Shown: piece by piece, positions 1 through 64,000 of the stretch
Layout of the letters: each line of letters opens with the position of its first letter
How positions within the stretch are numbered: the stretch's first letter is position 1
Assembly (NCBI GenBank): GCA_016432325.1
Contig: CP066684.1
Coordinates: 704,001 to 768,000, forward strand
Source: Candidatus Aenigmatarchaeota archaeon
GTDB lineage: Archaea > Aenigmatarchaeota > Aenigmatarchaeia > PWEA01 > JACQIF01
Reading direction: 5' to 3'
Length of the DNA: 64,000 nucleotides
Program-made: the position numbers and the translations under genes
The notes under the pieces: model-generated
Database searches by the model: none
The model's input: the letters and a program-made list of their open reading frames with translations, nothing else
What the model was told of the DNA's origin: nothing

Positions 1-163
1 CCTTCAGGTAGATGTTGAGCATCACGAGAATGGCCACTATCGCAAGAATCGTCAACACGGCCTGCCCCACGGATATGGTGCCGCCGACTGCGCTGAACGC
101 CGCGGTCATCCCTGCGAGCGTCAGTGCCGCCGAGACGAATATGTTCGCGTGCTTGGAGTGCAT
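1..163 (-). CDS. small membrane protein, 3' end beyond window edge
   Basis: ATG at 163, reads MHSKHANIFVSAALTLAGMTAAFSAVGG..., two hydrophobic stretches, follows the 168-389 gene. Confidence 0.6.
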   Translation of the reverse strand, partial: MHSKHANIFVSAALTLAGMTAAFSAVGGTISVGQAVLTILAIVAILVMLNIYLK

Positions 164-167
164 CAGG

Positions 168-389
168 CTACCTCCTCTTTTTGGGCACGGCCATCTGGTC
201 GACCTTGTAATATAGCGTCAGGAGAAGTATTATGACGACGCAGAGCAAAGCTATCGCCACGCCTTCAAAGATGGCTATTTTATAGTTGAGCGCGTTGTAC
301 AGGCTGGCGATTGAAACAATGACGAGCAGCATCGCCACAAACGTCCCCAGATACTTCACGATGTCCGACGCGGCCTTCATTTCCGTCAC
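168..389 (-). CDS. small two-TM membrane protein
   Basis: 73 aa ORF, two hydrophobic helices, overlaps the stop of the 386-829 gene. Confidence 0.7.
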   Translation of the reverse strand: MTEMKAASDIVKYLGTFVAMLLVIVSIASLYNALNYKIAIFEGVAIALLCVVIILLLTLYYKVDQMAVPKKRR

Positions 390-829
390 TTCACTATGCG
401 TATCCTTGGATATTTTGAGGTTCCGGGCGGTTGCGCGTATGCAGGCGGCGCAGGCCCCTGTGTCTTCTTGCTCGCTTCGAGGACCTGTTCGTTGAGTTCG
501 ATGAGCCTGTCAAACTTCTCCACGATGCTCTCGGGCATCGATTCCTCTCCAGTCGCCTTCTTCAGCAGTTCGACCAGCTGTTTCCAGCTCTCCACGACCT
601 CGTCTATCTTTGGAGGTATGGCCTGCAAATCCTGCCGCAGCGAGTTGTTCGCCTTTACGACCTCGTCCACGAGCTTCTGGTTGGCCTTTATGAGGTCCAT
701 TACGTCGCGGATGAATTCGCGGTCTGCGTTCTCGTCCTTCTTCTCGACCTTCCTCAGGCGCTCTTCCATTCTTCTAAGAGGGGTGAGTGGAATGACCTCG
801 TACTCTTCTTCGCCATAGTCGTCAGGCAT
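386..829 (-). CDS. hypothetical coiled-coil protein
   Basis: 147 aa charged, heptad-rich ORF with an upstream TATA-like sequence. Confidence 0.75.
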   Translation of the reverse strand: MPDDYGEEEYEVIPLTPLRRMEERLRKVEKKDENADREFIRDVMDLIKANQKLVDEVVKANNSLRQDLQAIPPKIDEVVESWKQLVELLKKATGEESMPESIVEKFDRLIELNEQVLEASKKTQGPAPPAYAQPPGTSKYPRIRIVK

Positions 830-887
830 GTAATCGAGAAAGAGTTGGGAACCCGAATTTATAAAGACGGAGTGCGTATCATACGCG

Positions 888-2716
888 ATGAACAGCCGTT
901 TCTTCGCGCTGGCGCTCGCGTTCCTCTTGGCTTCGCCCCTCGTTCTGGCCCAGGTCTCCCATCCGGCTTCCGAGTTGACGCCCGGAACGTTCTCGTCAGG
1001 CGACTACCGGCTCACCGGAATAATGTACTACGGACCCTCGCAACCCTGCGATGGGGCGCCAACACGAACTATATCAGCGAAATCGGAAGCGATTCCGCGC
1101 TTAGATATGACGGCAAACTATTGTTTGCCCCAAGCGGCGTTATCACCGGGGCGATAGATTCCTCCGGCAACGTCGGCATCGGTACGACGAGCCCAGGAGC
1201 GCTCCTTGAGATTTCTCAGGACATTGCATCGCCCTCGACAAACGGGCAATTCCGAATAAGAGGGAAAACCAACGGCAACCAACTGCTCGTACTTGCATAC
1301 GACACCACGAACAACAACGGTTTCATAAGATCGGTTCTTAGCGGTTCCGGAAGCACTCCATTGAAACTTCAGGCGAGCAGATTCGAATTTAACGAAGGCA
1401 ACGTCGGCATCGGGATAACGCCGGCTAGGGCTCTGGACGTCAATGGAGCAATACGCGTGAACAGCAACGGCGCCGACGACCAAAACTTCGAGGTGTACCA
1501 CCCGGGCATTCCGGGGGTCGTTGGAAAGTTGACGCCATACAGCACATACGGCGCCCAGCTTTCCGCGCCCGGGCCTTGGGGAGGTCCTCTCGCGCTGACG
1601 TCGGCCAGCGGCTCCGTCTTGCTCCAGCCTTCTGGTGGCGCTGTCAGCATCGGCGGCTTCGTCTCGGACGTGGGTTCGCGGACTACGCTTCCCAGCGGTT
1701 CGGACTTCCACTACGCCAGGCTCAGCGGCGAAACGTCTGACAGATTCAGGATGAGCGGGACGGCGTCAAACGGAATCGTTCTCAACTGGGGCAGCGGCTC
1801 AGCGGCGACGGACACAAATCTGTACCGCTCGGCGGCAAACGCGCTTAAAACCGACGGTTCATTGTTTGTCGGCGGCCAGCTCAATGTCGGCGGCCAGGGC
1901 GTTCTAACGGTCGGCGGAACGCCATCCAAGATAAGCGTCGGCGACCTCGCAGGCGGCGACGGCAGCGTGCCCAACCTCGCCTTCCGCACCAATGACGCGG
2001 AGCGCGTCCTCATCGACGGCAGCGGCGGCGTAACTCTTTACAATCTTCCTAACTGCAACACAATCGACACGGACGCGAACGGCAAGCTCACGTGCGGCAC
2101 GGACGCAGTAGGCGGAGGCGTCACTTCAATATCGCAAGGAACAGGAATGTCTTTCAGCAGCAATCCGATAATGACTACCGGAACGATAAGCCTCAACACA
2201 GCCGCCATCAGCTCGTGCACAGGTTCTGGTCAGAAGATAATATGGGACTCTTCTAATGGCCGCCTGACGTGCGGAACGGACGTGGATACGGACACGGACC
2301 ACCATGACAATCCTGCGAGCCACGCGGCGACAGGCAACATAGATGCTAACGGATACAAAGTAACCAGCCTCGCCGCGCCCACGGCCAACGGCGACGCCGC
2401 GACAAAGGCGTACGTGGACGCGCAGGTGGGCGGTACTGGGGGCACATACTTCATCAGCGCTTATCAAGCTCCCGGAGGGCAGTTCGCGGCATCGATGCAG
2501 TGTCCGTCTGGGACGAAACTCATCAGATGTGTTCGGGGTCCGGCAGACGGTGCACGGGCGGCCGATGCATTCCAAAACGTTCCTTGGATAATCGGCCATG
2601 CTCAGCCTTCCAACGTGGCGTTCTGCGATCAGAGCGTTCTAGGCGGTCCCGGATGGACATGGAACGACCCCAATAACGGCGTCCAGATGTACGGCCTCTG
2701 CGCGAAGGCGGGCTGA
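888..2716 (+). pseudogene. large secreted surface/fibre-like protein (GNVGIGT repeats, Cys-rich C-terminus), split by an apparent -1 frameshift near 1038-1042
   Basis: Signal peptide and QVSHPASE..PGTF motif in the 888 frame; body (ATLRWGANTNY..., GNVGIGTTSP, A..GDAATKAYVD) in the 431 frame. Confidence 0.7.
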
Positions 2717-2727
2717 AACAGACCGTG

Positions 2728-3288
2728 ATGCGAATGGCGACCAAACCCAAGCTTCCTCTTAAGTTTCTCGCGGCCATTGTCGGCCTGCTCGTCGTAGTTA
2801 TTGTCGTACTCTACGCGCCGCAGACGGAACGTGTATCGGAATGCATTTCTCGTACAGAAACGGTCACCGTCCGCGGCCAATCGATGGAGCCGCTTCTGGA
2901 AGAAGGACAGGAGGTGCGCGCCCTCTACGGCTACTACGACTGCAACGACGTGTCGCGCGGGGACATCGTCCTGTTCTCGTACACGGGCAGCGAGACTCCG
3001 TTGATAAAACGAGTCCGCGCGCTTCCGGACGATACGTTCGCCCTCGTCGAGAGCAACGGCGCGTGGAACATTCTGGTAAACAACGAAATCCTGAAGAATT
3101 CGGCCGGCGCGCCTTACGCGCTTGACAATAACGCGGCCAGGCTTCTGCAACTCTACGAGCACGATTACAACGGAACCGTGCCGGAGAACGCGTACATGCT
3201 TCTCGGCGAGTTTCCCGAAGGAAGCACGGACAGCACGCGCTTCGGGCTCGTTGACAAGAGCGGTATATTGGCGCTCGTGGACGTCTGA
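2728..3288 (+). CDS. signal peptidase I (S26 family)
   Basis: N-terminal TM, GQSMEP catalytic Ser, IKRV catalytic Lys, LG..S.DS..FG motif. Confidence 0.9.
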   Translation: MRMATKPKLPLKFLAAIVGLLVVVIVVLYAPQTERVSECISRTETVTVRGQSMEPLLEEGQEVRALYGYYDCNDVSRGDIVLFSYTGSETPLIKRVRALPDDTFALVESNGAWNILVNNEILKNSAGAPYALDNNAARLLQLYEHDYNGTVPENAYMLLGEFPEGSTDSTRFGLVDKSGILALVDV

Positions 3289-3356
3289 TCCGACAAACGT
3301 CTCTGTTAGCGCGTAACACTAACGAAGCTTATTAGTCCTAACGCCAAACACCTATC

Positions 3357-4040
3357 ATGAGAGCCATTGTTGCGTTCCTGTTCGTAGTGGCCGTGGCAGG
3401 CTGTGTTGGCGGCGCCGGCGTCACATCGACACAGGGCAAGCTGCTCGTGGGCATAACAGACGCCGCCGTAGACTCCTCTACCGTGACGTCCGTCATAATC
3501 ACCGTCGAGTCGGCCGAGGTGCACAGCGCTTCCGCGGACTCGTGGACCACCATTTCGTCGTCGGCAAAAACCTACGACCTGATGCAGCTCGATTCTCAGG
3601 ACGTCGTCAAGCTGTTCGGCGAAGCCACGCTCGACGCGGGCACGTACAACCAGATGCGTCTGGACATTTCAAATGTCGCGGTGACGATCAACGGCACGAC
3701 AAGCGATGCCAAATTGCCCAGCTCCAGAATAGAGATACCCGTCACGGTTGTCGTAAACGCCAACTCCACATCGGCCGTTGTCCTTGACTTCCAGGCCGAC
3801 CAGTCGCTGCATGCGACAGGCAACGGAACGGTGATAATGGCTCCGGTGATACACGTCAAGAGCACGAGCAACGCCTCGGCGTCAGTATCAGGCGACAACG
3901 TAGAGGTGAGCGGCGGACGAACGGATGACGACAAGGAAGTGGGAATGGACGCCGAAGGCCATGTGGGCGTGGGGCTGCGCATAGCGGCCAACGCCAAACT
4001 GAACGTCGGTGCGAACGGGAAGATCAGCATCGGAGCATAA
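3357..4040 (+). CDS. DUF4382-like lipoprotein
   Basis: Lipobox VAGC, ITDA motif, G.Y.QMRL, VLDF..D.S. Confidence 0.75.
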   Translation: MRAIVAFLFVVAVAGCVGGAGVTSTQGKLLVGITDAAVDSSTVTSVIITVESAEVHSASADSWTTISSSAKTYDLMQLDSQDVVKLFGEATLDAGTYNQMRLDISNVAVTINGTTSDAKLPSSRIEIPVTVVVNANSTSAVVLDFQADQSLHATGNGTVIMAPVIHVKSTSNASASVSGDNVEVSGGRTDDDKEVGMDAEGHVGVGLRIAANAKLNVGANGKISIGA

Positions 4041-4067
4041 TCTTATTCTTGTCGCGCGCGTTGAGCA

Positions 4068-4262
4068 TCAAATGTCCCTGAAAGGGTCCGGTCTCACGAA
4101 TTCCGCTTTCGCGCCGCATCTTTCCTTGTGGGCTTTCCATTCGTCCATTTCCCTGTTCGCCAGAGCGGACAGACGGTCGGCCTCTTGCCGGTTTCCTGCG
4201 CGTCTCGCTTCGTCGGCCTTATCTATCAGGTCGGACACGTAGCCGCTGAATGTGTAGTCCAT
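4068..4262 (-). CDS. small hypothetical protein
   Basis: 64 aa ORF with an upstream TTTATA box. Confidence 0.5.
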   Translation of the reverse strand: MDYTFSGYVSDLIDKADEARRAGNRQEADRLSALANREMDEWKAHKERCGAKAEFVRPDPFRDI

Positions 4263-4308
4263 GCACAGAGCTGGCGCTAAAACTATAAATAATGTTACAA
4301 GACGCGCA

Positions 4309-5577
4309 CTAAGCCTTCACAAGTTCCAAGCAAACGCCCGCCGCAACCGTCTGGCCCATGTCGCGGATGGCGAAGCGGGCGAGAGGCGGGAAGTCCTTCT
4401 GCGTCTCGATTGCCAGAGGCTTGGTCGGAACGACCTTTACGATTGCCGCGTCTCCGGTCTTGATGAAGTCGGGGTTCTCTTCTATCGTCTCGCCGGTTTT
4501 CGGGTTTATCTTCTTCAGAATGGCCTCGAACCTGCACGCGACCTGCGCGGTGTGGCAGTGGAAGACCGGCGTGTATCCCTTGGTGATTACGTTGGGGTGG
4601 TTTAGGACGATTATCTGCGCCTTGAACTCCTTGGCAACTGTTGGAGGCGAATCGGGCGAGCCGATGACGTCTCCGCGCTTTACCTGTCCCTTGTCAACAC
4701 CGCGAACGTTGATGCCGACGTTGTCTCCCGGACCGGCTTCCGGCGCTTCTTCGTGGTGCATCTCGATGCTCTTCACTTCGCCCACGACGTTCGCCGGCAT
4801 GAATATTATCTTCTGTCCCTTCTTCAGCACGCCGGTTTCGACGCGGCCAACAGGAACCGTTCCTACGCCTGTTATGGTGTAGACGTCCTGCACAGGCACG
4901 CGCAACGGCTTGTCCCTGGACTTTTGCGGAGGCTGGAGGTCGTCCAGCGACTCGAGCAGAGTCTTGCCCGTATACCACGCCATGTTCGTGGACTTGTTCG
5001 CAACGTTGTCGCCCTGATACGCGGACGTCGGTATGAAAGGTATCTTCGCGGGGTCGTAGCCGATTCCCTTGAGAATCTTCGAGACGTCCTCCTTGGTCTT
5101 GTTGAACGCCTCCTGCTTGTAGCCGACCTCGTCCATCTTGTTGATCGCGATTATCATCTGGTTGACTCCGAGAACCTTCGCCAGATAGATGTGCTCTTTC
5201 GTTTGGGCCTGCGGGCCGTCCTTGGCCGAGCAGACGAGTATTGCAGCGTCTGCCTGCGACGCGCCTGTAATCATGTTCTTTACGAAGTCACGGTGGCCCG
5301 GAGCGTCGATGACCGTGAAGTAGAATTTTGGAGTGTCGAAGCGCTTGTGCATGACGTCGATGGTGACGCCTCTCTGGCGCTCTTCCTTAAGCTGGTCCAT
5401 GACGAAGGCGAACTCGAAGGTCTCCTTCTTGTACTCCTTGGCGATTTCCTTTATCTTGCGCATCTCTTCCTCAGGAACGTTCTTCGTGTCCCACAGGAGG
5501 CGGCCTATCATAGTGCTCTTCCCGTGGTCTACGTGACCGATCGTAACCAAGTTAAGGTGCTCCTTTTGCGCAGCCAT
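4309..5577 (-). CDS. tuf: translation elongation factor EF-1alpha
   Basis: [33 protein letters not shown]; start placed at MAAQKEH. Confidence 0.98.
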
Positions 5578-5756
5578 TTGCATTCCCCATACGTCACAAG
5601 ACGTAGGTTCCATAGCAGAACAAAGCTATATAAACGTTATTTTTGGCGCGTCCGGGGCAAGTAAACTCAAAATGCGCGGCCGTTTTGAGGTTGTTTTTCG
5701 CGGCGCAAAGCACCCAAAGCTATAAATTATGGCCGTGTAAAGGTAAGCGGTTTCTT

Positions 5757-6590
5757 ATGCCTAAAATGGGATACAAGTTCAAGGAGCCCAGCGACCTCCA
5801 GAAGGCCGGTTTGGCAGCCGCGCTCGTTCTGGTTTTGATAGTGGCCGGTTACGAGTATACGATAATCCAGACGCGGGACGGTTCCATCGCCTCTCTCGAA
5901 GGCACGCTCGCGGCGACGCAACAGGTTCTTGATACGACAGAGGCCGCCTTGCAAACGGCCCATACGGATAACGACGCCCTGAGGTCCGACATCAACGCGC
6001 GCGACGAAACGATAAGGGGCTTGGGGAATGACCTCGGTCTGGCAGAGAACCAGATAGCAGACCTTACGCCTATCACGAAACGCTTCTCTGTCGTAGGAGT
6101 CCGCGGGGACGGCACAGGAGTGATAATTCCGCTTGAAGTCAAGATAGTTTCCGGAGACGGTTCGGTTTCGGTGAACATCAAGAATGTCGACTTGCAGAGC
6201 GGCACCCAAGCGTCTGTGCGCACGGCCGTCGACGTCGCCGAGGACTATACGGGGGACAACTTTAACAAAAAGGACGTTACGGTGAGCTTCATCAACGAGG
6301 AGTCCGCAATCGTCACGATAGACGGCCCCTCTGCCGGAGGCGCGATAACTGCAACGATAATAGCCGCGGCCGAGAACGAGACGATGCGCGACGACGTGCT
6401 GATGACAGGAACCATAGAAGAGAACGGTTCCATCGGACCTGTCGGAGGCGTCTTTGAAAAGGCCGAGGCCGCCAAGGACGAAGGCGCCGAGATATTCATC
6501 GTGCCGAGCGGACAGTCGGTGAGCGTCGGCGGAATACAAATAATAGAAGTGAACGACATCAACCGCGTCGTGAAGCTCCTCTTCGAGTGA
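5757..6590 (+). CDS. membrane-anchored Lon-like S16 serine protease
   Basis: TM plus coiled coil, DGPSAG, MTGTI..G.IGPVGG..EK Ser-Lys dyad. Confidence 0.88.
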   Translation: MPKMGYKFKEPSDLQKAGLAAALVLVLIVAGYEYTIIQTRDGSIASLEGTLAATQQVLDTTEAALQTAHTDNDALRSDINARDETIRGLGNDLGLAENQIADLTPITKRFSVVGVRGDGTGVIIPLEVKIVSGDGSVSVNIKNVDLQSGTQASVRTAVDVAEDYTGDNFNKKDVTVSFINEESAIVTIDGPSAGGAITATIIAAAENETMRDDVLMTGTIEENGSIGPVGGVFEKAEAAKDEGAEIFIVPSGQSVSVGGIQIIEVNDINRVVKLLFE

Positions 6591-6898
6591 TGCACGTGAC
6601 GGAGTTCTGCTACCAGACGTACGAGATACAAGGAGAGACAGTTCTGGCGATATGCGACGCGGACATCGCAGGCCGCGCCTTCAGGCAGGACGACATAGTA
6701 CTCGACGCGAAGCGCTCGTTCTATTGTTCGAAGGAATGCGGCCCGATAAAGGCGAAGCGCCTCTTCGAACAGGCGACCATAATCAACGCCACGGGCGTGC
6801 GCGCCGTCGCCCTTCTGGTCGAGCAGGGCCTCGCGGACAAGGAGCGCGTGCTCGTCGTGGAAGGAGTGCCGCACGCGCAGATGGTCAAATTGGAGTAA
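6587..6898 (+). CDS. DUF424 family protein
   Basis: VLAICD, FY, ATIINA.G, GVPHAQ motifs. Confidence 0.85.
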   Translation: MMHVTEFCYQTYEIQGETVLAICDADIAGRAFRQDDIVLDAKRSFYCSKECGPIKAKRLFEQATIINATGVRAVALLVEQGLADKERVLVVEGVPHAQMVKLE

Positions 6899-6945
6899 AC
6901 GGATGTTCTATATATCGATGACGCGCCACCGAACAGCGGTGGGTT

Positions 6946-7806
6946 ATGAGGACGACGGCATTCATCACGCGAGGGGTAGCGAACAGGATAAAAGGAGAAC
7001 TCGACGATAAGGCATTCGATCTTGTAAGGAATCTCCCTGAAGCGGAAGCGGCACGGAGCATAGTATCGCATCTCAATTCCAACGCGAGCCGAGTGCCCTT
7101 TAGCACGCTCAAGGACGGCGGCATGATACTTGACGCGTGGTCTGTGCTCAAGGACGGGCCGGAACCGAACCTCGCTGGCAAGGCGGCCACTTATTTTGGC
7201 AAGCCACCGGAGGCCTTTGCTCCTCACGTACGAAACCACCCCGCTGTCAGAGGCGCTCTCGGGCAGAACGGGCAGACGTTGGTTGTTGACAACCTTCGCT
7301 ACGCGTACTCGCTTCACCATGCCGATGGCACCACGACTGTCGATTGGCGCTTCCTCGACCTACAGAACCCAATAGAACAGGCGGACGTTGTTGAGGTATA
7401 TCTCTCTAGGACGATGGAGAGGGAACTCGCCAATATTCTTCGCATAGACGCGAATCTCGTTGAAGGAGAGCTCAATGTAGGCGCGAGAAACGCGGTGTAT
7501 TCGACCATGGGCGACGACGCCGCTCTCTTGACCAATCCCGCCCTGCGCGCCGTACGCGAGAGAGTCCCGGATTCCTTGAAGGTTAGAGTGCCGTCCGGGT
7601 TGCTGGACGAAATAAAGGGCCGCGCGCCTGTCGTTGTGAAGCAGGTGCTGAGAGGCTACGGAGATCCCAAACACGTCGACGGTACAAAGAAGCTCGAGTG
7701 GTATCGCATAGACGACCTTTCGGCGAACCATCGGATGCGCTCGTCGATTCCGGAGGGTTCGCAGCCGCCCAAAACGGACGCGCCCTTTTTATCTCAAGTG
7801 CGCTAA
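6946..7806 (+). CDS. hypothetical protein
   Basis: 286 aa ORF, GGTGGG SD-like site upstream. Confidence 0.65.
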   Translation: MRTTAFITRGVANRIKGELDDKAFDLVRNLPEAEAARSIVSHLNSNASRVPFSTLKDGGMILDAWSVLKDGPEPNLAGKAATYFGKPPEAFAPHVRNHPAVRGALGQNGQTLVVDNLRYAYSLHHADGTTTVDWRFLDLQNPIEQADVVEVYLSRTMERELANILRIDANLVEGELNVGARNAVYSTMGDDAALLTNPALRAVRERVPDSLKVRVPSGLLDEIKGRAPVVVKQVLRGYGDPKHVDGTKKLEWYRIDDLSANHRMRSSIPEGSQPPKTDAPFLSQVR

Positions 7807-7815
7807 TTTCACCGT

Positions 7816-8277
7816 ATGCTAAAATCGAAGAATACCAACAAATCCGGCCAGTTTTTCATGACTTACCGACCACGCCGAGGTAAGTTTGAAAAACTTCACA
7901 AATCCGGCCAGTTTTTCATAATCTCAACGATAATCGTCGCGTTTTCCTTGGTCGGCATCCAGTTTCTCCTCGCCGGATACAACCTCGCCGATCCTTCAAA
8001 GATATTTGCGCTTCAGGAAGACTATCTCTTCTTCAATACCAAAGCGGCTCTGAACCAGACGTATTACGCGTATCCCTGTCCTCTCATGGAACGGAATCTG
8101 AACGAAGTGAAGAACGGTCTCGAAAGAAAACTGCAGACGCGGCTGATGATTCTGAATGTGACGTTCACGGACCCGTGCGCGGGCGCCGGAGAAAACACGA
8201 AACAGACCACGACATTCTACGTGAACCTGACGTCGCGCACGTATGTGCTGTACGACGAGTTCACACTAGCGCCCTGA
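7816..8277 (+). CDS. pilin-like protein with class III signal peptide (KSGQFF motif duplicated)
   Basis: K-x-G/Q-F-hydrophobic N-terminus; KSGQFF occurs twice because of a 60-nt insert. Confidence 0.7.
   Translation: MLKSKNTNKSGQFFMTYRPRRGKFEKLHKSGQFFIISTIIVAFSLVGIQFLLAGYNLADPSKIFALQEDYLFFNTKAALNQTYYAYPCPLMERNLNEVKNGLERKLQTRLMILNVTFTDPCAGAGENTKQTTTFYVNLTSRTYVLYDEFTLAP
7838..7919 (+). repeat. hairpin insert with 22-bp direct repeat
   Basis: acaaatccggccagtttttcat at 7838-7859 and 7898-7919; internal ACTTACC/GGTAAGT stem extended by AGTTTTTCA/TGAAAAACT. Confidence 0.85.
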
Positions 8278-8286
8278 CGCGGATAT

Positions 8287-10542
8287 TTAAAGCACGGTTT
8301 TTGCCAACCATTGGCCCGTGTATGACTCCTTGTTAGAGATTATATCTTCTGGCGTTCCCTCGGCAACAATTTCCCCACCACGGTCGCCGCCTTCGGGACC
8401 TAAATCTATTATCCAGTCCGCGCTCGCCATAACGTCCAGATTATGTTCGATGACCAACACAGAGTTTCCCTCGTCCACCAAACGATGCAAGAAGCCGAGT
8501 AGTTTTTCGACGTCGGCAAAGTGCAGCCCCGCCGTCGGTTCATCGAGAATATAGAACTCGCTTCTTTTATGGAGACTTTCCGCCAACTTCAACCGTTGTG
8601 ACTCGCCGCCAGACAATGTATCGAGTGTCTGGCCGATGTTCAGATAGTCAAGACCGATGTCTCTCAATACACCCAGTTTTTTATTGAGTTCGTCATGGTT
8701 GAAGAACCGAATGGCTTCATCGGCGGTCATCTGCAATATCTCAAAAATGTTCTTGCCATGGTATTCGTATCGTAACGTATTGGGACTATATTTCTTACCA
8801 TCGCACGCTTCACAGACAATTTTGATTGATGCCATAAAGTGCATATCGACTTTCTTGTGGCCCAATCCCTTGCAATCCTGACACGCACCCCGACCATTGG
8901 AGCTGAACAGTGCTTTGTCGACGCCATTCTCCTTTGCAACAATTCGTCTGATGATGTCGAAGGCGCCTGTGTAGGTTGCGATGTTGCCGCGTGGAGATGA
9001 GCCAACAGGCGACTGGTCAACGAGCACCACACGTTTTCTATATTGTTTTGAGAAAACATCGTTAATCAGAGTGCTTTTTCCAGAACCCGAGACACCTGTT
9101 ACCGCGGTAAAGACGCCCGTTGGTATCTTGACGGAGATATTTTTGAGGTTGTGCAGAGTGGCGTTCTTGATTCCCAAGTAACCTGTTGGCTTGCGTCGGA
9201 CATTTCTTATAACATGCTTGGATTTACCGCTTAGGTATTTTCCAGTCAAGGAGTTGCCATCTCTCATGATTTCACGAGGTGAACCTGTAGCAACCACCTC
9301 GCCACCAAACTTTCCTCCGCCTGGGCCAAGTTCGATTAAGTAGTCGGACTCGAGCATCACGCTGGCATCGTGCTCCACGGCGATGACGGTGTTTTGAGAG
9401 TCACGCAATTTCTTCATAACACGAATTACGTTGCCCACATCTCGTGGATGAAGTCCTGTCGTTGGTTCGTCCAAAAGATAGATTGTTTCGATGAGGGTGC
9501 TGCCCAGCTCTCTGGCGAGCTTTATTCTCTGCGCTTCGCCAGCGGAGAGAGTATCCACGGATCTGTTCAGCGATACATATCCAATACCGACGTCGATAAG
9601 CCCGTCGAGCAGTTCTTTCATCCTTGTCACAATTGGTTTGGCAACAGGTCCATCTATCCCCACCAATTCTTTTGTCAGAGATGTTATTGGCAACGATGCG
9701 AAATATCCTATGTTTTTGCCGTTAAGGGTCACTGCTAACGCTTTCTTGTTCAGTCTCGCGCCACCACAAGTAGAGCATTCTTTGGTTAGCCAATATGCGG
9801 CGTCTGTCTTGGATTTGGCGGTGGAGATGCCTCTCACGTCGCCAGCCCGTTCGACGAGTCTATTGGCCACGCCCTCCCAGCTATACGACTGGACAAAGCC
9901 CTGAGACGCGTTCCTGAGCTTTATCTGAGGCGAGTAAAGAAGGAAGTCCAGTTCCTTCTTGGAGAAATCCTTGATTGGCTTGTCGAATTCAACCCTTTTT
10001 GTGGTCTTCAGGATGTTCATATATCTGCCGCTTGGTTTAAACAGCGTGTGTCCGATGGCACCATCGTTCAGGGTCTTCTCGAAATCTATGAGAATCCTTT
10101 GGTCGATGGTAATCTCGGTGCCAATGCCTTTGCATTTTTCGCAGCAGCCCAACGGGCTGTTGAAAGAGAAATGGCCAGCACTTAAATTTCTGGAACCTGC
10201 CCGTGAGAACAGTAGCCTTAGATATGTGTAGATTTCTGTAACTGTGCCTACAGTAGAGCGGGGACTTTCTCTCAACTGTCTCTGTTCTATCATAATTGTT
10301 GGCGAGAGTCCTTTAATGTCGTCTACGTCTGGTCGTTCGGTTCTTTGAAGGAGGCGAGCCGCGTATGTATCTAACGATTCCAAGAACTGCCGTTGCCCCT
10401 CGGAAAATATGATATCAAAAACAACAGTCGACTTGCCCGACCCAGAAACCCCAACGAGAGACGTTATCTTGTTACGGGGTATCTCAACGTCTATGTTCTT
10501 CAGGTTGTGTTCCCGCGCTCCGAGAATTTCAATATGGTCCAT
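8287..10542 (-). CDS. uvrA: UvrA-like ABC ATPase (short UvrA2/DrrC type)
   Basis: GAREHNLKN, two Walker A GVSGSGKST motifs, LSGGE.QR, LDEPT, CxxC zinc motifs; visibly lower GC. Confidence 0.92.
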   Translation of the reverse strand: MDHIEILGAREHNLKNIDVEIPRNKITSLVGVSGSGKSTVVFDIIFSEGQRQFLESLDTYAARLLQRTERPDVDDIKGLSPTIMIEQRQLRESPRSTVGTVTEIYTYLRLLFSRAGSRNLSAGHFSFNSPLGCCEKCKGIGTEITIDQRILIDFEKTLNDGAIGHTLFKPSGRYMNILKTTKRVEFDKPIKDFSKKELDFLLYSPQIKLRNASQGFVQSYSWEGVANRLVERAGDVRGISTAKSKTDAAYWLTKECSTCGGARLNKKALAVTLNGKNIGYFASLPITSLTKELVGIDGPVAKPIVTRMKELLDGLIDVGIGYVSLNRSVDTLSAGEAQRIKLARELGSTLIETIYLLDEPTTGLHPRDVGNVIRVMKKLRDSQNTVIAVEHDASVMLESDYLIELGPGGGKFGGEVVATGSPREIMRDGNSLTGKYLSGKSKHVIRNVRRKPTGYLGIKNATLHNLKNISVKIPTGVFTAVTGVSGSGKSTLINDVFSKQYRKRVVLVDQSPVGSSPRGNIATYTGAFDIIRRIVAKENGVDKALFSSNGRGACQDCKGLGHKKVDMHFMASIKIVCEACDGKKYSPNTLRYEYHGKNIFEILQMTADEAIRFFNHDELNKKLGVLRDIGLDYLNIGQTLDTLSGGESQRLKLAESLHKRSEFYILDEPTAGLHFADVEKLLGFLHRLVDEGNSVLVIEHNLDVMASADWIIDLGPEGGDRGGEIVAEGTPEDIISNKESYTGQWLAKTVL

Positions 10543-10598
10543 CGTCTCGCTTTCCTATTCTGCGATATGTTTTTAAAGGTTCCTGCCTAACTCACGGC

Positions 10599-10991
10599 AT
10601 GTCCAAGCAAGAAAAAAAGGCCGCAACTGTCGGCGAGGCGTTGACGAATTGGCACGAAGATTTCACGCATAATTTCAACCCCGAAGACGTTCCGGCTGGC
10701 GCAGAGGACCTGGAAAACGCCGTTCTGTACATCGTGACTCACGCGGAGTCAGAGGCGCTGAAAGACAATGCGAGTATCCTGGGCGCTCTTGAGTCCGAGG
10801 TACGGTTCTTCATCATGAATATGGATAACGTGGACCACAAATACGCTCCTGTGGCGAACAGGAACGTCGAACTGCTCGGCCGGTTTTACGGCAGGCTCGT
10901 GGAAGAGCTGGAGAAAGAGCCGGCGATACGCGACGGCAGACTCGAAGACGTCAACCATTCCATTCGGATCGGACGAAGATGGCGCGGTTAA
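10599..10991 (+). CDS. hypothetical protein
   Basis: 130 aa ORF after a TTTTTAAA box. Confidence 0.6.
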   Translation: MSKQEKKAATVGEALTNWHEDFTHNFNPEDVPAGAEDLENAVLYIVTHAESEALKDNASILGALESEVRFFIMNMDNVDHKYAPVANRNVELLGRFYGRLVEELEKEPAIRDGRLEDVNHSIRIGRRWRG

Positions 10992-11015
10992 ATAACTTAT
11001 CGTGCAAATCGCACC

Positions 11016-11270
11016 ATGGCCGCGAGAATAGACAAGCGCGTGATAGGAGGAACGCTCAGCGGAGTAGCAGGCGCGTTCGTCGGAGATTCAGCGGCGCACG
11101 CGTTCGATAGGCTCCTGATGCCTGACGCGCCGACGCACTCGCTGCTCGATACGATGCTCCGCAACATTCCGTACGAGCCCACGATTGGACAGTACGTTAC
11201 GACTCTTGGCACGATGCTCATCTGCGTCAAGGTTGGAATGGACTATTTCGGCAGACCTATCAGACAGTGA
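11016..11270 (+). CDS. small membrane protein
   Basis: 84 aa, two hydrophobic segments. Confidence 0.55.
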   Translation: MAARIDKRVIGGTLSGVAGAFVGDSAAHAFDRLLMPDAPTHSLLDTMLRNIPYEPTIGQYVTTLGTMLICVKVGMDYFGRPIRQ

Positions 11271-12363
11271 GCCCCTCGAACTTCCTTCTGACGCGCTCAA
11301 GAAACTCCTCCTTGTGTTCTATCGGAACCGATCCTGCCGCGGCCTTGTCGTGACCGCCGCCTTCTCCGAGCCCGCGCGTCAGCTCCTTCACGAGCGCCGC
11401 CACGTCCACGCGGCCGGACTGGCAGCGGAAGGACATCTCGACGTTGTGCGCCGTCGCCCGCCAAACCATCACGACGCTGTCCGAATGCGCTTCTGCCACG
11501 CGTGTGGCAAGCACGCCGACTATCTTGTATTTGCTCGCGATGTGGTACATGAGCGCGCCGGCCTTTTCGAAGCGCACTGCATTGTGCTCGAAGTCGTCCA
11601 TCGTCGCCTCAAGCTCGGTCTGATACGCGTTGTAGTGCTTCATGAGCGCGCTCGACGTGATGTCCTCCGGGCTTTCCGCGTTAGAAACCACGTCAAACGC
11701 CAGCGTGGCGCCCTTGTGGCCCTCGACGCCGTAAGCCGCCGAGATTATGTTTGAGATGAGGCCGAGCCCGCTGTTCCACATCTCGCGCTGGTCGTACAAC
11801 TCCTTCAGTACCAGTTCCGGATGCTTCTTCGCCACGAGGTCGATGAGGTCCTTGCAGTCCTTCAGGCCGTAGTCGCTCAGCACGCCGACGCCCGCCAGCC
11901 AGCAGTATTTGGTGGAGAACGGTTGCGTAAGCACGTAGGCGAGATAGGACGTGGGCCTGTACAGCTTCGCGTCTTCGAAGCGCGGATTGATGTGGACGAC
12001 CGTGCGCGACGACAGGTCCTTCCTCGGTATGTGGTGGTCGAGAACGAGCATCTTCACGCCCCTCAGGGACGGCTCCATCGGAGACTGGTCTATCGGAAGG
12101 TCGCAGGTTATCACGCGCTCCTGTTCCTTCATCTGGTCGAGAAGCACGTCAGAAACGTTGATGCCCACCTCGTCCTTGCATTTCGCGAGAACCGGTTCGA
12201 TGCCTTTGGTTCGAAGATACTTCACAACAAGCGCCGCAGAACAGATGCCGTCGGAATCCCTGTCGAAAACGATACCATAAGAACGAGTCTCTTCGAGGAA
12301 CGCTCGCGCCTTGTCCAGATTGAAGGGCATCCCGGAAGGACCGGCGCTTCGTTTGACGACCAC
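11260..12363 (-). CDS. DHH/DHHA1 family phosphoesterase (RecJ-like)
   Basis: D.DSDG, CD, LDHH, GGGHDKAAA motifs. Confidence 0.9.
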   Translation of the reverse strand: MVVKRSAGPSGMPFNLDKARAFLEETRSYGIVFDRDSDGICSAALVVKYLRTKGIEPVLAKCKDEVGINVSDVLLDQMKEQERVITCDLPIDQSPMEPSLRGVKMLVLDHHIPRKDLSSRTVVHINPRFEDAKLYRPTSYLAYVLTQPFSTKYCWLAGVGVLSDYGLKDCKDLIDLVAKKHPELVLKELYDQREMWNSGLGLISNIISAAYGVEGHKGATLAFDVVSNAESPEDITSSALMKHYNAYQTELEATMDDFEHNAVRFEKAGALMYHIASKYKIVGVLATRVAEAHSDSVVMVWRATAHNVEMSFRCQSGRVDVAALVKELTRGLGEGGGHDKAAAGSVPIEHKEEFLERVRRKFEGLTV

Positions 12364-15300
12364 TTATTTCACCACTTCAAATTCGGCGGTCAAATCTTTA
12401 AATGCGCATGCACGCGCCTCTCTCAAGGACGCGTTGTACACGATGCGCGAAGAACCGGTGCGCTTCTTCAGTTCGCCTTCCCATCTTCGAAGGGCTCCCA
12501 TAGCGTTCGAGTCTGCGTTTACGTTCAGCGCCACGCGTTCGCTGACTTTAAGGCCCAGTTCTTTGCGCCTCTGTTGCACGGCGCGCGAGAGCTCGCGCAC
12601 GAACGCTTCTTCCTCGAGTTCGCGCGAGCTGGTCAAGTCCAGTTCCACCGTTCCCCATCCGAGAGCGCTCGAGAAGGCGCGCCCGCGTTCGGCAACGGCC
12701 CGCAGTACGATCTCGTCTTTTGTCAACGTGTACGAACCGGCTTTCGCCTTTCCTTCTTTCTTCAAGGCGGCCGCGATCTTCGTTGCGTCCGCTTCTGCGA
12801 GCGCCTTCGCTATCTTCGGCACGTCCTTGCCGTACTTTGGTCCTGCCGTAGCGTAGTTGAGCTTGACTTCGAAGCCGACATCCGCCAGTACGGTCTCGAC
12901 GTCCTTGACGTTGACGAGAGCGCGTATCGTGTCATCCATATCCTTTGCGGCTTTGAGCAGTTCCTTCGAACCCGCAACGACGACCTTCTTCAGCGGGTAT
13001 CGGAGGCCGATTCCGGATTCGTCGCGCAGCGCGAGGCACGCCTCGACGAGCGAGCGCACTCCGTCCATGCTGCGTTCGAGAGCCGTGTTTGTGCGCGCGG
13101 TCGTTGGCCAATCCTGGAAATGGACACTTTCATTGTCGCCGCTCAGGCCACCGTAAATCCCGTCCGACATGAATGGAGCAAGAGGCGCGAGAATCTTGCT
13201 AAGCGTAACGAGCGCTTCGCCAAGCGTCGCATATACGGCGTTCCTCGAGGCCATTGTGGCGTTCTGGCCCACGCGCTCGCGCACGAGCTTGATGTACCAC
13301 CTGCTCAAATCGTTCATAACAAAGTCCTGAACAAGGGCCGGATTGTTCTGGAACTCGTACGCCTCGAAGTTCTTCTCGCACTCCTTGGCGAGCGTGTTGA
13401 TGCGCGACAAGAGCCAGCGGTCTTCGACGCGCCGAACGGCCTTGCCCTTTCCCGTATAGCCGTCCGCGTTCGCGTACGTCGTGAAGAACTTGTAGGAGTT
13501 CCACAGCGTGTCCATAGTCTTCTTCATTGCCGCGAGACCGTCTTCCGAATACTTCACAGACTCGTCCGGACTCAGCGAGGCCATGTACAGCCGCGTCGCA
13601 TCCCGGCCGTACTTCTCCACGAGAGTGTTGGGATGTATGACATTTCCGACACTCTTCGACATCTTTATGCCCGACGCATCGAGCATCCATGAGTTAATCA
13701 GAACGTTCTTGAACGGCGCCTTATCGAATACGAGTACGCTCGCGTTCGTTTGTGCATTCCACCAGCCGCGTATCTGGTCCCTCCCCTCTATGTTCAAATC
13801 GGCGGGCCAGTACTTCTTCAGCTTCTTGTCTGTCGTCGGATAGTCGAGCGCCGACCAGCTCGCGACAGAAGATTCCAGCCAGACGTCCATTATGTCGGGT
13901 ATGCGCGTCGCTTCAGCACCGCATTCGCATTTCACGCGAACGGCGTCAATGTAGGGGATGTGCGGGTCGAAATCGTCTGGCACGCTCGCCGTCGCCAGTT
14001 TCTGAAGCTCCTCGAGCGATCCTATGATGGTGGCGCGCCCGCACGCCTTGCAGTCCCATATGGGGAGCGGGACCCCCCAGTATCTCTGGCGAGTGATCGG
14101 CCAGTCTGTCAGGCTCGTGCGGAACCACTCGTCGGTCTTGCGCTTCGCGTGGTCAGGAATCCAGTTGACTTTGCCGTTCTCCTTGACGAGCGCGTCCCTG
14201 TATTCCGTTGAGCGGATGAACCAGTTGTCCATCGCGAGCTGCAGCAGCGGCGTCGAGCATCTCCAGCAGTGCGGATATTCGTGCTCTATCTGTTCCGTGT
14301 GGAAGAGCTTTCCGTTGGCGCGCAGCCAAGCCGTTATCTCCTCGTTCGCTTCCGTGACGTTGCGGCCCGCGAGGTTCGGACCTGCCTCTTTCTTGTATCT
14401 GCCGTCCAGCCCGATTGGATTTATCAATGGCAGTCCTTGCCCCGTGCCTTCGAAGAAGTCTTCGCGGCCGTGTCCGGGAGCAGTGTGGACGAGGCCCGTG
14501 CCTGCGTCGAGCGTCACGTACTGCCTGGAAAGTATGACGCGATAGCCGCCTTCGCGTTCGCTTGCGAGCGGCGTGAAGCCCTTAAGCAGAGGCTCGTACT
14601 CTATTCCCTCGAGTTTCTTACCCGTTTTCTCTTCAAGAACCGTGTAGTGCTTGCCCAATCGTTTCATCAACGGCGCGAGCAGCTCTTTCGCAGCCCAAAC
14701 CTTCTTCCCGTCGACTTCGACCTTCGCATAGACGTAATCCGGATGGACCATTATTCCGGTGTTGGATGGCAGAGTCCATGGCGTCGTGGTCCACGCCATC
14801 AGATGCTCGTCGTTACGCGTCTTGAACGTAACGAACACAGACGAGTCCTTTCTCGTCTTGTGAACGGCCTCTGCGTTTGAGAGAGTCGTCTGGCATCTAG
14901 GGCAGACGCTGACCGGATATTTCCCTTTGGAAAGCAAGCCGCGTTCCTGCGCGCGCTTCACCACAAACCACGCGCCGAACATGTATTCAGGCGCCATCGT
15001 GCGGTACGGGTTGTCCCAGTCGAAGACGAGACAACCGAGGTTCTTGAACTCCTCTGTCATTATCTGCATGTTGCCCGTTGAGAAACGCTTGCACTCCTCG
15101 ATGAAGCGCTCGATGCCGAACTCGGCGAGCCGCGTCTTGTCGATGCTGTGCGCCTTCTCGACCTTGTTTTCTATGGGCAGGCCGTGCATGTCCCATCCCG
15201 GCCGGTTCTCCACGTCGAATCCGCGCATGAACTTGTATCTTGACGCGATGTCTTTCCAGATGCCGTTGAGTGCGGTTCCCAGGTGCAAGTGGCCCGTAGG

Positions 15301-15444
15301 ATAAGGCGGCCCGAAGCACAGGTAAAATCCCTTGCCCTTTGAGCGCGAGGCGCGCAGCTTCTTGTACAGCGAACCGTCCCACCACCCCTTGGCGTAGCGC
15401 TCCTCGTCCTTGTTCGTGAACGTATCCGGCGCAGGCTTGAACAT
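12364..15444 (-). CDS. ileS: isoleucine--tRNA ligase
   Basis: GPPYPTGHLHLG, GWDMHGLP, WTTTPWT, GTGLVHTAPGHG, DQIRGW, KMSKS. Confidence 0.97.
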   Translation of the reverse strand: MFKPAPDTFTNKDEERYAKGWWDGSLYKKLRASRSKGKGFYLCFGPPYPTGHLHLGTALNGIWKDIASRYKFMRGFDVENRPGWDMHGLPIENKVEKAHSIDKTRLAEFGIERFIEECKRFSTGNMQIMTEEFKNLGCLVFDWDNPYRTMAPEYMFGAWFVVKRAQERGLLSKGKYPVSVCPRCQTTLSNAEAVHKTRKDSSVFVTFKTRNDEHLMAWTTTPWTLPSNTGIMVHPDYVYAKVEVDGKKVWAAKELLAPLMKRLGKHYTVLEEKTGKKLEGIEYEPLLKGFTPLASEREGGYRVILSRQYVTLDAGTGLVHTAPGHGREDFFEGTGQGLPLINPIGLDGRYKKEAGPNLAGRNVTEANEEITAWLRANGKLFHTEQIEHEYPHCWRCSTPLLQLAMDNWFIRSTEYRDALVKENGKVNWIPDHAKRKTDEWFRTSLTDWPITRQRYWGVPLPIWDCKACGRATIIGSLEELQKLATASVPDDFDPHIPYIDAVRVKCECGAEATRIPDIMDVWLESSVASWSALDYPTTDKKLKKYWPADLNIEGRDQIRGWWNAQTNASVLVFDKAPFKNVLINSWMLDASGIKMSKSVGNVIHPNTLVEKYGRDATRLYMASLSPDESVKYSEDGLAAMKKTMDTLWNSYKFFTTYANADGYTGKGKAVRRVEDRWLLSRINTLAKECEKNFEAYEFQNNPALVQDFVMNDLSRWYIKLVRERVGQNATMASRNAVYATLGEALVTLSKILAPLAPFMSDGIYGGLSGDNESVHFQDWPTTARTNTALERSMDGVRSLVEACLALRDESGIGLRYPLKKVVVAGSKELLKAAKDMDDTIRALVNVKDVETVLADVGFEVKLNYATAGPKYGKDVPKIAKALAEADATKIAAALKKEGKAKAGSYTLTKDEIVLRAVAERGRAFSSALGWGTVELDLTSSRELEEEAFVRELSRAVQQRRKELGLKVSERVALNVNADSNAMGALRRWEGELKKRTGSSRIVYNASLREARACAFKDLTAEFEVVK

Positions 15445-15484
15445 AACGCCAATGTTGTCGCGAAGCGCATTTAAATTAGAACGT

Positions 15485-16510
15485 TCAGGCCGCCTTCATG
15501 GCATAGAGCACGTCTGGCGTCAGCGCGCGGTTGTAGATGCGCACGTTGTCTGCGAAGCCATCATAAGTGCCGCCTCCCTGATTCTTGCCGATGCGAAGCA
15601 CGTTGGTAGAGGTGTCTATATTGCCGCTGCACGATTTGGAACCGACGGGATTGCCGTCAAGATACATTCTCGCCGTCGTCCCATCGTACGAATAGAGGAC
15701 ATGATGCCATCCTGTCGAAGCGAGCGCCGCTGTTGCGGTGAGCTCACAGGCCGTGGGAGCACCTCCTATGGAGACGTAACCGTAGGCCGACGCCGCGCGC
15801 AGCCGGATTCCGTAGACGTTCCACTTCTCGACAAAGCCGTCGCCGCCTGCCAGAACCTTGGCGCGCCCTTCGATCGTGATTGCGCTTGTCGGACTCAGGC
15901 TTGACGAGTGCGGGAGCTCCGCATAGTCCCCTGCGACTTCGCCGATCTTCAGGGAATATTCGGACGCGGGCAACGGCGTGTCGCTGTTCCACAACGACGA
16001 GCCTGTCAGCGTGCCTGTGGCGCCGCTGACGGAATCCTTCGTACTCGCCCCGCTGCCTTCCTCGAACAACCACTCCCCGACGAGACTCTCGCGCACGTGT
16101 TCTATTTCCACAACAACGCTGTCAGAGAACGCGCCACCTGCTATTTCCAGCAGACGGTCCCCCTTCTCGAATTTCCACAAGCCTTGGACGTTCAGGTTGC
16201 CGCTGGAACCCGGGGCTATCGGAGACGCCAGCGTGTAGTTGAGTATTGTGCCGTCGACAAGAACTGTGAGAGAGCCCTGCGCTATGTCGTTTTGGCCCGT
16301 GTTGCGGAGGACGACGTTCTGGTCCTGGACGCCGTCTATCCTGAAAAGAGTAGTCGCCGTCTCCACGAGTTCCTGCGAACTCTTCTGCCCGGCCTCGGTT
16401 TGACTCGACGAAAGACGACCTGTGAAGACAGTGTACGCGCCGGCGAGGGAGAGGACTATGAGCACGAGGATTATCGATGCGATTACAGGACTGATGCCCT
16501 TGTCTTTCAT
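15485..16510 (-). CDS. archaeal type IV pilin-like protein with C-terminal LamG domain
   Basis: MKDKG/ISPVIASIIL class III signal; WHHV.YDG..MYLDG, D.VRIYNRAL. Confidence 0.85.
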   Translation of the reverse strand: MKDKGISPVIASIILVLIVLSLAGAYTVFTGRLSSSQTEAGQKSSQELVETATTLFRIDGVQDQNVVLRNTGQNDIAQGSLTVLVDGTILNYTLASPIAPGSSGNLNVQGLWKFEKGDRLLEIAGGAFSDSVVVEIEHVRESLVGEWLFEEGSGASTKDSVSGATGTLTGSSLWNSDTPLPASEYSLKIGEVAGDYAELPHSSSLSPTSAITIEGRAKVLAGGDGFVEKWNVYGIRLRAASAYGYVSIGGAPTACELTATAALASTGWHHVLYSYDGTTARMYLDGNPVGSKSCSGNIDTSTNVLRIGKNQGGGTYDGFADNVRIYNRALTPDVLYAMKAA

Positions 16511-16511
16511 C

Positions 16512-17459
16512 TTACTTCCCGCCTAACTCTCTGGCCAGCTCCTTTATGAACCTTTCAAAGTTCTTCGCAGGCACCTGCGCGCCGCACGCGGCCGCGTGTC
16601 CTCCGGCAGAGCCGCCAAGAGGCTTCGCCACCTTGCGCGCCACGCGGGCCAAATCGTGAGCGAACCCCTTGTTCGCACGCAGGGACATGTCGACGTGTCC
16701 ACCTTCGAGTATTCCTATTACGCCTACCTTGGCGTCTGCTATTCCCATAATCAGGTGCGCGCCTTTGGCCAGCGAACCCATCTCGATTATCGCGTATGCG
16801 ACCTTTCCGACAACAGTGTGGTTCTGGACCAGACGCTCGTAGAGCAGCTTGTCGTGCCTGGCCTCTTTCAGAGCGAGTTCCACAACGTCTTTCATTTCAG
16901 ACGGCTCGACGCCTTTAACGAGTTCACGAACGATTCTCCGTTTCAGGTCGTACAGATGCCTCGCCTCTCCCATCGCCTCGAGAAGGATGCCCGCCTGGAA
17001 ATAGATTATCCTCTTATCCCACTTCTCGAGCTCTTTCGTTATCCAGTTCGTGTCGTCCGCGTAGTCGCCTATCGCCCCGTAGAGCGCTATTCTTGAGAAC
17101 TCCCTTGGAAGCTTTTCGTGCAGATACATGTACGCGAGCTCTGCCGTAGAGCGGTTGGTGTCGTGAACGTACTCGTCCGGAACGTCGCGATCGCGCGTTC
17201 CGTTGGGCAGCGGGTGGTGGTCTATGTAGAGAAGTTCGTATTTCGATGAGATGCGTTTCAGCTCCGCGAGAATCAGAGGCGCGTCCTCGTCGTGCAGCGC
17301 GATGTCCAGAATCACGGTGTGCTCCTTGGTCGCCTTCAGGTCCGACAGGAGTTGCGTAGGCCGGCTGAAGTGTACGCTCTCCGCATCGACGCCGAAGGCT
17401 TTGGCTACGAGAACGGCAGACGTAAGACCGTCTGTGTCGCCGTGCGCGAAGATCTTCAG
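16512..17459 (-). CDS. DHH/DHHA1 family phosphoesterase, 5' end interrupted by stacked inserts (probable CTG start)
   Basis: Frame extends upstream of the listed ORF to (L)KIFAHGDTDG; IDHH, GGSAGGHAAACG. Confidence 0.85.
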   Translation of the reverse strand: MKIFAHGDTDGLTSAVLVAKAFGVDAESVHFSRPTQLLSDLKATKEHTVILDIALHDEDAPLILAELKRISSKYELLYIDHHPLPNGTRDRDVPDEYVHDTNRSTAELAYMYLHEKLPREFSRIALYGAIGDYADDTNWITKELEKWDKRIIYFQAGILLEAMGEARHLYDLKRRIVRELVKGVEPSEMKDVVELALKEARHDKLLYERLVQNHTVVGKVAYAIIEMGSLAKGAHLIMGIADAKVGVIGILEGGHVDMSLRANKGFAHDLARVARKVAKPLGGSAGGHAAACGAQVPAKNFERFIKELARELGGK

Positions 17460-17624
17460 AACACATCGCCCCCAATCCGTTCTGAAGTATTCGAACGAGG
17501 TTCGAAGATTTTCACGCGCCCGCCTCCGCGCGGCGTGAAAACTTGAGACCGCGTTTCAAGATTTTCAGGACCTATCCCCTCCATCCGGTCCCGAAGTATT
17601 TGAATGAGGTTCGAAGATTTTCAT
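17448..17624 (-). repeat. three stacked twin-hairpin inserts duplicating the start region NTGAA(A/G)ATCTT
   Basis: Copies begin at 17624 (ATG), 17568 (CTG), 17515 (GTG), 17459 (CTG); periods 56/53/56; units 1 and 3 closely similar. Confidence 0.9.
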
Positions 17625-17657
17625 ACTCCAGATAGTGCGGACCGATAAATAAAGAAG

Positions 17658-17863
17658 TGGTAGCCCCGGTAGGATATTCATGAAACGCGCGGCGTTTCAT
17701 ACTTTCGGCTTCTTCGAATCCGAAAGTCTTCGAACCTACGTCAACGGTTAGCTTCGTCTGCTCACAGTTCTTTCGAACTCGCATCTTTAGAGACAAACTC
17801 CAAAGACCGCTATCCTTTTGTGGAACCGCTGGAATTCCGGTTTGGCCACTAGACGACGGGGCT
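17658..17863 (-). tRNA. tRNA-Gln(TTG) with three introns (17818-17843 D-loop, 17750-17799 at 37/38, 17675-17728 at 59/60)
   Basis: Removing the three BHB-bounded segments gives a 76-nt cloverleaf AGCCCCG...CGGGGCT-A-CCA. Confidence 0.9.
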
Positions 17864-17897
17864 CCGCGCAGACGTACGCGAGAACGCTTATTAACCT

Positions 17898-18197
17898 TTA
17901 CTTCGCCTCTCCCCACTTGATAATGTAGTGGACGAAGGCGAAGACTATAATCAGCGTTATCGCAAACTGAACGAAGACATTGGCGAATGCACCTATCTTT
18001 ATCGTCGCGTCGCCCACGTTCCAGGAGAACAGCCAAAGGCTCGACTTGTTCACGGTCGCGCCCAGAAGCGGCGAGAGCACCGCGTCGACAAAAGAGCGGA
18101 CAAGGTCGTTGACGGCCAGCGCTATCACAAAAGCGACAGCCGCGCCAACCACCTTGAATTCCTGCAGGAACTGCTTGAACTCGGAAAAGACGCCCAT
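17898..18197 (-). CDS. MscL-family mechanosensitive channel (short)
   Basis: EFKQFL, AVAFVIA, LV.SFV...LSPL, IGAF motifs. Confidence 0.8.
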   Translation of the reverse strand: MGVFSEFKQFLQEFKVVGAAVAFVIALAVNDLVRSFVDAVLSPLLGATVNKSSLWLFSWNVGDATIKIGAFANVFVQFAITLIIVFAFVHYIIKWGEAK

Positions 18198-18248
18198 AAC
18201 ACTGTAACGGGAAAGGCCTTTATTAACGTTGCGTTGAAATGTGAGTCC

Positions 18249-18310
18249 ATGAAAACATCGAAACTCGGTTTCGAATCTTCCAGAGGAAACAGGTGAATTT
18301 CGTGAAAATA
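18249..18310 (+). promoter_or_regulatory. hairpin leader/uORF duplicating the thrS start
   Basis: ATGAAAACA ... GTGAAAATA, period 53, TCGAAAC-TCG-GTTTCGA hairpin, SD AGGTGA. Confidence 0.7.
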
Positions 18311-20119
18311 CTGACGCTGCACTCGAACTCGCTGACCGTGACGCCTACAAAGAAGGCGATCAAGGACGCCGACGAGGAGCACGAGGCGCTCACGGCGAAA
18401 GAAGCTCTGGTCGTCTTCACGAGCGTCGAGAAGGAGGACGAGAAGAACAATGACGTCGTGGAGCGAACCGTAGAAGAGATACTCAAGGTCAACGAGCAGG
18501 TGCATGCGAAAGAAATCGTAATCTATCCGTACGTGCACCTGACGAACGCGCCGTCGTCGCCCGGTTTCGCCAAGGAGACTTTGAACAGACTAACCGCGGC
18601 TCTGGGAAAGCACGCAATCGTGAAGAAAGCGTCTTTCGGCTGGTACAAGGCGTTCACCATAGACGTGAAAGGCCACCCGCTGGCCGAACTGTCGCGCGAG
18701 ATAAAAGGCGAAGCGGAAAAGAAGCGCGCGCCGATAAAGAAGGAATATTTCATCATGACAGAGGACGGCAAGACGCACGACCCCGGAACGTACAAGTACA
18801 AGCAAGGCGAGGAGAACTTCAAGATTCTGGTGGATAAGGAAGCTCTGGGAAAAGAAGCGCCAGGAGGGAAAGAACCTGAATACATCAAGCATGTCAAACG
18901 TTTTGGAATAGACTGGGAGAGCATGTCAGACAGCGGCCACATGAGATACGGACCGCTGGGCGCGATGATACTTGAGCTCGCTTCGGACTACGCGAACGCC
19001 GTTGTGCGCTCCGTGGGGATTCCCGTGTACAACGTGCGCGGAACGAACATGTTCTCCCTGAACGAGCGCGCGATAGCAGAGCACGCGAAGCTCTTCGGAG
19101 ATCGTCTGTACGAGCTGGAGATGGAGAAAAAGAGGTTCGTCCTCAGATACGCCGCGTGCTTCCAGCAGTTCGCGATAATGAAGGACTGGATTATATCGTA
19201 CAAGAACATCCCTCTCGGTGCGTTCGAGGTCGCCGATTCATATCGTTTCGAACAGTCAGGCGAGACGCTGCTGTGCTTCCGCCTTCGAAAATTCCAGATG
19301 CCGGACATGCACGTGCTTACGTCAGACATGGAAGAGGCCAAGAAATGGACGCTCAGGATTCACGACAAGATATACGGGGAGATCGGCAAGCTTGGTCGCG
19401 ACTACTACTCGCTCTACAACCTCACATCGAAGGAATACTTCGAAAAGAACAAGGAGTTTTTCAAGGAGATGGTTCGCCGCGAGAAGAAGCCCGTGCTTCT
19501 GTGCTTCTATCCGCAGGGCGTCAACTATTACTGGATGTTGAATGTGGAGTATCACATCGTCGATTCGATGCAGAGGCCGCGCGAAATCGGGACGGTGCAG
19601 ATAGACGTCGGCAACGCCGAGCGCTTCGGCATCACATACACAGACGCGTCGGGCGCCGCGAAACATCCGATAATCCTGCACACGGCGATAATAGGCGGCC
19701 TTGAGAGATACATCTACACGATATTCGACACGGCGCTCCGCGAGAAGCATCCGACGTTGCCTCTGTGGCTGAGCCCGACGCAGGTTCGCCTGTGTCCGGT
19801 GAACGACACGTACGCGAAGAAGTGCGAGGCTCTGGCGGAGGAACTGGAGAAGAAAGGCGTGCGCGCGGACGTGGACGACCGCACGGAGTCCGTGCAGAAG
19901 AAGGTCCGCGACGCGGAGACGGATTGGATACCGCTCATCGTTGTCTACGGAGAGAAGGAAGACGCGGCGAAGAAGCTTGCCGTGCGCTTCAGGAAGTCTG
20001 GAGACGTCGAGAATATGTCTCTCGTCGAGCTGGCTTCGAGAATCAGGAAGGAGACATCCGAATATCCGTTCAGGCCGTTGACGATGCCGAAATTGGTTTC
20101 AAAGAGGCCGAAGTTCTAG
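18302..20119 (+). CDS. thrS: threonine--tRNA ligase (archaeal type, N-terminal editing domain)
   Basis: YPYVHL, FGWYKAF..VKGHPLAELSR, LRYAACF, YRFEQSGE, P.WLSPTQVR. Confidence 0.96.
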   Translation: MKILTLHSNSLTVTPTKKAIKDADEEHEALTAKEALVVFTSVEKEDEKNNDVVERTVEEILKVNEQVHAKEIVIYPYVHLTNAPSSPGFAKETLNRLTAALGKHAIVKKASFGWYKAFTIDVKGHPLAELSREIKGEAEKKRAPIKKEYFIMTEDGKTHDPGTYKYKQGEENFKILVDKEALGKEAPGGKEPEYIKHVKRFGIDWESMSDSGHMRYGPLGAMILELASDYANAVVRSVGIPVYNVRGTNMFSLNERAIAEHAKLFGDRLYELEMEKKRFVLRYAACFQQFAIMKDWIISYKNIPLGAFEVADSYRFEQSGETLLCFRLRKFQMPDMHVLTSDMEEAKKWTLRIHDKIYGEIGKLGRDYYSLYNLTSKEYFEKNKEFFKEMVRREKKPVLLCFYPQGVNYYWMLNVEYHIVDSMQRPREIGTVQIDVGNAERFGITYTDASGAAKHPIILHTAIIGGLERYIYTIFDTALREKHPTLPLWLSPTQVRLCPVNDTYAKKCEALAEELEKKGVRADVDDRTESVQKKVRDAETDWIPLIVVYGEKEDAAKKLAVRFRKSGDVENMSLVELASRIRKETSEYPFRPLTMPKLVSKRPKF

Positions 20120-20730
20120 TTCTTGCGAAGCTCGCGCAGTTTTAAAACCACATAACAGATTGCCGCGAGAACGAGCGCTATCAGAACAACATTCTCATAC
20201 GGCGCCAGCATCGTTCCTACGTCGTGCCAGCGTTCGCCGAGCTTGACTCCGACCCACAACAGGAGACCGTTCCAGATCGCCGCGCCTGCAGCTGTCGCAA
20301 CAACGAACGGCACGAAAGGCATGCGCGCAGTTCCTGCCGGTATAGAAATCACGTGGCGCACCGCGGGTATGAAGCGCGCGGCGAATATCGCAACAAAGCC
20401 GCGCCTTTTCGCGAAACGTTCTGTCCATTCCAGCTCGCGCCGCGAAATCAAAAACCACCTGCCGTACTTTAAAAGGAATGGCCTGCCTGCGCGGACTCCA
20501 ACATAATAGCTCAACGCGCTGCCGACTATACTGCCCAGAGTCGCGACTGCCAAGGCTGTCATAAAGTCGAACGTTCCCGAGAATACCACGAAGCCCGCGA
20601 AAGGCATAACGGCTTCGCTGGGGACAGGGACGGCCGTGCTCTCCAGAACCATCATTAAGAAGAGCCCCTGATAGCCCATCGTCGAGAGTATCGAAACAAC
20701 TGTCGCGGACAGAACGCTTAGGATGCCCAT
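20116..20730 (-). CDS. DedA family membrane protein
   Basis: ES..VPVPSE.VMPFAG, RFIPAVRH.ISIPAG. Confidence 0.92.
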   Translation of the reverse strand: MGILSVLSATVVSILSTMGYQGLFLMMVLESTAVPVPSEAVMPFAGFVVFSGTFDFMTALAVATLGSIVGSALSYYVGVRAGRPFLLKYGRWFLISRRELEWTERFAKRRGFVAIFAARFIPAVRHVISIPAGTARMPFVPFVVATAAGAAIWNGLLLWVGVKLGERWHDVGTMLAPYENVVLIALVLAAICYVVLKLRELRKN

Positions 20731-20781
20731 GGCCTCCGTGCGGCAAAAGCGTATATATCCTATTCGGTTCCTACCCGTCTC

Positions 20782-22074
20782 ATGGACTTCATGTCTGTGA
20801 GAGAGGCCATGGAACAGGAAGGCGGAACGGCCGCGCTGCGCGGCTGGTGCTCTACCGTGCGCACGCAGAAGACCACGGTTTTCATAATCCTGCGCGACGG
20901 AACCGGCCACATACAGGTCACGTTCAAAGAAAGCGACACGGACGCCAAGACGTTCAAGGCCGCGTCAGAACTTACGACCGAATCATCCGTAACGCTTACA
21001 GGCACGGTCGCAAAGGACGCACGCGCGCCCGGCGGCTTCGAGGTCAAGGGGCGCACGCTTGACGTTGTGCAACTGGCCGAACCATATCCCATCGCCCGCG
21101 ACAAGTCCCCGGAGTTCCTCATGGATCAGCGGCATTTGTGGATTCGTTCGCCGCAGATGACTGCGATACTGCGCGTGCGCTCGACGGTCTTCGGAGCCAT
21201 ACACGAATACTTCCGCTCGCAGAATTATTTTGAATTCCAGTCTCCTACGTTAACGAAGGCCGCTTGCGAGGGAGGTCCGACACTCTTCAAGGTCGACTAC
21301 TTCGGAGACGAAGTTTTCTTAACGCAGTCGTGGCAGCTCTATGCGGAAGCAGGGATTCACGCTCTTGAGAAGATTTACTGCATTGCTCCTTCGTTCCGCG
21401 CGGAGAAGTCGCGCACGACGCGCCATCTCACAGAGTACTGGCACGCGGAGTGCGAGGCAGCGTGGATGGACTTGGACGGACTGGCGCGCGTGGCGGAAGG
21501 ATTGATTTCGCACATCTGCGCACGCGTCGCGGAGAAGAACCCTGAAGACTTGCGCACTCTCGGACGCGACCCCAACGATTTGCTCAAGATAACGCCTCCG
21601 TTCCCACGCATCACGTACACCGAAGCGCTTGACATGCTGGCGAAGAAAGACGGCATCAAAATCAAGTGGGGCAAAGACCTCCGTACGGAAGAAGAGCGCG
21701 CGATTGCGCAGCATTTCGAACGTCCTGTCATAGTGACGCGCTATCCCAAGGAGATAATGGCCTTCTACAAGCCCGCGGATCCAAAGGATCCCAAGGTCGC
21801 TCTATGTTTCGACGTGCTCTGCCCTGAGCTCGGAACAGAAATAATCGGCGGCTCGCAGAGGGACGCGGACGTGAAGGCCATGATAAAGGCGTTGAAGAAA
21901 GAAGGCGCTGACCCGAAGTTCTATGACTGGTATTTTGCGACGCGACGTTACGGCGGCGTGCCTCACTCGGGCTTCGGCATGGGAGTGGAGCGCGTCATCC
22001 AGTGGATATGCAAGCTGGAGCACATCCGCGACACGATACCGTTCCCGAGAATGATGAATCGGTATTATCCTTGA
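20782..22074 (+). CDS. asnS: asparagine--tRNA ligase
   Basis: OB fold, EGG.TLF, LTQSWQLY, FRAEKSRTTRHLTEY, Y.WY...RRYG.VPHSGFGMGVER. Confidence 0.93.
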   Translation: MDFMSVREAMEQEGGTAALRGWCSTVRTQKTTVFIILRDGTGHIQVTFKESDTDAKTFKAASELTTESSVTLTGTVAKDARAPGGFEVKGRTLDVVQLAEPYPIARDKSPEFLMDQRHLWIRSPQMTAILRVRSTVFGAIHEYFRSQNYFEFQSPTLTKAACEGGPTLFKVDYFGDEVFLTQSWQLYAEAGIHALEKIYCIAPSFRAEKSRTTRHLTEYWHAECEAAWMDLDGLARVAEGLISHICARVAEKNPEDLRTLGRDPNDLLKITPPFPRITYTEALDMLAKKDGIKIKWGKDLRTEEERAIAQHFERPVIVTRYPKEIMAFYKPADPKDPKVALCFDVLCPELGTEIIGGSQRDADVKAMIKALKKEGADPKFYDWYFATRRYGGVPHSGFGMGVERVIQWICKLEHIRDTIPFPRMMNRYYP

Positions 22075-22690
22075 GGCTCATGACAATCCCTTCGACTTCT
22101 TTCATTACGTCTTCCGTCTTCGCGCGCTGTTGTAGCTCGTAAATCCCATTCAACACGCCTTCCACGACGAGTTGTTCTAGTGTAGCGCCTCCTCGACGCA
22201 TCCTCTTTGCGTGTTCCGCATAGCCCATTGCGAAACTGACGTCCAACAGTATGTCATAAAGGCTGTTTTTACCATCATTGAAACCGTTTACGTGCCGCGT
22301 CCATTTTATCCGTGCACAACACCGCAACCAACAAGACATTCTTTCGTTGTATGTTATGCATGCGCCTGTCGCCGCCTTTGCCACACGCGATATCTTATCC
22401 GGAACTGTTTTATCGCCCAATACAATATGATTTTCTGATAGGATATTTTCAATCGCATAGTCCCTCAACATCACGGCCTTCTGAAAGTTGTGCGGTGTCA
22501 GGAACATCACGTCCACCCATTTCCCCGTCTGAGCCTCGATTTTCCTTAGCACGTGGTGTGCTCCCTCCAGGGAGCCTACGTACACCACGTCAACATCTCC
22601 GGCATCCGCGCCCTTCCGCAGGTACGAGCCGTATATTATCACAAACTCGCCTTGCGGCACTTCCAAATCCAGTTCCCGAATCGCTAACAT
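21995..22690 (-). CDS. Pol-beta superfamily (MNT-like) nucleotidyltransferase with helical C-terminus
   Basis: IIYGSYLR....GDVDVV motif; 3' end overlaps asnS. Confidence 0.7.
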   Translation of the reverse strand: MLAIRELDLEVPQGEFVIIYGSYLRKGADAGDVDVVYVGSLEGAHHVLRKIEAQTGKWVDVMFLTPHNFQKAVMLRDYAIENILSENHIVLGDKTVPDKISRVAKAATGACITYNERMSCWLRCCARIKWTRHVNGFNDGKNSLYDILLDVSFAMGYAEHAKRMRRGGATLEQLVVEGVLNGIYELQQRAKTEDVMKEVEGIVMSLKDNTDSSFSGTVSCRGCAPACISTG

Positions 22691-22740
22691 TCTCTCGCCT
22701 CTTATTGGTGCGCAGGGTCTGCAGCCCCGGCGCGTTCGTT

Positions 22741-22920
22741 TTATCCTAGCCTGAATCCGTCCCTGTACGGGACGAGTTTCCCCGAGGGACTTACGTGCGA
22801 AATGTCCACGTGCGGATACGGGTGGCCTCTCGACGAATGGATGTCGCTTATGACGGCCACGCTGCCGAACTCATTTAGGTATCCAAGTCGCATTTCCCTC
22901 ATCGATGTCGGTACACTCAT
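22741..22920 (-). CDS. microprotein, 59 aa
   Basis: MSVPTSMREMRLGY...; GAGGTGA SD. Confidence 0.55.
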   Translation of the reverse strand: MSVPTSMREMRLGYLNEFGSVAVISDIHSSRGHPYPHVDISHVSPSGKLVPYRDGFRLG

Positions 22921-22951
22921 GTCTTCACCTCTTTGTTTTTTGTTCGTCGTT

Positions 22952-23095
22952 TCATCTCAGTCCACGCAACGCGTAGCTCTGTTCCAACGCGCTCATGTAC
23001 AGCCCGGGTGGCTGCATCAGGTCGCTGGGCAGCGTGCCGCCGTACGGTATCGCGCTGTAGTGGCCCGGTCCGATCACTGGTCCTTGTCCGCTCAT
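22952..23095 (-). CDS. microprotein, 47 aa, Gly/Pro-rich
   Basis: MSGQGPVIGPGHYSAIPYGG...; GGAGGTGA SD. Confidence 0.55.
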   Translation of the reverse strand: MSGQGPVIGPGHYSAIPYGGTLPSDLMQPPGLYMSALEQSYALRGLR

Positions 23096-23132
23096 CGTTT
23101 TCACCTCCGTTGAACTTTTGTCGCGATGACAC

Positions 23133-23243
23133 TCATCGTCCCTTGTACTGTTTCATGCCGGCCTGACAGTTGGGACAGCACGGGTCAAACCCCGGCGGTC
23201 CGGGACAGTACTCGGCCGACAATCTACTTGCGTACGTTTCCAT
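23133..23243 (-). CDS. microprotein, 36 aa, Cys-rich
   Basis: METYASRLSAEYCPGPPGFDPCCPNCQ...; GGAG SD right after the previous stop. Confidence 0.5.
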   Translation of the reverse strand: METYASRLSAEYCPGPPGFDPCCPNCQAGMKQYKGR

Positions 23244-23248
23244 CACTC

Positions 23249-23437
23249 CTACCGCCCTCCGACGAGTTTCGCGTGCCCTTCGTACGCCGGGTTTCCGGCC
23301 AGCACGTCTCCCATTCTCTGTATGTACGCCCTGTCCGTCGACCAGTCCCAGCTCTGCGCCCACTTCTTTCTCTTCGCCGGCGCGCCTGGAATGAAGTACG
23401 ACGGGCTTTCTTCATCCGTTCCCAATTCGTTCACCAT
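23249..23437 (-). CDS. microprotein, 62 aa
   Basis: MVNELGTDEESPSYFIPG...; GGAGGTG SD. Confidence 0.55.
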   Translation of the reverse strand: MVNELGTDEESPSYFIPGAPAKRKKWAQSWDWSTDRAYIQRMGDVLAGNPAYEGHAKLVGGR

Positions 23438-23643
23438 TTCCAAACACCTCCTTTGTTTTTTTGTCGCGTTCTTTGGTCCTGCGTTGTCCGCAGGGTTGGA
23501 ACCCAATTGATTAGCGCCACCATAAAAAACAGTCGTGTTACAGCTAACTGAAAGGATAAATAGTTGTACGGTTAACTAATTATAACGAAAAACGTTAACC
23601 CAAACGGGAGCGCTATATAAGGTTAATCTGTGGTGTATGAAGA

Positions 23644-24426
23644 ATGGACAAGGAGATAACACAGATTGTGTTTTTGGGTAATCCATACCATATGGAGAGG
23701 ATAAGATACCTTCTAAGAAAACGCATTCCGCAAAAGGTCTACTTCATAGAGGCCGAGGAGAACAATCACAGGGAGGAAGCCAAGGAGATGGCAGAAAAGA
23801 TGCGCTCCGAGCTTGAGGGGAATCTGCCGCGATGGGTGGTGGAAAAATCGGAGTTCACCGCTGTACCATTTTTTGACTTCACATCCGCTTTCATGAAACT
23901 AATCTCTATCATGCACAACGAGATTAGGCAAGACAGAGACGTTCTTGTCAACGCCCACGGCGGCAGCGTGATAGTCACTACAGCAGCCCTCTTGGCAGCT
24001 AACGCTACCGGAGCAAAGGTATGCTGGGTTGAGCCCGAGAGCTGGGGGTTTGTAGAAATGGGAGGCCACGTTTCACATATGGCCAAAGGAGCCAAGGGCA
24101 TCAAGGAGGTGGCGATTCCAATAAGCCTTGGAGTACCTGAGGGAGTGGACGCCAGCGTCCTCGGACATATCTACAGCAGAGGAGGAACCGTTAAGGGCAG
24201 ACTGTCCGCCATAACGGAGGACGTGGGCCTAGACAAGCTCGGCGCGAACGTGAAGAAGTCCAGCTCGGGCGTCGTGAAGCTCTCGAAGACCCTCGGCCGC
24301 CTCCGTGCGAAAGGCCTCATAGAGACGCGCAAGCTTGGCAGGAAATCCTTCGAAATCAAGCTCACCAAAGACAAGGGAGAGGTCGTGGGGAAGGTAGTGA
24401 GTCTGGTGTTAGAGAAAAGCATTTGA
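23644..24426 (+). CDS. DUF6293/CARF-like plus winged-HTH transcriptional regulator
   Basis: Rossmann-like N-domain with VN..GGS motif; C-terminal wHTH (L..L...GLIET.K.GR). Confidence 0.65.
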   Translation: MDKEITQIVFLGNPYHMERIRYLLRKRIPQKVYFIEAEENNHREEAKEMAEKMRSELEGNLPRWVVEKSEFTAVPFFDFTSAFMKLISIMHNEIRQDRDVLVNAHGGSVIVTTAALLAANATGAKVCWVEPESWGFVEMGGHVSHMAKGAKGIKEVAIPISLGVPEGVDASVLGHIYSRGGTVKGRLSAITEDVGLDKLGANVKKSSSGVVKLSKTLGRLRAKGLIETRKLGRKSFEIKLTKDKGEVVGKVVSLVLEKSI

Positions 24427-24430
24427 AGCT

Positions 24431-25843
24431 ATGCGCCTCAACGTTACCGTGTCTTATCAGGAACATTTAAAGAAGCTAAGGGAGCATCTGAGCAAAGAGA
24501 ATATCCCCTTCGCCGACCAATTAGACGCCGTCTATGCCGAGATGGCAGAAATCGATAAAAAACTGCAGATGTCTTACCCGCGGCCCGACGCCCTCATCCT
24601 TTGCGGAGGCAACGGAACCAGATTTGCGGAAGGCAAGAAACCAAAGGTCCTCGCCGAGGTCAATGGAAGAATCCCATTGGAGTATACAATCGACACGCTC
24701 GCAAAACTCAACTTCGACAAAGCCTTCATATCCGTTGGAGGCCCTCACGGAGACTCCATTAATGCCCACCTGAAAGAGATGGAGGCAAAACCAATCGGGC
24801 TGCTTGGACTAACGTCGAGGCCAACAATCATCGAATCCGTAGATTACGGCAGACTCATGTCACACCTACACCACATATCGAAGGCCAACGGGAAGCTGAT
24901 TGAAAACGGGTGCGAGCCGCTCAATCCAAACCTATTTGACAACGAACTAGACACGATTGTCGGGGTTGCGGCAGTTGCGTACACCGCCGCGACTCAACCG
25001 CCCCTTACAGTCGTGCTCGGCGATTCTATCTACCAAGAAGATGCCATATCATGGGCGTCAGGGTACTATACAATCGAGGCAAACATGGGCTTGACGGAGA
25101 TGATGCCTGGCACACGGGGAATATCGCCACGATTTCCATACATAAAGCCGCTCGTCCATGTTATGGAGAATTCAACAGAGGCGTATAAGGCGCCAGTCCC
25201 CAAGATTCATAAATTATTCTCCGTTCGCAAAGGCCCCCTTTCCTTTGATATCGGGCGTGCCGTTGGGTTCACCGAACACAGGACAAAACGAGTTGCCATA
25301 TCGGTTGTAAGCCCATTGCCCTTCGACTACAGGATTATCTTCAGAGATAACGACGATCCAGCTGGACGCTCTCTCCCCCTCACCGAGGACGGGTCCCGAA
25401 TAGACATGGAGAAGATCGCGTTACCGGGGATTTCTTACGGAGGATTCCTTTCGCACCTGAAAGAGGTCCAGTCCATATTCCCGCCGCTGGAAACAGGAAG
25501 TCGCCAGAAGCCTGCGCGCCTGCCACCATCGGACGCTACGCTCGAGCTTGCCGAGGCTACCTCGTCGCTGCTTGTGATGAGAACAAACTTCAAGTACTTC
25601 GACATCGACGACGAGGAGACGCTTGCCGCGGCCAACGACGTTGACATAAAGGAATTTATCGCCAACGATCCACTAAGCATCCTGGAGAAGTCGACGCCCG
25701 GATACAGAAAACAGTTTCTGGAAAAGCTTAACGAGGCCAGACACCGCCACCAACATACGTTCCGTGCTACAACTGGGGGACTCGGGAACTTTAAAGACCT
25801 CTATCAGTATGCGCTACGTGCATTTCGTAGACACACCGGATAG
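24431..25843 (+). CDS. divergent NTP-transferase (sugar-phosphate nucleotidyltransferase-like) protein
   Basis: LILCGGNGTRF...KPKVL..VNG, C-terminal FDIDD. Confidence 0.6.
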   Translation: MRLNVTVSYQEHLKKLREHLSKENIPFADQLDAVYAEMAEIDKKLQMSYPRPDALILCGGNGTRFAEGKKPKVLAEVNGRIPLEYTIDTLAKLNFDKAFISVGGPHGDSINAHLKEMEAKPIGLLGLTSRPTIIESVDYGRLMSHLHHISKANGKLIENGCEPLNPNLFDNELDTIVGVAAVAYTAATQPPLTVVLGDSIYQEDAISWASGYYTIEANMGLTEMMPGTRGISPRFPYIKPLVHVMENSTEAYKAPVPKIHKLFSVRKGPLSFDIGRAVGFTEHRTKRVAISVVSPLPFDYRIIFRDNDDPAGRSLPLTEDGSRIDMEKIALPGISYGGFLSHLKEVQSIFPPLETGSRQKPARLPPSDATLELAEATSSLLVMRTNFKYFDIDDEETLAAANDVDIKEFIANDPLSILEKSTPGYRKQFLEKLNEARHRHQHTFRATTGGLGNFKDLYQYALRAFRRHTG

Positions 25844-26026
25844 AATAAGTCGCAAGCAAAACGGCCCGTCTAACCCTTAAATACCTTCTCCTTCCAATAC
25901 TCGTCATGCGCGCAACACACGTACGAGAAAGTTCTGCATCCAGCCGCGCGAATAATACAGCCGTCTAGGGCCCATTTCTTCCCCAGACCACAGGCTTTAC
26001 GTCAGTGTCAACTCTATTAACCCAAT

Positions 26027-26135
26027 GCTCCGGTAGTTCAATTGGCAGAATGCTACGCTGTTAAACACTCCGCTCAAAGGGGCGGGTGCAAGCGGAGACG
26101 TAGAGACGGAGGTTCGAGTCCTCCCTGGAGCGCCA
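26027..26135 (+). tRNA. tRNA-Asn(GTT) with 34-nt intron at 37/38 (26064-26097)
   Basis: GCTCCGG/CTGGAGC acceptor stem, CTACG-CTGTTA^A-CGTAG, BHB motif, encoded CCA. Confidence 0.93.
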
Positions 26136-26146
26136 TTGTGATAACC

Positions 26147-26404
26147 ATGGACATCGAAGAAGCGAAGAAGACCGCGAGGATAGCGAGGCTCGCGCTGAGC
26201 GAAGCCGAGCTCAGGAAGCTCGCCAAAGACGCGGATGAGATACTTGAGTGGGCCGAGCAGCTTGAGAGCGTGAAGAGCGAAACGGAAAAACGCGAGAGCG
26301 GCGCATTACGAGACGATCTGCCACAACACTTCGAGCCGCAAACGATAACTAAAAACTTCCCGCAGAAGAGCGGGTCGCATCTGAAGGTGCCGCGCTCGTT
26401 ATGA
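26147..26404 (+). CDS. gatC: Asp/Glu-tRNA amidotransferase subunit C
   Basis: ARIARL.LSE.E, LRDD, ..KVPR; precedes gatA. Confidence 0.88.
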   Translation: MDIEEAKKTARIARLALSEAELRKLAKDADEILEWAEQLESVKSETEKRESGALRDDLPQHFEPQTITKNFPQKSGSHLKVPRSL

Positions 26405-27699
26405 TGGGCTCCAAGGAGATTCTCGGCCTGAGCACATCCGACGCGACAGAACGTTTTCACAAGCAGCTCACGCTCATAGAGAAGCAGAACAAGACATACA
26501 ACGCGTTCGTTACGGTCACAGACAAATATGCGAACGCCGGATATCCGTCGCTCGCAGTCAAGGACAACATACTCGTGGAAGGCATACGCTGCACATCCTC
26601 GTCGCGCGTTCTCGAAAACTACGTCGCGCCCTATTCGGCGGACGCGCTTCATAACGTCACGACGCACCTGCGCGTCATCGGCAAAACGGTGCACGATCCG
26701 TTCGGGGCTGGAGGTTCCGGCACGACATCCGATTTCGGCGCCACGAAAAACCCGTTTGACACGACGCGCGTTCCTGGTGGCTCTTCTGGAGGAAACGGAG
26801 TCGCGCTCGCTCTAGAGCAGTGCGACTTCGCGATAGGCAGCGACACTTTCGGCTCGGTACGTGCGCCTGCGGCGTTTTGCGGCGTCGTCGGCCTGCGTCC
26901 GACGTACGGACTCGTTTCGCGCCACGGCTTGATGGACCTCGCGATGTCTCTTGATACTATAGCGCCGATGGCCCGCGACGTTTACGGAGTCGCGTATCTT
27001 CTGGAAAGAATGGCGAACAAGCGATACGAACTGGATAAATTCTCGGCGAGGGGACTGAAGATTGTCGTACCGACAGAACTGCTGGATGGTTCGGCGAAGG
27101 AAGTCAGAGACGCGGTTGAAAAGGCCATAGCGACGCTCACGGACGCGGGAGCGAAACGCGTTGACGTTCGCGCGCCTAACCTGCGCTACGCTGTTCCGTC
27201 TTACTACATCACGATGTTTGCTGAGTTCTCGTCGGCGATGCAGCGGTTTGACGGCCTGAAATACGGGCCGCGCGCGGACGGCGAGACGCCGGAAGAAGCG
27301 GTTTCAAAGACACGCGGTTCGTACTTGAGCGAGGAGCTTAAACGGCGCATCTTCCTTGGCACGTATGCGACGCGCAAGGAGCACGCGAACAAGTGGTACG
27401 CCGCGGCTCTGCGAGGGCGCACGCTTGTCGCGAAAGAGATGCAGGGCCTGCTGAAGAAAGGCGACTTCATCGTGACGCCGACGATGCCTGTCCTGCCGTG
27501 GAAAATAGGAGAGCTCACGACGCCGCTTCAAAATTATCTGATGGACGTAATGACAGGCCCGCCTTCTCTGGCAGGTATGCCTGCGCTTAGCGTTCCGTGC
27601 GGCCGTACTGTCGGCCTGCAGATAATCGGGAACCGGTTCAAGGACGCGGAGGTATTGCAGCTCGGTCACGCATACGAGCGACTGAGGGATTCAAAATGA
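26401..27699 (+). CDS. gatA: Asp/Glu-tRNA amidotransferase subunit A
   Basis: AVKDNI, PGGSSGG, GSDT.GSVRAPA amidase signature, RFDGLKYG. Confidence 0.93.
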   Translation: MMGSKEILGLSTSDATERFHKQLTLIEKQNKTYNAFVTVTDKYANAGYPSLAVKDNILVEGIRCTSSSRVLENYVAPYSADALHNVTTHLRVIGKTVHDPFGAGGSGTTSDFGATKNPFDTTRVPGGSSGGNGVALALEQCDFAIGSDTFGSVRAPAAFCGVVGLRPTYGLVSRHGLMDLAMSLDTIAPMARDVYGVAYLLERMANKRYELDKFSARGLKIVVPTELLDGSAKEVRDAVEKAIATLTDAGAKRVDVRAPNLRYAVPSYYITMFAEFSSAMQRFDGLKYGPRADGETPEEAVSKTRGSYLSEELKRRIFLGTYATRKEHANKWYAAALRGRTLVAKEMQGLLKKGDFIVTPTMPVLPWKIGELTTPLQNYLMDVMTGPPSLAGMPALSVPCGRTVGLQIIGNRFKDAEVLQLGHAYERLRDSK

Positions 27700-28997
27700 A
27701 GGTCGGCCTGGAGATTCACGTCTATCCGCGCACGAGTGCCAAGATGTTCTGTATGTGTTTCGTGCGCGCTGAAGACGCCAATACGTCCGTATGCCCGCGG
27801 TGCACGGGCCAGCCGGGAGCGAAACCGATGGCCCCGAACAGAACGGCAGTGGAGAAAGCCGTTGTTCTTGCCAAGGCGCTTGGTTGCAAGTTGGAAGTGC
27901 GCGCGACTGTTCTGCGCAAGCACTACTTCTATCCGGATCTGCCGTCGAACTACCAGAGAACGTCGACGCCCATCGGCCGCGAAGGTTCGTTCCTGGGCGT
28001 GCGCATACGTGAAGTGCACGTTGAGGAGGACGCCGCGCGTTACGAACCGCGGGACGGGACCGTGGACTACAACCGAGCGGGCGTACCCTTGATAGAAGTA
28101 GTTACAGAACCGGACATCAACAGCACAGACGCGGCAAAGAACTTCGTCGACGAGTTCTCGCGCCTGCTGCACTATCTCAAGATTGCGGATCCCTCGTCCG
28201 CGATAAAGGCCGATACGAACGTGTCTGTCGGCGACACGCGCGTGGAGGTCAAGAACATCAACACAACGCATGGAATCCTGGCCGCGATTGAACACGAGGC
28301 CAAAAGACAGACCGAGCTTCTCGAGCGCGGAGGCACGCTCGTGCAAGAGACGCGCCACTGGGATGAAACGAAAGGCCGCACACTCGCGTCGCGGGAAAAG
28401 GAAACGGAATCAGACTACAGATATATGGAAGACCCGGACCTGCAGCCGATTGACATTTCGTCCGTACGCGTCGCAACGCCGGAGGACACGTTCGCCGCGC
28501 GCAAACGTTTGGAACGTGCGGGCGTGGCGCGCGACGCGGCTGTCGCCGTAACAGAGGAACAGGAGTTCGTGGCGCTGTTCGACTCGTTGTCCAAGAGGTT
28601 CGAGCCACAGCGCGTCGCCGAGTGGATAAGACGCGACCTGCGCGGCGAGCTCAACCACCGCACGCTGACGCTGGAACAGAGCGGCGTGAAAACGAAAGAC
28701 GTCGAAAGGCTCATGGACGACGCGTTGTCCGAGAAGATTACGCGGCACAAGGCGAAACAGCTGTTGCGTGAGCTTCTGGACAAGAAGGAGAGCAAGCACA
28801 CAACGAAAGCATCGAAGGAGGACGTCGAGAAGGCCGTCGAGGCGACACTGCTGGCACACCAAGATGTCGTACAGAGGTACCGCGAAGGCAAGAAAGAGGC
28901 CTTCAACTTCCTGCTCGGCGAAACCAATCGCGCGCTCGGCTTCGCCGCGGACCCGAAGGAGATCGCGAAGGTTCTGAAAGAGAAGCTTAATATGTGA
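27696..28997 (+). CDS. gatB: Asp/Glu-tRNA amidotransferase subunit B
   Basis: VGLEIH, RKHYFYPDLP, DYNRAGVPLIEVVTEPD, RVEVKNIN, KE..DYRY. Confidence 0.95.
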   Translation: MKVGLEIHVYPRTSAKMFCMCFVRAEDANTSVCPRCTGQPGAKPMAPNRTAVEKAVVLAKALGCKLEVRATVLRKHYFYPDLPSNYQRTSTPIGREGSFLGVRIREVHVEEDAARYEPRDGTVDYNRAGVPLIEVVTEPDINSTDAAKNFVDEFSRLLHYLKIADPSSAIKADTNVSVGDTRVEVKNINTTHGILAAIEHEAKRQTELLERGGTLVQETRHWDETKGRTLASREKETESDYRYMEDPDLQPIDISSVRVATPEDTFAARKRLERAGVARDAAVAVTEEQEFVALFDSLSKRFEPQRVAEWIRRDLRGELNHRTLTLEQSGVKTKDVERLMDDALSEKITRHKAKQLLRELLDKKESKHTTKASKEDVEKAVEATLLAHQDVVQRYREGKKEAFNFLLGETNRALGFAADPKEIAKVLKEKLNM

Positions 28998-29022
28998 GCG
29001 CGCTCCAGTAAGGCAGGGAACT

Positions 29023-29391
29023 ATTAAGATCTTCATCGTCGACATAGACGGCACCATCTGCGAGCACGTTTCGAACGAGGCCGGCGCACAAAAGATGCTC
29101 GACGCCGCGCCGTTTCCTGAATCTATCGCTTCGGTGAACAGGTGGTACGACGAAGGTCACATCATATGCTTCTTCACGGCACGTACGGACGAGCACGCAT
29201 CCGCGACAGAGGCGTGGCTCAAGAAACACGGAGTGAAGTACCACAAGGTAATCTATAACAAGCCGCGCAAGATTGCTCCGTACACCGAGTACCACTTCAT
29301 AGACGACACGCCTGTGCGCGCGACGCGCTTCACGGGTAAGATGGGAGCGTTCGTCAGAAAAGCGAAGGAGATAGAAGTCTTCGAGGAGTAG
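29023..29391 (+). CDS. small HAD-superfamily phosphatase, probable ATT start
   Basis: KIFIVDIDGTICE lies in frame upstream of the first ATG; FTAR, WLKKHG, KP, IDD. Confidence 0.8.
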   Translation: MKIFIVDIDGTICEHVSNEAGAQKMLDAAPFPESIASVNRWYDEGHIICFFTARTDEHASATEAWLKKHGVKYHKVIYNKPRKIAPYTEYHFIDDTPVRATRFTGKMGAFVRKAKEIEVFEE

Positions 29392-29392
29392 G

Positions 29393-30337
29393 CTAGCTTC
29401 TCACTACCTTCTGCGCGGATACGAGCGCTTCGTAGTTCTCCAGAGCCAGCGCGTCGCGGAATATCTTGTCTGTCGCGGCCGCTGCCTTGTCCAGATCGCG
29501 TCCGAAATGCGCGAATACGCCGTCGCCAACGACGAAACGGCCCTTCTTCAGGGTTTTTGCGTTCGAGAAGCCCAGCTCTTCCAGAACCCGTTGCGTGTTT
29601 TGCACATCGCCTGCCTTGCACATGAGCACGAATCCGTCCTTCTCAAGAACGTGATGGACCGCGTGTCCCGTGAACTTGTCAGTGAAGACGAGCGCGTCCT
29701 CTCCATGTCTGCCGTGTTTCATCATCTCCCCAAGATCGTGCCTTATGGCGTTAATGGTGTCGGTTTTCGGAGGTTGCGGTTGCCGGACAGGCTCTGCCTC
29801 TTTCATTGTCAAACCGGTCTCAACAGGCGGTGTTTTGGTCTCAGGGGCTGGTATCGCAGCCTTCCTTATGGTACTCGACCTCTCAATCTTCGGCTCGGGC
29901 TTGCGCTTTATCTCCACTTGCATCGTAGGAGCGTTTCGGACGCGTATGCCCGTATCGTTCAGTATGATGTTCTTGGCGTCGGCCTTCTTCTCCGCGGCCA
30001 CCTCAAGAAGGTTCGTCAGCTTCTCCTCGTCCCATATCTCCATGCTAAACCTCTTGGCCAGGCCGGTTTCCTTCTCTGTAAGATCGCAGTCCACGAGGAC
30101 GAGGACTATGCTGTCTATGCCAAGAACGCGCTGGATACTGTCCATGATATGGATAAAATTGCGGATGTTCTGCGAATTCTTCTCCCTGTAGACGCACTGT
30201 ATCACTATCTTCTTCTTCTGGTGCTCGAGATAGAAATCGGTTTCGTAGCCGTGCAAGTCCCTGTTCCTTTCGTACGGAATCCCGCAGAGGCTGAGAAGAT
30301 GCTCGACGTTCCTTTCAAGCAAAGTGGACTGCGGCAT
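29393..30337 (-). CDS. protein with N-terminal restriction-endonuclease-like (Mrr-type) domain
   Basis: E.D.....KIVIQC pattern, IWDEEKL, Pro-rich linker. Confidence 0.55.
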   Translation of the reverse strand: MPQSTLLERNVEHLLSLCGIPYERNRDLHGYETDFYLEHQKKKIVIQCVYREKNSQNIRNFIHIMDSIQRVLGIDSIVLVLVDCDLTEKETGLAKRFSMEIWDEEKLTNLLEVAAEKKADAKNIILNDTGIRVRNAPTMQVEIKRKPEPKIERSSTIRKAAIPAPETKTPPVETGLTMKEAEPVRQPQPPKTDTINAIRHDLGEMMKHGRHGEDALVFTDKFTGHAVHHVLEKDGFVLMCKAGDVQNTQRVLEELGFSNAKTLKKGRFVVGDGVFAHFGRDLDKAAAATDKIFRDALALENYEALVSAQKVVRS

Positions 30338-30450
30338 ACAACCCCCGCGTCAAGCTGCGCGGCCGTGTATAAATATGCCTGCCGGGCGCGCGGACGGACC
30401 GCAAAAAGATTTATATAGCGGTCCGCGCATTCTGTAGACGTGACGCCGAC

Positions 30451-33400
30451 GTGAAAAACCATAGGACGTTCTTGCTGACACTGTTCGCAGCGGCAATATT
30501 AATGGGCCCATCGGCTCTCGCGCAGACTCCCGATTATCTGAACATAGACGCCGGAACGACTCCGGACGACCCGTTCTACTTCTTTGACACGACGTGGGAT
30601 GGCGTCCAGATGTTCATCGCAATCAGCCCAGAAGACAAGGCGGCGCTCGCCGCGGAAATCAGCGCGGAGCGCTTCGCCGAGATGCACCAGATGATGGAAG
30701 AGAACAACTGGGTGGCGGCCCAATCAGCGGCGCAAGGCGCCGAGTCGTGGACGGGCCAGTTCGCCACTGCGCTTGAGAGCCTGCCGCCTATTGTTGATCC
30801 TGTTGCTCTTGCAGAGATAGGAGAACTTTCTCATTATGTTAACGACTATTCAGATGCCGTACATGAGCAGTATGAAGAGCTTCTGGCGTCCGGCGAGCTT
30901 GATGAGGCGACGGCAGACACGCTGCCTGTAGACGCCCTTGTCGAAAGCACTGTTGACGCCCAGGCCGGTTATGTCGAAGCCAAGGACGAGGTCATAGCGG
31001 CCGCGGCCGAGGAACAGGGAATCACGCAAATAGAGGCCGGGATACAGTACTCCAATGCCGAGGAGGATGTGGGCCTGACAGACGTGCAGAAGGATGCGGT
31101 CGCTACGGAACTCGTGGACGCGCGAGATGCGGCGACTGAACTTGAGGAGGCGTACTTGGCTCTGCCTGACGGCGAGGAGAAGCTCGTCCTAGGCAACATG
31201 GTGGAGGACGCGAAGCTCAACCTGCAACAGAGCGAGTACCTGTTCAAGGCGGGCGATTATGACGCAGCTTCCGGCAATCTCATCGAGGGACAGCACTGGA
31301 TATTCAACGCGCAGGACTACGCTGGCGGCGAGCTGACCGAGGACCAAAAGGCCGCCTTTGAAGAGCAGTTCACGAACGTGGAAGCCATAAGGGACGAGGT
31401 AACGGACGGGAGCGCGACTTTCGTGGAAGAGTGGGAAGCCAACAAGGACGCCCTGACAGCCGCATATCCTGAAGAGGCGGCGATTCTTGAGCAGCGCTTC
31501 GAGCAGGAGCAGAACGTTGTTGCTATAGCGACCGCCCTTGAAGAATCATATTCAACAGAGCTCAACGACCTGATTACGGCAGGCGAGGACCCGTCAGAGG
31601 CCGCTCGGATATTGGCGGCGCAGCAGGCCGACGAATACAGGAAGGCATACGGCGAGGAGTTCGTTCCTCCGGGATTCATCGTAACGGGTGAGATTGAACT
31701 GCCTGAAGGAGCCGATGCAACTGCGGTAGAGAATTTCGCCGATCCTGAAATCGCGGCTGGCGCAGGCGGCGGCTTCGTGATAGGAACGCAGTACGTTGAT
31801 CCAGTCACGGATTACAAGTATGAGTTCGTCGAAACGGGCTGGAGATTCACGACTCCGTCCGGCCAGGCATACGAGCATCCATATCCTGAAGGATACGAAC
31901 CGGCGTCCGCCTTCGAGAACGGCAACGAAGAGTACAGTTATACTGTCGACACTCCAGAAGGGCTCGCTCAATATACGTATACTCCTACCGGATACGAAGT
32001 CGTCACGCCTGAAGGAACGACCGAAACTTATGCTTACACGCCCGGGCAGTATAAGCTTCCTGACGGCAAGACAGTGAACTACAAGCCGACCGGCTACGAG
32101 ATAAGGGACGGCGCGGTCGTCGAGGCAAAATACGATTACAATCCCGAGTTCAACGCCTACGCGTCCGCCGACGGCACGGTCTACAGGCCGCCTGACGGGG
32201 CGTACTACCACTACAAGACCGACTACAGCGCAGTCGAGGGAAAATACACTTATGCCGCGGGCAGCGACACGTGGACATACGATCCCAAGACCGCTTCGTG
32301 GGCTTCCGGAGGCGGAGAGACCTACAAGCCGCCCACGGCCGTCGTAGCGCCTGTCGGTTACGAGTCTGACGGCGTTTACCGCTCGCCATCAGGCGTCAGA
32401 TGGGATTACAATTCTGGCACAGGAACGTGGGGATCCACAAGCGGGGAATCCTACAACTCTGCAAACGGCGCGTACCGCTCTGCAACAGGCGCCACAACCA
32501 CGCACGCTTACGATTACAGCAGGCCAACCTACGGCTACGATGCGAGAACGCAGGAGTACAGGTTTGACACCGTGACGCGCGAAGGCACAGGCACGTGGAC
32601 ATACAACCCGCAGGCGAACATCTGGACGTCAGGCTCTGGAGAAACTACAGAAGCAAGTCGCGGTTACGTGCCGCCTACCACGTTGAACTACCCAACGCCC
32701 GTGGCGTATCAGTCTCCATCGTTCTATCCATACCCATCGCCAGGACAGGCGTACGTGACGCCGGCTCCTTACCAGACACCGTCTTACCAGACTCCCAACT
32801 TCGCTTACCAGACTCCTTACTACTCCTACCCCTCGCCCTCGTACGTTTACCCGTCGCCCGGCACGTATCCAACGCCTTCGTACGTCTACCCCACTCCGTA
32901 CCAGTACCCGACACCGGGAAATACATACCCGTCGCCATACTACGCCTACCCAACTCCGGGACAGTACTACCAGACGCCAAACTACTACATCTACCCGACG
33001 CCAAGCTCCACGTACCCAACGCCTGCGTACACATACCCGTCTCCCTACTACTCTTACCCTTCGCCGTCTGACTCCTACCAGACTCCGTACTACGCTTACC
33101 CGTCTCCATCCTCTTACCCAACGCCCTCATACACATATCCAACTCCGGGAACAGAGTACGCTTACCCAACGCCTTCGACCACAGGATATTCGTACCCATC
33201 GCCTTCGTACGCGACACCATACACCTATCCCACTCCGGGCTCGTACCCAACACCATACTACCAGAGCCCCACGTACTACGCTTACCCCACGCCTTCCGCA
33301 GACTACGTGACGCCAACATACTACTCGTACCCGTCGCCGTCTGAAGGCAGCTACCCGTACCCAACGCCTTCATACCCGTCTCCGTATTCGTACCCGACAC

Positions 33401-33804
33401 CGGGAACCGGCTACTCGTATCCGTCGCCTTCGTACAGCTACCCGACACCTTCGTCATACACATATCCGACCCCGGGCAGCGCATACGGATATCCGTCGCC
33501 TTCGTACACGTACCCATCCCCGACGGGTACTTACGTAACGCCTTCCTACTCGACGCCCTCATACGCCTACCCGACTCCAACAGAGGGAGGTTACTCGTAT
33601 CCATCGCCTTACCCGTATCCAACGCCGTCCGAGGGAGGTTACCCGTACCCAACGCCTTACGCGTCTCCGTCCGAAGGATATTCGTACCCATCGCCTGGTT
33701 CGTACCCAACTCCGTCCGAAGGTTATGCCTATCCAACTCCGTACGGAACTCCTGAGTCGTACGGCACACCATACGACTACCCATCTCCGTACGGCACGCC
33801 CTAG
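30451..33804 (+). CDS. giant secreted protein: DUF5667-like N-terminus, Tyr-rich middle, long YP(S/T)P-repeat tail
   Basis: Signal peptide, AGTTPDDPFYFFD...ERFAE, dozens of YPSP/YPTP/YQTP units. Confidence 0.85.
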   Translation: MKNHRTFLLTLFAAAILMGPSALAQTPDYLNIDAGTTPDDPFYFFDTTWDGVQMFIAISPEDKAALAAEISAERFAEMHQMMEENNWVAAQSAAQGAESWTGQFATALESLPPIVDPVALAEIGELSHYVNDYSDAVHEQYEELLASGELDEATADTLPVDALVESTVDAQAGYVEAKDEVIAAAAEEQGITQIEAGIQYSNAEEDVGLTDVQKDAVATELVDARDAATELEEAYLALPDGEEKLVLGNMVEDAKLNLQQSEYLFKAGDYDAASGNLIEGQHWIFNAQDYAGGELTEDQKAAFEEQFTNVEAIRDEVTDGSATFVEEWEANKDALTAAYPEEAAILEQRFEQEQNVVAIATALEESYSTELNDLITAGEDPSEAARILAAQQADEYRKAYGEEFVPPGFIVTGEIELPEGADATAVENFADPEIAAGAGGGFVIGTQYVDPVTDYKYEFVETGWRFTTPSGQAYEHPYPEGYEPASAFENGNEEYSYTVDTPEGLAQYTYTPTGYEVVTPEGTTETYAYTPGQYKLPDGKTVNYKPTGYEIRDGAVVEAKYDYNPEFNAYASADGTVYRPPDGAYYHYKTDYSAVEGKYTYAAGSDTWTYDPKTASWASGGGETYKPPTAVVAPVGYESDGVYRSPSGVRWDYNSGTGTWGSTSGESYNSANGAYRSATGATTTHAYDYSRPTYGYDARTQEYRFDTVTREGTGTWTYNPQANIWTSGSGETTEASRGYVPPTTLNYPTPVAYQSPSFYPYPSPGQAYVTPAPYQTPSYQTPNFAYQTPYYSYPSPSYVYPSPGTYPTPSYVYPTPYQYPTPGNTYPSPYYAYPTPGQYYQTPNYYIYPTPSSTYPTPAYTYPSPYYSYPSPSDSYQTPYYAYPSPSSYPTPSYTYPTPGTEYAYPTPSTTGYSYPSPSYATPYTYPTPGSYPTPYYQSPTYYAYPTPSADYVTPTYYSYPSPSEGSYPYPTPSYPSPYSYPTPGTGYSYPSPSYSYPTPSSYTYPTPGSAYGYPSPSYTYPSPTGTYVTPSYSTPSYAYPTPTEGGYSYPSPYPYPTPSEGGYPYPTPYASPSEGYSYPSPGSYPTPSEGYAYPTPYGTPESYGTPYDYPSPYGTP

Positions 33805-33842
33805 CGTTAACAATTTAAACTGGGAAACACCAGCGGTTCCTT

Positions 33843-36254
33843 ATGCGTGGAACAACGATTTGGATTCTGTTCGCGGCTCTCGTCTTGCTTGCGACGGCCG
33901 TTCCTGCGTCGGCTCACAGCCCGACGACCGTTGCAATAACAGAAGACGGCTTTTCTCCTGACCACGTGACCGTCCACGTAGGCGACAGCGTCACGTGGAT
34001 AACCCGCGGCGTCGCAGGCCACTGGCCCGCGTCAGACATGCACCCAACGCACACCGCGTATCCGGGCTCTTCAATAAACAAGTGCATCACCGATGAAAAG
34101 AAGGACATACTGGACTCCTGCGTCGGTCTAAAGGGCGGGGAAAGCTACACTTTTACGTTCAGCCAAGCCGGCAAATGGGGACTCCACGACCACCTGTATC
34201 CCGGAAATACGATGACCGTAGAGGTCGTCGGTGAAGAGAAGGTAGACGTTTTCAAGAATTTGATAGACGCTGTAACGGCTTACCTGTCCAGCATCGGAAA
34301 GAGCGGCCCCACTTCAGACGAGTTCCGCGCACTCGATTACACGGTGCAGAAATCGACGTTCAAGACGATGGCCGCCAGAGACCCGGCCGGCGCGTGGAAG
34401 TTTCTCACCGGCACTTTCATAATAGACGGGCAGGTGAAGGAGAATCCTCACGAGCTCGCGCACGTGGCAGGCAAGGCTCTCTACAAGGCCAAAGGGATAG
34501 ACGGCATAGGCGTCTGCGACCCCGCGTTTGCGTTCGGCTGCTATCACGGCGTCACAGAACAGATGCTTCTTGAGCGCGGCTCCGAAGGCGTGCCGGAGAT
34601 AGAGAGCACGTGCATGCGCCTCTTCCCCAACGAGGAAGCGCTCATCGCGAGCTGCATTCACGGCACGGGCCACGGCCTTCTCACGTGGGAGAGCCTTGAC
34701 GTCGGCTCTGCGTTGAAGGATTGCGACGCTCTCGGCGAACGCCACAGGAGCTACTGCTATGACGGAGTCTTCATGGAGAACAGTTTCAGCGCTCCGGCAC
34801 GCGACGACTGGACGCTTTGCGAGAGCGTTGACGAGCGCTACGACGCGGAGTGCGCGAAGTATCACGTTTACGGCATGGGCGCAAGAGTCGGCTGGGACCC
34901 CTCCGCAATGGCCGCGTCCTGCGAGGAAGCGCCCCGTCAGGCGCTCAGGGACGGCTGTTTCACAGGTCTGGGCTTCTACTCGGCCAACGCGGCCCGCGGC
35001 GACTTCAACGGAATAACCAACGCGTGCGGCACGGCGCAGAGCGAGGACGGCAAGAGTACGTGCATAACGAGCGCGGCCGTCGAGGTCATATTCCAGGAGT
35101 ACGCGGGCTGGCCCGCGACATCCGTGAACCTTTGCGGTTCGCTTGCGGAAGGTTTGAAGAACGAATGCTTGGCGCGCACGACTGCAATCGTGGCCGACTA
35201 TAAGAGAGGCGTTACGAACACCCCTGAAATAGACAGGATAAAATCGATGACAAACCTCGAGGAACAGGGGAAGATTTACCTCCAGCTTATCGAACGCGTA
35301 GGTCCTGTTGAAGCGCAGGAGCAGCTATTCCATTCGGGCCTTCCGTTCACCGGTCAAACGCACCTGCTCAATCACGTGGTCGGTGAGTACCTCTATGAAA
35401 AGCACGGCGCCCAGGGACTGGTCTACTGCAAAGAATACTTCCTGGCATCGTGCTACCACGGTTTCGTCATCGACGCAATCGGTTTCAAAGGCATCGATGG
35501 AATGGATGAGATAATGGCCGAGTGCAACAAGTACGGCCTGTCCGTGTCCGCACAATGTTCGCACGCGATGGGCCATGGCTTCCTAGCGTGGAACGGCTAT
35601 GCGAACATTCCTGACGCGCTCAAGATGTGCAACGAGATGACCTCGCGCGTCGAGGGCTTCCCTTCGTTCAACTGCCGTGACGGAGTCTTCATGGAGAACA
35701 TCTGGGGAATCCACGCCGGCGCGCCTTCCGATGAAAGGTGGGTCAAGGAAGGGGACAACTTTTACCCGTGCGACGATCCACGCCTGAGCTACGCCGATCT
35801 CGACGGCTGCTGGGCCAACCAGCCTTCGCTGATTTACCAGAGCAATGGCGGCGACATCGCTGCCGTCGGCCAGGAGTGCCTGAAGGTCGAGAACCCCGCT
35901 TACCAGAAGATATGCTTCAACGCGCTCGCGCGCCAGATACATCCACTGACCAAGGGTGACCCTGCCGCGGCGTTCAGCATGTGCGGCCTGTTGCCGAGCG
36001 AATGGACGGACCACTGTTTGTCTACGATAGCTACGTCCGACTTCTCGGTCGGCGGCCGCGCGATGAGCTTCGACATCTGTTCGAACGTGAAAGACAAACC
36101 GCAGTGCTACACAGGCTTGTTCGGAGCGATGTCCGTCTACGCGCGCACTCCTCAGGAGTACGAGTCGTTCTGCGCTTACGTGACCGAGGACTCGTGGAAA
36201 CAGGCGTGCCTGAACCGCACGGCAACAGTCACCACGGTGGCGCTGGCGAAATGA
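33843..36254 (+). CDS. secreted cupredoxin-domain protein with two Cys/His-rich modules
   Basis: F.P..VTV.VGD.VTW, HPTH, HDHL; CYHG...C.H..GHG...C.DGVFMEN twice. Confidence 0.8.
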   Translation: MRGTTIWILFAALVLLATAVPASAHSPTTVAITEDGFSPDHVTVHVGDSVTWITRGVAGHWPASDMHPTHTAYPGSSINKCITDEKKDILDSCVGLKGGESYTFTFSQAGKWGLHDHLYPGNTMTVEVVGEEKVDVFKNLIDAVTAYLSSIGKSGPTSDEFRALDYTVQKSTFKTMAARDPAGAWKFLTGTFIIDGQVKENPHELAHVAGKALYKAKGIDGIGVCDPAFAFGCYHGVTEQMLLERGSEGVPEIESTCMRLFPNEEALIASCIHGTGHGLLTWESLDVGSALKDCDALGERHRSYCYDGVFMENSFSAPARDDWTLCESVDERYDAECAKYHVYGMGARVGWDPSAMAASCEEAPRQALRDGCFTGLGFYSANAARGDFNGITNACGTAQSEDGKSTCITSAAVEVIFQEYAGWPATSVNLCGSLAEGLKNECLARTTAIVADYKRGVTNTPEIDRIKSMTNLEEQGKIYLQLIERVGPVEAQEQLFHSGLPFTGQTHLLNHVVGEYLYEKHGAQGLVYCKEYFLASCYHGFVIDAIGFKGIDGMDEIMAECNKYGLSVSAQCSHAMGHGFLAWNGYANIPDALKMCNEMTSRVEGFPSFNCRDGVFMENIWGIHAGAPSDERWVKEGDNFYPCDDPRLSYADLDGCWANQPSLIYQSNGGDIAAVGQECLKVENPAYQKICFNALARQIHPLTKGDPAAAFSMCGLLPSEWTDHCLSTIATSDFSVGGRAMSFDICSNVKDKPQCYTGLFGAMSVYARTPQEYESFCAYVTEDSWKQACLNRTATVTTVALAK

Positions 36255-36263
36255 ATAATCTGG

Positions 36264-36944
36264 TTATATCCTGTCGGCCTCCTTGAGCTTTGTTCTCGTG
36301 GGATCTAGATCCAAAGTTCTGCCATATAGGTTGAAGTACCAGCCATAATGATGGCTCATTCCACCGACGGCCACGACCCTCCCATCGGCATTTCTAATCA
36401 GAGCTTCCGTTAAGTGGTCCGACCCTACAACGACATCTGCCATGGGATAAAACCCAAGCGCGTCATCCACACCCATTATCACATCATCGTACCTAGCATC
36501 AACTAACCCTTGCCGCTCATCCGGCCCCATGTTTTTGAATTTCGCGTACAGCCCCTCGTTCTGAGTCAACGCGCCACGCTCCAGACGCTCCTCCAGTTCC
36601 CTTTCACCCATCCCGTAGAATATTGCCACCGTGGACACATCTTCCTCGCTGAAGAGCGCGTCGTCGTCAAGAGACTCTCCTTGAATCGGATACGATTTGT
36701 CTGCAACATAAAGCGGAATGCCGTGCCGCCGCGCATACATCCGAGAGACCGCGGCTTCAAACCATTCTTCCCCGTCATCCTCACGATTCTCGTTTTCGTC
36801 TGCCTTCGAAAACGAATCCACTAGTGCCGCATTGGACTCGACAACTATCGCGTCAGGCTTCATGTAATCAAGAAGCTTGGCCAGCCTTTCTGTTCCTCTG
36901 GGATCTCTGTGGATAGTACCTATAAAGTGGAGTTCGGATGGCAT
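36264..36944 (-). CDS. hypothetical protein (lower GC, possible TraB/EreA-like fold)
   Basis: IGTIH.D, PD.IVVE, VAVGGMSH. Confidence 0.55.
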   Translation of the reverse strand: MPSELHFIGTIHRDPRGTERLAKLLDYMKPDAIVVESNAALVDSFSKADENENREDDGEEWFEAAVSRMYARRHGIPLYVADKSYPIQGESLDDDALFSEEDVSTVAIFYGMGERELEERLERGALTQNEGLYAKFKNMGPDERQGLVDARYDDVIMGVDDALGFYPMADVVVGSDHLTEALIRNADGRVVAVGGMSHHYGWYFNLYGRTLDLDPTRTKLKEADRI

Positions 36945-36976
36945 GAATCTTCATCCGACTGAAGCTTTAAATAGGA

Positions 36977-37196
36977 TGGTGCTCCTGTCGGGATTTTCAT
37001 GGTGCCGGAAGGCGTAGTTTCTTTGCACCCGTGCTTTCTTTTTAAAGAAAGCCCGGTTTGAACCCGAGTCACAGCCTTTCTCTGCGTCGTTTTCTGCTGA
37101 AGCTCTTTCTTAAAGAGCTTCCTTGAGAGGGCCGGATCCTTACGATTTCTTCCTGCCCGCAGGACGGGAAGTTTGACCGGTCTAGACTACAGGAGC
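36977..37196 (-). tRNA. tRNA-Glu(CTC) with three introns (37141-37173 D-loop, 37078-37123 at 37/38, 36994-37056 at 59/60)
   Basis: Splicing gives a 78-nt cloverleaf GCTCCTG...CAGGAGC-A-CCA; central helices CGGT/ATCG, CTCT/AGAG, TTCA/TGAA. Confidence 0.9.
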
Positions 37197-37257
37197 CCGC
37201 GAACGAGTTCCACAGAAGATTATTTAAAGCGCGTTTCCCAACTCTTTCCATGGCAAT

Positions 37258-37898
37258 CAAACCCGAAACCGCCTATTCCAAAAGCTTTTGAATGTTTCCC
37301 TTTATTTTTTGATATAGTTCTAAAAATGCCTCATTCTCGTTTTTAACGTAACTCTCTATCTGCCCAAACTCTTTGTTATCATACCATTGTCTTATCGAGG
37401 CGCCTGTATGAACCTTTCTACTAAACCTTTGCAGCGTGGCACCCTTGAAATTGCCATCGTTAAGCAAGATAGCAATGTCTCTTAAATCTATTTTAGGTGT
37501 GCCCCAGTGAAAGTCCTTGCTTGTAAATTTGCGTCTTGTGTATTTTCCGAATTTGGCAATAAGAAACTCCCATTCAAAGTTAAGGTTGAATCCAACGGGT
37601 ATGAAGTCCCAAACATCTAGGTTGGCAAAGAACTGTTTGTAAAAACGCATCACTATGTCCCTTTCTGAAGATTCCCATTCCTTTAAGACCACTAGATCGC
37701 CAATAGGCCTACCGGTCCTTGTATCCATCTTCTGAAACTGGATAGTTATTATTCTGTCTATGTCGGGGTTTGGAAGCTTCCCCACTGTATATGTTTCTAT
37801 GTCAAAATAATATGCTGGCATGGCTATATTATCATCAGGGGTAATAAATGCTTGTGAAATTATGGGAAGTCGTGTTATCTCCAAACCCGAAACCGCCT
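37258..37898. mobile_element. single-gene low-GC cassette flanked by a 17-bp direct repeat, inserted in the 5' end of msrA
   Basis: caaacccgaaaccgcct at 37258-37274 and 37882-37898; orphan ATGGCAATC start at 37250. Confidence 0.75.
37273..37821 (-). CDS. RNase H-like 3'-5' exonuclease domain protein
   Basis: YYFDIET, VGFNLNFE, IDL, Y..NE; AT-rich. Confidence 0.8.
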   Translation of the reverse strand: MPAYYFDIETYTVGKLPNPDIDRIITIQFQKMDTRTGRPIGDLVVLKEWESSERDIVMRFYKQFFANLDVWDFIPVGFNLNFEWEFLIAKFGKYTRRKFTSKDFHWGTPKIDLRDIAILLNDGNFKGATLQRFSRKVHTGASIRQWYDNKEFGQIESYVKNENEAFLELYQKIKGNIQKLLE

Positions 37899-38344
37899 TC
37901 TTCGGCGCGGGATGCTTCTGGCACGTTCAGGCCGATTTTGACATGCTGGAAGGCGTCGTTGAGACCACGGTGGGCTACATGGGCGGCTCGAGCAAGAATC
38001 CCACCTATGATGATTATGCGCACGCCGGGCACATAGAAGTATGCAAGGTCGTTTTTAATCCGAAACTCGTTGCCTACAAACGTCTTCTGCAAGCCTTCTG
38101 GAATATGCACGACCCGACGCAGGGCAACCGGCAGGGGCTCGACCTCGGAGCGCAGTACAGATCCGTGATATTTTACGCGACGGCCGAGCAGAAGAAGCAG
38201 GCCGAGGCATCGCTGACCGAAGAGCAGGCGAAGCTAAAGAGAAAGATAACGACCGCGATAGAGCGCGCGGTCGCGTTCTGGCCCGCGGAAGATTACCACC
38301 AGAAGTACAACGCGAAGCACGGGATTAGGGGGAAGGTTTGCTAG
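37862..38344 (+). CDS. msrA: peptide-methionine (S)-S-oxide reductase
   Basis: GAGCFW, GY.GG, HDPTQ.NRQG.D.G.QYRS, AEDYHQKY. Confidence 0.96.
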   Translation: MGSRVISKPETAFFGAGCFWHVQADFDMLEGVVETTVGYMGGSSKNPTYDDYAHAGHIEVCKVVFNPKLVAYKRLLQAFWNMHDPTQGNRQGLDLGAQYRSVIFYATAEQKKQAEASLTEEQAKLKRKITTAIERAVAFWPAEDYHQKYNAKHGIRGKVC

Positions 38345-38347
38345 GGT

Positions 38348-39025
38348 TTAACGGTATTTCGCATTGGATAATCCTATAGAAGTATTTCCGTCGGTGCAGT
38401 ATATTTGAGGCATCGTTTCCATAAATCCAAGGAAGCCGAGCAGCGTAGCCCTGTAGAGTTCCAATCCGCCCGTTCCGGCAACGTCGAACTTCTTGGTTCC
38501 GAGGGCCGAAAAGCTTTCGAAGTCTCCCTGGAACGCGGATTCATTGAAAGGGTTCACCGCATGGCCGTCTCGTTTCACGGTAAGAGGAAGCGCCGTGGCT
38601 GCTGTCCGCACAAACGGCGCTGCCAGATGGAGATAGTGAGCTCTCCTTTCTCGCTGGCCGTCGAGATATGAATGGAACTCGTCCTTCGGCAATCTAAGAT
38701 CACAAGAGGCCGAGATTCCTATTTCAGCAGTCTGGGAAGGCTTGGTCCTGTCGGCAGGAAGAACGCGTGACGTGAAGAGATCTACGAAGTCCGTGCGCTC
38801 ATCTTCCCAATCATTATCCGTATCCAGCAATTTGCAGTTCACAACTGGCCGTCTGATTAACAAGTCGTTGAACAAGAGAATTCTGCGAGGAGATGCCGTC
38901 GTTTGAGCGGCAGTAGCCGTGGTATTAAGCGTCACATCCTCATCCAAGGGGACCGTCAGAAGTTTCACGAGGTCCAGCTTCGAAATTTGCCCGCTCAATG
39001 CCGCAATTTCATACTGCATAGACAT
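38348..39025 (-). CDS. hypothetical protein
   Basis: 225 aa ORF with an upstream TATA-like box. Confidence 0.55.
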   Translation of the reverse strand: MSMQYEIAALSGQISKLDLVKLLTVPLDEDVTLNTTATAAQTTASPRRILLFNDLLIRRPVVNCKLLDTDNDWEDERTDFVDLFTSRVLPADRTKPSQTAEIGISASCDLRLPKDEFHSYLDGQRERRAHYLHLAAPFVRTAATALPLTVKRDGHAVNPFNESAFQGDFESFSALGTKKFDVAGTGGLELYRATLLGFLGFMETMPQIYCTDGNTSIGLSNAKYR

Positions 39026-39069
39026 TGTTTGCGACCGAAGCTATTTATTCTAGAAAATGGCGGCCGGAG

Positions 39070-39348
39070 TCAGGAATCTCCTTCTATCTCTTCTCCGACT
39101 ATGAACGTGCATCCAGCCGGACCAACCTCGGCCGTGTGCGTGACGCCCATCGGGACTTTCATATGATCGCCCTTCTTCAGATTTGCTGCGCGGCCGTCTT
39201 CAAAGTTCATCGTTATACTTCCTTTCAGAATGTAGAAACTTACCTTGCCTCTGTGTTTGTGCGCGGGATATTTCGTGTGCGGTTTGTCTGTCCATTCGTA
39301 GACGTGAACGAAACCTTCGTCCTTCAGTTCTTTCTCGAAACCCTTCAT
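39070..39348 (-). CDS. cupin domain protein
   Basis: YPAHKH, ILKGSI, L.KGD...VP.GVTH.A.VG. Confidence 0.85.
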   Translation of the reverse strand: MKGFEKELKDEGFVHVYEWTDKPHTKYPAHKHRGKVSFYILKGSITMNFEDGRAANLKKGDHMKVPMGVTHTAEVGPAGCTFIVGEEIEGDS

Positions 39349-39369
39349 CGTATCACACGAATGTGTAAA

Positions 39370-39633
39370 TGGCGGGCCCGGAGGGACGTTCATGAAACGC
39401 CCGGCGTTTCTAACTTTCAGCTCCTTCGGAGCCAAAAGCTTTCGAACCCTCGACATCTTGGTGTCTTTTGCCGAGCGTAGGCATTCGAAGCCAAGCGCTC
39501 TATTTACCCCGCCTTGCGGGAGCGGATTTCATTCGGGAGTGCTCTCCCAATGTGCCGGAACTTTGTTCCGTGCATTCCCGCGGGTTTTTGCACGGACGTG
39601 TGCAAAAAGGCGCCCAAGCTGAGCCACGGACCC
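39370..39633 (-). tRNA. tRNA-Arg(TCG) with three introns (about 39504-39613 D-loop, 39463-39484 at 37/38, 39387-39440 at 59/60)
   Basis: Splicing gives a 78-nt cloverleaf GGGTCCG...CGGGCCC-G-CCA with anticodon arm CTTGG-CTTCGAA-CCAAG. Confidence 0.85.
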
Positions 39634-39686
39634 TTGCGATAGAGGCGTGAGAACAAGGACTTAAAGGTTGTCTGTCAACTGCACTC

Positions 39687-40295
39687 ATGGAAGAACGGGT
39701 TAAGCGGGCTAATCTGGACGTTCCTTTCGTGAAGCAGAGCCGGGATGCCACGTGCGTCTATGCGTCAACGGCGATGGTCCTGCAGTACTATGGCCTCGAT
39801 GTCAGCGAGGCGGCGTTGCTGGACATAGCGCCTGTGGATTTCGATAGAGGCGGAATGACCACGGGAGATTTTCTAAGAATGTTCAACAGGTTCGAGGGCA
39901 AAGAGAAGGCAGGACTGCGGGCCACAGTCTATTCGCGAATGACGCCGGCGGACGCCAAGAGAATGCAGGGCGATTTTCACACCGCGGTCCCAATGCTCCC
40001 AAACGTGATGGAAACCAACGGCCGCGTGGGCCTGTCGCTTGAACGGTTCATAGACTCCGGCATTCCGCCTCTCGTCACAGTCGAGAACCCCGAGTACAGG
40101 GGGAGGCACACGGCCGTGCTGACAGGATATCTGAGGCACGAGTCGGCATTCGTGCCTGTGGTCAATGACCCCGGAAAACGCAGACCGCACATGGCAGATT
40201 CCACGCTTCTTCACAACCTCGGCTGGCAGAACATGAAACGCGTCATCGTCATAGAGAAAACCAAAAGCAATATAAGAGGGCGCGGAACGCAATAG
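39687..40295 (+). CDS. C39-like cysteine peptidase
   Basis: VPFVKQ....C..AS.AMVL.YYG, H..VLTGY, NDP. Confidence 0.75.
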   Translation: MEERVKRANLDVPFVKQSRDATCVYASTAMVLQYYGLDVSEAALLDIAPVDFDRGGMTTGDFLRMFNRFEGKEKAGLRATVYSRMTPADAKRMQGDFHTAVPMLPNVMETNGRVGLSLERFIDSGIPPLVTVENPEYRGRHTAVLTGYLRHESAFVPVVNDPGKRRPHMADSTLLHNLGWQNMKRVIVIEKTKSNIRGRGTQ

Positions 40296-40299
40296 CGGC

Positions 40300-40791
40300 A
40301 TGCGCGCATACAAAGGCCCTCCTTCGCGTCTTGAGCATCTTGTGGACAAAACGATTCCTTTTGCATTGGTTATCCTTCTCGTCCTTCTCGTTTTCGAATT
40401 CTTCTTCGTGGAAGAAGCGCACGCGTACGAGGCTTGGGTGAACGTCGTGGACCTTGGTGTCATCGCGATATTCGCAACAGACCTGTGGTTCAAGTACAAG
40501 CGCCTGCCCGACGGCCGCGCGTTCGTGCGCACGTATTGGCTCGAAATAGTGGCGACCATACCGTTCTTCCTTGCATTCAGGCTGTTCGAGCTTTTGACGG
40601 TCTCGCGTGCTGTCGAAACCGGACAGGAAGCCGTGCACGCCGCCGTGGCGGCGGAAGAGGAAGCCGCGTCTATCCTGCGAACGTCTCGTACGAGCCGCTA
40701 TGCGCGGTTCACGAAGTTCCTGCGAGTCGCGCTGCGCGCTCCGAGGTTCGCCAAGGCGGCCGCCTACTTCAAGGCTCCGCACGAGAAATAA
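40300..40791 (+). CDS. voltage-sensor-like (ion transporter S1-S4) membrane protein
   Basis: D..V..IF..DL, F...W.EI.A.IP, Arg-rich S4-like helix. Confidence 0.65.
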   Translation: MRAYKGPPSRLEHLVDKTIPFALVILLVLLVFEFFFVEEAHAYEAWVNVVDLGVIAIFATDLWFKYKRLPDGRAFVRTYWLEIVATIPFFLAFRLFELLTVSRAVETGQEAVHAAVAAEEEAASILRTSRTSRYARFTKFLRVALRAPRFAKAAAYFKAPHEK

Positions 40792-40822
40792 GGTTTATAT
40801 ATCGGCCCTCCAAAGCACGGTT

Positions 40823-40996
40823 ATGGGACAGGACAACAAAGGAATTATCTCATACTTGTGGCTCGAGATGAAAGGAGCCATAGCCGGCGCCATTCTCGGC
40901 GTCGTCGTGATGCTGATACTGTACTATCTGTCGTCGACGGGCACGCTGCCGTTCACGATGCCGTTCGGAGCGGCTCCTGCGCCTGCGGGACGCTGA
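40823..40996 (+). CDS. small single-TM protein
   Basis: MGQDNKGIISYLW..., one hydrophobic helix. Confidence 0.55.
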   Translation: MGQDNKGIISYLWLEMKGAIAGAILGVVVMLILYYLSSTGTLPFTMPFGAAPAPAGR

Positions 40997-41033
40997 AGGA
41001 ACGGTTTAAATAGATTGGATTTCTAAACGGTTT

Positions 41034-41816
41034 ATGGGACTCAATCCGTTCACCCCCAGCGCCGAAGACCAAGAGGCGACGCTTCTCTACATTCTGGACC
41101 AAGCCATACAGACCACGGCAAAGACGAAGATGGACACGGCGACCAAACAGAAGATTAACTCTTATTTCATTGCAACAAAGAAACTCTCTCGCGACATCGC
41201 GCGCCTGAAGATACCGAAGGGCGAAGGCACAGAAGGCCTTGTCCTGATGGCGCCCCAGTTCGAGCAGATAATAACGGCCTTCGACGCGATTCCGGGCAGG
41301 AACGAACTCGGCGAGTTGAAGACGTACATCGACAACTTCCTCCTCTCCATCAACGCGCTGGGCAAGTATGGAAAGGACGTGCCGCCTTCTGCCGTCGCCA
41401 GAGTCAAGGAGACGTACGTGGACTTCCTGGAGGCCGTGGGCGTCTCCGTCGTTGGCGGTCAGGGAGTCGATATGGACGCGATTCTTCCGAATATCAAGCC
41501 CGCGGAGAGGAAGGCTCTTGAGCGTGCCCTCACCGAGCTGAAGAAGGCTGTGGACGATTCGGTAGCGGCCGCGAAGAAGATGGGGATGCCGACCGCAAGA
41601 GCCGCACATTTGATGATTCTCACCGTGGTGGTGCTGGCTCCCCTAATAGTTTTGTTCTGGGCCGATCTGAAGGTAATCGGAGGAGAGGGCACCACAATGG
41701 AAAAAACGATCGCGGGCTCTATATTGATGCTCGGGTTTATCGCTTCAAGCGTTGCGGCTGCAGACACACTTTGGGAACTACAAATTCAACAGAATAGGCG
41801 ACCGTATCAAAAATAA
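41034..41816 (+). CDS. hypothetical protein with two C-terminal TM helices
   Basis: 260 aa ORF. Confidence 0.65.
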   Translation: MGLNPFTPSAEDQEATLLYILDQAIQTTAKTKMDTATKQKINSYFIATKKLSRDIARLKIPKGEGTEGLVLMAPQFEQIITAFDAIPGRNELGELKTYIDNFLLSINALGKYGKDVPPSAVARVKETYVDFLEAVGVSVVGGQGVDMDAILPNIKPAERKALERALTELKKAVDDSVAAAKKMGMPTARAAHLMILTVVVLAPLIVLFWADLKVIGGEGTTMEKTIAGSILMLGFIASSVAAADTLWELQIQQNRRPYQK

Positions 41817-41878
41817 TTCTTGACGGTAATCTTTGATTCCCCGTCATCTTTATACGCCGCCTTCTGCGAGAATGAAAC

Positions 41879-43579
41879 ATGCATCGCACAGACGTCCTCG
41901 TCATCGGTTCTGGCGCCGCAGGACTCCGCACGGCCATAGAGCTCAACGAACGCGGCGTTGACGTTCTCGTTCTGGGGAAATGCAAAAGGGGCGACGCGCA
42001 CACTGTTATGGCTACTGGCGGGATAAATGCCGCCCTCGCAACGATGGATACCAAGGATTCGTGGCTCGTGCACGTGGCCGACACTTTGAAAGAGGGTCGC
42101 TTCATCGCAGACGCGCGGGAGGTTGAGCTGCTGTGCAGGAACGCTCCGCGCGCGATAAAAGAACTGGCCGATTGGGGCGTCAAATTTCACCGTGAAGCGG
42201 ACGGCCGCCTGACGCAACGCTTCTTCGGAGCGCACACTTACAGACGAACGTGCTTTGTCGGAGATGAGACAGGGAAAGATATAGAGCGCGCACTTGTTAA
42301 AGAGGCCGAGAGAAGGAAGATTCAGATTCTTGGCGAGATGTACATAACAAAACTTCTCAAAAGCGGAGGAACGGTTAACGGCGCGGCCGGCTTTGACATG
42401 CGTACGAACGAGCAGTTCGTCTGCGCGGCGAAGGCAGTGGTGCTCGCCACGGGCGGCCACTCGCGCCTGTATCGCCGCTCCTCATCGCGCATCATGGAGA
42501 ACACGGGCGACGGCGTCACGTTAGCGTACGAAGCAGGCGCGCTTCTCGAAGACATGGAGATGGTCCAGTTCCATCCCACAGGAATGGTCTGGCCGCCTGT
42601 GATGGAAGGGACGCTCGTCACCGAGGCGGTTAGGGGCGAAGGCGGAGTGCTGACGAATGCGAAAGGACAACACTTCATGACAAAGTATGACAGACGCGGA
42701 GAGCTGGGTCCGCGTGACGTCGTGGCGCGCGCGATTTATAACGAGATTATTTCTGGACGCGCGACAAAGCATCATGGAGTATGGCTCGACGTTACGAAGC
42801 TCCCGAAGGAAAAGATTCTTGAGAGGATTCCGAAGGTCTATCGCCAGTTCGCGGAGGCCGGCGTGGACGTCACGCGTGAGCGCATGGAGGTCGCGCCAAC
42901 GGCGCATTATTCGATGGGTGGCGTTCACGTAAAGAACGGTGCGACGCGCGTTCGCGGTCTCTACGCGGTCGGCGAAGTCACGAGCGGCGTCCACGGCGCG
43001 AACCGTCTCGGAGGCAATTCGCTCGCAGAGACCGTTGTTTTCGGAAGGCTTGTCGGCGAAGCCGTGGCGAAGTTCTGCAAGAGAACGAAACGAACAGAAG
43101 CGGATGCGCGGGCCGTTGAGAGGGCGCAGATTGAACTCGAGGATTTGAGGAAACAGAAAGGGAAATACGCTCCGCGGGATTTGCGCGCAGAACTTCAAAA
43201 CGTTATGTGGGACAATGCAGGAATAGTGAGGAACGCGCGCGACCTGAAAGAAGGGATGGAGAGGCTGGGCGAACTGAGAAAGAAGATGGACGAAATGGAC
43301 ATATCGGGGACGGCCGAGCGCCTGGTGACGGCCCTCGACTTGAAGAATCTCCTCGTGCCTGCGGAAGCCGTTCTCAGAAGCGCGCTTGTCCGTTGCGAGA
43401 GCAGGGGCGCGCACTACCGTTCGGACTATCCGGAAGAGAGCAGGCGATGGACCGCGAATATAGGATGTTCAAAAGGCAGCGGCGGAATGACCGTTTCGAA
43501 GAGACCCGTTCCGAAACCTTCTGAAGCGATCCTGAAGGCCGTCAAAAGTGTAGGAGCCGCGCACAAGCTCCTTGAGTAG
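41879..43579 (+). CDS. succinate dehydrogenase/fumarate reductase flavoprotein family (SdhA/FrdA/NadB-like)
   Basis: GSGAAG, AHTVMATGG, QFHPTG, EAVRGEG, HYSMGG, HGANRLGGNSL, ESRGAHYR. Confidence 0.9.
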   Translation: MHRTDVLVIGSGAAGLRTAIELNERGVDVLVLGKCKRGDAHTVMATGGINAALATMDTKDSWLVHVADTLKEGRFIADAREVELLCRNAPRAIKELADWGVKFHREADGRLTQRFFGAHTYRRTCFVGDETGKDIERALVKEAERRKIQILGEMYITKLLKSGGTVNGAAGFDMRTNEQFVCAAKAVVLATGGHSRLYRRSSSRIMENTGDGVTLAYEAGALLEDMEMVQFHPTGMVWPPVMEGTLVTEAVRGEGGVLTNAKGQHFMTKYDRRGELGPRDVVARAIYNEIISGRATKHHGVWLDVTKLPKEKILERIPKVYRQFAEAGVDVTRERMEVAPTAHYSMGGVHVKNGATRVRGLYAVGEVTSGVHGANRLGGNSLAETVVFGRLVGEAVAKFCKRTKRTEADARAVERAQIELEDLRKQKGKYAPRDLRAELQNVMWDNAGIVRNARDLKEGMERLGELRKKMDEMDISGTAERLVTALDLKNLLVPAEAVLRSALVRCESRGAHYRSDYPEESRRWTANIGCSKGSGGMTVSKRPVPKPSEAILKAVKSVGAAHKLLE

Positions 43580-43634
43580 TTAAACGCGCGTTCACCGGAG
43601 CCATTTATATTGCCCCGCGCCGACCGCCTCTTCT

Positions 43635-44876
43635 ATGCCAACCAAGGACACCAACGGCGACCTGAAGAAGGCGGCCTTGAAATACCATGCGGACGCGCCG
43701 GCAGGAAAGATAGGAATCGTTCCCACAAAACATCTGAGGGGCAAGAAGGACCTTGCTCTGGCGTACACGCCTGGCGTGGTTTACCCGTGCCTCGAAATCA
43801 AGGAGAACGTTGAACGCGCCTATGACTACACATCCAAAGGAAACACTATCGCAATTCTTACAGACGGCTCGCGCATTCTTGGCTTGGGCAACATCGGGCC
43901 TGAAGCCGGACTGCCGGTGATGGAAGGAAAGTCATTGCTGTTCAAGATGCTCGGAGACGTGGACGCCATACCGATATGCGTGCGTTCGCAGGACACGCAA
44001 CGGATCGTGGATACGATGGTCGATATATCTCCGGGGTTCGGAGGCGTCAACGTGGAAGACATCAAGCATCCGAGATGCTTCGAGGTGGAGGAAACGCTCG
44101 AAAGAAGACTGGACATTCCCATATTCCACGACGATCAACACGGAACGGCCGTTGTCACGCTCGCCGGTCTGATGAATGCGTTTAAAGTAACCGGCAGGAA
44201 GCTTCGCGATGCGCGCATTGTGGTCAACGGCGCAGGCGCCGCCGGCCGCGGCATAACGAAATTGCTTTTGCACGCAGGAGCTCGGGACGTCATAGTTATC
44301 GACACCAAGGGACCCCTATACGAAGGGCGCGCGGGGATGGACCGGTTCAAGGCAGAGCTCGCGATGCATACGAACCCCGACAGAAGAAATGGAGGTCTTG
44401 AGAACGTGATGATTGACGCGGACGTGTTTATCGGAGCGTCTTCCGCCGGACTCCTGGACCCGAAGCTTGTGCGCGTGATGAACGACAAACCGATAGTCTT
44501 CGCGCTTGCGAACCCGGTTCCTGAAATAGACCCGCTCGAAGCCAAGAGAGCGGGCGCGGCCGTTGTCGGAACTGGCTCTTCCCGCTACGCTAACCAGATT
44601 AACAACGTGCTCGCTTTCCCCGGGATGATGCGCGGCATGCTCGACGTGCGCGCGAAACGAATAAACGACGAGATGAAACTCGCGGCCGCGCAAGCCATCG
44701 CAGACAGCGTCAAGCCAACAGCCGAGCGCGTCGTGCCTGACGCACGCACGGTCGTGGCGCACAAGGTAGCCGCTGCGGTCGCCAAGGCCGCAGAGAGCAC
44801 CGGCGCCGCAAGGAAAGGAATAGGAGGCCTGAAGAAGTACGAGAAAAGCGTCTACGACAGGATAGCGGCGCGCTAA
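43635..44876 (+). CDS. NAD(P)-dependent malic enzyme
   Basis: YTPGV, GLPVMEGK, EDI, HDDQHGT, GAGAAG, ALANPVPEI, NQINN. Confidence 0.95.
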   Translation: MPTKDTNGDLKKAALKYHADAPAGKIGIVPTKHLRGKKDLALAYTPGVVYPCLEIKENVERAYDYTSKGNTIAILTDGSRILGLGNIGPEAGLPVMEGKSLLFKMLGDVDAIPICVRSQDTQRIVDTMVDISPGFGGVNVEDIKHPRCFEVEETLERRLDIPIFHDDQHGTAVVTLAGLMNAFKVTGRKLRDARIVVNGAGAAGRGITKLLLHAGARDVIVIDTKGPLYEGRAGMDRFKAELAMHTNPDRRNGGLENVMIDADVFIGASSAGLLDPKLVRVMNDKPIVFALANPVPEIDPLEAKRAGAAVVGTGSSRYANQINNVLAFPGMMRGMLDVRAKRINDEMKLAAAQAIADSVKPTAERVVPDARTVVAHKVAAAVAKAAESTGAARKGIGGLKKYEKSVYDRIAAR

Positions 44877-44910
44877 TCAAAGTTATAAACCCACAATATA
44901 AATTCGCTCC

Positions 44911-45606
44911 ATGGTCAATGAAGGCGGTCTGCTCAACGGACTAATGCTCGTTGCGGCATCTTTCATCTTCTTGTTGAGCGTCTATCTGGAACACCGCCGG
45001 TGGAAAGATCTCCTATCCTCGAGCGCGATGGGCATCTCTACGGTCTTCTGGACGCTGGCCGGAGCGCTCACGTTCTTCATGGGCGCGAGACAGATAGCCG
45101 CATATTTCGGGGCTTATGGAATCGACAAGACGTTTTTCCTGGCGGCAGGGATACCCGGCTCTATAATCGCCGCGCCTGTGATAGGACTATTGGTCTTTAC
45201 GCTCACTGGAGACAGAAAGAGGACCCTGCTTGCCGAGCTGGCAGTGGCCCTTCTGGCGCTCTGGAGCGTGATACTCGCGGCTCAGGAAGGTTTCGTCGGA
45301 CCGCACGTCACCTACTGGGGAACTCAATATGACCTTGTGAGCGGTCTCGCCAAGATTGTGATAATGGCCGGACTGCTCCTTCCCGGAGTCATAGGCTCCG
45401 CGGCCCTTCTGTGGATGTCCAGATATTCGCAGTCTCCCAGAATCGGGCGCTCCCTGTTCCTGTCGTCGCTCTCGATGCTCGTGTTCATGGCTTCGGTTTC
45501 GCTGGATACTATTATCGGAGGCAGCAGCGGAGAGTTAATATTGCTGTTCAGGTTGCTGGTCGTGGCGAGCGCGGTTCTTGCGTTCAGGGCGTACGCCGTC
45601 GAATAG
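44911..45606 (+). CDS. multi-pass membrane protein
   Basis: About seven hydrophobic helices. Confidence 0.7.
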   Translation: MVNEGGLLNGLMLVAASFIFLLSVYLEHRRWKDLLSSSAMGISTVFWTLAGALTFFMGARQIAAYFGAYGIDKTFFLAAGIPGSIIAAPVIGLLVFTLTGDRKRTLLAELAVALLALWSVILAAQEGFVGPHVTYWGTQYDLVSGLAKIVIMAGLLLPGVIGSAALLWMSRYSQSPRIGRSLFLSSLSMLVFMASVSLDTIIGGSSGELILLFRLLVVASAVLAFRAYAVE

Positions 45607-45903
45607 CTAGCCTTCGAGTATTTCTCCGAAGCACCTGCGGAAGTAGTCCCTGGCGTATCGCATGGTCTTCGTTCCTTCCGGCGTCAGCGCGTAGACGATG
45701 GTCTTGCCGCGCTTCTCCCCCTTTATCAGTTTCTTCGTCGTGAGGTCCTTGAGCGCCGGGTATATCGTGCCGGCCTTGGGCTTGCCGCCGCGGCGCTTGC
45801 CTATCTCCTGCGCGAGCTCCTCCCCGTGCATCGGCTTCTTCGCGAGCAGGTAGAGTATCTGGAAGGAAAGCATCCCCCGCATGTCGCAGCCTATTTTTTT
45901 CAT
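45607..45903 (-). CDS. PadR family transcriptional regulator
   Basis: IL.LL...PMHG, GTIYPAL, Y.LT..G. Confidence 0.9.
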   Translation of the reverse strand: MKKIGCDMRGMLSFQILYLLAKKPMHGEELAQEIGKRRGGKPKAGTIYPALKDLTTKKLIKGEKRGKTIVYALTPEGTKTMRYARDYFRRCFGEILEG

Positions 45904-45979
45904 ATCACCACGCCAAGTATAGGGCATCCTATGTATTTATATAGTAATCGTGTCCAATATAGGACATCCGATACGACGT

Positions 45980-46087
45980 TACGGAGGTGTATGAAAGGGA
46001 GCGCCTTTCAAACCTGCACGGGAACGGCGGTTCCCGGCATGCCGGCGGCGAGGCTGCCGTGCATCCTCGCAAGCGCATACGGAGGTG
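45980..46087 (+). repeat. nested twin-hairpin inserts duplicating an SD site
   Basis: tacggaggtg at 45980 and 46078; inner TGCA-bounded unit 46015-46063. Confidence 0.75.
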
Positions 46088-46094
46088 AGTTCAA

Positions 46095-46343
46095 ATGATG
46101 TGCAACATTTCGGCATGCGATGAGAGCGAATACGACTACCTCGAATCGAGGCTGACAGCATTCGCCGAGGCCGCGCACAAGCAGCTGCTTTTCGAGAAGA
46201 TAAAGCAGAAGATAGAGGAGAAGGAAGGCGCGAAACTCGACAAGATAGCCGACCTGCTCGTGGACGCGTTTTCGAGCGAGCAGAACGCGGAGAGAAGCCG
46301 CGAAGAGTTCAGGGACAAGCTGAGAGAAACGTTTGAGGAGTAG
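46095..46343 (+). CDS. small helical hypothetical protein
   Basis: 82 aa, GGAGGTGA SD. Confidence 0.7.
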   Translation: MMCNISACDESEYDYLESRLTAFAEAAHKQLLFEKIKQKIEEKEGAKLDKIADLLVDAFSSEQNAERSREEFRDKLRETFEE

Positions 46344-46345
46344 AA

Positions 46346-46912
46346 ATGAACGTAGAATACGGAAGCGAAGAGGCGCACAAGTTCGTTACGAACGTGGGAC
46401 TGGTCACCAGCGACGGGCCGCACGGGCCGAACGTGATGGCCTGCGAGTGGACGCACCACGTCTCGTACGAACCCGGTCTTATTGTTATAAACGTGGACGC
46501 CGCGGATGCGACGGCCGACAACATCCGCGCGACCGGCGAGTTCGGCGTCTCTCTCGCCGCCGAAGACCAGAGTGTCGTTTCGAGCGTCGCAGGCGGCTCC
46601 CACGGCCAGAGCGTCGACAAGATTGCTGTTCTGAAAGAAATGGGCGTCGAGTTCTACGCGGGAAAGAAAATAAAGGCGCCGATGATAAAAGGAGTCGCTC
46701 TGAGCGTGGAGTGCCGCGTCGTCGAAACGCGCGAACTGGGAGACCATGTGATGTTCGTGGGCGAAGCCGTTGACGTGCGGATGTCCGACAAACCGCCTCT
46801 CGTGTATCACGGCGGCAAGTACTGGAAGGTAGGGGAGCGCGTAGAGAAGCCGTCGCAGGACGTTCTGGAGAGCATAAAGAGGCTCGTTGAGAAGCACAGG
46901 AAAGGCGCGTAG
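46346..46912 (+). CDS. flavin reductase-like FMN-binding protein
   Basis: NVMA..W, T..NI..TGEF.VS, ECRV, GDH.MFVGE, PLVYH.G.Y. Confidence 0.9.
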   Translation: MNVEYGSEEAHKFVTNVGLVTSDGPHGPNVMACEWTHHVSYEPGLIVINVDAADATADNIRATGEFGVSLAAEDQSVVSSVAGGSHGQSVDKIAVLKEMGVEFYAGKKIKAPMIKGVALSVECRVVETRELGDHVMFVGEAVDVRMSDKPPLVYHGGKYWKVGERVEKPSQDVLESIKRLVEKHRKGA

Positions 46913-46942
46913 GTTAATATTATAAGCAATCAAATCCTGTGC

Positions 46943-48394
46943 ATGCACTATCGCACCGAGCGCGACGTACTGGGCGAGAAACGCGTTCCGGCGGACGCGT
47001 ACTACGGCATATTCACCGAACGCGCGCTTGAGACGTTTCGCATATCCGGGACGCGGACGCATTCTAAGATGATATGGGCTCTCGGCGTGATAAAGGAGGC
47101 CGCGGCAGAAGCGAATCGCGAGCTGGATATGCTCGACCAGAAGGCTGCGAGCGCCATTGTGAAGGCGTGCAAGGAGGTCCAGAACGGCAAGTTCAACCAT
47201 TTCTTCGTTGTCGACGACTATCAGGCCGGCGCAGGCACTCCGATGAACATGAACGCTAATGAGGTCATCGCGAACCGCGCGACAGAACTGCTGGGCGGCG
47301 CTCTCGGCGAGTACAAGGTCAACCCGCATGACCACGTCAATATGGGCCAATCTTCCAACAATGTGATACCCACAGCGATGCGCATATCCACGTTCTTCAT
47401 GATGAACTCGCTAATAACAGAGCTGCGAATGCTCGAGGCGTCGCTGCGCAAGAAGTCGCAGAAGTTCCGTGACGTAATCAAGGTCGGACGCACGCATCTG
47501 CAGGATGCGGTCCCGCTGCTTCTTGGACAGGAGTTCGAGGCGTACGCCGAGTACGTCAAGCGCGGCTACATGAGACTAAAGAACGCACAGGACGAACTGC
47601 GCGAACTTGGAATAGGAGGCACGGCGATTGGCACGCAGATAACCGCACATCCGAACTTCAGGAAGACCTGCGTGAAACACATCAACAAGATTACAGGCGA
47701 GAGATTCCACCACACAGAGAGCGCCGTATACCTGACACAGAGTGTGGACGTGTTCGTTCACGTTTCGGCGGAACTGCGCGCTCTCGCGACCGATATGCTC
47801 AAGGTGTGCAACGACTTGGTTCTGCTCACTTCAGGACCGAAAGCCGGTTTCCATGAGATTGAACTGCCTCCGGTGGAGCCCGGTTCGTCGTTGATGCCCG
47901 GGAAGGTAAATCCTTCCGTGGTCGAGGCATACAAGATGGTCTGTCTGCAAGTATTGGGCAACGACCACACAATAGAACACGCCTCGCGCGAAGGACAGCT
48001 CGAGCTGAACGCGATGACGCCTGTTATTTCCCACAATCTTTTGCAGAGCATCGATCTGCTTACGAACGGCACGAAGATGTTCAGGGAGAGATGCGTCGAC
48101 GGGATAAAGGCAAACAGAGAAGTCTGCGAGCGCACCTTCACCAACAGCCTTTCTGTTGCAACGGCACTCACGCCTTATCTCGGATACGAGGTGACGGCCC
48201 ATCTGGTTAAAGAATCGCTGAGCAAAGGCGTGACGATAAGAGACGCTGTTCTTGACAGCGCGCTGATGAGCGAGGCAGAGCTGACGCGCGTCCTGAATCC
48301 GCAGAGGCTCACGCGTCCGTCCATAGTGGACCGCGCTTTGAAGGAGAAGATTTTGCGCAGCGATGCGTTCCGCAAGCTGGCGAGGAAGGTTTGA
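46943..48394 (+). CDS. aspartate ammonia-lyase / class II fumarase
   Basis: GAGTPMNMNANE, QSSN, GRTHLQDA, GSSLMPGKVNP. Confidence 0.92.
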   Translation: MHYRTERDVLGEKRVPADAYYGIFTERALETFRISGTRTHSKMIWALGVIKEAAAEANRELDMLDQKAASAIVKACKEVQNGKFNHFFVVDDYQAGAGTPMNMNANEVIANRATELLGGALGEYKVNPHDHVNMGQSSNNVIPTAMRISTFFMMNSLITELRMLEASLRKKSQKFRDVIKVGRTHLQDAVPLLLGQEFEAYAEYVKRGYMRLKNAQDELRELGIGGTAIGTQITAHPNFRKTCVKHINKITGERFHHTESAVYLTQSVDVFVHVSAELRALATDMLKVCNDLVLLTSGPKAGFHEIELPPVEPGSSLMPGKVNPSVVEAYKMVCLQVLGNDHTIEHASREGQLELNAMTPVISHNLLQSIDLLTNGTKMFRERCVDGIKANREVCERTFTNSLSVATALTPYLGYEVTAHLVKESLSKGVTIRDAVLDSALMSEAELTRVLNPQRLTRPSIVDRALKEKILRSDAFRKLARKV

Positions 48395-48424
48395 GTTTAT
48401 ATCCTTTTCCGTCCATCTGAGGCC

Positions 48425-49543
48425 ATGGTCGATGTGGCGAGGATTCTCGAAGACTATAATAAAGAAGCCCTCACTGTCGCAACTCTCGGTTCTCACAGCG
48501 CGCTTGACATCGCGAAGGGAGCGCACGACGAAGGCTTTCAGACGCTTGTCGTCGGCCAAGACGGGCGGGAAGGGCCGTATCAGAAATATCGACATGACTG
48601 CGATGAGAACGATTTTTGCAGGGGCTGCATAAACCACGTCGAAGTTCTGGACAAGTTTACAGATATGGCAACACCAGAGTTTGTGGAAGGACTTCAGACG
48701 CGCAATGCCATCTTCGTTCCACATCGTTCTTTCTCCGTTTACGTTGCGCATAAGATAGGCTACGATGCCGTCATGGACATGGAGGTTCCGTTCTTCGGCA
48801 ACCGCGCGCTCTTGCAGGCGGAGGAGCGCGGACCCCTGGCGCCCAAGCTTAATCAGGATGCGCTTCTTGAACTTGCCGACATTCCGCGGCCGAGGACGTT
48901 CGCATCGCCGGACGAAATCGATATGACCGCCATCGTCAAGGTAAGCAAGGGCCACGGCGACCGCGCCTTCGAGCGTTCGTTCTTCTACGCGCGCAACAAA
49001 GAGGAGTTCTGGCAGAAGGGTAGCAAACTGGTCGGCGAAGGGAAGACGACGCGCGAGCAGCTAAAGGATGCGCACATGGAAGAGTACGTCCATTCGGTCC
49101 GCGAAGACGCGCTTGGAAACGTTCTGGAAGTTCCGGCGCCCAAGTACAACTTCAATTTCTTCAATTCGCCGTTCCACGGACTCGAGTTGCTCGGAATCGA
49201 CACGCGTGTCCAGGCTTCCAACGGCGAAGAGCTTGCGCATCACCCCGGCAGCCTGAAGGAGTCTTTGCTTTCGCAGGTCTTCGACCTAGGCGAGAGGTTC
49301 GTTAATGTTGCGAAAAAGCACGCCGCGCCCGGAGTCATCGGACCGTTCGCCCTGCAGGCCATTTTCAAGGGAGAGAAGGCGCTCGTGTACGACGCGAGCC
49401 TGCGAATGCCGGGCTCTCCTGACACGGAGTTCACTCCGTATTCAGGATATCTGTTTGGCAAACCTGTCAGCTTCGGCAGGCGCATAGCGATGGAGATAAG
49501 GGAGGCAGCCGGCAGGGACGAGCTTCTGGAAGTAGTTACTTGA
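48425..49543 (+). CDS. PurP-like ATP-grasp protein (DUF1246/DUF1297)
   Basis: LGSHSALDI..GA.DEG, VPHRSF..Y, FGNR, GPFALQ, GRRIA.EI. Confidence 0.85.
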   Translation: MVDVARILEDYNKEALTVATLGSHSALDIAKGAHDEGFQTLVVGQDGREGPYQKYRHDCDENDFCRGCINHVEVLDKFTDMATPEFVEGLQTRNAIFVPHRSFSVYVAHKIGYDAVMDMEVPFFGNRALLQAEERGPLAPKLNQDALLELADIPRPRTFASPDEIDMTAIVKVSKGHGDRAFERSFFYARNKEEFWQKGSKLVGEGKTTREQLKDAHMEEYVHSVREDALGNVLEVPAPKYNFNFFNSPFHGLELLGIDTRVQASNGEELAHHPGSLKESLLSQVFDLGERFVNVAKKHAAPGVIGPFALQAIFKGEKALVYDASLRMPGSPDTEFTPYSGYLFGKPVSFGRRIAMEIREAAGRDELLEVVT

Positions 49544-49594
49544 GTCTTGCCGACCAGAAAGTCTATTTAAAAGGGCCGGCTCATCAGGAAACAT

Positions 49595-49657
49595 ATGCGG
49601 GAGTAGCCAGAACTGCGGTTCTGAAACTCCCCCATTGAAGAACATGCGGGAGTAGCC
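49595..49657 (+). repeat. twin-hairpin insert duplicating the tRNA-Leu(GAG) 5' end
   Basis: atgcgggagtagcc at 49595 and 49644; CAGAAC-TGCG-GTTCTG hairpin; ACTCCC complement. Confidence 0.85.
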
Positions 49658-49867
49658 TAGACTGGTCAATGGCGCCGGCTTGAGGGGCCGGTTCCTTAGT
49701 GGATTCGCCGGTTCAAAGCTTTTTGCGCCAATGCGCATAAAGCTCAACGCGCAAAAGGCTTTAGCAGAAATACGCCTTCGTGCATCTTCGAACGATTGCG
49801 TTCGAAGTATTTCGGACGCAGTCCGAAAACGAAGGCGCGCGTTTCGAAATTCCGGCCTCCCGCACCA
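49646..49867 (+). tRNA. tRNA-Leu(GAG) with 133-nt intron at 59/60 (49718-49850)
   Basis: CCGGC-TTGAGGG-GCCGG anticodon arm, long variable arm, 89-nt mature form, encoded CCA. Confidence 0.92.
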
Positions 49868-49897
49868 CTATTTATTCGTTTACACGAAGCGTTGTCC

Positions 49898-50113
49898 ATG
49901 GCATGCGATACGTGTGGCTCGAAGGAAGATCATGACATCTGCATTCTAGGAGTAGAACGGTTGGACATGTACTACGATCCGGCAGGCATCGATGACATGG
50001 CGGAACCGCCGATCGACGAATACGCCGAGAGGAGATTGCGATTGTCTTCTGCCGGCAATCGATCCAACCAAAGAAAACTCGACGACTACGTTATTTCTTC
50101 CCTGCCTTCTTGA
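49898..50113 (+). CDS. small CxxC hypothetical protein
   Basis: MACDTCGSKEDHDIC...; TATA-like sequence after the tRNA. Confidence 0.45.
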   Translation: MACDTCGSKEDHDICILGVERLDMYYDPAGIDDMAEPPIDEYAERRLRLSSAGNRSNQRKLDDYVISSLPS

Positions 50114-51620
50114 CTTTCTTCACCACGTGCCCCTTGACTTCGTCGCCGAAGGAACGGTCTTCCTCGACCCGCTTTTCCGCGCGCTCTGGAACCATCTGCG
50201 GGAATAAAATGACTTCCTTTATGGAGCTCTGGTTGGTTAGCAGCATCACCAAGCGGTCTATACCGATGCCTACGCCGCCTGTGGGAGGCATGCCGCACTC
50301 CAGCGCGCGTATGAAATCTTCATCCATCTGGTGCGCTTCCGCGTGTCCGCGCTTGCGCATCGCGGCCTGCTGCTCGAAGCGCGAGCGCTGGTCTATCGGG
50401 TCGTTGAGCTCCGAAAACGCGTTGGCGAACTCGCGGCCCGTGATGAACAGCTCGAAACGCTCGGTGACGCCCGGTTCCCCGCGCTTCATCTTTGCGAGAG
50501 GCGACACCTCAACAGGATAGTCCGTTATGAACGTCGGGTTAACGATTTTTGGTTCGACGAACTCCTCGAAGAACGCTTCGATGAGCTCTCCGCGAGTGGC
50601 GCCCTTGTCAGTTTCGAGACCGTGTTTCTTCGCCAGCGCGCGCAGCTCTTCCAGCGTACGGCCGAAGGTTTCGATGCCGGCTCCGCGCACGGCGTCTTCC
50701 ATCGTGACGCGCCTCCACGGGGATTTGAGGTTTATCTTCTGGCCTTGATATTCGAATTCGAGCGTTCCGAGCGCCTTTATAGCAACGTGCTGGAATAGCC
50801 GCTCAACAAAGCCCATCATGTACTCGTAGTCCACGTACGCCTCGTAGAACTCCAGCATCGTGAACTCCGGGTTGTGCGTCGTATCGATGCTTTCGTTACG
50901 GAAGTCCTTGCTTATCTCGTAGACCTTTTCCATGCCGGCCACGACGAGACGTTTCAGGTACAGTTCGTCCGCGATGCGGAGATACATATCGACATCCAAA
51001 TCGTTGTGATGCGTTTTGAACGGGCGTGCCATCGCGCCGCCGTATATCGGCTGCAGTATCGGCGTCTCGACCTCGACGTAGCCGTGCTTGTCGAGAAACT
51101 CGCGCGCCGCCTGTATAATCTTGGTGCGCGCGGCGAATATCCTGCGCACGTCGGGGTTCATCACCATATCGAGATATCGCTGCCTGTAGCGCACCTCGAC
51201 GTCCTTCAAACCGAACCACGTCGACGGAATCGGATAGAGGCATTTGGAAAGCAGCACGAGTTCTTCGGCCGCGATGGAGACTTCTCCCTTGAGAGTCTTC
51301 ATGACCTTGCCTTTCGCGCCTATGTGGTCGCCGCGGTCAAGCAGACGGGAAATCCATGCGTACGCGTCGCCTATAGAGTCCGCGGACACGTAGACCTGAA
51401 TCTTGCCTGTTGCGTCTTGCAAATCGATAAACGTCAGCTTGCCGTGAGTGCGTATGCCGTAGATGCGGCCCGCCACGCTGGCGCGCGCGCCTTCGTGCTT
51501 CGCGTAGGCGTTCACTATGTCTCCCGCGGTGTGCGTGCGGTCGTATGCGTACGCAAAGGGCTCGATGCCCAGCTTCTTCAACTCTTCCAGCTTGCGCAGG
51601 CGTTCTGCACGTGTGTCCAT
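50091..51620 (-). CDS. lysS: lysine--tRNA ligase, class II
   Basis: RYRQRYLD, EVETP, GGA.ARPF.T, LRIA.ELYLKRL, FRNE.ID.THNPEFT, G.GIGIDRL. Confidence 0.96.
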   Translation of the reverse strand: MDTRAERLRKLEELKKLGIEPFAYAYDRTHTAGDIVNAYAKHEGARASVAGRIYGIRTHGKLTFIDLQDATGKIQVYVSADSIGDAYAWISRLLDRGDHIGAKGKVMKTLKGEVSIAAEELVLLSKCLYPIPSTWFGLKDVEVRYRQRYLDMVMNPDVRRIFAARTKIIQAAREFLDKHGYVEVETPILQPIYGGAMARPFKTHHNDLDVDMYLRIADELYLKRLVVAGMEKVYEISKDFRNESIDTTHNPEFTMLEFYEAYVDYEYMMGFVERLFQHVAIKALGTLEFEYQGQKINLKSPWRRVTMEDAVRGAGIETFGRTLEELRALAKKHGLETDKGATRGELIEAFFEEFVEPKIVNPTFITDYPVEVSPLAKMKRGEPGVTERFELFITGREFANAFSELNDPIDQRSRFEQQAAMRKRGHAEAHQMDEDFIRALECGMPPTGGVGIGIDRLVMLLTNQSSIKEVILFPQMVPERAEKRVEEDRSFGDEVKGHVVKKVKKAGKK

Positions 51621-51673
51621 CGACTTCACCCATGTACGATGGATAATTGAAACCGCAGTTTCATATTGTCCAT
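51614..51673 (-). promoter_or_regulatory. twin-hairpin leader/uORF duplicating the lysS start
   Basis: ATGGACA at 51673 and 51620, period 53; TGAAAC-TGCG-GTTTCA hairpin; TATCCATCG complement; SD GGTGA. Confidence 0.8.
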
Positions 51674-51777
51674 GAGAACCATTTGCACGCGAAGGTTATA
51701 AGAACGTTACTGAGAAGCCCGTTGGAACCATTCTTCTGAGACAATCAATACTCTAATCCATTCAAGACTCGCTTCCG

Positions 51778-52170
51778 CTACGCGCCCGATCGCCTTTTCT
51801 CCCAAGCGCGTATCGTCTCCGTTGCAGTATCCCGTGCTCTGATGCCATCTCCCAGCATCTTGTATGCGTCAAAAAGTATGGGCCCGCCGTACACCATGTC
51901 AACCTCATCGAGGCAATTCTGCACGCTTTCCACTATCATGGTAAGGTCCTCCCTTGGCACACGTATCCCGTATTCTGTGATTAGGCCGAGAACGTTCCAT
52001 GCCTCGTCGCGGTCGGCATCTTCTGCTTCGTGCGAGCCGCTTGCCAGATAATCCAGAACCTTTTCCCTGGCCGCGATCAGCTCTTCCTTTCCAAGGGCCT
52101 TATTCCGTTCTCGTATATCCAAGGCGCTGATTCGTTCTCGTTTATCCGGGTCACTGAATGAAGGCCTCAT
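51778..52170 (-). CDS. hypothetical protein
   Basis: 130 aa ORF with an upstream TTTAAATA box. Confidence 0.6.
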   Translation of the reverse strand: MRPSFSDPDKRERISALDIRERNKALGKEELIAAREKVLDYLASGSHEAEDADRDEAWNVLGLITEYGIRVPREDLTMIVESVQNCLDEVDMVYGGPILFDAYKMLGDGIRARDTATETIRAWEKRRSGA

Positions 52171-52216
52171 TGTACAACCGAGCCAATAACGCGCGAAAGC
52201 TATTTAAACCGATGTC

Positions 52217-53275
52217 TCACTTCTCGGCCATTATCTCCTTGACCTTCTTTTCCAGATCGGTTTTGTAGGTCTCGGAACGGTCCTCTTTCGAATAGAAGTC
52301 GGTCTTCGCTGCCATCGATATCTTCGCCGCCAGAGCACGCGCGACCTTGCCCCTTTTCTCCTGCGGCGCGTGCTGGATGTACGGATGCGTGAACAGCAGT
52401 CCATACTTGGGCGGTCGCGCGTCCCGTGCGCCCTGCTTGCGCGACTTCATGAAACGGAAGAGCGCCTTCTCCGCGCCGAGGAGCTGTATCGTGGACGCAG
52501 GCATCTTGGCCAAACGCTCGAGAGAGCCGGCGTGCTTGATCATCTTCGCCGCCAGTATCGGTCCCGCGACGGCCGTTGTGTTGGGCGCGACTCCGGGCAT
52601 CGCCCGTTCGAGATACATTTCGTAATCCCTTTTGAGGCCGAACAGGTCCACGGTTTCCGCGGCGTGCAGTCTTATCTGTTCGAGGTCGTCCTCCTCTATG
52701 TACGTGCCTATAGTGTCTTCCTCGCGTTTCGCCCCGTCGACTATCGCCTGCGCGTACTTCTCGTTGTCGCGAGTCTTGCGTTCCAGTTCCGGATGGTAGA
52801 TTCCGTACCACTCGTGCAGGCGTTCTGACATCACGTTCGCTATCTCTGTCAGGTCTTCGATGGAAGCGACGGCCTGCGCGACTATCTTATCCTTGTTCGG
52901 TTTCGCCTTCAGTTTTTCCTTTGTTTCCAGCCGCGCGAGCTCGGAGAGCAGCGCGTTCAGCTCCTGCTGGTCCTTGACAAACCCCGTTTCGACTGCAAGT
53001 TTGCGGACGTTGCTCGCCGCGTACTGCGCGCCCGGGTTGCCGGGCTCGCGCGTTATCTCAAAGCCTTCGTACTCGAAACCCAGGTCTGTGACGAGCGCCT
53101 TGTCCTTGGCTGTCGCGAGAACCTCGTCCAGTTCGGGCGTAGTGACTCCCTTGCGCAGGACGTGCAGCCGCTCCTTGATGGTCGCTGCGTCCCTTGGAAA
53201 CAGGGAGAAGGCTGCAACGTTGAAGTCCTTGTCCAGCGCGAAAACGCCCGCGTAGCAGGCTGTCACGTACAACAT
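52217..53275 (-). CDS. nop5: C/D box sRNP protein Nop5/Nop56
   Basis: RLHEWY..H.PEL, APN...VAG, LAKMPASTIQLLGAEKALF, PKYGL, RGK.ARALA.K. Confidence 0.93.
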   Translation of the reverse strand: MLYVTACYAGVFALDKDFNVAAFSLFPRDAATIKERLHVLRKGVTTPELDEVLATAKDKALVTDLGFEYEGFEITREPGNPGAQYAASNVRKLAVETGFVKDQQELNALLSELARLETKEKLKAKPNKDKIVAQAVASIEDLTEIANVMSERLHEWYGIYHPELERKTRDNEKYAQAIVDGAKREEDTIGTYIEEDDLEQIRLHAAETVDLFGLKRDYEMYLERAMPGVAPNTTAVAGPILAAKMIKHAGSLERLAKMPASTIQLLGAEKALFRFMKSRKQGARDARPPKYGLLFTHPYIQHAPQEKRGKVARALAAKISMAAKTDFYSKEDRSETYKTDLEKKVKEIMAEK

Positions 53276-53306
53276 ATCCGACCGCTCCTCTGAAAGGGTC
53301 GCTCGC

Positions 53307-53376
53307 GAAGGTTTAAATAGCTCATGCCGCAAGGGCGGGAGCTTTAAACCGCCCAGCGCCCGGAAGGTTTAAATAG
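53307..53376. repeat. twin-hairpin insert duplicating the TATA box between nop5 and rps17e
   Basis: gaaggtttaaatag at 53307 and 53363; ctttaaacc complement between. Confidence 0.8.
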
Positions 53377-53397
53377 GCAACGTCTAAACCTCCAGCT

Positions 53398-53691
53398 ATG
53401 GGAAGAAACGAAACCTTCGGTTTCAATCTTCCCCGTGAGTTGAGCTATATGGGAAGAATAAAGACCGCGCAGGTGAAGTCTCTCGGCAAGGATTTCGTCA
53501 AGGCCTATCCGGACAGGTTCACGACAGACTTCGACAAGAACAAGGAGATTCTGGCGACGGCCCAGATGAAGTCCAAGTGGCTCAAGAATCGTCTGGCCGG
53601 ATACACGGCGAAGCTCATGAAGCAGAAGGCCCGCGGCGTCATCATAACCGCTCCTCAGAAACAGGAAGAAGAGAAGAAGGAAGAGACATAG
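53398..53691 (+). CDS. rps17e: 30S ribosomal protein S17e (conserved start at 53449; 51-nt in-frame insert upstream)
   Basis: MGRIKT..VK, FTTDFDKNK, SK.LKNRLAGY; ATGGGAAGAA duplicated. Confidence 0.93.
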   Translation: MGRNETFGFNLPRELSYMGRIKTAQVKSLGKDFVKAYPDRFTTDFDKNKEILATAQMKSKWLKNRLAGYTAKLMKQKARGVIITAPQKQEEEKKEET

Positions 53692-53698
53692 TGGGATT

Positions 53699-54067
53699 TG
53701 GTGCGGAGGGCCGGACATTCTCCATGAATGCGCCAAGGCACATCGTGCCCGCAGGCGGATTTTTCATGAAAGTTTTTGCACGGAAGTGTGCAAAAAGTTT
53801 CGAACCGACGAACGCACTAAGCGACCAGATATCTCGAAGCGCATTTTTGATTTTCGCGTTTCGGATAAGCCTTCTTGAGTGTTGCCTCTCACAGAGTTTC
53901 CTCTCGAAACTCAAGGAACTGGCACCGTTGGTCTACGACTTCGTGTCGGAAGACGTACTTTCCGTGCATCTCGGAACGCGTGCGTTCCGAGTTTCCGAAT
54001 ACCGTTCGGAAATGCTTTTGCGCTCTGTGGCGCAAAAGCTTGCTTGGCCAGGCTTGGTTACCTCCGC
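53699..54067 (-). tRNA. tRNA-Leu(CAA) with four introns (53928-54043 D-loop, 53881-53918 at 30/31, 53831-53873 at 37/38, 53716-53798 at 59/60)
   Basis: Splicing gives an 89-nt Leu cloverleaf with CCAGA-CTCAAGA-TCTGG, long variable arm and A-CCA. Confidence 0.82.
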
Positions 54068-54127
54068 AAACTAAACCGACTTTCTTGCGGCAGGTACAAG
54101 AAGCTTTGCTTCTTGGTTACCTCCGCA
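54053..54127 (-). repeat. twin-hairpin insert duplicating the tRNA-Leu(CAA) 5' end
   Basis: 16-bp repeat TGCGGAGGTAACCAAG, period 59; AAGAAGC-AAA-GCTTCTT hairpin; TACCTGCCGCA complement. Confidence 0.85.
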
Positions 54128-54159
54128 TTGCTAATCGCTTCAGAAACAAAGGATATAAA

Positions 54160-54726
54160 TCACTTAATCCTCGCAAGCTCCTTTTTCAGGTTGGAAAGCT
54201 CGCTCTGCAGCTCGGAGACGTATTGCGTTACGCGCGCCCGCTCCTTGGAGCGCGGTATCTCTATCTCCGCCTCTTCGGGGCGCACGAACTCGCCGTCCAG
54301 AGAGATGAGGACGTCTGTGAGGTCCGTGACCGCCTGGCGCATCGCCTTCATGGTGCTGTCGCGGACGTGCTCCACTTCGTTCAAAAGGACCATTGTATCT
54401 GTCACGCTATGCAGGGACACCTTGATTTCCTCGAGCTTCTGGAGAATCTCCTTGTATCTGTCGATTTTGACGAACAGAGGCGCCATTTCTGACGCACGGA
54501 GAGTGCGTTCCACGGTCTCACCGACAGGCGGCCCGTACACCGGCATCTGAGGAGCTTGCGGAACAGGACCGGAGATGGGCTGGGGCGTCCATGAAGGTGC
54601 AGGAGGCAGGGCCATGGAAGGCGGAGCCATCGGAGGCAAGGGCGGCAGAGGAGGTCGCGCGGCGCCCACCCTGTCTTTTACGGCCTGTATGTCCGTGCGC
54701 TCCTCGCTCTTCTTCCAGAAAGCCAT
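54160..54726 (-). CDS. Pro-rich, coiled-coil hypothetical protein
   Basis: PLFVKIDRYKEIL followed by a coiled coil. Confidence 0.7.
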   Translation of the reverse strand: MAFWKKSEERTDIQAVKDRVGAARPPLPPLPPMAPPSMALPPAPSWTPQPISGPVPQAPQMPVYGPPVGETVERTLRASEMAPLFVKIDRYKEILQKLEEIKVSLHSVTDTMVLLNEVEHVRDSTMKAMRQAVTDLTDVLISLDGEFVRPEEAEIEIPRSKERARVTQYVSELQSELSNLKKELARIK

Positions 54727-54808
54727 TCGCATCCCTATAAGTGTAACAACTGCATAGTGTTCAGGGGAACCCATTTATAAACGTTTCAGCAGTTCTTATC
54801 GTTAACGC

Positions 54809-54935
54809 GCGCCGATGATCTAGTGGCATGATTCGAGCTTCCCAAGCTCGTTGTGCGGGTTCGATGACATCCTGTCCCATGGGGCGGGAGGTTTGAAACG
54901 CGAAGCGTTTCAGGAATATCCCGCTCGGCGCACCA
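54809..54935 (+). tRNA. tRNA-Gly(CCC) with 53-nt intron at 59/60 (54866-54918)
   Basis: GCGCCGA/TCGGCGC acceptor stem, CGAGC-TTCCCAA-GCTCG anticodon arm, encoded CCA. Confidence 0.92.
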
Positions 54936-54964
54936 TTCTAAACCTTCTTGTCTCCGCCTCCTGC

Positions 54965-55064
54965 CGTGCACGGAAAACGGAAGTTTTCCGGCATTTTCGA
55001 ACAGTGGTTCGAAAGGTTCGGATTGCATCCGAACATGCCGAAACGTCTATGCCGTTTCGTGCAC
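54965..55064. repeat. nested twin-hairpin inserts (four hairpins)
   Basis: cgtgcac at 54965 and 55058; hairpins CGGAAAAC/GTTTTCCG, TTTCGAAC/GTTCGAAA, GTTCGGA/TCCGAAC, GAAACG/CGTTTC. Confidence 0.75.
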
Positions 55065-55778
55065 AAGGGCGGGAGGCCCGAACTGTATTCGTGTCGACGC
55101 CAGCGCATCCGTGAAGAGCCTCTCGTCCGCATCGTTCATCGGCGGCGCGCCGGCATGCTGGACGAGCCACATACCGCTCTCCCGGATCTTCTGGACTGGA
55201 GACGAGAGGCCCAGCCATGTCGGCGACACGCGGCATTCGTTGCAACCGGCCACCGTGCCGATAAGAGAGGCTTCCAAACCGTCCGTGCCCATGCGCTGCG
55301 TTTGATTATCGACAACGATGAACCTGAATGAAAAGTTTTCGCGGAGGATGCGCGTGACCTCGGCTTCGACAGAGCGCTCTTTCTCAATGTCCCGCAACTT
55401 GAAGCCGGCTTCGCGCGAAGCGCGCGTTGTGAAGTCCTTCTCCCAGACAGCGAGGTAGGGATCGTTGGCGCGGTTGAGCAAAGCGCGCCCGATGTTTTTT
55501 CTGAAGATGCTCCTGTCGTGCGGCGGAGATTTCGTTGCGTCAAAATCCATCTTCTTTTCATCGACGAGGAAGTGCTCTGAAACGCGGCTGCGGAAATTTC
55601 CGTCCTTGTGCGTGCCTATGCGCACGATGCGCGGGCGCGAGCCTCCGTGGCCCCATGTCTCTCCTATCTCGTACAAAAAGTAGATGCCGTTGCGCGGAAG
55701 CGCGCTCACGTCAAAGGGCCACCTGACGAGCGGCAGCGTCTCAAGCTTTTCGTGGAGCGCCTTGCACGTCTGGGACAT
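55047..55778 (-). CDS. GIY-YIG-like nuclease
   Basis: GIYFLYE ... RIVRIGTH ... FRSR..EH, late conserved Glu. Confidence 0.6.
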   Translation of the reverse strand: MSQTCKALHEKLETLPLVRWPFDVSALPRNGIYFLYEIGETWGHGGSRPRIVRIGTHKDGNFRSRVSEHFLVDEKKMDFDATKSPPHDRSIFRKNIGRALLNRANDPYLAVWEKDFTTRASREAGFKLRDIEKERSVEAEVTRILRENFSFRFIVVDNQTQRMGTDGLEASLIGTVAGCNECRVSPTWLGLSSPVQKIRESGMWLVQHAGAPPMNDADERLFTDALASTRIQFGPPALVHETA

Positions 55779-55786
55779 CGAAACAC

Positions 55787-56185
55787 CTACACTATTTCGG
55801 CGAGATGCGTTATGAACCTTACGCGGTCCCGCAAACCCGATTCCGCAACCAATCGTTTGTATAGCGGATGGAAACGCCCGGGGTTGTTGTAGAATATTAC
55901 TTCGTCGAAAGGAGCGAGCTTCGCGTTGAAATCCTCGACAAGCGCGACGAACTCAGCCACGCTTACGCTGTTCGGGTCTTTCTCGTACCATGCGTGCGAG
56001 ACGTCGGGAAACCAGACGCCGTGCAGGTCTGAGAGTATGGCCCATCGAACGCCTTGCGATCTGCACCGTTCCATGAAGCGTTGCGTCGGCGTGGCGGTGT
56101 AGAGTGCGTCAGGCCCGACAGCTTTGACCGTGTCGCGCAGGGAGTCATCCTTCTTTGCCGAGCAGTGCGTGAGATAGAGTTTCAT
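55787..56185 (-). CDS. DUF6884-like protein
   Basis: CSAKK, LY, W.ILS..HG, YE. Confidence 0.55.
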   Translation of the reverse strand: MKLYLTHCSAKKDDSLRDTVKAVGPDALYTATPTQRFMERCRSQGVRWAILSDLHGVWFPDVSHAWYEKDPNSVSVAEFVALVEDFNAKLAPFDEVIFYNNPGRFHPLYKRLVAESGLRDRVRFITHLAEIV

Positions 56186-56200
56186 CGGACAGCCCCTAAA

Positions 56201-56818
56201 CTACTGGAAAGCTGGATCGAACTTTTTTTCGTCGGAGCGTCGCTTGACGCGTTTTATCGCCCTCAATTTTTCGAGACTGGCAACTACATCTTTCTCTGAC
56301 ATGCCGACGTGTTGCGCTATCTCGGCAGGATCTCTGGTCGTCATCCATTCCAGTACCCTTGCCGCTTGCGCCTCTGGGATATCGAGGTTCTTCGCAAGAG
56401 CCCTAGCAGATGCGGGATCCTCGTCGACGAATAAACATTTCCTTCCAGGGACGTCGCCTGTGAAAAAGTACTCCTTCGCGCCTATACGCAGCGAATTGAT
56501 TGCGTTCTCCTCCACCATAATCTCGGGTCCCAAGAGTGTCAGCAGGCCTCCCATTTCATCGAAGCTAACGTATGGTCTGCCGTCGCGGCTTCTGAAATTG
56601 TAGTCTCTCGTCTTTTCGTCATATCGTATCTCGGCGCCAAGGCGCATGGATTTGGTTTTCATGCTCCCGCCCATAAGCGCATACCAAGCTCCGGCCACCC
56701 TTACGATTGGTAAAGCCCCTTCGACAGAGGACTCCTTCGTCACAAACTTGCCGTGCTCTTTGACTATTTCCTTGATTTCCTTGATAGAAAGCCGTCTGTT
56801 TGCATAACTCTTGGTCAT
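56201..56818 (-). CDS. hypothetical protein with C-terminal wHTH
   Basis: AEIAQHVGMSEKDV..SLEKL. Confidence 0.6.
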   Translation of the reverse strand: MTKSYANRRLSIKEIKEIVKEHGKFVTKESSVEGALPIVRVAGAWYALMGGSMKTKSMRLGAEIRYDEKTRDYNFRSRDGRPYVSFDEMGGLLTLLGPEIMVEENAINSLRIGAKEYFFTGDVPGRKCLFVDEDPASARALAKNLDIPEAQAARVLEWMTTRDPAEIAQHVGMSEKDVVASLEKLRAIKRVKRRSDEKKFDPAFQ

Positions 56819-56822
56819 CGAC

Positions 56823-57407
56823 TCACCCGAATATCCCACCGAATCCTTCGAAAGCCTTCTGCTCCTCGTCATAAATCTTCTTGATGATTTCATCCTTCTT
56901 GGCGCCCGTAACCTCTTCGACCAGTCCGGTCAGAAGCTCGCGCGCAAGCGCGCACGCGCCGTCCGCCCCGTCTATGAGCAGCACCTGTCCTTTCTCATAA
57001 CCGAATTGCGTCGCGTCCTTGAATATTATGGTCTGGCGTTCGATGGACTCGGTTCCTATGCCAAGCACGTTACGAGCCTTGTCCACGTTAGTCAACTCCC
57101 AGACAGCCACGTCGCCTTTCAGAGGATCATCGTCCTCTCCAAGACTCTTGTTGTACGCGTCCCGTATTCTCGTGCGCTCTTCAACGCTCTCCTCATTGGC
57201 AACTTTGGACAATAGGCTTTTGAGTAGTTCGTACGCCTTGTCGTTGGGTCTCAACAGAAGCATGAAGTAAAACTTGTCTCCAGAGAGGCCGATGTCCTTG
57301 GCGGTCCGCGTGACGAACGTCCTTTTTGAAACGGAATTGTTGCCGACGCCTACTATGTCTTTCACGGCATCCGCGTTCTTCCCCGGCACCAAAAACAGCG
57401 CTTGCAT
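56823..57407 (-). CDS. hypothetical protein (two related half-domains)
   Basis: 194 aa, ends EE.KAFEGFGGIFG. Confidence 0.7.
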   Translation of the reverse strand: MQALFLVPGKNADAVKDIVGVGNNSVSKRTFVTRTAKDIGLSGDKFYFMLLLRPNDKAYELLKSLLSKVANEESVEERTRIRDAYNKSLGEDDDPLKGDVAVWELTNVDKARNVLGIGTESIERQTIIFKDATQFGYEKGQVLLIDGADGACALARELLTGLVEEVTGAKKDEIIKKIYDEEQKAFEGFGGIFG

Positions 57408-57428
57408 TGAATCACGCTGAGAACGAAG

Positions 57429-57866
57429 CTATTTAACCTTCTTTACGGGCGCTGCTGTCGCTTTCTCATCGCCGTCTTTCTTCTCCTCTTGCTTCCCGCC
57501 CTTCCTCGCCTTCTCCGTTTCTTTCCGCTCTCGCGCCTTCTTGCCGTGCTGCGTCCACGCTTCCACCAACCACTCCTTCTCTTCGTCCTTGGCGGTGGCG
57601 CGCAGGTCTATCTTAACCTCGGGCTGTTCGATTTGCTGCTCGACAACCTTGGCAGCCGTCTCGGCATGCTCCATCGAATACTCCTTCTCCTTCGTCTCCT
57701 CCTCTTCGGGTTTCTTCTCCTCTTCCTTTTTTTGTATCGCGTAGCCTTCTATGCTCTTGACTACATATGCCGTGTCTCCGCGCACGTCAAACTCCTTGTG
57801 TGCGCTCTCTTCCTCTTCCTTCTCCTTCTCCCTTTGCGTCACGTAACGCCCGCCGCGGAATACCAT
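57429..57866 (-). CDS. Lys/Glu-rich hypothetical protein
   Basis: Low-complexity charged ORF. Confidence 0.6.
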   Translation of the reverse strand: MVFRGGRYVTQREKEKEEEESAHKEFDVRGDTAYVVKSIEGYAIQKKEEEKKPEEEETKEKEYSMEHAETAAKVVEQQIEQPEVKIDLRATAKDEEKEWLVEAWTQHGKKARERKETEKARKGGKQEEKKDGDEKATAAPVKKVK

Positions 57867-57906
57867 GCAATCGGAATATTTAGCCGGGAAAGAGATAAAT
57901 AAAGAG

Positions 57907-58416
57907 ATGAGAGAAGCGATAGTCATAGCGGTTCTGATCACGGCAGGATGCGTGGCAGGGGAGGCGGCGGATATGCTAACGTTGAAAAGCGGCGCATTCG
58001 CGGACGGTGGAGAGATTCCCGAGAAATACGGCTACAAACGAGATAACGTGAGTCCGCCTCTGGAGATATCCAGCGTGCCTGCCGACGCACGGTCACTCGT
58101 TCTGATAATGGACGACCCGGACGCGCAGCGCGTTGCCGGGCGCGTGTGGGTTCACTGGGTCGTCTGGAACATGCCTGCTGAAACGCGTGCGATAGAAGAA
58201 GGCGAGTCGCCGGGAATAGAAGGCAAAACGGACTTCGGGACAGTCGGTTACGGAGGACCCGCGCCGCCGGACCGCCCGCACGTGTACGTCTTTAAATTGT
58301 ATGCGTTAGACGCGATGTTGGACTTGCCCGAAGGTTCGACAAAGGAGCAGGTCGAAGCCGCGATGCGCGGGCACGTCATAGCGCAAACGCAGCTGAAAGG
58401 AAGATACGCGCCTTAG
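57907..58416 (+). CDS. YbhB/YbcL (PEBP/RKIP-like) lipoprotein
   Basis: TAGC lipobox, SPPL, MDDPDA, WVHW, YGGPAPP, H.Y.F.LYALD. Confidence 0.92.
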   Translation: MREAIVIAVLITAGCVAGEAADMLTLKSGAFADGGEIPEKYGYKRDNVSPPLEISSVPADARSLVLIMDDPDAQRVAGRVWVHWVVWNMPAETRAIEEGESPGIEGKTDFGTVGYGGPAPPDRPHVYVFKLYALDAMLDLPEGSTKEQVEAAMRGHVIAQTQLKGRYAP

Positions 58417-60425
58417 TCTCGCAACTGGTCCATCAGCCTTTTGCTCGGCTTCCAGCCAAGCGTGCGCGTGGCAGCGGTGGTATCTACTTTCACGCGGCGG
58501 TATGTAGGCGTGAGTTGCCTCGTGCGAGGGCCGTTCTTCTTCATCGCACGCAAAAGCGTTCCGCCTCCAAGAATCAGCGTGGATGCAAACCAGTGAGGAA
58601 CGTACACCGCACGCATCTTCGGATTGAGTTCGCTCAGGCGCAAGCGCAGCGCGTCTTCGAGTATGACGCTGTCCGGATGCACGATGTTGAAGACCTTGCC
58701 CGCGGAAGAGGCGTTCTGAAGGGCCCGTATGACAGCGTCTGCGACATCGTCCGCGTGAACCATCGCCAAAGGTTTCTTTCCGTCGATAAGGCACAAGAGA
58801 AGGCCGTTCATCCTGCGGCCCGATAGTTTCTCGAGAGTGCGTCCGCGGCCGAAGACGAGACCGGGGCGAAGTATGGTCCACGGAGGCTTGCCGGATAGAT
58901 GCGACAGCGCAACCTCTTCGGCCTGTTTCTTTGCGACGGTCGCCGCGCCGCGCTGATGCGGCTGTGATTCGAGAGGAGTCTCTTCGGTCATGACATCGCC
59001 GTTTTTGAGAGAAGCGTAGTCATAGATTCCCATGGAGCCGATATGTATCACGCGCTTCGCGCCTGTGCACGCCGCCACGTTCTGCGTGCCACGAACACTC
59101 GTGGAGATTATGAAGTCGCGACTGCCGCGCAGTGCTGCCGCGCCGTGTACGATTGCGTCCGCGCCTTTCGCAGCGTCCTTGACGTCCGCAAGATTCCTGA
59201 TGTCACCGAAACGTATTTCGACTCCGAGGCGTTCGAGCGCGTCGATGCGCGAGAGAGGCCGTACGAACGCCCGCACGCGATAGCCGTCTTTAACCAGACG
59301 TTCCACAATGGCAGAGCCGAGATAGCCGGCCGCACCCGTGACGAGCACCGTGCCGCGCTTCGCATCTTTCTGTTTTGAAGGCCGCGCTGTCGTGTCGAGG
59401 CGCAACCGTCCGCCTTGCTTCACGATTTGCTCCTCGACTTCGCTCACTGCGAGAGCCAGCTCTTGCGAGACGGGCGCAGGCCCGTTGCTTGCAAGAGCCG
59501 CATAAAACTCTTCAATGAGAACGTGCAAGCCGTGGTAAGGAACCAGACGCTTCGTAAGATGTTCGTAGATGTTCCTGAAGGTGCTGCCTGTCAGCTGGCG
59601 AGCCTTGTTCAGGTTCGCGCGCAGCCTGTAGAGGCGGCCTTCCTTTTCGACAAGCACGGTCATAGTCATGTAGTCCACTGTAACGGAGCCGCGCTCGCAC
59701 TGCACGCGGACGAAACGCGTTGGCGGTCGCGTGGCCATCGAGAGCACCGCATGCGCCGTTGCGGACGAGCCTTCCATGGTTATCTCTATATGGTCTGTGA
59801 GCCCTTGGGGAAGGGAGCCCGTCGCTTTGTGCGTCACGTGTACGTCGAGAGGTTTGCCGATAAGGTAGAGTGAGAGATAGAGCGGATGCGCAAAGACGTC
59901 GTGCATCGGTCCTCCTGGAAGACCGAAGCTCCAATGTACGTTTTCCTTCCTCGCAAGCTCCTGCTCCAGCGAGTATTGGCACTCGACGCGCACCACACGG
60001 CCCAGCGCGCCGCTCTGCACGATTTGGAAAGCTTCGCGAGTGCGCGGGTGGAAGAGCAGTATGAAATCCGGACATATCAGGACGCCTTTCTTGGCCGCGC
60101 GCCTGTATAGGTCCGCGGCCTCGGCGTGCGTCAGTGTCATCGGCTTTTCTATCAGAACGTTAACTCCGGCTTCTATAGCGCGCTTCGCCTGCTCGTAGTG
60201 GTAGAACGGAGGAGTCGTTATGTGCAGCACGTCGAGCTTCGTTTTGAGCAGTTCGTCCAGCGAGCCGTACGCGCGTGCGCCGCACTTCTCGGCGAAGCGC
60301 TTGGCGGCGTCGACGTTGACGTCGGCTACTCCAACGACCTGCGCGCCCGTTCTGGACAGGAACTTCACATGGTGTTCTGCGACAAAGCCGCAGCCGACGA
60401 TACCTACGCGCAAACGTCGAGACAT
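58413..60425 (-). CDS. Gfo/Idh/MocA oxidoreductase fused to an NAD-dependent epimerase/dehydratase
   Basis: GIVGCG, EKP; second domain VTGAAGYLG, ILRPGLVFG. Confidence 0.88.
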   Translation of the reverse strand: MSRRLRVGIVGCGFVAEHHVKFLSRTGAQVVGVADVNVDAAKRFAEKCGARAYGSLDELLKTKLDVLHITTPPFYHYEQAKRAIEAGVNVLIEKPMTLTHAEAADLYRRAAKKGVLICPDFILLFHPRTREAFQIVQSGALGRVVRVECQYSLEQELARKENVHWSFGLPGGPMHDVFAHPLYLSLYLIGKPLDVHVTHKATGSLPQGLTDHIEITMEGSSATAHAVLSMATRPPTRFVRVQCERGSVTVDYMTMTVLVEKEGRLYRLRANLNKARQLTGSTFRNIYEHLTKRLVPYHGLHVLIEEFYAALASNGPAPVSQELALAVSEVEEQIVKQGGRLRLDTTARPSKQKDAKRGTVLVTGAAGYLGSAIVERLVKDGYRVRAFVRPLSRIDALERLGVEIRFGDIRNLADVKDAAKGADAIVHGAAALRGSRDFIISTSVRGTQNVAACTGAKRVIHIGSMGIYDYASLKNGDVMTEETPLESQPHQRGAATVAKKQAEEVALSHLSGKPPWTILRPGLVFGRGRTLEKLSGRRMNGLLLCLIDGKKPLAMVHADDVADAVIRALQNASSAGKVFNIVHPDSVILEDALRLRLSELNPKMRAVYVPHWFASTLILGGGTLLRAMKKNGPRTRQLTPTYRRVKVDTTAATRTLGWKPSKRLMDQLRD

Positions 60426-60446
60426 GAGAAGAAAAGCGCGAATGAC

Positions 60447-61364
60447 CTATTTAATGGCTACTTTGTACGCCTTCGTCAGCGCCGCGACATCGAACTTCTT
60501 CATCTTGAGGAACGCCTCGGTGACGCGCGCCACGGCCGCCGCGTCCTTGCTCGCCATCATCCCGTCGATGACTGTCGGAACGATTTGCCAAGATACGCCG
60601 TAACGGTCCTTCAACCAACCGCACTGCTCAGACTCGGGCACGGCCGAGAGCTTCCAGTAATAATCGATCTCTTTTTGGTCCTCGCAACGCACGATGAACG
60701 AAATGGCCTCGTTGAAAGCGAACTTGTGCTCGTGCGCGCTGTCCATGGCGCCAAACTCCTGGCCTTCGAGGATGAACGATGCGTATTTTACAGTTCCTTC
60801 TTTATCGGGCTCTTCGCCCTTACCGTGGCGGGCACGAACGTCTACTCCCGTATCGTGGAATACAGACGCGTAGAAACGGATCGCGTCCTCGGCCTTTCCG
60901 CAGACTTTTCCAACAAACATAAGAAAGGGCGTAATCCTTTGCTTAAACTCGCCTTCCACGAAGATGATTTGCCACGATAAACCGTAACGATCCTGGAGCC
61001 ATCCGTAACGCTTGCTGAACGGGTACGAACCAAGTTCCATCAGAACCGTGCCACCCTCAGAAAGTTTGGCCCAGATCGTGTCGACCTCCTCCATGCTCGC
61101 GCACTTGACGTGGAACGAAACGGACGGGTTGAACTTGAAGAGCGGGCCCGCGCTGATGGCCATGAAGTCGTATCCCAGTATTTTGAAAGAAACGATGTCG
61201 ACGGAGCCCGACGGGGTGTTGTGTATAGTCGTGACATTCCTTATTTCCGAATCCCCCGTGAAGGCCGAAACGTAGAACGCCGCGGCTTCCTTCGCTTCCT
61301 TGTCGAACCACAGGTGTGGGACGATTTTTTGTGACGCTGCTTGTGCTTCGCCTTTTGCCACCAT
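60447..61364 (-). CDS. tandem VOC/PhnB-like (3-dmu-9 3-methyltransferase family) protein
   Basis: IVPHLWF...AKEAA.FY and GWL.DRYG.SWQ twice. Confidence 0.9.
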   Translation of the reverse strand: MVAKGEAQAASQKIVPHLWFDKEAKEAAAFYVSAFTGDSEIRNVTTIHNTPSGSVDIVSFKILGYDFMAISAGPLFKFNPSVSFHVKCASMEEVDTIWAKLSEGGTVLMELGSYPFSKRYGWLQDRYGLSWQIIFVEGEFKQRITPFLMFVGKVCGKAEDAIRFYASVFHDTGVDVRARHGKGEEPDKEGTVKYASFILEGQEFGAMDSAHEHKFAFNEAISFIVRCEDQKEIDYYWKLSAVPESEQCGWLKDRYGVSWQIVPTVIDGMMASKDAAAVARVTEAFLKMKKFDVAALTKAYKVAIK

Positions 61365-61468
61365 CGCCACCCCATTCAAATGCCCTTCGGCGCCATATAT
61401 AATGTTGCCCTTAACCGGGCCTCCGTTGGATTCCATTTGCATTTATTAAGCGTCTGCGCATCTAGTCC

Positions 61469-62659
61469 ATGAAACCGTTCATTCTTCTGGCCATCGTCTT
61501 CATAGCCGGGTGCGTGGCGTCCTCTGAGCTGCCTCCGCTCGCCGCGTCTGAAGAAGGTGGCACGGGACCGTCAGGCGAGAGTACACCCGACACAACGCAG
61601 GATGTCGATTCCATCAACGAAACAGAAGCCGAGGAGCCGCTCTCTTATGAAGAAACGGTTTGGAAGGAGAGGGTTGACGCCGCTCTGGAGCCCGCGTCCT
61701 GCCCGGCGTTGCGCAAGAAAACGTATCCGGAAGGATATTATAAGGGACCTCTCATAGACACGCACCTGCACATTCCCTCGATTCCGACCTCGCCGCCCGG
61801 CGAGGAGGACGAGGAAGAGGACCAATTCCCGCGTCTCGGCGTCAACGTGAAGGTGGCTGATGTGGTGTGCACACTAAAGCACGAAAACACGAAGAGCGCG
61901 TTCGTGTTCTTCCCGGTCTCAAGGGACGAATACGAAATTTCTGTGGAGGTCGTGAACAGGACGATGCGAACATACGATGTCTTCGTCCCTTTCATAATGC
62001 CGCCGGACGATGACGGTTCACCGACAGGCTACCCCACCGTGGACGCTGATAAGCTGGAAAAGATGATTGGCGTGTATCCAGAGCTGTTCGAGGGATACGG
62101 CGAGATAGGCCTATATGAACGCCGGGGAGGAGCGGCCGAGCTGCCGCCGGATTCCGAGAGGCTGACGAACATCTATCCCATCGTTAGGGAGCACGAACTC
62201 GCGGTCTATTTCCATCCCGGCGAGGATCAGGAAGAGAGTCTGGAGCGCGTTCTCGATGCTTACCCAGACGTCAACTTCATCGTTCACGGCGAGCAGATAG
62301 AGGACGAGATTGCCGGCCTGATGTCCAGACACGACAATGTCTATTTCACCGTCAACGACCTCTATGGTGACCAGTACCTCCTGCATCCCGGCGAAGACGT
62401 GGACAGTTTCCTTGCCGCCACAGACGAATATGAGCCCCTCCTTGAGAAGGACCTCGGCACGTGGAAGAGCCGCATCGAAGCGCATCCCGATCAGTTCGTC
62501 TGGGGCACGGATCGCGGAGGAATCGCCGTGTGGACGTTCGACAAAGCCGTTGGAGAGCGCCTGAACGACTACGGGCGCGCTTTCATCGGCCGCCTGAACC
62601 CGGATGTGCAGGAGAAATTCGCCTACAGGAATGCCGAGAGGATAGTCGAGGGAAGATAG
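61469..62659 (+). CDS. amidohydrolase-family lipoprotein
   Basis: IAGC lipobox, IDTHLH, GEIG, H, WGTD, AYRNA. Confidence 0.85.
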   Translation: MKPFILLAIVFIAGCVASSELPPLAASEEGGTGPSGESTPDTTQDVDSINETEAEEPLSYEETVWKERVDAALEPASCPALRKKTYPEGYYKGPLIDTHLHIPSIPTSPPGEEDEEEDQFPRLGVNVKVADVVCTLKHENTKSAFVFFPVSRDEYEISVEVVNRTMRTYDVFVPFIMPPDDDGSPTGYPTVDADKLEKMIGVYPELFEGYGEIGLYERRGGAAELPPDSERLTNIYPIVREHELAVYFHPGEDQEESLERVLDAYPDVNFIVHGEQIEDEIAGLMSRHDNVYFTVNDLYGDQYLLHPGEDVDSFLAATDEYEPLLEKDLGTWKSRIEAHPDQFVWGTDRGGIAVWTFDKAVGERLNDYGRAFIGRLNPDVQEKFAYRNAERIVEGR

Positions 62660-62660
62660 G

Positions 62661-63824
62661 ATGCACTACAAGACGTTCCTTATAGTCGGGATTCTTCTCT
62701 CCGCGGGTTGCGTAGGAGAGAAACAAGAGTACGAACCCACCGGAAACGCGACGATCGGGTACATAGGATGCTCGAATACACGGGAGACGGTTGAAGGATA
62801 TTATCACAATGGCGGCTCGCAGATGTGGCACTACGACAAGAGGTATGATTCCGGTACTGTTGTTGACTGGGCGCGTGACGCGGAAAGCGACTATTGGGAA
62901 GTATTTGATGACCTAACCGATAGAAATCCAAGGACCAAGATAATATGGTGGGAGCTTTGCATAATGGACGGCGAGAGGGAAACGAGTTACGAACACGCCG
63001 CCATCGTATTAGACCGCATAAGAGAACGGATCCCGGACGCGGTAATCTACGTATCGCCGCTCGCGGAATACACGGACGGAGTGTGTGAAATAACAGGCAC
63101 GTGGGGATTGGAAAAAGCGCAGGAGTTGGCGTCGGAACTGGACGATAAGAACGAGGATGTATCCCTTGGTCCTGTCCTTGGGCCGATGACTCCGGAGTTT
63201 ACGCGCGAAGACGGATGCCATCTTAGCCAGGACGGAAAATGGAACTTGGGCCGCCAGCTAAGGAAGTTCTTCGACGCGCCCGGCAGCGCGACCGTTGGAT
63301 ACATCGGATGCTCTAACACAAGGCAGACAATCGACGGCTACCGCATGGTAGGAGGCACCGAGATATGGGAACCGAACCAAGCCTCGCACAGAGACTATGA
63401 CAGCGGTTCCGTGGAAGGTTGGGCGAGGATGGAAGACAATTTTTGGAGAAACTTTGATATTTACCTGGAATGGAATCCCAACACGACAACGATGTGGTGG
63501 GAGTTGTGCGTTCCAGAAGATCACGCGACGCCGTACGAAGGGGCCGTTGTCGTACTGAACGAGGTTCGCGCACGAATACCCGGAGTCACTTTTTACGTAA
63601 CCCCCCTTCCGGACTACACAGAAGGCGTGTGCAGGATAACGGGCACGGCAGGAATTGAACGGGCGCGCGCCCTGGCGCTCGAGCTGGACGAGCGCAACGA
63701 GGACGTGCTTATGGGCCCGGAGCTGGGTCCCATGACACCCGAATATACAGATGCGGACGGATGCCATCTCACCGTCGAGGGAGCGCGCGCGTTGGGCGAG
63801 CAGCTGAAAGAGTTCTTCGGCTAG
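62661..63824 (+). CDS. lipoprotein with two tandem SGNH-like hydrolase domains
   Basis: SAGC lipobox; GYIGCSNT ... DGCHL repeated twice. Confidence 0.7.
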   Translation: MHYKTFLIVGILLSAGCVGEKQEYEPTGNATIGYIGCSNTRETVEGYYHNGGSQMWHYDKRYDSGTVVDWARDAESDYWEVFDDLTDRNPRTKIIWWELCIMDGERETSYEHAAIVLDRIRERIPDAVIYVSPLAEYTDGVCEITGTWGLEKAQELASELDDKNEDVSLGPVLGPMTPEFTREDGCHLSQDGKWNLGRQLRKFFDAPGSATVGYIGCSNTRQTIDGYRMVGGTEIWEPNQASHRDYDSGSVEGWARMEDNFWRNFDIYLEWNPNTTTMWWELCVPEDHATPYEGAVVVLNEVRARIPGVTFYVTPLPDYTEGVCRITGTAGIERARALALELDERNEDVLMGPELGPMTPEYTDADGCHLTVEGARALGEQLKEFFG

Positions 63825-63840
63825 ACGGTCGCCTCGACTC

Positions 63841-64000
63841 TCACCCTGAATGATTTTCAGACAGCATCCGGTTCCACTTGGCCCACAAGTCTTCCGCGGG
63901 CTTGCCCCTTACAGAGAGGTCCGGGCAAAGCGGGTTCTCCCAATGGGTATATCCAAACTGGACGTAACCGATTACAAACGGCCTCTGGCTCATCGCCCTG
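63841..64000 (-). CDS. C-terminal fragment of a gene entering from the right (possibly TIM-barrel glycoside hydrolase-like)
   Basis: ...RPFVIGYVQFGY...SVRGKPAEDLWAKW...stop. Confidence 0.45.
   Translation of the reverse strand, partial: RAMSQRPFVIGYVQFGYTHWENPLCPDLSVRGKPAEDLWAKWNRMLSENHSG

Follow-up and report, generated by a model that had tools for sequence, protein, structure and literature searches.

The tRNA-Leu(CAA) gene on the minus strand of the window (the whole 64,000-nt stretch of DNA that was analysed) is best explained as a functional, single-copy gene split by four introns, the second of which appears to carry a minimal methylation guide; we put the probability of this reading at roughly 70%. 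Why do archaeal tRNA introns persist? The question is open, and a testable job for a 38-nt intron bears on it directly, all the more as the guide is repeated over six tRNAs in one genome and across the phylum. If the reading is true, the known minimum for an archaeal methylation guide, so far two motifs and 10-12 bp, drops to a single motif and 7 bp.

The gene runs from 54067 to 53699 in five exons (Table 1). The first-pass annotation had proposed, naming no strand, a Leu-CAA gene split by introns of 116, 38, 43 and 83 nt at 21/22, 30/31, 37/38 and 59/60, and its coordinates hold throughout. Removal of these 280 of the 369 nt leaves a canonical 89-nt tRNA-Leu(CAA) with a perfect cloverleaf, the conserved bases, a 7-bp acceptor stem, a long variable arm, A73 and an encoded CCA. 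ARAGORN calls the spliced 89-mer tRNA-Leu(caa); it called no tRNA on the unspliced window, and Rfam gave nothing but weak, sub-threshold matches over the locus. A purpose-written search, with one joint score for tRNA profile, base pairs and BHB junctions, ranked the four-intron parse best without prompting (score 63, against at most 25 in the reversed genome and 34 for the best non-tRNA match in the real one). From the true start there is no competing parse. A seven-intron parse starting further upstream scored 48. A fifth intron by way of the upstream 5′ duplicate was rejected by hand: both strands of its central helix would have one and the same sequence, and the sole self-complementary 4-mer lacks flanking helices. 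No second, alternative anticodon exon was seen within the gene. Each junction is a strict or relaxed BHB cut after the second bulge base, intron 1 having only an hBH. The central helices of introns 1-4 form 3/4, 4/4, 3/4 and 3/4 pairs, so that three of the four have one mismatch, as first claimed, and the anticodon does lie on the 7-nt exon ACTCAAG (53880-53874). Contigs from two sequencing runs, which may be the source samples and hence not independent, cover 53000-55100 with zero differences, which argues against an assembly error; joints in these contigs with sides of about 30 nt or less and low depth were disregarded.

Table 1. Features of the tRNA-Leu(CAA) locus (window positions)
Feature	Positions	Strand	Remarks
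Exon 1	54044..54067	(-)	tRNA positions 1-21, 24 nt
Intron 1	53928..54043	(-)	site 21/22, 116 nt, hairpin stack; relaxed junction with 3/4 central pairs and no intron-side helix
Exon 2	53919..53927	(-)	positions 22-30, 9 nt
Intron 2	53881..53918	(-)	site 30/31, 38 nt; sole perfect BHB; bears the putative guide module
Antisense element	53909..53915	(-)	7 nt, complementary to positions 31-37; the partner of C34 is the G five bases before box D′
Spacer	53908	(-)	one base between antisense element and box D′
Box D′-like element	53904..53907	(-)	UCGA, after the one-base spacer
Stem and loop	53894..53903	(-)	3-bp stem with GAAA tetraloop, closes the predicted kink-turn
Box C′-like element	53887..53893	(-)	3-nt bulge ending in U, then GA and two bases pairing with D′
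Exon 3	53874..53880	(-)	positions 31-37, 7-nt micro-exon, anticodon CAA; predicted guide target
Intron 3	53831..53873	(-)	canonical site 37/38, 43 nt; 86% identical to the same-genus ortholog, whose central helix is perfect
Exon 4	53799..53830	(-)	positions 38-59, long variable arm
Intron 4	53716..53798	(-)	site 59/60, 83 nt; hairpin modules common to other tRNA introns and intergenic sites
Exon 5	53699..53715	(-)	positions 60-76, A73 and encoded CCA; 7 nt from the rpS17e stop codon
Upstream hairpin	54086..54127	(-)	minihelix-like leader: direct repeat of 16 nt from the tRNA 5′ end, then a stem-loop and an acceptor-like 3′ strand; no BHB intron
TATA-like box	54154..54159	(-)	predicted; lies 92-93 nt before G1 and 33 nt before the duplicated 5′ end
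nop5 (box C/D RNP scaffold protein)	52217..53332	(-)	some 370 nt away from the tRNA gene; listed for context
rpS17e	53398..53691	(+)	convergent neighbour; context only

What is an exact complement of the anticodon exon doing in the adjacent intron? The first-pass annotation had noticed it within the 30/31 intron and suggested that it could impose a splicing order. The complement is real and conserved, and it is better read as a guide; because it also occurs in single-intron genes, where no order must be imposed, the ordering role is doubtful, and an effect on order is possible as a by-product. The layout of intron 2 is that of a C′/D′ kink-turn, as far as geometry can be predicted from sequence, with tandem G-A pairs; the boxes are degenerate, and the pairs are compensatory over 43 modules. 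Wobble base C34 pairs with the fifth base upstream of D′ (D+5), the position that the box C/D guide rule assigns to the target (PMC7994747). All three proteins of such a particle (fibrillarin, L7Ae and Nop5) are encoded in the genome. There is one motif only in the 38 nt, with no second C/D motif, the guide has 7 bp against the 10-12 nt of archaeal sRNAs, and an Rfam search of the module gave no match. Half-guides methylate poorly in vitro. Since the second motif and a 10-12-nt guide are missing, we do not class the module as a box C/D sRNA: it is a box C/D-like guide in function and not a textbook member. Guiding the 2′-O-methylation of C34 in its own tRNA is a likely function of intron 2.

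The distribution of the module points the same way. Leu genes of the class were sampled by their first (5′) exon only (n=69), and guide plus boxes were found in 14/16 intron-bearing Leu-CAA genes, 17/25 Leu-UAA genes and 0/14 genes with CAG, GAG or UAG (at most 0.06 in shuffles), counts that overstate significance because relatives share ancestry and are not independent trials. The antisense tracks the anticodon loop, with a CAA-matching element in CAA genes and a UAA-matching one in UAA genes. The partner of base 31 covaries in 30 of 31 modules (A-U in 27, G-C in 3, one exception), and the outer kink-turn pair changes on both sides together (U-A in 25, A-U in 7 and C-G in 5 of the 43). The location varies: the module sits in the 21/22, 30/31 or 37/38 intron, also in single-intron genes (L122, L131) and in one gene without a 37/38 intron (L135). 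In this genome six tRNAs have own-intron guides to position 34, where 0.14 would be expected: Leu-CAA, Leu-UAA, Trp, Lys-UUU, Arg-UCU and Gln-UUG, all with a pyrimidine at 34 and all from two-codon boxes. The eMet form of the guide matches 162/371 genomes, with about a dozen matches for the reversed pattern; a guide-pattern search (13/371 genomes) was circular and served solely to collect examples. A motif scan of this genome for a free-standing CAA guide gave three other matches, apparently in coding sequence. Two further introns deserve mention. The Glu-UUC 37/38 intron of this genome (C1:624032-624221, plus strand) has 5/7 guide pairs and an altered D′, apparently a decayed position-34 guide, of which the Glu-UUC gene of a single-contig genome (G019) retains a clear one. 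In the Pro-GGG 37/38 intron (C1:829431-829613, minus strand) a C′-like box accompanies a D′ box of consensus sequence; reading by hand allows the antisense to be set against U32 rather than 34, and the scan favoured a D-loop site.

How would the guide fit with splicing? Folding was computed protein-free, with a program that models neither kink-turns nor proteins. Of the junctions only BHB2 then forms in the uncut precursor (0.82 at 37 C), while BHB1, BHB3 and BHB4 stay below 0.05 in every intermediate, so that enzyme-assisted recognition of relaxed junctions has to be assumed, and the kink-turn region is drawn into a competing hairpin. The guide fold is about 2 kcal/mol from the BHB2 fold, and protein binding could thus tip the balance. 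Guide pairing occupies A31-G37 and hence excludes BHB2 and BHB3; should intron 3 be removed first, this pairing becomes the dominant fold (0.6-0.94 at 37 C). Introns 1 and 2 are rivals for G23-G24. The outer pairs of BHB3 number 1 before and 6 after removal of intron 2, which favours 30/31 being cut before 37/38. Is the module then, in an extension of the first-pass suggestion, only a folding or timing device, one that hides the anticodon loop and controls in which order or how fast the introns leave, methylation playing no part? The mutual exclusion at so small an energy difference and the dominance of the guide fold once intron 3 has left would fit, and L7Ae needs no more than a single kink-turn. 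However, the one-base spacer sets base 34 at D+5 in every case, and neither the restriction to Y34 tRNAs of two-codon boxes nor the occurrence at three different sites and in single-intron genes is what such a device would call for; we consider it unlikely.

Less likely again is a captured box C/D sRNA in decay, of which the module would be a relic with no function in the Leu-CAA gene. The degenerate boxes are in its favour, as are the absence of the module from 2/16 CAA and 8/25 UAA relatives and the Leu-UAA intron of the single-contig genome, in which a hairpin module apparently replaces the guide. But the 7-bp match is perfect, and the outer kink-turn pair, C-G here, is G-C in the same-genus ortholog, a compensatory change in an intron that is only 61% identical.

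That ortholog (L178 in genome G001, on a contig beginning at tRNA base 3) also speaks for the gene as a whole. Its exons are identical at 87/87 nt, whereas its four introns are 47-86% identical, the D-loop intron lying at a slightly different site; identical exons with diverged introns indicate selection on the spliced product. The rpS17e locus of that genome is without the tRNA, and the ortholog is on another contig. (The rpS17e ORF has two possible starts, at window 53398-53448, of which the second ATG, 53448, is the start in G001.) The host genome, 875 kb and 90% complete, has about 2500 UUG codons and, as the first-pass annotation had asked to be checked, no other Leu-CAA gene among its 45 tRNA loci. 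A pseudogene or a wrong parse is very improbable: only one of the four junctions is not relaxed, an intron-side helix is lacking in intron 1 and Leu-UAA might read UUG, yet the cloverleaf is perfect, the ortholog matches at all 87 exon bases compared, no second CAA gene was found, the four-intron parse meets no rival that begins at the true start, and most junctions in this genome are of the relaxed kind. We are therefore highly confident, as far as a genome can tell, that the gene is real and spliced.

Introns are absent from two of the 45 loci; 11 loci carry a single one, 11 carry two, 20 carry three and one carries four, two of the loci being hand-corrected (Pro-UGG and eMet, with two introns each), so that 43/45 are interrupted. 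EndA, with one match in the genome and nearest relatives in Aenigmatarchaeota, is a single subunit of 201 aa. The lysine-rich insert before its catalytic His has no counterpart in M. jannaschii and can be aligned with N. equitans EndA; in our reading it is the L3 loop, a feature linked with tRNA disruption in DPANN (PMC5829648). RtcB is encoded too. The sole SpoU protein is TrmJ-like, and a stand-alone TrmL was not found in the genome. Rfam recovers only 8 loci above its cut-off; with standard finders recovering 8 of about 45 tRNA genes, the tRNA sets of Aenigmatarchaeota are badly under-annotated. The set of this genome includes Ile-UAU and two Asn-GUU genes (one at window 26027-26132); Ile2-CAU, Arg-CCG and Pro-CGG were not found in the search of the 90%-complete sequence. 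An intronless CAG-anticodon tRNA with a Ser-like body, G73 and no encoded CCA (C1:582673-582757, plus strand) is possibly a mis-decoding tRNA or a pseudogene.

Are four introns exceptional? The first-pass annotation thought so, recalling up to three in Thermoproteales, which agrees with the maximum in reviews of 2014 (PMC4033280). Its inference does not survive: four-intron genes are published for Freyarchaeia (Arg-TCT, Ile2-CAT, Leu-GAG) and Atabeyarchaeia-2 (Trp) (PMC11291895, Supplementary Data 4), and at least five other genomes of the class have them, with five genes found by search plus the same-genus ortholog. Among them are three of the 69 sampled Leu genes (L130, L262, L269) and Glu-UUC and Leu-UAA of the single-contig genome. 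The 7-nt anticodon micro-exon (30/31 plus 37/38) is common in Leu genes of the class. Finder errors (L132, L252, L257) were removed by eye, as were 'four-intron' calls for Thr, Pro, Arg and Met in G001 and Ser-CGA in G019, which probably have three. Four introns are uncommon and no record: the gene adds one more case to an extreme already known, and taken by itself the count holds modest interest. A literature search on four tRNA introns in DPANN or Aenigmatarchaeota, with most subscription papers outside it, returned nothing relevant. The Leu-CAA gene of G019 (L240) has a 13-nt intron at the unusual site 8/9.

Transcription, splicing, protein binding and methylation, as we would read them from the gene, may proceed as follows. 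A transcript would start from the TATA box with a leader of about 60 nt. L7Ae would bind the single kink-turn of intron 2, Nop5 and fibrillarin would assemble on it, the 7-nt antisense would pair with positions 31-37, and fibrillarin would 2′-O-methylate C34. The four BHB-type junctions would be cut by the single-subunit EndA with its L3 loop and the exons joined by RtcB, intron 2 leaving before intron 3, and intron 4, which uses the T stem, independently. As guide pairing and BHB2/BHB3 are mutually exclusive, methylation would precede cutting if the guide acts in cis and come from the excised intron if in trans. The odds for cis seem about even; for the Trp intron guide, cis action was proposed at first and trans action reported later (PMC7994747). 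More tentatively, and with the odds somewhat against it, Aenigmatarchaeota may possess a portable guide of one kink-turn and 7 bases that can reside in whichever intron of the pre-tRNA it targets and, acting in cis, methylates the wobble base ahead of splicing. Such guides would form a minimal class that ties modification to splicing, and they would lend otherwise parasitic tRNA introns a selected function.

How does the locus compare with known systems? Freyarchaeia and Atabeyarchaeia (PMC11291895) and Thermoproteales (PMC4033280, PMC4090602) likewise combine non-canonically placed BHB-type introns with a high share of interrupted tRNA genes (92-95%; 43/45 here), up to four introns and intron sequences common to several tRNAs. 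In contrast to them, the host here is a DPANN archaeon with a single-subunit EndA, and the introns are much longer and hairpin-stacked, for a gene of 369 nt against 143-231 nt in the Asgard four-intron genes. The closest functional parallel is the euryarchaeal pre-tRNA-Trp intron guide sR50 (Cm34, Um39; PMC7994747, PMC4033218), which shares the self-targeting intron, D+5, position 34 and the three proteins; the Leu-CAA intron differs in its 38 nt, one kink-turn, 7-nt guide, single target and non-canonical 30/31 site, and its type of module recurs in six tRNAs of one genome. Position 34 of Leu-CAA, Leu-UAA, Met and Trp is a known box C/D target in Pyrococcus (PMC7994747). The Pyrococcus sRNAs for Leu(CAA), Leu(UAA) and Met and the Pyrobaculum position-34 guides (PMC6009581) have the same predicted target nucleotide; they are separate two-motif genes, whereas the Leu-CAA guide lies inside its target's intron. 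Leu position-34 guides are so far known only as free-standing sRNAs, the Trp intron being the known intron-guided case, and a literature search (most subscription papers fell outside it) found no description of Leu-intron or single-motif intron guides. In Nanoarchaeum equitans, also DPANN, the elongator tRNA-Met intron has box motifs and yields a C/D-like stable RNA, which differs in apparently having no assigned target and in being limited to Met and to the canonical site (PMC3491384). In Cyanidioschyzon merolae the anticodon-arm junction is cut last, in an order set by BHB stability (PMC3728597), similar to the order proposed here; that system is eukaryotic, with at most three introns and no guide.

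Several side observations concern tRNA architecture more widely. Direct copies of 9-16 nt of the tRNA 5′ end lie upstream of Leu-CAA, Asp-GUC, Leu-UAA, Leu-GAG (window about 49600-49645), Ala-CGC and Thr-CGU, most of them leading into a hairpin and then an acceptor-like 3′ strand; the usual TATA spacing in this genome is 30-33, and at the Leu-CAA locus this leader moves the gene 59 nt away from its TATA box. The modules of intron 4, hairpins of 20-47 nt, also occur in other tRNA introns and at non-tRNA sites of this genome (about 314481, 743609, 516071, 292920, 546769, 689057, 872648 and 420466), with similar ones in G001 introns, a pattern suggestive of shuffled introns or of a small mobile hairpin element. 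Outside the window, in a Leu gene (C1:29821-30081, minus strand), a UAG and a CAG anticodon exon of 7 nt each stand in tandem, and the BHB junctions of both are workable. No other Leu-UAG gene was found in this genome despite its 730 CUA codons, and a literature search on one-gene, two-isoacceptor tRNA splicing found no paper. This gene, probably more novel than the Leu-CAA finding, is a candidate for alternative cis-splicing into two isoacceptors. Its layout matches 65/371 genomes of the class (control 1; L303-L332), the order being sometimes swapped and CAG being combined with UAA in family f14.
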